Shown here piece after piece: positions 1 through 64,000 of a stretch of DNA of 64,000 nt (positions are counted from its first letter, which is position 1; each line of letters starts with the position of its first letter). The DNA lies in NCBI GenBank assembly GCA_964016885.1, contig OZ024743.1, positions 329,034,001 to 329,098,000 on the forward strand, written 5' to 3'. The position numbers were made by a program, and so were the translations under genes. The notes beneath the pieces are model-generated. The model had not been told where the DNA came from. It saw only the letters and a program-made list of their open reading frames with translations, and searched no databases. The DNA is from Eledone cirrhosa (taxonomy: Eukaryota).

Positions 1-46
1 TCTGAAATAACATCAGTGATTTTCGTAAACTGTATATATTTATATA

Positions 47-1001
<955 letters not shown>

Positions 1002-1087
1002 AAAAGGTAAACAGAAATAACAACACAATCGGTACAGTATATGGAAGGGATATATTAGGTTAACGCTTGATATAGCAGGAAGAAGGT

Positions 1088-1121
1088 CTTAACGTTTCGG
1101 ACGCTAGTCCTTCATCAGAAG
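1088..1121 (-). ncRNA. Minimal type I hammerhead ribozyme in TA-flanked module 995-1362
   Basis: Minus strand reads CTT CTGATGA a GGAC tagc GTCC GAAA C GTT^ AAG, with palindromic AACGTT stem III. Module has an inverted repeat 1190-1221/1331-1362. Confidence 0.75.
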
Positions 1122-1226
1122 GAAGAATGAGAAATAAGATAGATTGAGGGGACGGGTGAGTTGGAATTGGAAAAAAATGTCTTTAGATAAAAATAACAGG
1201 TCCATTCAAGTTGACATCTCTTGCAA

Positions 1227-1279
<53 letters not shown>

Positions 1280-1356
1280 AACTATAAAGCTGATATACAT
1301 ATATATATATATATGTATATATATATTTGTAGAGATGTCAACTTGAATGGACCTGT

Positions 1357-1409
<53 letters not shown>

Positions 1410-1610
1410 CACACATAATAAATAAGAGAGATAGTTTTATTCGTATATATTTATTATACTAAAATTCCGGACGTTACCTTACGGAGAAAATCCTAAGGAA
1501 CAAAAACAGTCGAGTGCTTCATGTCTGTTTAAGAATAAGTCTGCAAATTTTTGATCAACCACCTTTCTTCAACTGAATAAAAATATATATACACACTTAT
1601 ACATATATAT

Positions 1611-1657
1611 ATTCCTGATGATTTCTAAAGAATGAAACAGTTCTAGTCCTGTAGAAT
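1611..1657 (+). ncRNA. Type I hammerhead ribozyme
   Basis: ATTC CTGATGA tTTC taaa GAAt GAAA CAG ttctagtc CTG TA^ GAAT. The paralog at 2402-2448 has stem I CTTC/GAAG. The family tail recurs at 1680-1745, 2625-2684, 22060-22125 and 63245-63325. Confidence 0.8.
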
Positions 1658-1764
1658 CTCAACTATATTAAAACTTTTATACTCTGCTTTGTATTGAGTA
1701 CCTTACTTACTGTGGTTACCTCCGATTCAATCCGGAATAACTTACCTATATATATATATATATA

Positions 1765-1955
1765 TAGGAACAAGTAAGACCCCGACGGCTGAGCTCAAGC
1801 CGTTTCGACGGCTAATTCTGTACAGAATTAGCCGTCGAAACGGCTTGAGCTCAGCTGTCGGGGTCTTACTGGTTCCTATTACCCACTCTACTACCTCAAG
1901 TATTGAGTACTTTGGTGCGTTATGGTCCACCTGGTTCCTTACCACATTTCCTTCG

Positions 1956-1958
<3 letters not shown>
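1765..1958 (+). mobile_element. TA-flanked Penelope-like end with 114-bp palindrome; 3' half of a hammerhead
   Basis: Palindrome 1765-1878 centred at 1821/1822. Family consensus GAAA CGGC ttgagctct GCCG TC^ GGGGTC. Same family at 6209-6378, 23104-23272, 29360-29510 and 63356-63512. Confidence 0.75.
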
Positions 1959-2010
<52 letters not shown>

Positions 2011-2401
2011 TATATATTTTTAAATACGCACACACACACAGGCACACAGACACACAGACACACACACACATACACACACACACACACAGGGAACCACAGA
2101 CCCCCCCCCCACAGATATATATATGTGATTGCTGCAAACTCTGTTAAGAGTACTGCAATCGCTTGTCAGATTATAGAGTTTGCTGCACTTTTAGGCTACG
2201 GCCAGCCACACAAACATTTAACATATCCTGTGCAATGTCAGTGCTTTGCAGGTTTTTTTAAATAGGGAAAGGCCTTGCACTCGACCAATCCCGTTCTCTG
2301 AGCATCGAAAAGACTACCCGAAAAGGAGAACTGGTCAACCCCCCCCCCCCACACACACAGAGACATATATATACATATATATATATTTAATATATAAATG
2401 T

Positions 2402-2448
2402 CTTCTATAGGACTAGAACTGTTTCATTCGGGAGAAATCATCAGGAAG
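2402..2448 (-). ncRNA. Type I hammerhead ribozyme (stem III mutated)
   Basis: Minus strand reads CTTC CTGATGA tTTC tccc GAAt GAAA CAG ttctagtc CTA TA GAAG. Confidence 0.65.
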
Positions 2449-2696
2449 CGGCTGTCCAAGTAATATGGTGGTATTTATATCTTTTCTGGTGGTAGGAGAG
2501 GGTGGTGATTGGGATGGGTGGAGGTCATTGGTTGAGGGGTTTAAAGAAAAGGGAATTCTTTAAAAACTATATTTAGAGTAACAAAGTCAGAAAGAATTTG
2601 ATTCACAATTTCACAATGGGGGTGCCTCTGCTTTGTATTGAGTACCTTACTGTGGTTACCCCCGATTGAACTCGGGATAAACTTATATATATATAT

Positions 2697-3322
<626 letters not shown>

Positions 3323-3347
3323 ATTTATATATATTTATATATATATA

Positions 3348-3583
<236 letters not shown>

Positions 3584-3584
3584 T

Positions 3585-3907
3585 AAATATACACGGGTGT
3601 GTATGATTGTGTATAGAAGATTATATTAATAAAAGGAATTCCAACTTTGTCTGATTTACTCGTTTTATTTACAATCCTTTAAAATTTATAATGGTATTAG
3701 AATGAAAGTGTATGGTAGAATATTAAATTTTAAGTGTTAATTGAACAAGTACTTTCATGCTTTCGCAATCTTCAGGTTCATATTGTGTGGTGACAGTCAA
3801 GTTTGCAATTTTCAACTGTCAGTTGAAAATTTCATTCTAATACCATTATAAATGTTAAAGGATTGTAAATAAAACGAGTAAATCAGACAAAGTTGGAATT
3901 CCTTTTA

Positions 3908-3911
<4 letters not shown>
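3585..3911 (-). mobile_element. TA-flanked inverted-repeat module with minimal hammerhead at 3742-3780
   Basis: Minus strand reads TGAAC CTGAAGA tTGC gaaa GCAt GAAA GTAC TT^ GTTCA. Arms at about 3625-3717 and 3830-3911. Second copy at 29776-30092. Confidence 0.8.
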
Positions 3912-3953
<42 letters not shown>

Positions 3954-4111
3954 ATCTGTATTTTTGACCGTTGGTCAGTCAATGGTAACATTGAGGACCG
4001 AATAAATTATCCGATATAAAGGACACAGAAGCAAAAACCAACCAAACAGTGAGTGTGTTCTGTTATTAATTCTGGCAATATTATTACACAAATATGACCC
4101 TCCCCAAGTAT

Positions 4112-4189
<78 letters not shown>

Positions 4190-4268
4190 ATAATAATAAT
4201 AAATTTGAATACTAAAATCCAAAGATATAAGAACCGTAGAGCAAATATTTATTAAAATAACAGATTAA

Positions 4269-4319
4269 AGTTTAAGCAAAGAATCGCTGCTTTCACCCTT
4301 AACGGGATCTTCTGAAACT
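4269..4319 (-). ncRNA. Type I hammerhead with CAGAAGA core variant (module 4186-4512)
   Basis: Minus strand reads AGTTT CAGAAGA tCCC gttaa GGGt GAAA GCA gcgattctt TGC TT^ AAACT. Paralogs at 545-596 (decayed) and 22939-22985. Confidence 0.65.
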
Positions 4320-4535
4320 AACAAAGTCAATCTGTAAACGCAGAAGTGGATATTTCAAAAAACGTTGCAACCGGAGGAAGACAGGAAGACGATACTTTGG
4401 TACGTGGAAACGTCCCCTGGCAAAGAACGGGAAAAAAACGAATATAATATGTCATTAATAGCAGCAGTGAAAAACAATTACACGCAAAGACAGAACCACG
4501 TTTATAAAATAAATATATATATACATATATATATA

Positions 4536-4586
<51 letters not shown>

Positions 4587-4644
4587 TCAAAATGGTGAGC
4601 TTTGTTGTTGCAATTAAGTATAATGAAAAATTAGAAGTTAAGAT

Positions 4645-4749
4645 TATCCATCTTCAGCTGTCTACTAGGCATCATAGGCATTTCTTCGCGTTACAGACAA
4701 GATACCTCAGCCTAGGGCGAAACAATAACTAAAGTAAGCTATTGGGATA
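4645..4749 (-). ncRNA. Rearranged hammerhead (R1 copy B, left arm of inverted repeat)
   Basis: Minus strand reads TATCC CAATAGCT..AGTTATTG tTTCGCc CTAGGC tGA GGTATC^ TTGTCT gtaac GCGA A GAAA TGCC tatGAt GCCTAG t AGACAG CTGAAGA T GGATA. Confidence 0.8.
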
Positions 4750-4756
4750 AAAAGAA

Positions 4757-4860
4757 ATCCCAATAACTTACTTTAGTTATTGTTTCGCCCTAGGCTGAGG
4801 TATCTTGCCTGTAACGTGAAGAAATGCCGATGATGCCTAGTAGACAACTGATGATGGATA
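4757..4860 (+). ncRNA. Rearranged hammerhead (R1 copy B', right arm)
   Basis: ATC^ ends at 4804, GAAA 4821-4824, CTGATGA 4848-4854. K-turn formed by CTGA 4795-4798 and GATGAT 4829-4834. Confidence 0.75.
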
Positions 4861-4983
4861 ATCCTAATTTCTAATTTTTCATTATATATATATATAATTA
4901 TATAATTATAAGAAACGAAATGAGCTGTGTGGTTACTGTAAACAAAGTTTAAGATGGTAGTATGGACGAAACAAGATAATAAA

Positions 4984-5092
4984 GCCTTCATCAGCTGTAA
5001 ACCGCAGATCATAGATGTTTCGGCGCTTAATACAGGACATCTAAAAGCGATTAGCGGTGCGCCCAAGGCCTTTTATCGATCAAAAGGCCAGG
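4984..5092 (-). ncRNA. Rearranged hammerhead, second family (R2), in TA-flanked module 4905-5121
   Basis: Minus strand reads GGCCTTTT..AAAAGGCC hairpin, GGCGC, ACCGC..AGATGTC^ CTGTA ttaa GCGCC GAAA CATCT..GCGGT t TACAG CTGATGA AGGC. Confidence 0.75.
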
Positions 5093-5117
5093 AGGGAAAG
5101 AAAAGAAAAAAGAAGAG

Positions 5118-5171
<54 letters not shown>

Positions 5172-5227
5172 ATAAATTAACGGAGCCATAGACTCTCGCT
5201 ATTCCCTGTCAATAATGTGCTCAAAGG

Positions 5228-5830
5228 AAAAGGAAATCCTGAGCTCTTTAAAATACAATATGTTGAAAAGGTAACACACTAGAGAGAGATAGTACGCCAT
5301 CAATAAAACAGGGAAAAACAACCAGTGTATGGAATCTATAACCTATGAAAGGCAGGGTAGACACACAATAATTAAAAATATAAATTAAAATACGTACCTC
5401 TATAACTATATAATACACACGTACAAATCCAAAGAGATCTGTTTCACCAAGAAGTGGTTGACTGAAATGGAATAGCCCATGGTTCATCAGCGTGTGCTAG
5501 GCTATACATTTCAGACAACTCTAAGAGAATTTAAAGCGAACGTCCAGCTACACATGGCGTGTTTAGGGCAGTGAACCAGTGGTGCCTGAGGGACGAGCTT
5601 CTAGAAAGGGCAGCCCCAAACCACTTCTTGTCGAAAGAGATCTCTTTGGATTTGTATGTGTGTGTTATATAGTTATAGAGGTACGTATATACATTTTAAT
5701 TTATATTTTTAATTATTGTGTGTCTACCCTGCCTTTCATAGGTTATAGATTCCATACACTGGTGGTTTTTCCCTGTTTTATTGATGGCATACTATCTCTC
5801 TCTCGTGTGTTACCTTTTCAACATATTGTA
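5228..5830. mobile_element. TA-flanked module with ~230-bp inverted arms and two decayed hammerheads
   Basis: Arms at about 5250-5458 and 5620-5830. CTGATGA ACCA..TGGT GAAA CAGATCTC on minus (5425-5495); CTGAGG GACGAG..CTTGTC GAAA GAGATCTC TT on plus (5583-5652). Confidence 0.65.
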
Positions 5831-5849
5831 TATATATATATATAATCCA

Positions 5850-5900
5850 TGCTAGCGTGGAAGATGGATGTTAAACGAAGATGATGATGATGATGATGAT
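5850..5900 (+). mobile_element. SINE/RTE-type 3' tail with (GAT)n
   Basis: CATGCTAGCGTGGAAGATGGATGTTAAAC followed by GAT repeats. Confidence 0.45.
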
Positions 5901-6051
5901 ACAGGGAGTGTAACTTGGAGTTACTGTAGGTTCATCCGGGTGAGCACTCGATGTTTAGGTTCACTTCAGTGTCGAGGTGCAGAGCTAGACAGAGTGTATT
6001 ATAGTGAAATAAAATAACAAGGACGATTGGTTACTCCTTCATTACTTTTAT

Positions 6052-6143
6052 TGGTTGGTGACGCGCGTTTCGCCCCTGATAAGCTCAAGGTTCAATCTGT
6101 ATCGATCTGACCCTACTCTGTAATCCGCGGCTCGTCGGACCCC
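6052..6143 (-). ncRNA. Hammerhead with long stem II and GAAACGCGCGTC minimal stem III (core CCGACGA, mutated)
   Basis: Paralog of 43906-43997, which has an intact CTGACGA, and of 52490-52590. AATAAA follows the cleavage site. Confidence 0.65.
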
Positions 6144-6373
6144 TTATAATAGTAATGGATATTTATATATATATATATATAATATATATATTTATATATA
6201 TATATATATAACGAAGGAGTTGTGGTAAGGAACCAGATGGACCATAACGCACCAGAGTACTCAATACTTAGGGTAGTAGAGTGGGTAATAGGAGAAAGTA
6301 TGACCCCGACGGCAGAAATAGCCGTCAAAAGGGTTTGAGCTCTGCCATCGGTTTGAGCTCTGTCATACTTTCT

Positions 6374-6434
<61 letters not shown>

Positions 6435-6579
6435 TATATTATATTTAGAGTTATAAACTCAAACAGTCCTTTACAATTAATTAGCTCAAAGAGCTAATTG
6501 GTCATTTACAATACAAACACTTATATTTTTATATTGGTGTTTATCATATATTAATTTATATTAACTTGTATATATATAG

Positions 6580-7560
6580 AGAGACCAAGGGAGAGAGAGA
6601 GAGAGAGAGAGAGAAACAAAGAGAGAGGGGGAGAGGGAGATTTATATAGAGAGACAGAGAAAGAGATTTATATAGAGAGAGAGAGACAGAGAAAGAGAGA
6701 CCAAGGGAGAGAGAGAGAAACAAAGAGAGAGGGGGAGAGGGAGATTTATAGAGAGAGAGGGGGAGAGAGAGATTTATATAGAGAGAGAGACAGAGAAAGA
6801 GGGACTAAGGGAGAGAGAGAGAGAAACAAAGAGAGAGGGGAGAGGGAGATTTATATAGAGAGACAGAGAAAGAGATTTATATATATATAGAGAGAGAGAC
6901 AGAGAAAGAGAGACCAAGGGAGAGAGAGAGAAACAAAGAGAGAGGGGGAGAGGGAGATTTATAGAGAGAGAGGGGGAGAGAGAGATTTATATATAGAGAG
7001 AGACAGAGAAAGAGGGACTAAGGGAGAGAGAGAGAGAAACAAAGAGAGAGGGGAGAGGGAGATTTATATAGAGAGACAGAGAAAGAGATTTATATATATA
7101 TAGAGAGAGAGACAGAGAAAGAGAGACCAAGGGAGAGAGAGAGAAACAAAGAGAGAGGGGGAGAGGGAGATTTATAGAGAGAGAGGGGGAGAGAGAGATT
7201 TATATATAGAGAGAGACAGAGAAAGAGGGACTAAGGGAGAGAGAGAGAGAAACAAAGAGAGAGGGGAGAGGGAGATTTATATAGAGAGACAGAGAAAGAG
7301 ATTTATATATATATAGAGAGAGAGACAGAGAAAGAGAGACCAAGGGAGAGAGAGAGAAACAAAGAGAGAGGGGGAGAGGGAGATTTATAGAGAGAGAGGG
7401 GGAGAGAGAGATTTATATATAGAGAGAGACAGAGAAAGAGGGACTAAGGGAGAGAGAGAGAGAAACAAAGAGAGAGAGGGGGAGAGAGAGATTTATATAT
7501 AGAGAGAGAAACGAAGAGAGAGAGGGGGAGAGAGAGATTTATATAGAGAGAGAGACTGAG
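6580..7560. repeat. AG-rich tandem repeat, 213-bp higher-order unit made of two related subunits
   Basis: GAGACCAAGGG recurs at about 6698, 6911, 7124 and 7337. Confidence 0.85.
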
Positions 7561-7685
7561 AAAGAGAAAAAGATAGAGAGAAAGACAACGAGATAGAGAG
7601 AAAGAAAGAGAGAGAGAGAGAGAGGCAGGCGCCGTACGAAGAAAATCTCAGGACGCTGAATAGTGACAATAGTTTGTAATGTTTG

Positions 7686-7812
<127 letters not shown>

Positions 7813-7819
7813 TATATAA

Positions 7820-8033
<214 letters not shown>

Positions 8034-8391
8034 TTATAAGTGTGTCTGGTAATTAAGAAATAAATAGCCAGAAGAAATAATAGGCTATTAATTACTTATT
8101 TTATCTAATTAACTAAATGATACACAGTTAATGAGTTTTCCACCCATTGGCAAGTACAGTCTTTGGACATTGCTGACGTTTCAATGGAACATCTTTGGTA
8201 CGTTTCTAGTTCTGGTTACATATAAACATATATACATGTCCATACGTCTATATTAGTGGAAACATACACACTATTTATAGTGATCAATTATTAAGATCAC
8301 TTGCATTGGGACGCACCCATTTCAAATCATCATGATGCTTCATACGTTAGCTGTTTTATTTATATATTTATATATACATGCTTTTACATGT

Positions 8392-8586
8392 CAGACTTGC
8401 CAACCTCTAAAACCCAAACCGTGAGTGCGATGAAAAAACGTGTCCCAAATCGGGGAGAAATGAGGTAAAATAGGGAGATGTTACATAATGAAAGCTATAT
8501 TAATTTTTACGAGAGAAAACATCTCTCGCCCACCCCAAGGTGGGTGGGAGATCTCCCCGTCCGACAGGGAGAGTTGACAGGTCTGA
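8392..8586. mobile_element. Short MITE with terminal inverted repeats
   Basis: CAGACTTGCCAAC ... GTTGACAGGTCTG imperfect TIRs; no clear target-site duplication. Confidence 0.5.
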
Positions 8587-8683
8587 TGTTTCACTTAAGT
8601 ATCTTCTTGTCATATGACATATGCACAGTATCTAGAGAAGCAGGTTGAGACCGGCGAGCTAGACCAAGGCCTGATTTGCAGCA

Positions 8684-8866
8684 TTATGGATTGCCTCCAG
8701 GCCGCTGGGAATACGTCTGAGGGGTGCAATCCCGAACAACATACAGTACTGTTTGCTCAGGGTCCCCACAGTCACATGCTGGGCTGTCTTTTATTTTCCA
8801 TTGATGGAGATGATGGGCTGTCCTGGAATTTGTTGTGCGGATCCGATTAAGCAACACCCATTGCTT
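8684..8866 (-). pseudogene. C-terminal fragment of an Ingi/I-group-like LINE ORF
   Basis: QWVLLNRIRT..RTAHHLHQWKIKDSPACDCGDPEQTVLYVVRDC matches the RxRTG..W...SP.CxCG..QT..H...C motif. Confidence 0.75.
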
Positions 8867-8949
8867 ATGTATGTATGTATGTATGTATGTATGTATGTAT
8901 GTATGTATGTATGTATGTATGTATGTATGTATGTATGTATGTATGTATG

Positions 8950-9557
8950 TCAGGTCACGAGTTGGTGCTACTGGTAACATGTATCCCAGTACAACATGTC
9001 TCATGGTCGGGTCGTTGGCGACTAAACTGGCAACCCCACCAAGGTTTCTTGGTGAGGAGGGTGACTTTGGACATCCTGCAGGACTAGAAACAAAACCTGT
9101 CAAAGGGCAAAGGAGCTCTTAAGAGTCAATGGCCATCCAAAATCACCGGGAGAGATGACCCCTTAGCCTTTGTCAAGGCAGAATTCTAGGAGAAGGAAAA
9201 CTCTGATATAACACCTGCAACCCTGATGGTATCCAATGATGTTGACTTGTTCTTCTTTTTGGTAAATATCATCTTGGTTAAGAGAGTGGGACTGGCTTTG
9301 TGCAGTGCCTTTGCTCACTATAAAAGCTTCACGGCACAGGCATTGCTTTGTATCTGGAGATCTCTCTGCACTTGTCGTCACATGGTACCATGGGCCCAGC
9401 ACAATGTGTCAATAATTGTCACAAGTGTAGTGTTTGTACCAGAGTTTTCAAGTCGCTGGCTGGACTAAAAAGTCACACTCGTACAGCGCATCGGTAGGGG
9501 TTCTTCTACATGGATATAAAGTAGTGGCCGTACTCGAAAACGAGTTGGCAGCCACCA
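8950..9557 (+). mobile_element. Bipartite non-autonomous RTE derivative flanked by (ATGT)n
   Basis: RTE 5'UTR-like CTAGGAGAAGGAAAACTCTGA plus 3' C2H2 remnant CHKCSVCTRVFKSLAGLKSH and ATGT tail. Relatives at 13878-14105(-), 14430-14960(-), 23335-23750(+), 2270-2340(-), 11320-11357(+). Confidence 0.75.
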
Positions 9558-9633
9558 TGTATGTATGTATGTATGTATGTATGTATGTATGTATGTATGT
9601 ATGTATGTATGTATGTATGTATGTATGTATGTA

Positions 9634-11005
9634 TGGAGTGAAACAGGGGGATATTGCAGCACCGACCCTGTTTGCCATATACTTTGCAATGGTTTTCTGT
9701 ATTGCATTCAGGAATTGCGAGCATGGTGTTTACATCCGATATCGAACCTCAGGCAGCATATTTAACATCAGGCGCTTTGCTGCAAAGACAAAAGTATTTA
9801 CATCAATCATAAGAGACCTCTTGTGTGCAGATGATTGCGATCTTGTAGCGCACACAGAGAGTGATATGCAGCACATTTTGAATGCATTTTCTGACGCTTG
9901 CACTGCCCTAGGATTGACTGTCAGTCTCAAGAAAACCGTCGTCATGTACCAACCTGCCCCTGGTAAGCAGTACACTGAACCAAATATCTATGTGTATGGT
10001 AAACGACTTGGAGTGGTTGATCAGTTTGTCTACCTGGGAAGCACTGTCAATCGATACAGCAACCTTGACAGTGAAATCTCACTTAGGATTAGGAAAGCAA
10101 GTGATGCTTTCGGAAAGCTAGAAAGGCGACTCTGGGGTCGGCGAGACATATGCAGGAGGACAAAGGTAAAGGTGTACAAGGCATGTGTGCTCTCTTGTCT
10201 TCTTTATGCCTGCGAGACCTGGGTCACATATCGACACCACCTTAAGCAATTGGAGCGTTTCCATCAGATGTGTCTCAGACGGATCCATGGCGTTCACTGG
10301 GGGGACCACATCAGTGATGTCGAGATTTTGGAAAGCTCTATGTGTGACAGTATAGAAGCTCTTGTGCTTAAGCAACGACTCCGTTGGAGTGGTCACCTTG
10401 CCAGGATGAAGGATTCTAGAATACCAAAACAACTCTTTTATGGAGAGTTGGTTAAAGGAAAACGACCGCCACATAAACCAAAAAAGAGGTATAAGGATTC
10501 CTTGAAAGCCTCTTTGAAAGACGCTAACATCTCTGCTGATACATGGGAAAATATTGCTGCTGATCGTAATAAATGGAGAAAGACTGTATATGAGGGAAAA
10601 GTTGCCTTTGAGGCATCTCGAATTGCATACGAGAAAGTAAAGCGGGATGTGAGGAAGGGCATTGCTGTTGCACTTCCAGACGGCGAGGGTCCTCCTAGGG
10701 TGCTGACTTGCAGCGTCTGTGCGAGACTCTGCCTAAGCAAAGCTGTACTCGAAAGTCATCTTCGCAGTCATAAAGTAAGACCAGTGGTTGACTACCAGGC
10801 TGCTGTTGGAGATGCTACTCATCATGCTTGCCAAACATGTGATAGAGAATGTAAATCAGCAGGAGGGCTCAAGCGACATGCAAAAGTGCATGAACTCTAA
10901 CCACAGCCGGCTATTCCCAGTGAATGTTTTGGTTGCCGACTCTGTGCAAGACATTTTAGATCATTGGCTGGGCTAAAAATCCACATTCGATCGCAGCGCT
11001 GTTAG
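9634..11005 (+). mobile_element. 5'-truncated RTE-clade LINE: reverse transcriptase C-terminal half plus three C2H2 zinc fingers
   Basis: GVKQGDIAAPTLF, LLCADD, FVYLGS, LLYACETW, LRWSGHLARM..RIPKQLFYGEL. Fingers CSVC..H..H and CQTC..H..H, with a third (CRLCARHFRSLAGLKIHIRS) frameshifted after 10900. Confidence 0.95.
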
Positions 11006-11123
11006 TTGCTATTGTGTGTGTGTGTGTATAGATATGTTTATGTGTGTATAGATATGTTTATGTGTGTGTATATATATATGTATATGTATATCATTATTGT
11101 TGTTGTTGTCGTTATTATTATTG

Positions 11124-11155
<32 letters not shown>

Positions 11156-11208
11156 GTTATTAATGTATATGTGTGTATGTATATATATATATGTGTATAT
11201 ATGTATAT

Positions 11209-11244
<36 letters not shown>

Positions 11245-11399
11245 TTCTTTTTTTTAAATTTTATTTTCTTTTTTATTTATTTATTAATATATATATATAT
11301 ATATTTTTTTTCCTCCTCGTGCAATGACCATACTCGATAACGAGGGGGCAGCCATCATGTATGTATGTATGTATGTATGTATGTATGTATGTATGTATG

Positions 11400-11429
<30 letters not shown>

Positions 11430-11430
<1 letters not shown>

Positions 11431-12690
11431 GAGGGTCTAATGCCAAAACAAAAAAACTTTCAAGCTTCGTCCTAACACACACAGAAGTTGGCATGCAGCA
11501 ATTATAGACCATTTCTCATCCTCGTGTACATCATTTGGGCTCACAATCAGCCTTATAAAGACCAAAGTAATGTTTATCCCTGCCCCCGGAGACCCATATA
11601 CTGAACCCCATATCATGGTTGATGGAACCAGGTTAGGAGTAGTAGATAAATTTGTCTACTTGGTCAGCACACTCTCAAATGATAGTTCATTGGATGCTGA
11701 AATAGATCTGCGCGTCCAGAAGGCCTCTGTTGCCTTCGGAAAATTGGAAAAGAGAGTTTAGGCAAATCACAACATTCCCAACAATACCAAGGTGTGTGTA
11801 TAGATCATGTGTTCTATCTGCTCTTTTATACTCCACCGAAACCTGGACGCTATTCCGCAAACACAAAATTGCTTGAGCGTTTTCAGCAGAAATGTTTAAA
11901 GCGCATATTCAACATCAAGTGGCAAGACAGAACTCCTGACATACATGTTCTTATCAAAGCAGAATGTCCAAGCATTGATCCCCAAGTAACATCTCAAATG
12001 CACTGGACAGGACATACTATCCGCATGAAAGAAAGCAGGATACCGAAGCAACTGTTTTATGGTGAGCTCTATCTTGGAAAAAGGCCTCAACACAAACTGC
12101 AAATGAGGTTCCAGGACAGCATCAAGAACAACCTCAAAGAGCTGGCATTTGATATAGACAACTGGAAGGAGATAGCTCTAAATAGGGCTGAGTGGAGAAA
12201 GCGCATAAAGGGCAGTTGCAAAGCTTTTGAGGAATGTCGTCTAGAACATAAACAACTGAAGCGTCAGCTCCGGAAGGGCTGTGCTCACAGTTTTGATGAA
12301 GTCATCAGTAGTTGGACATGCAATTTCTGTCAGCGTGTGCTCCTCTCAAAGGCTGGTTATGTTAATCACCTGAAGTCCCATGAAAGGATAACCACCCGCA
12401 ACACCACTCAACAAAGACCTGGCGAAACAAGGTGCGTAATATGCAACAAAGTGTGTAGAACTAGTTCCGGACTAAAAAGACATATGGTGGTACATATAGA
12501 TTGCGTCCCACAGGGTGACCCCAACGGTCCTGTGGAAAGCACAACTCTCTTCTGTCACCTGTGTTGTAAGCCATGCAGATCTACAGCTGGCCTACAAAGT
12601 CATCAACGAATTGATGGACGCCGATGGGATAATAACGAAGAATCAATAGGAGACGGCAATCGTCTGTGAAGTCGCTGCAATCCTCATGTA
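11430..12690 (+). mobile_element. Second, more decayed RTE-clade LINE with three C2H2 fingers and (ATGT)n tail
   Basis: VDKFVYLVS, HWTGHTIRM..RIPKQLFYGEL, CNFC/CVIC/CHLC fingers. Contains stops and frameshifts; ATGT tracts at both ends. Confidence 0.92.
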
Positions 12691-26946: not shown

Positions 26947-27490
26947 GCAACGTGAAACAAAGTGTCTTGCTCAAGGACAACCAGAAATAAAGTGTCTTGC
27001 TCAAGGACGACGTTAAATAAAGTGTCTTGCTCAAGGACGACGTGAAATAAAGTGTCTTGCTCAAGGACAACGTTAAATAAAGTGCCTTGCTCAAGAACAA
27101 AGTGAAAGAAAGTGTCTTGCTCAAGAACAAAGTGAAATAAAGTGTCTTGCTCAAGGACTACGCTAAATAAAGTGTCTTGCTCAAGGACGACGTGAAATAA
27201 AGTGTCTTGCTCAAGAACAAAGTGAAAGAAAGTGTCTTGCTCAAGAACAAAGTGAAATAAAGTGTCTTGCTCAAGGACGACGTGAAATAAAGTGTCTTGC
27301 TCAAGGACGACGTGAAATAAAGTGTCTTGCTCAAGAACAAAGTGAAATAAAGTGTCTTGCTCAAGGACGACGTGAAATAAAGTGTCTTGCTCAAGGACGA
27401 CGTGAAATAAAGTGTCTTGCTCCAGAACAACGTTAATAAAGTGTCTTGCTCAAGGACGACGTTAAATAAAGTGTCTTGCTGAAAGACAAG
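26947..27490 (-). repeat. 30-bp minisatellite (~18 units) amplified from a SINE core
   Basis: Unit AACGTGAAATAAAGTGTCTTGCTCAAGGAC matches the SINE at 34958-34988; the tRNA-like head follows at 27495-27540. Confidence 0.9.
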
Positions 27491-27799
27491 GCACCGCAGG
27501 CAATCGAACTCAAGACCTTACAAATGTTAGCCAACCATACGTAACCGCTAAATGATAAGCTTGAACCACCTACACATACATAATACACAGATATACCGTG
27601 TATACCGGTACATAAGTCGAGAAATATATGACAATAGTATCGATGGTAAAATAAAGGTAGACTTATAACCGAGGTCACTATTTCACTATATTGCCGATAT
27701 TTACCAACCTCAAATTCTACGTAAATAGGCTGCTAAAATATCTAAGTGATGATTTTACAATGAAACACACACATGCCCGCGCACACAAACACACACACA

Positions 27800-27930
<131 letters not shown>

Positions 27931-27995
27931 CGTTCCTTCACGCACAAGGCGCCAGGGTACGCATGTATTGTCCAACCATTCTTTGAATGAAAAGA

Positions 27996-28079
27996 ACCTT
28001 CTGACGAGAATCTTTCTTTGCAACGAAGGCCGTATGGTCTCCGTTTTATTTTTGGGATTCGAAACCGATCGGTAAAGGT
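27996..28079 (+). ncRNA. Intact type I hammerhead ribozyme
   Basis: ACCTT CTGACGA GAATCTT...GGGATTC GAAA CCGATCGG TA^ AAGGT, in TA-flanked module 27925-28150. Confidence 0.88.
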
Positions 28080-28146
28080 AACTATAGTAGGTAAAGTCAA
28101 TTTTTAAAAATTTATTTTGAAACTTTTTCATTATTTACTAAACCTT

Positions 28147-28208
<62 letters not shown>

Positions 28209-28222
28209 AACAATACAATATA

Positions 28223-28290
28223 CCTCATTACCAGTGGTTTCCCGAATAAGACGAATACAAGAAACGTCCTCATTCGTTCGTCAGACAAGG
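28223..28290 (-). ncRNA. Type I hammerhead ribozyme
   Basis: Minus strand reads CCTTGT CTGACGA aCGAATGAG..TTATTCGg GAAA CCAcTGG TA^ ATGAGG. Confidence 0.8.
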
Positions 28291-28572
28291 CAATTTATAA
28301 CATAGTGAAATATTTGAAAAATCTCCTCAAGAAAGGCAAAAGTTTAACGGGCAAAAAAATATATAAATAAAAGTAATGCAAGAGATATATAAAAATAAAA
28401 TAAGGAAATATAGTAAGGGTATGCGTATAAATGTGTGTATATGCACTTACAAATGTACATATGTCTGTATGTACAAATGAATGTGTATAGTGAGAAAATG
28501 TGAGCTCTGTAACTTACATAGACCACTCTTCACTCCTATGACTTTTTTAATTTTCAACGGAAACTTCAATAG

Positions 28573-28640
<68 letters not shown>

Positions 28641-28683
28641 ATAATATTAATAAATGAAAACTATCTTTATAAAACCATATTTA

Positions 28684-28741
28684 TTTTATTATACATATTT
28701 CAAGGGTACCAACATTTTTGGTACGCTCTCATCAGATAAAA
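28684..28741 (-). ncRNA. Type I hammerhead ribozyme (AT-rich family)
   Basis: Minus strand reads TTTTAT CTGATGA GAGcGTACCAA aaatg TTGGTACcCTT GAAA TATGTATA^ ATAAAA. Paralogs at 42822-42883, 47172-47228 and a deleted copy near 30590-30620. Confidence 0.8.
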
Positions 28742-28917
28742 TACAAAAGTTGTTTTACAGATAGTGACATATTCAAAACGAGAACTTAACCTTTTGAATT
28801 CTGTTTGAATAGTCATTTATTAATATTATTAATATTATACTCCAGAAGAAACTTGTAGAGTGCTTCTAATCTGTTAAAAACTAAATTTGTTGAATAATCA
28901 GCAAATTAAATAACTCA

Positions 28918-29175
28918 CTGAAAACAATGAAATTAAACAAAATACAGGTAATTCATAGTAAAACTCATTATTTTACGATCGTTTCTGGGGGATAGTTCAT
29001 TCTATTATTGATCTATGTAAAATATATTACAAATTATGATAACTTGTAATATATTTTACATAGATCAATAATAGAATGAACATACGGAGAACTACCCCCC
29101 CCCCCAGAAACGATCGTAAAATAATCAGTTTTACTATGAATTACCCGTATTTTGTTTAATTTCATTGTTTTCACT
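28918..29175. repeat. ~260-bp near-palindrome carrying hammerhead 3' half GAAACGATCGTA
   Basis: Arms mirror around about 29035-29040. Confidence 0.8.
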
Positions 29176-29317
29176 ATTTGTATTATTTTGACTCTGCTTC
29201 CAATGAATTATATCGTTGAAATTTTGTATTTTAAACTTTGCTTCACAACATCTTCTACATACGGATTACATTGAGTTCTTCATACGGCTTAGACCCTACC
29301 ATGAATTGGTGGATTTA

Positions 29318-29360
<43 letters not shown>

Positions 29361-29560
29361 GGAAAAAGTATGACCCCGACGGCAGAGCTCAAGCCGTTTC
29401 GACGGCTATTTCTGGACTAGTCCCACTCTATTACACGCTCTACTACCCTAAGTATTGAGTACTCTGGTGCGTTATGGTCCATCTGGTTCCTTACCACAAT
29501 TCCTTCGTTATATATATATATATATATATAGAAAAACCACAGACCCTCCATCTCAACTCA

Positions 29561-29598
29561 CCTTTTGAAAAGCAGAAGAACTGCGAAACCGGTAAAGG
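29561..29598 (+). ncRNA. Minimal hammerhead with U3-A8 core variant
   Basis: CCTT TTGAAAA GCAG aagaa CTGC GAAA CCGG TA^ AAGG. Paralogs at 45353-45389(-) and 62809-62845(+). Confidence 0.78.
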
Positions 29599-29729
29599 AA
29601 CCAAATAAATATATATATTTAAAAAAAAAATAAGACTCCAGTTGCATTTTCGATTTCATCTCTTTTTCTTTATACTTTCACTCGTGTAGGACACCTCGGT
29701 TATTTTTCATTTTGTAAAAAAACCCTCAC

Positions 29730-29775
<46 letters not shown>

Positions 29776-29780
<5 letters not shown>

Positions 29781-30090
29781 TAAGAGGAATTCCAACTTTG
29801 TCTGATTTACTCGTTTTATTTACAATCCTTTAAAATTTATAATGGTATTATAATGAAATAGTATGATAGAATATTAAATGTTAAGTGTTAATTGAACAAG
29901 TACTTTCATGCATTCGCAATCTTCAGGTTCATAATGTGTGGTGACAGTCAAGTTTGCAATTTTCAACTGTCAGTTGAAAATTTTAGTATAAATTTTAAAG
30001 GATTGTAAATAAAACGAGTAAATCAGACAAAGTTGGAATTCCTCTTATTAATATAATCTTCTATACACAATCATACACACCCGTGTATAT

Positions 30091-30092
<2 letters not shown>
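29776..30092 (-). mobile_element. TA-flanked inverted module with minimal hammerhead at 29893-29931
   Basis: Paralog of 3585-3911. Confidence 0.8.
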
Positions 30093-30133
<41 letters not shown>

Positions 30134-30328
30134 GAAAACAGAGAGAAAGAGACGATTATGAGGAAGAAAAACATTTTTTTTTCCTTTTTTTTGTCTCTCT
30201 CTCTTTTTCTGGGTTAGAAAATGATTAAAACGAAATGTTTTACTTTGTGTGAAGTGTTAAGGTATTAATTGATTTATTTATTATTTAGCAGTGGCATTTA
30301 TTTATCTATTTATATATTTAATTATTGT

Positions 30329-30370
30329 CTATTACCGGTTTCTGCATTTATATGCATTATCAAATGATAG
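30329..30370 (-). ncRNA. Minimal hammerhead with U3-A8 core (weak stem I)
   Basis: Minus strand reads TTGATAA TGCA tataaa TGCA GAAA CCGG TA^ ATAG. Confidence 0.55.
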
Positions 30371-30684
30371 TGAAATGTATTAGTGTGGTATCGCACATGT
30401 TAAACAGAAATATATATATATATATTTATTAAAATATATTTATAGCACTGAGTTATTTGGTTTGTTGATTATTCAACAAACTTAATTTACAACAGATTAG
30501 AAGCACTCAACGAATTTTCCGGAGTATCATTAATATCAATAATATTAATAAGTGGAAAATATCATTATAAAACCATATTTATTTTATATATGTTTTAGTA
30601 CGCTTTCGTCAGATAAAATACAATAATTGGTGTAAAGATAGTGACATCTTCATGTGAACTTCATGTTATAAGCTCAGTGAGGAG

Positions 30685-31419
<735 letters not shown>

Positions 31420-31519
31420 TATACACGCAAGCCGACTGATTTTCTCTGACTTAATTATACTTTTTCATTCAATCACACATAAGATTGAAATTCTACTTCT
31501 GATGGGTATTTTATTGCTC

Positions 31520-33210
31520 TCTCCCTCTCTCTCGTTTACTGTCTCTCCCCCCCCTCTCTCTCTCTCGTTTGCTGTCACTCCCTCCCTCTCTCTCGTTTGC
31601 TGTCACTCCCTCCCTCTCTCTCGTTTGCTGTCACTCCCTCCCTCTCTCTCGTTTGCTGTCTCTCCCTCCCTCACTCTCGTTTACTGTCTCTCCCTCCCTC
31701 TCTCTCGTTTGCTGTCTCTCCCTCCCTCTCTCTCGTTTGCTGTCTCTCCCTCCCTCTCTCTCGTTTACTGTCTCTCCCTCCCTCTCTCTCGTTTACTGTC
31801 TCTCCCTCCCTCACTCTCGTTTACTGTCTGCCCCCTCTCTCTCCCGTTACTGTCTCTCCCCCCTCTCTCTCTCGTTTACTGTCTCTCCCTCCCTCTCTCT
31901 GGTTTACTGTCTCTCCCTCCCTCTCTCTCGTTTACTGTCTCCCCCCTCTCTCTCTCTCGTTTGCTGTCTCTCCCTCCATCTCTCTCGTTTACTGTCTCTC
32001 CCTCTCTCTCTCTCGTTTACTGTCTCTAACTCCTCTCTCTCGTTTGCTGTCTCTCCCTCCCTCTCTCTCGTTCGCTGTCTCTCCCTCCCTCTCTCACGTC
32101 TGCCGTCTCTCCCTCCCTCTCTCTCGTTTTCTGTCTCTCCCTCCCTCTCTCTCGTTTGCTGTCTCTCCCTCCCCCTCTCTCGTTTACTGTCTCTCCCCCC
32201 TCTCTCTCTCCTTTACTGTCTCTCCCTCCCTCTCTCTCGTTTACTGTCTCTCCCTCCCTCTCTCTCGTTTGCTGTCTCTCCCTCCCTCTCTCTCGTTTGC
32301 TGTCTCTCACCCCTCTCTCTCGTTTACTGTCTCTCCCTCCCTCTCTCTCGTTTACTGTCTCTCCCTCCCTCACTCTCGTTTACTGTCTACCCCCTCTCTC
32401 TCGTTTACTGTCTCTCCCCCCCTCTCTCTCTCCTTTACTGTCTCTCCCTCCCTCTCTCTCGTTTACTGTCTCTCCCTCCCTCTCTCTCGTTTACTGTCTC
32501 TCCCTCCCTCTCTATCGTTTACTGTCTCTCCCTCCCTCTCTCTCGTTTACTGTCTCTCCCTCCCTCTCTCTCGTTTGCTGTCTCTCCCTCCCTCTCTCTC
32601 GTTTACTGTCTCTCCCTCCCTCTCTCTCGTTTACTGTCTCTCCCTCCCTCTCTCTCGTTTACTGTCTCTCCCTCCCTCTCTCTCGTTTACTGTCTCGCCC
32701 TCCCTCTCTCTCGTTTACTGTCTCTCCCTCCCTCTCTCTCGTTTGCTGTCTCTCCCTCCCTCTCTCTCGTTCGCTGTCTCTCCCTCCCTCTCTCTCGTTT
32801 GCTGTCTGTCCCTCCCTCTCTCTCGTTTGCTGTCTCTCCCTCTCTCTCTCTCTCTCTCGTGGGAGCTGTCTCTCCCTCTCTCTCTCTCTCTCTCTCTCGT
32901 GGGAACTGTCTCTCCCTCCCTCTCTCTCGTTTACTGTCTCTCCCTCCCTCTCTCTCGTTTGCTGTCTCTCCCTCCCTCTCTCTCGTTTGCTCTCTCTCCC
33001 TCCCTCTCTCTCGTTCGCTGTCTCTCCCTCCCTCTCTCTCGTTTGCTGTCTCTCCTTCCCTCTCTCTCTCTATCTCTCTCTCGTGGGAGCTGTCTCTCCC
33101 TCGCTCTCTCTCTCGTTTGCTGTCTCTCCCTATCCCTCCCTCTCACATCTGCTTCTCTCCCTCTCTCCCTCCCTCTCTCACGTTTGCTGTCTCTCCCTCC
33201 CTCTTCTACT
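31520..33210. repeat. 28-bp CT-rich minisatellite
   Basis: Unit GTTTACTGTCTCTCCCTCCCTCTCTCTC (e.g. at 32461 and 32489). Confidence 0.95.
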
Positions 33211-33544
33211 CTATAACTCCCTCGCTATACAATGTAATCTCCCTCTCAACTACTCTCAGCATGTGTAGGGCTGGAAGTAAAGAAAAATTCGGAAATCTTG
33301 TTGAAACTTTCTAAAACGGATGAAATGGTAAAAAGTCATTACGTAATGGAGCTGTGGAACAAACACTTTACTCTAAACGACATTTAAAATATCTTAAATA
33401 GCAAAACATTAAATCTTCATAAATATATTCTCCATTGAAGAGAATTTCAAAACAGTGCCATCTAAACATAATTTGTTGATTAGCTGCCTCGGTTGAAAAA
33501 CGGGGTTTGGAGTTTGCCCATTTCTTAGACATAAAATAAGGAGC

Positions 33545-33602
33545 TGACTTATACTCCGATCGACTTATATTCCGATCAACTTATATTCGAGTATATACGG
33601 TA
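33545..33602. mobile_element. Tigger/pogo-like transposon end
   Basis: Subterminal repeats (G/A)ACTTATA(C/T)TC x3 ending CGAGTATATACGG-TA. Confidence 0.55.
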
Positions 33603-33619
33603 TATACATAGATATACAA

Positions 33620-33911
33620 TCGCAACCTGGTGCAGTTTGCGACAAACCCAGGTTCTGCTGCACGTCGGGCTGAGGAGGCCAAATTCTTCATATACCGCTC
33701 ACTCTCCGACAGGTTTGTGGTTGTACCCTTGGCAGTGGAGACTTCTGGTGTCCTCGTTCCTGGGGCTACCTCCCTACTCACCAACATAGGCGCTGAGCTG
33801 GCCAGCCGCAGGTATGAGCCTCGGGAGTTGGAATGGCTTTTCCTTGCCGTCCTCCGGGAAAACGCCTTCTCCATTCTGTCCGCCAGGGCTATGGGGAGGC
33901 CACCAATATGA
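33620..33911 (+). pseudogene. C-terminal restriction-like endonuclease region of a CRE-like non-LTR retrotransposon
   Basis: AARRAEEAK..Y..L...F.VVPLAVETSG.....A..LL..IG....LRENAFSIL matches the RLE tail motif (E..K..KY, P.avET.G, rgNa). Confidence 0.78.
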
Positions 33912-34270
33912 TTGACTGACTTGTCATTTTATCAGTCAGATGTTCTAATGATCCTATTGATTCTTCTCTTCTCTTTCTCCCTCTCTCACTTCTTACCTAT
34001 TTCGGATTCGATCTAACATAATAAAGGAGAATTTAAAGTAGCGTTAATAAAAAATAAAAAAATCAGATCTAATAATACGCCATGTGTGTTTGCATATATC
34101 TGTGTCTAACTAATATTTACAGAGAGACAGACATGATATGATATGGTCCTGTAACTCCTGATGGAATCGTAGGGGTATAGTGTTGACATACGGGCTTTTC
34201 TAGGACATTTTAAAACCTGGTGGAGCCCATCTTCCTTCCAGGTCTGAATACAACAGTTTTCTTCCTCTTC

Positions 34271-34357
<87 letters not shown>

Positions 34358-34954
34358 GAAGTGAGAGGAATAATCGACCTCAGTAGTAGACGTTATTTTT
34401 TATCGACCTCGGCGGAATTTGAACTCAGAGAATAAAGGGCCAGAACATAGAGGAGTCTACCTGACGTTCTAACGACTCTTCAGTCAATTTGTCGCCTTGG
34501 TGACATACACATGCGCACAATGAACTTCCTATCTCAGTCATGTTGCTAGAACAAGTTCCCTTTCCAATCACAAGGTCCTAAGTTCTAATCCTACATTTGT
34601 CCCTATAAATAGTTATTTCTCCACAGTTCCTCAGACATTTAATCCTGTATGTCATTTGTACATATATGCTGAACATTTATGTAATTATATCCTCAAGATA
34701 AATTATTAGAATACTTTTTTTACCTTTAATTACTTCCATGTGTTAGTCAATACTCAACGTAAACTATAGAGTAATATAAAAAAAAGTCAGTTCAAATTGC
34801 TTTCAGCCAGGTTAAGGAGTATGGCGTCGTTGTTGGACAACATTCCACACATAAAGATCGATCGACTTTCGTCATATCAGACCGAGGAAACAATGTTTCC
34901 GTCGGTCTTTCCAGTTGCTAGTACTGTCTATCGGTCGCAACTCCAGGTAGAAGG

Positions 34955-35072
34955 AGCAACGTGAAATAAAGTGTCTTGCTCAAGGACATAACGCACCACC
35001 CGGTCCAGGAATCAAACTCACAACCTCAAGATTGTGAATCCAATTCTCTAACCACTCAGCCACATGCCTTCA
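34955..35072 (-). mobile_element. tRNA-derived CORE-like SINE
   Basis: Reverse complement of the 24041 family with an intact GAAGGCATGTGGCTGAGTGGTTAG head. Confidence 0.85.
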
Positions 35073-35424
35073 CATGCCTCCACTCATAAGAATAGATGTA
35101 AACATACAAACTATATGGTAAACTTTAGGGTTTCTATTATAAAAAGAACTATACATTTATCAAAACGTATGTTTCCCATTTTGTATGATTGTTCATATAT
35201 TCGATACTCTTGGTACATATAATCTGGGCACCAAAAATTAAATACATTTCACGCCATTGCTGTAGTTATTGACGGCACGGGTTTACTAGTGTATATTTAG
35301 TAAACACCTAGTCACACTTACACATACAACCCTGCCCCCATCGTCGACAGACGACTGTAAATGTCATTAGTGTCTGTTTGGTTGTTGTTGAAGTTATATA
35401 ACCTTAGTGCTGAATCTAGTCTGT

Positions 35425-36485
35425 GTGGTGGTTATGGTGGTGGTGGTGGTGGTAGTAGTGATGATGGTGGTGGTGGTAGTGGTGGTGGTAGTGGCAGTAG
35501 TGGTGGTGATAATGGTGGTGGTGGTAGTGATGATGGTGGTGGTGATAAAGGTGGTGGTGGTGGTGGTGGTGGTGGTAGTGATGGTGGTGGTGGTGAGGGT
35601 GGGGGTAGTGCTGATGGTAGTGGCGGTAGTGGTGGTGATAATGATGGTGGTGGTGGTGATGGCGGTGGTGGAGGTGGTGATAATGATGGTGGTGGTGGTG
35701 ATGGCGGTGGTGGAGGTGGTGATAATGGTGGTGGAGGTAGTGATAATGGTGGTGGTGGTAGTGATGTTGGTGGTAGTGGTCGTGATAATGGTGGTGGTGG
35801 TGGCGGTGGTGGTGGTGGTGATGGTGGTGGCAGTAGTGGTGGTGATAATAGCGGTAGTGGTAGTGATGATTGTGGTGGTGGTAGTGATGGTGGTGATGGT
35901 GATGGAGGTGGCGTTGGCGGTGATGATGATGGTGGTGATGGTAGTGGTTGTGTTGATTGTGGTGGTGGTAGTGATGGTGGTGGTGGTGGTGGTGGTGGTG
36001 ATGGTGGTGGAGGTGGCGTTGGCGGTGATGATGATGGTTGTGTTGATTGTGGTGGTGGTAGTGATGGTGATGGTGGTGGAGGTGATGATGATGACGGTGG
36101 TGGTAGTGCTGATGGTGGTGGTGGTTGTGGTAGTGATGATAGTGGTGGCGGTAGTGGTGGTGGTGGCGGTGGTGGTGATTATGATGGTGGTGGCGGTAGT
36201 GGTGGTGATAATGGCGGTGGTGGTAGTGATGATGGTGGTGGCGGTAGTGGTGGTGGTGGCGGCGGTGGTGATTATGATGGCGGTGGCGGTAGTGGTGGTG
36301 ATAATGGCGGTGGTGGTAGTGATGATGGTGGTGGTGGTGGCGATGATAGTGGTGGCAGTGGTGGTAGTGATGGTAATGATGACGGTGGTGGTGATGATGA
36401 TGGCCGTGGTGGTGGTGGTGGTAGTGATAATGGTGGGGGTGATAGTGATGATGATGACGGTGGTGGCGATAGTGATGGTGGTGGA
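35425..36485. repeat. (GGT/GAT)n trinucleotide array
   Basis: Visible directly. Confidence 0.9.
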
Positions 36486-36504
36486 CTTCGTTGCCTGTAG
36501 TGTT

Positions 36505-37825
36505 TAACTGTGGTAGGGTGTGAGGGTGGAGGGTTTACCCTTATATCTACAGGGGTGTAACTGTGGTAGGTTGTGAGGGTGGAGGGTTTACCCTTATATC
36601 TACAGGGGTGTAACTGTGGTAGGTTGTGAGGGTGGAGGGTTTACCCTTATATCTACAGGGGTGTAACTGTGGTAGGTTGTGAGGGTGGAGGGTTTACCCT
36701 TATATCTACAGGGGTGTAACTGTGGTAGGGTGTGAGGGTGTAGGGTTTACCCTTATATCTACAGGGGTGTAACTGTGGTAGGTTTTGAGGGTGGAGGGTT
36801 TACCCTTATATCTACAGGGGTGTAACTGTGGTAGGTTGTGAGGGTGGCGGGTTTACCCTTATATCTACAGGGGTGTAACTGTGGTAGGGTGTGAGGGTGG
36901 AGGGTTTACCTTTATATCTACAGGGGTGTAACTGTGGTAGGTTGTGAGGGTGGAGGGTTTATCCTTATATCTACAGGGGTGTAACTGTGGTAGGTTGTGA
37001 AGGTGGATGGTTTACCCTTATATCTACAGGGGTGTAACTGTGGTAGGTCGTGAGGGTGGAGAGTTTACCCTTATATCTACAGGGGTGTAACTGTGGTAGG
37101 TTGTGAGGGTGGAGGGTTTACCCTTATATCTACAGGGGTGTAACTGTGGTAGGTTGTGAGGGTGGAGGGTTTACCCTTATATCTACAGGGGTGTAACTGT
37201 GGTAGGGTGTGAGGGTGGAGGGTTTACCCTTATATCTACAGGGGTGTAAATGTGGTAGGTTGTGAGGGTGGAGGGTTTACCCTTATATCTACAGGGGCGT
37301 AACTGTGGTAGGTTGTGAGGGTGGGGGGTTTACCCTTATATCTACAGGGGTGTAACTGTGGTAGGTTGTGAGGGTGGAGGGTTTACCCTTATATCTACAG
37401 GGGTGTAACTGTGGTAGGGTGTGAGGGTGGAGGGTTTACCCTTATATCTACAGAGGTGTAACTGTGGTAGGTTGTGAGGGTGGAGGGTTTACCCTTATAT
37501 CTACAGGGGTGTAACTGTGGTAGGTTGTGAGGGTGGAGGGTTTACCCTTATATCTACAGGGGCGTAACTGTGGTAGGTTGTGAGGGTGGAGGGTTTACCC
37601 TTATATCTACAGGGGTGTAACTGTGGTAGGTTGTGAAGGTGGAGGGTTTACCCTTATATCTACAGGGGTGTAACTATGGTAGGTTGTGAGGGTGGAGGGT
37701 TTACCCTTATATCTACAGGGGTGTAACTGTGGTCGGTTGTGAGGGTGTAGGGTTTACCCTTATATCTACAGGGGTTTAACTGTGGTAGGGTGTGAGGGTG
37801 GAGGGTTTACCCTTATATCTGCAGG
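36505..37825. repeat. 53-bp tandem repeat, ~25 near-identical units
   Basis: Unit TAACTGTGGTAGGTTGTGAGGGTGGAGGGTTTACCCTTATATCTACAGGGGTG; diverged units continue to about 38030. Confidence 0.97.
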
Positions 37826-38526
37826 CGTATAGTAGAGGTGTGTTGTGAGGGTGGAAAGTTTACCATCATAGCCTCAGGGGTTTAGTTGAGCTGTTTTGTG
37901 AGGGTGGAAAGTTTACCACCGTATCTACAGATTTTGCTGTGCTATACTGTTTAACCGAGCGTGGGGTTTACTATTATGATCATAGGGGTATAGCTGAGGT
38001 ATGGTGTGAGGCTGGAGAATTTACCATCTTGCTCACTAAGGTCTGTTGTTTAACTGGGGATGAAGGCTGCTCCATGTTTTCTGTAGGGTGTAGGTGAGAT
38101 ATGTATGTTATTGAAGAGAGGGTGGGATGTGGGAGGGTGGGAGAGCTCCATGTTATTAGTTCCTTTTTTTCAGATCTTACTTTTGGATTATCGATTAACT
38201 GTGATTTCTACTCAACTTCCTTTGTCGCTGGTTTCTCCTTCCAAATATTTGGAGATGAAATAATATATTGGATATCGATCCTAGGAAATATCTCAGACAT
38301 CGCAGACACTGATTGATTTGACTTCCGTTTACTTAGAACCAATCAATAGTTCAGATACATTTCTTAGAAATGTTACATATGTTGTTGCTGTAGTTATAAA
38401 GCCCCAGGTCAGTCCTGATTGAGTAGACCTATGATTAAAGGATTCCAAGACATGGCCATCCCACCTTTATTATAGATATTGTATCTGGTTTATAACAAAG
38501 TAAAATATACCAAAGACTAACAAGAA

Positions 38527-39580
38527 CCAGGTGGTGGTGTTAAACAGGGTGTCGTCTTGTTTTTAACATCATACAACAGGGTGTCGTCTTGTTTCTACCA
38601 TCATACAACAGGGTGGTGGTGTTAAACAGGGTGGCGTGTTGTTTCTACCATCATACAACAGAGTGGTGGTGTTAAACAGGGTGTCGTCTTGTTTCTACCA
38701 TCATACAACAGGGTGTTGGTGTTAAACAAGGTGTCGTCTTGTTTCTACCATCATACAATAGGGTGGTGGTGTTAAACAGGGTGGCGTGTTGTTTCTACCC
38801 TCATACAACAGGGTAGTGGTGTTAAACAGGGTGTCGTCTTGTTTCTACCATCATACAATAGGGTGGTGGTGTTAAACAGGGTGGCGTGTTGTTTCTACCA
38901 TCATACAATAGGGTGGTGGTGTTAAACAGGGTGGCGTGTTGTTTCTACCATCATACAACAGGGTAGTGGTGTTAAACAGGGTGTCGTCTTGTTTCTACCA
39001 TCATACAACAGGGTGGTGGTGTTAAACAGGGTGGCGTGTTGTTTCTACCATCATACAACAGGGTGTTGGTGTTAAACAAGGTGTCGTCTTGTTTCTACCA
39101 TCATACAATAGGGTGGTGGTGTTAAACAGGGTGTCGTCTTGTTTCTACCATCATACAACAGGGTGGTGGTGTTAAACAGGGTGTCGTCTTGTTTCTACCA
39201 TCATACAACAGGGTGTTGGTGTTAAACAAGGTGTCGTCTTGTTTCTACCATCATACAACAGGGTGGTGGTGTTAAACAGGGTGTCGTCTTGTTTCTACCA
39301 TCATACAACAGGGTGGTGGTGTTAAACAGGGTGTCGTCTTGTTTCTACCATCATACAACAGGGTGGTGGTGTTAAACAGAGTGGCGTCTTGTTTCTACCA
39401 TCATACAACAGGGTGGTGGTGTTAAACAGGGTGATGGTGTAAAACAGGGTGGCATGTTGTGTTTATCATCCAAGGACCGGGTGGTGGTGTTAAACAGGGT
39501 AGTGTGTTATATCTATCAACAAAGGTCAGGGTGGCGTTGTTAAACAGGGTGGTGTGTTATGTCTATCATCCCAGGATCCG
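38527..39580. repeat. 50-bp tandem repeat, ~18 units plus diverged edge
   Basis: Unit CAGGGTGGTGGTGTTAAACAGGGTGTCGTCTTGTTTCTACCATCATACAA. Confidence 0.97.
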
Positions 39581-40285
39581 GTGATGGCGGTGGGTTGGGG
39601 TGATGGCGGTGGTAGTAGTGGTAGCGATTCTGATGGTGGTAATAGTAGTGTTAAAGTAGGTGATGTGTTAATCCTAATACTCAAAGATCATATGGAGATA
39701 ATAAATCAGGTGTGATGTAGACCTACCACATAGTTGCAACAGTCACGTGACATACCTACTTTAGTAACTTCCTGTTTTAGTCATCTTTGTTACTATTTCT
39801 GCTGCAAAATTTCGTTATTTCTAACATTACATAAATATTTCTCAATGTTACACAGATTCTTACATCCATAACGCCCTCGCGTATTCCATTCTCTTTTGGT
39901 TTCCAGACGTATAGACATAGAGAGGTGGAATACATATCATCCCTGGATCTAATAGAGAGGTTCTCTCTCTCTCTCCCTCCCTCCCCCTCTCTCTACCCCT
40001 CTCTCTTTCTCTTGTACGCACACACACACGTTATCGGCGGTTAATTGGCATAGTGATTAGAGTGATGGATAGAATAAGCTGGAATACCTGTTCCAGAATT
40101 CTGCATTCTGAGTTCAAATCCCAGTCATGCCAATGTCCACGTTGTCGTTCAAGAATCCAAGTTAGCACATCCGGGATATTCTACTGGAAGTTTGAGAGAA
40201 AGAGAGTAAAGAGAGTACTTGCTTGTGAATATAGAAGGCGTGATAATACTATAAAGGTATACTCGACTGCAGGTGACGACCATAG

Positions 40286-40344
<59 letters not shown>

Positions 40345-40364
40345 ATTATTATTATTATTAATTT

Positions 40365-40605
40365 TATATATATATAGCGATGAATTTGTTTTGCAAGGTT
40401 CTTGATATATGAAATCGTGTGTTGAAACAAATATTGCTATATTTGGCGAGGGTCATATCGTTATTATATTGCCAGAAATAATAATAAAACACACTCCCTG
40501 TTTGGTTTGGATTGGTTTTCGTTTCTGTATATTTTATATCACCATAGTAAATTTAGCTTGCAATCAATGTTTATTATTGGTTGACCAACGGTTAAAGATA
40601 AATAT
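40365..40605 (+). mobile_element. TA-flanked dispersed module
   Basis: Homologous to 3950-4116(-) and 53180-53292(+); only a degenerate HHR-like ...GTTGAAACA. Confidence 0.6.
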
Positions 40606-40728
40606 TTGTATAAATATTTGTATAAATATTTCGTATCTCCAAAGAAATACGGTTTTAGGAAGCCGTAGCTATGCAAACACCAGGGGGCTAACGCCCTCTG
40701 GTGATGTCCAGCAGAAGCAAGGGGGACA

Positions 40729-40772
40729 ACCGCCTATGCATTTCAGGCTTAACTGGCCATCGTCAGGACGGT
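40729..40772 (-). ncRNA. Minimal type I hammerhead
   Basis: Minus strand reads ACCGTC CTGACGA tGGC cagttaa GCCt GAAA TGC ATA^ GGCGGT. Confidence 0.82.
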
Positions 40773-41051
40773 CCCTCCCACCGCTTGCGACTGCTAGACT
40801 AGAAGACAGCTGAGAATATATACTTTTCTCGTCTGTCTAAATGAGGTGATTAATCTCATTTGCATATGAAGCTGCATAAGTTGGCTCAACTTATAATAAA
40901 AAAGAAATAGGATTTCGCTTCAAGCATAGCTTTATACAATTTGTATAAATATTTCGTATCTCCAAAGAAATACGGTTTTAGGAAGCCGTAGTTATGCAAA
41001 CACCGGGGGGCTAACGCCCTCTGGTGATGTCCGTCGCAAACCGTGGCAGGG

Positions 41052-41095
41052 ACCGTCCTGACGAAGGCCAGTTAAGCCTGAAATGCATAGACGGT
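41052..41095 (+). ncRNA. Intact minimal type I hammerhead
   Basis: ACCGTC CTGACGA AGGC cagttaa GCCT GAAA TGC ATA^ GACGGT, with palindromic ATGCAT. Confidence 0.88.
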
Positions 41096-53469: not shown

Positions 53470-53874
53470 CTGTAGTAGTAGTGGTGTGGTAGTATTGACT
53501 GGAAGTAGTAGTAATAGTAGCAGCAGCAGCAGCAACAGTAGTGGTAGTAGTAGTCGTAGTAGTAGTAGTAGTGATGGTGTCGTGGATGTAGTATCTGTGG
53601 TGGCAGTTGTACTAGTAGTAGTGGCATTAGTACTAGTGATGGTTGTTCTAGTAGTAGTGGTAGTAGAAGTACTAGTGATGGTTGTTGTAGTAGTAGTAGT
53701 GGTAGTACTACTAGTGATGGTTGTAGTAGTAGTAGTAGTAGTAGTAGTAATAGTAGTAGTAGTAGTAGAAGTGATGGTATGGTGGCTGTAGTATTTGTGC
53801 CAATAGTGGTGGATGTAGTATTTGAGGTGGTAGTTGTAGTAGTAGTAGTGGTAGGAGTATTTGAGGTGGTAGTT

Positions 53875-53905
<31 letters not shown>

Positions 53906-54000
53906 AAGTGATGGTATGGTGGCTGTAGTATTTGTGCCAATAGTGGTGGTGGTTGTAGTATTTGTGGTGGTAATGGTGGTTGTTGTAGTAGATGTGGTGA
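53470..54000. repeat. (GTA/GTG)n low-complexity tract
   Basis: Visible directly. Confidence 0.9.
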
Positions 54001-54149
54001 TGGTTTAAATCCAGGTCAATCCTGATAGAACAGACCTTTAACCATAAACATTCCAGCCGTGACTCTCCCAAATACCAGCCTCAGTTTATCTAGGGCTACA
54101 CCTTTCAATGTGACCTTCACAGTTTTAATAGAATAGGGAGTGATTTAAG

Positions 54150-57100
54150 GGAGTATTGGCTGTAGTAGTGATGGTGTGTGTGGTAGTATTGGCTGTAGTA
54201 GTGATGGTGTGTGTGGTAGTATTGACTGTAGTAGTAATGGTGTGTGTGTGGTAGTATTTACTATAGTAGTCGTGGTGTGGTACTATTGGCTATAGTAGTG
54301 GTGGTGTGGTAGTATTGACTATAGTAGTGATGGTGTGTGTGGTAGTATTGACTATAGTAGTGGTGGTGTGTGTGGTAGTATTGACCATAGTAGTGGTGGT
54401 GTGGTAGTATTGACTATAGTAGTGGTGGTGTGGTAGTTTTGGCTATAGTAGTGATGGTGTGTGTGGTAGTATTGACTGTAGTAGTGGTAGTGTGGTAGTA
54501 TTGACTGTATCAGTAGTGGTGGTGTGGTAGTATTGACTGTAGCAGTAGTGGCGGTGTGGTAGTATTGACTGTAGTAGTAGTGGTGGTGTGGCAGTATTGG
54601 CTGTGGTAGTGGTGCTGTGGTAGCATTGACTGTAGCAGTAGAGGTGGTGTGGTAGTATTGACTGTAGTACTAGTGGTGGTGTGGTAGTATTGGCTGTAGT
54701 AGTGGTGGTGTGGTAGTATTGACTGTAGTAGTGGTGGTGTGGTAGTATTGACTGTAGCAGTAGTGGTGGTGTCGTAGTATTGGCTGTAGTAGTGGTGGTG
54801 TGGTAGTTTTGGCTATAGTAGTGATGGTGTGTGTGGTAGTATTGACTGTAGTAGTGGTGGTGTGGTAGTATTGACTGTATCAGTAGTGGTGGTGTGGTAG
54901 TATTGACTGTAGCAGTAGTGGTGTGGTAGTATTGACTGTAGTAGTGGTGGTGTGGTAGTATTGACTGTAGTAGTGGTGGTGTGGTAGTATTGACTGTAGC
55001 AGTAGTGGTGGTGTCGTAGTATTGGCTGTAGTAGTGGTGGTGTGGTAGTATTGACTGTAGTAGTGGTGGTGTGGTAGTATTGACTGTAGCAGTAGTGGTG
55101 GTGTCGTAGTATTGGCTGTAGTAGTGGTGGTGTGGTAGTATTGCCTATAGTAGTGGTGGTGTGGTAGTATTGACTGTAGCAGTAGTGGTGTGGTAGTATT
55201 GACTGTAGTAGTGGTGGTGTGGTAGTATTGACTGTAGCAGTAGTGGTGGTGTCGTAGTATTGGCTGTAGTAGTGGTGGTGTGGTAGTATTGACTATAGTA
55301 GTGGTGGTGTGGTAGTATTGACTGTAGTAGTAGTGGTGTGGTAGTATTGACTGTGGCAGTGGTGGTGTGGTAGTATTGGCTGTAGTAGTAGTGGTGTGGT
55401 AGTATTGACTGTAGCAGTAGTGGTGGTGTCGTAGTATTGGCTGTAGTAGTGGTGGTGTGGTAGTATTGACTATAGTAGTGGTGGTGTGGTAGTATTGACT
55501 GTAGTAGTGGTGGTGTGGTAGTATTGACTGTGGCAGTAGTGGTGTGGTAGTATTGACTGTGGCAGTAGTGGTGTGGTAGTATTGGCTGTGGCAGTAGTGG
55601 TGTGGTAGTATTGACTGTAGTAGTGGTGTGGTAGTATTGGCTGTAGTAGTAGTGGTGTGGTAGTATTGACTGTAGTAGTAGTGATGTGGTAGTATTGGCT
55701 GTAGTAGTGGTGTGGTAGTATTGGCTGTAGTAGTGGTGGTGTGGTAGTATTGGCTATAGTAGTGGTGGTGTGGTAGTATTGGCTGTAGTAGTGGTGTGGT
55801 AGTATTGACTGTAGTAGTGGTGGTGTGGTAGTATTGACTGTGGCAGTGGTGGTGTGGCAGTATTGACTGTGGCAGTGGTGGTGTGGTAGTATTGATTGTA
55901 GCAGTGGTGGTGTGGTAGTATTGACTGTGGCAGTGGTGGTGTGGCAGTATTGACTGTGGCAGTGGTGGTGTGGTAGTATTGATTGTAGCAGTGGTGGTGT
56001 GGTAGTATTGATTGTAGCAGTGGTGGTGTGGTAGTATTGGCTATAGTAGTGGTGGTGTGGTAGTATTGGCTGTAGTAGTGGTGTGGTAGTATTGACTATA
56101 GTAGTGGTGGCGTGGTAGTATTGGCTGTGGCAGTGGTGGTGTGGCAGTATTGACTGTGGCAGTGGTGGTGTGGTAGTATTGACTGTAGCAGTGGTGGTGT
56201 GGTAGTATTGACTGTAGTAGTGGTGGTGTGGTAGTATTGGCTATAGAAGTGGTGGTGTGGTAGTATTGGCTGTAGTTGTGGTGTGGTAGTATTGACTATA
56301 GTAGTGGTGAGGTAGTATTGACTATAGTAGTGGTGGCGTGATAGTATTGGCTGTAGTAGTGGTGGTGTGGTAGTATTGGCTGTAGTAGTAGTGGTGTGGT
56401 AGTATTGGCTGTGGCAGTAGTGGTGTGGTACTATTGGCTGTGGCAGTGGTGGTGTGGTAGTATTGACTGTAGTAGTGGTGGTGTGGTAGTATTTACTGTA
56501 GCAGTAGTGGTGTGGTAGTATTGGCTGTGGCAGTAGTGGTGTGGTACTATTGGCTGTGGCAGTGGTGGTGTGGTAGTATTGACTGTAGTAGTAGTGGTGT
56601 GGTAGTGTTGACTATAGTAGTGGTGGCGTGGTAGTATTGGCTGTAGTAGTGGTGGTGTGGTAGTATTGGCTATAGTAGTAGTGGTGTGGTAGTATTGACT
56701 ATAGTAGTGGTGAGGTAGTATTGACTATAGTAGTGGTGGCGTGATAGTATTGGCTGTAGTAGTGGTGGTGTGGTAGTATTGGCTGTAGTAGTAGTGGTGT
56801 GGTAGTATTGACTATAGTAGTGGTGTGGTAGTATTGACTATAGTAGTGGTGGCGTGGTAGTGTTGGCTGTAGTAGTGATGGTGTGGTAGTATTGGCTGTA
56901 GTAGTGGAGGTGTTGTAGTATTGACTATAGTAGTGGTGTGGTAGTATTGGCTATAGTAGTGGTGGTGTGGTAGTATTGGCTGTAGTAGTGGTGGTATGGT
57001 AGTATTGGCTATAGTAGTAGTGGTGTGGTAGTATTGACTATAGTAGTGGTGTGGTAGTATTGGCTATAGTAGTGGTGGTGTGGTAGTATTGGCTGTAGTA

Positions 57101-60100
57101 GTGGTGGTATGGTAGTATTGGCTATAGTAGTAGTGGTGTGGTAGTATTGACTATAGTAGTGGTGTGGTAGTATTGGCTATAGTAGTGGTGGTGTGGTAGT
57201 ATTGGCTATAGTAGTAGTGGTGTGGTAGTATTGACTATAGTAGGGGTGTGGTAGTATTGACTATAGTAGTGGTGGTGTGGTAGTATTGACTGTGGCAGTG
57301 GTGGTGTGGTAGTATTGGCTGTAGTAGTAGTGGTGTGATAGTATTGGCTGTGGCAGTAGTGGTGTGGTAGTATTGACTGTAGTAGTGGTGGTGTGGTAGT
57401 ATTGACTGTAGCAGTAGTGGTGGTGTCGTAGTATTGGCTGTAGTAGTGGTGGTGTGGTAGTATTGACTATAGTAGTGGTGGTGTGGTAGTATTGACTGTA
57501 GTAGTAGTGGTGTGGTAGTATTGACTGTAGTAGTGGTGGTGTGGTAGTATTGACTGTGGCAGTAGTGGTGTGGTAGTATTGACTGTGGCAGTAGTGGTGT
57601 GGTAGTATTGACTGTAGTAGTGGTGTGGTAGTATTGGCTGTAGTAGTAGTGGTGTGGTAGTATTGACTGTAGTAGTAGTGATGTGGTAGTATTGGCTGTA
57701 GTAGTGGTGTGGTAGTATTGGCTGTAGTAGTGGTGGTGTGGTAGTATTGGCTGTAGTAGTGGTGTGGTAGTATTGACTGTAGTAGTGGTGGTGTGGTAGT
57801 ATTGACTGTAGTAGTGGTGGCGTGGTAGTATTGGCTGTGGCAGTGGTGGTGTGGCAGTATTGACTGTGGCAGTGGTGGTGTGGTAGTATTGGCTGTAGTA
57901 GTGGTGGTGTGGTAGTATTGGCTATAGTAGTGGTGGTGTGGTAGTATTGACTATAGTAGTGGTGGCGTGGTAGTATTGACTGTGGCAGTGGTGGTGTGGC
58001 AGTATTGACTGTGGCAGTGGTGGTGTCGTAGTATTGGCTGTAGTAGTGGTGGTGTGGTAGTATTGACTGTAGTAGTGGTGGCGTGGTAGTATTGGCTGTG
58101 GCAGTGGTGGTGTGGCAGTATTGACTGTGGCAGTGGTGGTGTGGTAGTATTGGCTGTAGTAGTGGTGGTGTGGTAGTATTGACTGTAGCAGTGGTGGTGT
58201 GGTAGTATTGACTGTAGTAGTGGTGGTGTGGTAGTATTGGCTATAGAAGTGGTGGTGTGGTAGTATTGGCTGTAGTAGTGGTGTGGTAGTATTGACTATA
58301 GTAGTGGTGAGGTAGTATTGACTATAGTAGTGGTGGCGTGATAGTATTGGCTGTAGTAGTGGTGGTGTGGTAGTATTGGCTGTAGTAGTAGTGGTGTGAT
58401 AGTATTGGCTGTGGCAGTAGTGGTGTGGTACTATTGGCTGTGGCAGTGGTGGTGTGGTAGTATTGACTGTAGTAGTGGTGGTGTGGTAGTATTGACTGTA
58501 GCAGTAGTGGTGTGGTAGTATTGGCTGTGGCAGTAGTGGTGTGGTACTATTGGCTGTGGCAGTGGTGGTGTGGTAGTATTGACTGTAGTAGTGGTGAGGT
58601 AGTATTGGCTGTAGTAGTGGTGTGGTAGTATTGACTGTAGCAGTAGTGGTGGTGTGGTAGTATTGGCTGTAGTAGTGGTGTGGTAGTATTGACTGTAGTA
58701 GTAGTGGTGTGGTAGTGTTGACTGTGGCAGTGGTGGTGTGGCAGTATTGACTGTGGCAGTGGTGGTGTGGTAGTATTGGCTGTAGTAGTGGTGGTGTGGT
58801 AGTATTGACTGTAGCAGTAGTGGTGGTGTCGTAGTATTGGCTGTAGTAGTGGTGGTGTGGTAGTATTGACTATAGTAGTGGTGGTGTGGTAGTATTGACT
58901 GTAGTAGTAGTGGTGTGGTAGTATTGACTGTAGTAGTGGTGGTGTGGTAGTATTGACTGTGGCAGTAGTGGTGTGGTAGTATTGACTGTGGCAGTAGTGG
59001 TGTTGTAGTATTGACTGTAGTAGTGGTGTGGTAGTATTGGCTGTAGTAGTAGTGGTGTGGTAGTATTGACTGTAGTAGTAGTGATGTGGTAGTATTGGCT
59101 GTAGTAGTGGTGTGGTAGTATTGGCTGTAGTAGTGGTGGTGTGGTAGTATTGGCTGTAGTAGTGGTGTGGTAGTATTGACTGTAGTAGTGGTGGTGTGGT
59201 AGTATTGACTGTAGTAGTGGTGGTGTGGTAGTATTGACTGTAGTAGTGGTGGCGTGGTAGTATTGACTGTGGCAGTGGTGGTGTGGCAGTATTGACTGTG
59301 GCAGTGGTGGTGTGGTAGTATTGGCTGTAGTAGTGGTGGTGTGGTAGTATTGACTGTAGCAGTGGTGGTGTGGTAGTATTGACTGTAGCAGTGGTGGTGT
59401 GGTAGTATTGGCTGTAGTAGTGGTGGTGTGGTAGTATTGACTGTAGCAGTGGTGGTGTGGTAGTATTGACTGTAGCAGTGGTGGTGTGGTAGTATTGACT
59501 GTAGTAGTGGTGGTGTGGTAGTATTGGCTATAGAAGTGGTGGTGTGGTAGTATTGGCTGTAGTAGTGGTGTGGTAGTATTGACTATAGTAGTGGTGAGGT
59601 AGTATTGACTATAGTAGTGGTGGCGTGATAGTATTGGCTGTAGTAGTGGTGGTGTGGTAGTATTGGCTGTAGTAGTAGTGGTGTGATAGTATTGGCTGTG
59701 GCAGTAGTGGTGTGGTACTATTGGCTGTGGCAGTGGTGGTGTGGTAGTATTGACTGTAGTAGTGGTGGTGTGGTAGTATTGACTGTAGCAGTAGTGGTGT
59801 GGTAGTATTGGCTGTGGCAGTAGTGGTGTGGTACTATTGGCTGTGGCAGTGGTGGTGTGGTAGTATTGACTGTAGTAGTAGTGGTGTGGTAGTGTTGACT
59901 GTGGCAGTGGTGGTGTGGTAGTATTGGCTGTGGCAGTAGTGGTGTGGTACTATTGGCTGTGGCAGTGGTGGTGTGGTAGTATTGACTGTAGTAGTAGTGG
60001 TGTGGTAGTGTTGACTATAGTAGTAGTGGTGTGGTAGTATTGACTGTAGTAGTAGTGATGTGGTAGTATTGGCTATAGTAGTAGTGGTGTGGTAGTATTG

Positions 60101-61030
60101 ACTATAGTAGTGGTGAGGTAGTATTGACTATAGTAGTGGTGGCGTGATAGTATTGGCTGTAGTAGTGGTGGTGTGGTAGTATTGGCTGTAGTAGTAGTGG
60201 TGTGGTAGTATTGACTATAGTAGTGGTGTGGTAGTATTGACTATAGTAGTGGTGGCGTGGTAGTGTTGGCTGTAGTAGTGATGGTGTGGTAGTATTGGCT
60301 GTAGTAGTAGTGGTGTGGTAGTATTGACTATAGTAGTGGTGAGGTAGTATTGACTATAGTAGTGGTGGCGTGATAGTATTGGCTGTAGTAGTGGTGGTGT
60401 GGTAGTATTGGCTGTAGTAGTAGTGGTGTGGTAGTATTGACTATAGTAGTGGTGTGGTAGTATTGACTATAGTAGTGGTGGCGTGGTAGTGTTGGCTGTA
60501 GTAGTGATGGTGTGGTAGTATTGGCTGTAGTAGTGGTGGTGTGGTAGTATTGGCTATAGTAGTGGTGTGGTAGTATTGACTATAGTAGTGGTGGCGTGGT
60601 AGTATTGGCTGTAGTAGTGGTGGTATGGTAGTATTGGCTATAGTAGTAGTGGTGTGGTAGTATTGACTATAGTAGTGGTGTGGTAGTATTGGCTATAGTA
60701 GTGGTGGTGTGGTAGTATTGGCTATAGTAGTAGTGGTGTGGTAGTATTGACTATAGTAGGGGTGTGGTAGTATTGACTATAGTAGTGGTGTGGTAGTATT
60801 GGCTGTAGTAGTGGTGGTGTGGTAGTATTGGCTATAGTAGTAGTGGTGTGGTAGTATTGACTATAGTAGTGGTGTGGTAGTATTGGCTATAGTAGTGGTG
60901 TGGTAGTATTGACTATAGTAGTGGTGTGGTAGTATTGGCTATAGTAGTAGTGGTGTGGTAGTATTGACTATAGTAGTGGTGTGGTAGTATTGACTATAGT
61001 AGTGGTGTGGTAGTATTGGCTATAGTAGTA
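54150..61030. repeat. ~6.9-kb satellite of 26/29/32-bp units
   Basis: Consensus GGTAGTATTG(A/G)CT(G/A)TAGTAGTGGTGGTGT; unit lengths vary by multiples of 3. Confidence 0.97.
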
Positions 61031-62627
61031 TTATCATGGGTTAAAACCTAGGTTATAGTGAGAGATCACGTGTTTACGATTATACATCCGGGTAACCCCG
61101 GTGTCCATATCTAAAATGGTTTCAGCCCAATTATTAGAGCACCTAGCCCTAAATAAGGTCTTGTGATTTGGGCAGAACAAACGGGGTTAAGGTGACTTGG
61201 AATCACATTTTCCTTGTTCCTCATCACGTGGTTTCATTCGGCTTAGATTTTGACCCTTTATACAAAGTCTGTACATGTTTAGAGAGAGAGAGAGAGAGAG
61301 GGGGGGAAGGGAGAGAGAGAAAGAGACGATGGCACGCGCACAGACACGCACGCACGCACATTGGCAGCTGCCCTCCCCAACTGTAGGGATGGTAATAACT
61401 GGATAACGTTTAGATTCAATTTAACTTTGACTCAGTCGTCTTGTGATTAAAGACATTCTGACCGTGCCTATCCCATCCTATATGTTAACATAATATATAT
61501 AGAAGAATAATGGTTTCTACTTTTGGCACAAGGTCAGCAATTAACCCAGTACATTACTGGTACTTTATTTTATCGACCCCGTAAGGATGAAAGGCAATGT
61601 TAACCTCGGCGGGACTTGAACTCAGACTGTAAAGGGCCGTAACTCTATGCGTCAAAGCATGGCATCCGACCCTCTACCGATACTGCCAATCCACCGCCCT
61701 TTATATATATAGAACAATAATTTCCTTCTTTTAGGCGCTATGTAAACAGTCGTTAAAACGTCAGATAGAATGTTTTCCGTTGTTCGTTCTGACTCACAGC
61801 GCTCTGAATTCAAATCCCACGGAAGTCAACTTTACCTTTCATCCTTTCACGGTTGATAAATAAAGTACCAGCCAAGTCCTGGGGTCGATTCTTCCTCTAT
61901 GTCTCTTTCTCACTTCCTCTCTATTACTCTCTCTCTGTATGTTCAGATCTGGAGAGGCGATGGTTTCCGTTAAATGTACGAAATATCCAAGAAACGCTGT
62001 ATGTCACTACGACACCATTACGACACCAAAAAGAGTTACGGCTACATACACATCTCTTTCCTTAAATTAACGATAGAGGGTAACCTGAGGGATATCTCAC
62101 CGCTATTTCTAGCACGTTAAACGACCACTTTAGTTCGGTATAGTGATGGTGGTGGTGATTGTGGATGGTATGGTATCAATGGTTGATGAGCCAACCAGGT
62201 AGGGGTTTCAATTCCCAATCGAATGATTTCACTCGCTTTAAACACTCTGTATTAATGGCGAGTTGATTGGCAGAATCAGTTGAGTGTCTGATTTGCGGCA
62301 TAGAGTTACGTCCCTTTACGTTAAGAGTTCAAATCCTGCCAAGGTTAGCTTTAACTTTCGATAAAAAAAAATACCAGTGGTCGATAAAGTACCAGTAACA
62401 CACTGGAGTCGATTTAATATCTTCCTCTCCCCACCAAATTGTTGGGTCTGTACCTAAACCCGACACCATTAATGGATGTGTTGTACGTATAACCATATAT
62501 TAAGTTGTATGGTTATACATACGTCAGGTCGCCCTCGAGAACTTCTGGTAACATATGACACAGTATTTGTTGCATGGTCAGGTTGTTAGCAACTAAACCG
62601 GTAATATAAACATAGTCAAACGTTCAG

Positions 62628-62697
<70 letters not shown>

Positions 62698-62699
<2 letters not shown>

Positions 62700-62951
62700 A
62701 AAGGAAAAAAGATGAAATCGAAAATGCAACTGGAGTTTTTTTAAGAATATTTATTTGGTTCCTTCTCGCATCTGCGAGAAAAACCACAAACCCTCCATCT
62801 CAATTCTACTTTTGAAAAGCATAAGAACTGTGAAACCAGTAAAGGAACCAAATAAATATTCTCCAGCTGCATTTTCAATTTCATCTTTTTTCCTTATACT
62901 TTCACTCGTGTAGGACATCTCGTATTTTTTTCACTCTGGGAAAAAACCCTC

Positions 62952-62960
<9 letters not shown>
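62698..62960 (+). mobile_element. TA-flanked inverted module with decayed U3-A8 hammerhead
   Basis: Paralog of 29530-29736 and 45285-45425. Confidence 0.75.
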
Positions 62961-62993
<33 letters not shown>

Positions 62994-63210
62994 CAAAATA
63001 TAACGCTGTGGTTACATAAATCGTTTAATCATAATAATTATTTCCACGGCCACGGTTCTCCATGCAATCGAGCAGTCCTTCATGCATTTGATGTTGTTAT
63101 GATGAAACCCGATTTGTTGATATGCCGCCGGCAGGAAAAGACACAAGTCCTTTAGCTCGTGTGCCCAGCATATATATATATATATATTATTATTATTATT
63201 ATACATCTTG

Positions 63211-63246
<36 letters not shown>

Positions 63247-63509
63247 TCACGGGCTGGTTCAATCGGGGGGTAACCACAGTAAGTAAGGTACAAAATTTAA
63301 TGTAGAAGCCATTTCTATATTAATTTCTATATATATATATAGAGAGAGAGAGAGAGGAAAATGTTCAGCCCCGACGGCAGAGCTCAAGCCGTTTCGACGG
63401 CTATTTCTGGACCGTCGGGTTGAACATTTTCCTATTACCCATTCTATTACCCTAGTATTGAGTACTCTAGTGCGTTATGGTCCACCTGGTTCCTTACCAA
63501 TCTTCCTTC

Positions 63510-63562
<53 letters not shown>

Positions 63563-64000
63563 AAACAAATGTTCGCCGCTCTACATGGCCGAATATAATA
63601 AATGTAATCTGAGTGTTTCGAATATTAATAATTGTTTCTACTTTTGGCACAAGGCCAGCAATAACCCAGTACATTACTGGTACTTTATTTTATCGACCCC
63701 ATCAGGATGAAAGGCAAAGTTAATCTCGACGGGATTTGAACTCATACCGTAAAGGGACGTAACTATGCTAGAAAGCATGGCTTCCAGCCCTCTACCGATA
63801 CCGCCAAATAATATTCGATTCGTTTGCAATCATGCAAACAAGCCACATTTTTAAAGCCATGTCTGTAGAATGAGCCCCTCATTCTTGCTCTTGTGTTGCC
63901 ATGTAAACAGAACTGCAGACAGTGACCATCCAGTCCTCTAGCTCTTTAGACCCACCCCACCCCCTTCCCAGTTCATTTACCCAAAAGTAAAAATATAACT

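Follow-up and report, generated by a model that had tools for sequence, protein, structure and literature searches.

What is a kink-turn (k-turn) sequence doing in the arm of a putative hammerhead ribozyme whose conserved blocks stand in a rearranged order? This question is raised by positions 4790-4840 (forward strand) of the 64,000-nt stretch of Eledone cirrhosa DNA analysed here, hereafter called the window, which read CTAGGC-T-GA-GGTAT...ATGCC-GAT-GA-T-GCCTAG. In the nomenclature of PMC8191799, the parts are a 5-bp C helix (GGTAT at 4799-4803, paired with 4824-4828) with C:G at -1b:-1n, the bulge L1-L3 (GAU) followed by G1b, A2b and a U at 3b (4829-4834), the opposite nucleotides U3n, G2n and A1n (4796-4798), and a 6-bp NC helix formed by CTAGGC (4790-4795) and GCCTAG (4835-4840), the latter strand being followed by a 2-nt linker to stem I that ends at 4842. 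The pairs beyond the bulge read G1b.A1n, A2b.G2n and U3b.U3n, and the sequence as such is that of a textbook k-turn. Standard k-turns such as Kt-7, box C/D and U4 share with it the 3-nt bulge, G1b.A1n, A2b.G2n, C:G at -1 and the NC helix, and they mostly carry a non-Watson-Crick 3b.3n pair, as found here. K-turns in general have a kinked geometry with cross-strand hydrogen bonds and are folded by ions or L7Ae. In contrast to known k-turns, the C helix in this RNA is the predicted catalytic stem III of a hammerhead.

The earlier note on this DNA had recognized four copies of the pattern helix-N-GA-GGTAT...bulge-GA in the window, and this was borne out, GAGGTAT being located at 3098 (+), 4797 (+), 51632 (+) and 4708 (-). 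The respective copies are A (3059-3160, +), a member of a young subfamily with U.G at 3b.3n, in which all 40 scored candidates were 100% identical over 121 nt; C (4757-4859, +), which contains the motif described above; D (51593-51694, +); and B (4646-4748, -), an inverted sister of copy C that lies head-to-head with it and is 94% identical. The four belong to one repeat family, and B and C form an inverted pair, so that their independence had been overstated. Nor did the flanking helix change completely, as had been claimed: it is identical in B and C, and the differences, all compensatory, amount to one of six pairs in D and three of six in A. Copy C is probably a decayed insertion, since it has a mismatch in stem I and is located in a 130-bp inverted repeat. 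A core-anchored pattern gave six matches in the window as compared with 0.06 expected, adding copy E (51904-51980, -), an internally deleted member of a subfamily with U at 2n that has lost the non-bulged strand, and copy F (4984-5095, -), which has the same core order and a roughly 7x3 U-rich internal loop; neither has the k-turn. A descriptor of the bare k-turn hairpin found four matches, as compared with 0-3 in 12 block shuffles (mean 0.75). Since the bare hairpin is only modestly above chance, what makes the motif significant is its constant position relative to the ribozyme core. Nested folding with RNAfold, a method that cannot model pseudoknots, recovered stem III and the NC arm in the four copies.

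The core blocks follow each other, 5' to 3', in the order cleavage site, GAAA, CUGAnGA (S-G-C). By analogy with the hammerhead consensus, C17 of an AUC triplet is predicted at 4804, and cleavage is expected 3' of it; in copy A, the corresponding cut is predicted 3' of 3105. Hammerhead stems I and III are both present and covary across 28 lineages: stem I (4805-4809 with 4843-4847, one C.A mismatch in copy C) was paired in 97.1% of cells with four of five pairs covarying, and stem III in 96.4% with three of five. A 6-nt linker (4810-4815) follows stem I; its third nucleotide (U) and fifth (A) are invariant in all 28 lineages and probably make a tertiary contact. The A before stem I was kept in 26 of the 28 lineages. 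Next come the 3' strand of helix b, part of a split stem II (4816-4819), then position 11.1, the GAAA block and the stem III 3' strand (4820-4828); downstream of the k-turn, 4843-4859 hold the stem I 3' strand, the CUGAUGA block (4848-4854), position 10.1 and the GGAT strand of helix a. The strands before GAAA and after CUGAUGA both pair with a 5' extension (4757-4789), in which the helix a strand (4757-4760) and the helix b strand (4785-4788) flank a 7-bp hairpin (4761-4782); helix a was paired in 82.1% of cells (two of four pairs covarying) and helix b in 92.0% (three of four). A direct stem II of the kind that published SGC ribozymes form was rejected, as only 39.3% direct pairing was obtained in the 28 lineages. 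In place of stem II, we found a four-way junction (4757-4788, 4816-4820, 4855-4859) comprising helix a, the hairpin, helix b and a single 10.1:11.1 pair, which was formed in 18 of 28 lineages by four pair types (A-U 5, U-A 5, G-C 4, G-U 4) and was unpaired in 10. Alternatively, the 10.1/11.1 nucleotide could, by analogy, correspond to a base left unpaired in the minimal hammerheads of Penelope elements (PMC4209133). The junction may be a greater novelty than the k-turn. The permuted-core RNA looks, by its likeness to known ribozymes, like a self-cleaving hammerhead that would be cut 3' of 4804; the lack of a normal stem II in the core makes its catalytic activity a tentative assignment.

To describe conservation at the level of lineages, 385 matches were reduced to 321 unique sequences and 310 untruncated copies in 62 clusters, from which 30 groups (17 clusters and 13 singletons) were picked by eye; truncated, junction and decayed singletons as well as two near-duplicate clusters were left out. 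One real copy from each of 28 groups was aligned, the two groups without a k-turn being omitted. The proposed structure was paired in 91.2% of cells, and 22 of 32 pairs showed two-sided change. The covariation score was 0.509, as compared with 0.213 for shuffled alignments (0 of 500 reaching it) and at most 0.118 for slid ones, figures that relatedness among lineages chosen by eye can inflate. The NC helix was paired in 94.6% of cells, five of its six pairs changing on both sides, and a 3-nt bulge separated the two helices in all 28 lineages. The k-turn columns were nearly uniform, with A at 1n, A at 2b and G at -1n in all 28 lineages, and G at 1b in 27. At -1b:-1n, C:G, the preferred k-turn pair (PMC8191799), was present in 25 of 28 lineages owing to C at -1b, whereas other stem III pairs covary. 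The 3b.3n position was unpaired in 23 of 28 lineages beside an NC helix that is 95% paired. Parsimony required no step at 1n, 2b and -1n and one at 1b, as compared with 8/9 for the variable 3n/3b, 11 for L1 and 6-11 for positions of the 3' flank. The linker U3 and A5 also needed no step, so that such invariance is not unique to the k-turn. The reading of the element as a 3-nt bulge followed by G.A/A.G pairs in the extension of stem III was upheld across the family by this conservation and covariation.

The exception is 2n, which was U in 15 lineages and G in 13. On a tree built without the k-turn columns, 2n needed two changes, both between G and U and forced by well-supported branches; among lineages it switched only between these two nucleotides, at least twice. 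This limitation matches the folding rule of the non-standard Kt-23, which also has U at 2n: in Thermus thermophilus, Kt-23 folds when 2n is U or G and not when it is C (PMC2790904), and C and A also occur there across species (PMC5061560). We then compared the 3b.3n pairs with Mg2+ folding values measured in the Kt-7 context (PMC4382518), in which seven of the 16 possible pairs reach an EFRET of 0.41, taken as the cut-off for full or partial folding. Twelve of the 13 G2n lineages, but only eight of the 15 U2n lineages, have a pair at 0.41 or more. The commonest pair, U.U, is intermediate (0.41, a Kt-7 value). Three of the U2n lineages have a Watson-Crick 3b.3n pair, which may reduce the motif to a 4x1 loop. 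Tertiary contacts are able to fold otherwise impaired k-turns (PMC5061560), and by analogy they may carry the U2n lineages.

The Eledone genome (3.0 Gb) is rich in TA repeats. A pattern fixing only the hammerhead core, namely CUGAnGA, GAAA and the NUH triplet, with A15.1-U16.1 imposed by the search, detected 20,434 copies genome-wide as compared with 87 in the control; a narrower variable-spacing pattern detected 11,777 as compared with 0, and by eye the bulge had its standard length in 92 of the first 100 of these. Both GA dinucleotides were kept in 16,328 of the 20,434 core matches (80%; control, 0), and the GA of the bulged strand was seen by eye in approximately 97 of the first 100 core-pattern matches listed. 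UA on the non-bulged strand occurred in 1,927 matches; among the first 100, 69 begin with TAG and 30 are (TA)n truncation junctions (by eye), from which the real UA-type copies are extrapolated to roughly 1,300. A or C at 2n was found in 329 copies scattered among subfamilies. In a position-ordered sample, which under-represents the U2n clade, 79 of 90 copies had intact helices, with G2n in 76, A1n in 75, G1b in 77 and A2b in 79. In one sequencing run (X1), which may come from the source sample, 1,879 contigs contained no variant of at least 5% at 2n, 1n, -1n, 1b or 2b, whereas such variants do occur at 3n, 3b and L1. Genome-wide conservation of the GA dinucleotides, the lack of which would have refuted the earlier note, applies to the bulged-strand GA and A1n, holds in part for G2n, and fails entirely in the subfamily of copy F. 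A very divergent lineage (L291, G000:C1:2192276-2192333), with a GUA triplet and different stems I and III, retains A1n and the bulged-strand GA; judging from its sequence, older relatives probably exist.

Copy F lies 150 bp from copy C and is a natural control adjoining the finding, in that the core is kept and the k-turn is lost. Its subfamily has 1,556 first-look candidates. The sequence GAUC is engaged there in Watson-Crick pairing, which leaves the U-rich loop; no more than 11 of 20 copies retain A1n, and the G1b.A1n pair is lost. Such an exchange of the k-turn for a flexible loop is expected if the bend is what matters.

Taken together, these data indicate that selection acts on the k-turn sequence in the greater part of the family and that its role is most likely architectural; we consider it probable that a structural k-turn is needed for this non-circularly permuted hammerhead to close. 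Stem III always extends for 5 bp into the 3-nt bulge, the G.A and A.(G or U) pairs and a 6-bp helix, and the covariation shows that 2 nt connect the distal end of the NC helix with stem I and 1 nt connects it with helix b. In hammerheads, stems II and III are coaxial and the far end of stem III is distant from the contact between stems I and II (Eckert 2023, PMC10085705). If stem III likewise points away from stems I and II in the active fold, the 14-bp arm must reverse, and a kink with an included angle of approximately 50 degrees would bring its end within reach of stem I. A back-of-envelope geometry, using helix dimensions and not coordinates, puts the gap to stem I at 55-62 A for a straight arm, 41-47 A for an angle of 120 degrees and 12-18 A for one of 50 degrees. 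The constant lengths of the helices would likewise be accounted for by such closure. The kink would fold with Mg2+, tertiary contacts and the surrounding cage of helices, with no need of a specific protein, although the box C/D k-turn, which copy C resembles, does not fold in Mg2+ alone (0.29). Cleavage 3' of 4804 would then cut tandem transcripts into monomers of 470-634 nt. The proposal that the kink folds the chain back so that the core can close is thus favoured by family-wide conservation, covariation and this rough model, and the kink is best read, by analogy, as a brace like that in RNase P.

A host protein of the L7Ae family (15.5K/Snu13) might instead bind the k-turn and switch cleavage or ligation, at least in box C/D-like subfamilies. 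The box C/D k-turn consensus is RUGAUGA paired with CUGA. Copy C agrees with it at 4/4 positions of box D and 6/7 of box C: it has CUGA with AUGAUG(C), its L3 is U, its 3b.3n pair is U.U and its 4b-4n pair is G-C. Of the 28 lineages, 19 have U at L3 and 27 have a purine at L2, and box C/D k-turns require L7Ae for folding. A helper protein has been raised for slow SGC ribozymes (Eckert 2023, PMC10085705), and Cervera 2020 reason that the in vivo block on retrozyme hammerheads must have a cause other than self-pairing. The full signature (CUGA with RUGAUG), however, was present in 2,213 of 20,434 copies (11%), leaving 89% without it, so that the box C/D resemblance pointed out earlier stands for copy C and is a minority feature in the family. 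Moreover, G2n, which is read by L7Ae proteins (PMC5061560) through contact with an asparagine, is replaced by U in 15 of the 28 lineages; changes at 3b.3n run between pairs that fold in Mg2+ (U.G, A.G, C.U, C.A) and not towards the non-folding U4 type; and subfamily F has no k-turn to bind. We therefore regard protein gating as unlikely, and give equally little credence to its fuller form, in which a natural hammerhead of new connectivity, with a permuted core, a four-way junction in place of stem II and a k-turn closing it into a cage of helices, would be carried by approximately 20,000 retroelement copies and would, in the box C/D-like subfamilies, cleave, re-ligate or stay circular depending on Snu13/15.5K binding, as a hammerhead switched by a protein in nature.

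Slightly less likely still is a generic flexible hinge, that is, an asymmetric loop with one sheared G.A pair that bends without k-turn geometry. The U2n lineages lend themselves to it, as a Watson-Crick A-U pair is a possible reading of 2b:2n in all 15 of them, followed by C-G or U-A in three, and subfamily F was amplified with a plain loop. A hinge of this kind does not account for a bulge of exactly 3 nt, for fixed A1n, A2b and G-1n with C:G preferred at -1, or for G2n being held in the 13 lineages that make up most copies. Finally, the view that the pattern has no function and is common by descent in a recently amplified repeat is very improbable: all copies do belong to one family in one genome, and the metagenome and viral searches gave no convincing relative elsewhere, but the two-sided changes and covariation described above argue against it, as does the 150 nt upstream, which is near shuffle-level identity for most subfamily pairs, some of whose flanks may be truncated.

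The searches outside the genome consisted of a metagenome pattern search with 21 matches and a viral one with four, all chance-like by eye and without the stems of the family, and of sequencing runs of organisms B and C, which gave two and nine low-depth records, respectively, and no evidence for other species. Rfam matched the window 114 times at E values up to 1, none being a hammerhead or k-turn RNA and none at gathering score; on seven genomic loci it likewise found no hammerhead or k-turn RNA at gathering score.

Seven loci chosen for their tandem copies contain eight units of 470-634 bp in tandem, with one ribozyme each. Units are often 5'-truncated or inverted, and in the largest group they end at (TA)n approximately 23 or 70 nt past the core. 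At three loci (L232, L235 and L237), the 5' end left by truncation directly joins an inverted piece of one C-rich retroelement, which encodes a reverse transcriptase (RT) together with a GIY-YIG domain at the C terminus (Pfam E values of 1.4e-5 and 7.5e-4, both matches lying below the curated cut-offs). Since such traits fit Penelope-like elements (PMC8557442), we infer from these sequences that the ribozyme repeat is a non-autonomous, Penelope-mobilised, retrozyme-like element. Several Penelope-like ORFs near copies were rejected as the autonomous partner, as they had inserted independently into the same (TA)n tract and carry ordinary hammerheads of their own; among the loci near copies, we found no ORF-bearing element with the permuted ribozyme in its repeat. 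The permuted form possibly arose, on sequence grounds, by rearrangement of a tandem unit. An ordinary Penelope-type minimal hammerhead at window position 1118 (-) and at locus L179 agrees with helix a of subfamily A in its post-CUGAUGA bases and its stem II (GGAC/GTCC). At locus L233, positions 3289-8766 form a 5.5-kb near-perfect palindrome of two head-to-head truncated Penelope-like copies.

The window also contains hammerhead-like cores at 41058 (+), 40766 (-), 41320 (-), 53411 (-), 52787 (-), 47222 (-), 42877 (-), 28735 (-), 1615 (+) and 2444 (-), which represent at least four further families, one of them with a long bulged stem II (47222, 42877 and 28735). Fragments of RT ORFs of a non-LTR retrotransposon occur at 9431-10897 and 11701-12666 (+), with weak RVT_1 and zinc-finger matches, and a 230-bp inverted repeat is formed by 44294-44523 and 44860-45089 (99% complementary, 336 nt apart).

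[quoted passage not shown] The published SGC ribozymes originate from metatranscriptomes; they form stem II directly and have, in addition, an interaction helix with the 3' tail, neither of which was seen here in a comparison by eye with the SGC-1 and SGC-3 oligonucleotides. The present family has no direct stem II, and its G-to-C linker pairs with a 5' strand through the k-turn. By sequence, the family is not a strict-sense member of type SGC. The words 'kink' and 'k-turn' do not occur in the running text of that paper and its supplement. In the literature searched, mostly open-access titles, we found no natural hammerhead with a k-turn and no animal SGC family. Metazoan non-LTR retrozymes (PMC7229834; bioRxiv 10.64898/2026.07.22.740005; see also PMC11167929 for retrozyme-like background) are similar non-coding tandem repeats with one hammerhead per unit, and they share the thousands of copies and the Penelope-like link (PMC7229834). 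Known retrozymes are expressed as monomeric RNAs, both linear and circular, and have a type I hammerhead in units of 150-450 bp, in contrast to the permuted core in units of 470-634 bp in this family. In RNase P and the lysine riboswitch, which are a different class of RNA, a k-turn or pk-turn enables a long-range contact and is exchangeable between lineages (PMC5061560); the replacement there is a different bent element, whereas here it is the internal loop of subfamily F. As far as these sequence comparisons go, the combination of k-turn, permuted hammerhead and retrozyme appears to be unreported.

[quoted passage not shown] It would serve as a scaffold for L7Ae-responsive ribozyme switches and would open the in vivo control of retrozyme cleavage to testing. 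Permuted hammerheads would thereby move from metatranscriptome contigs into a high-copy retroelement of an animal.
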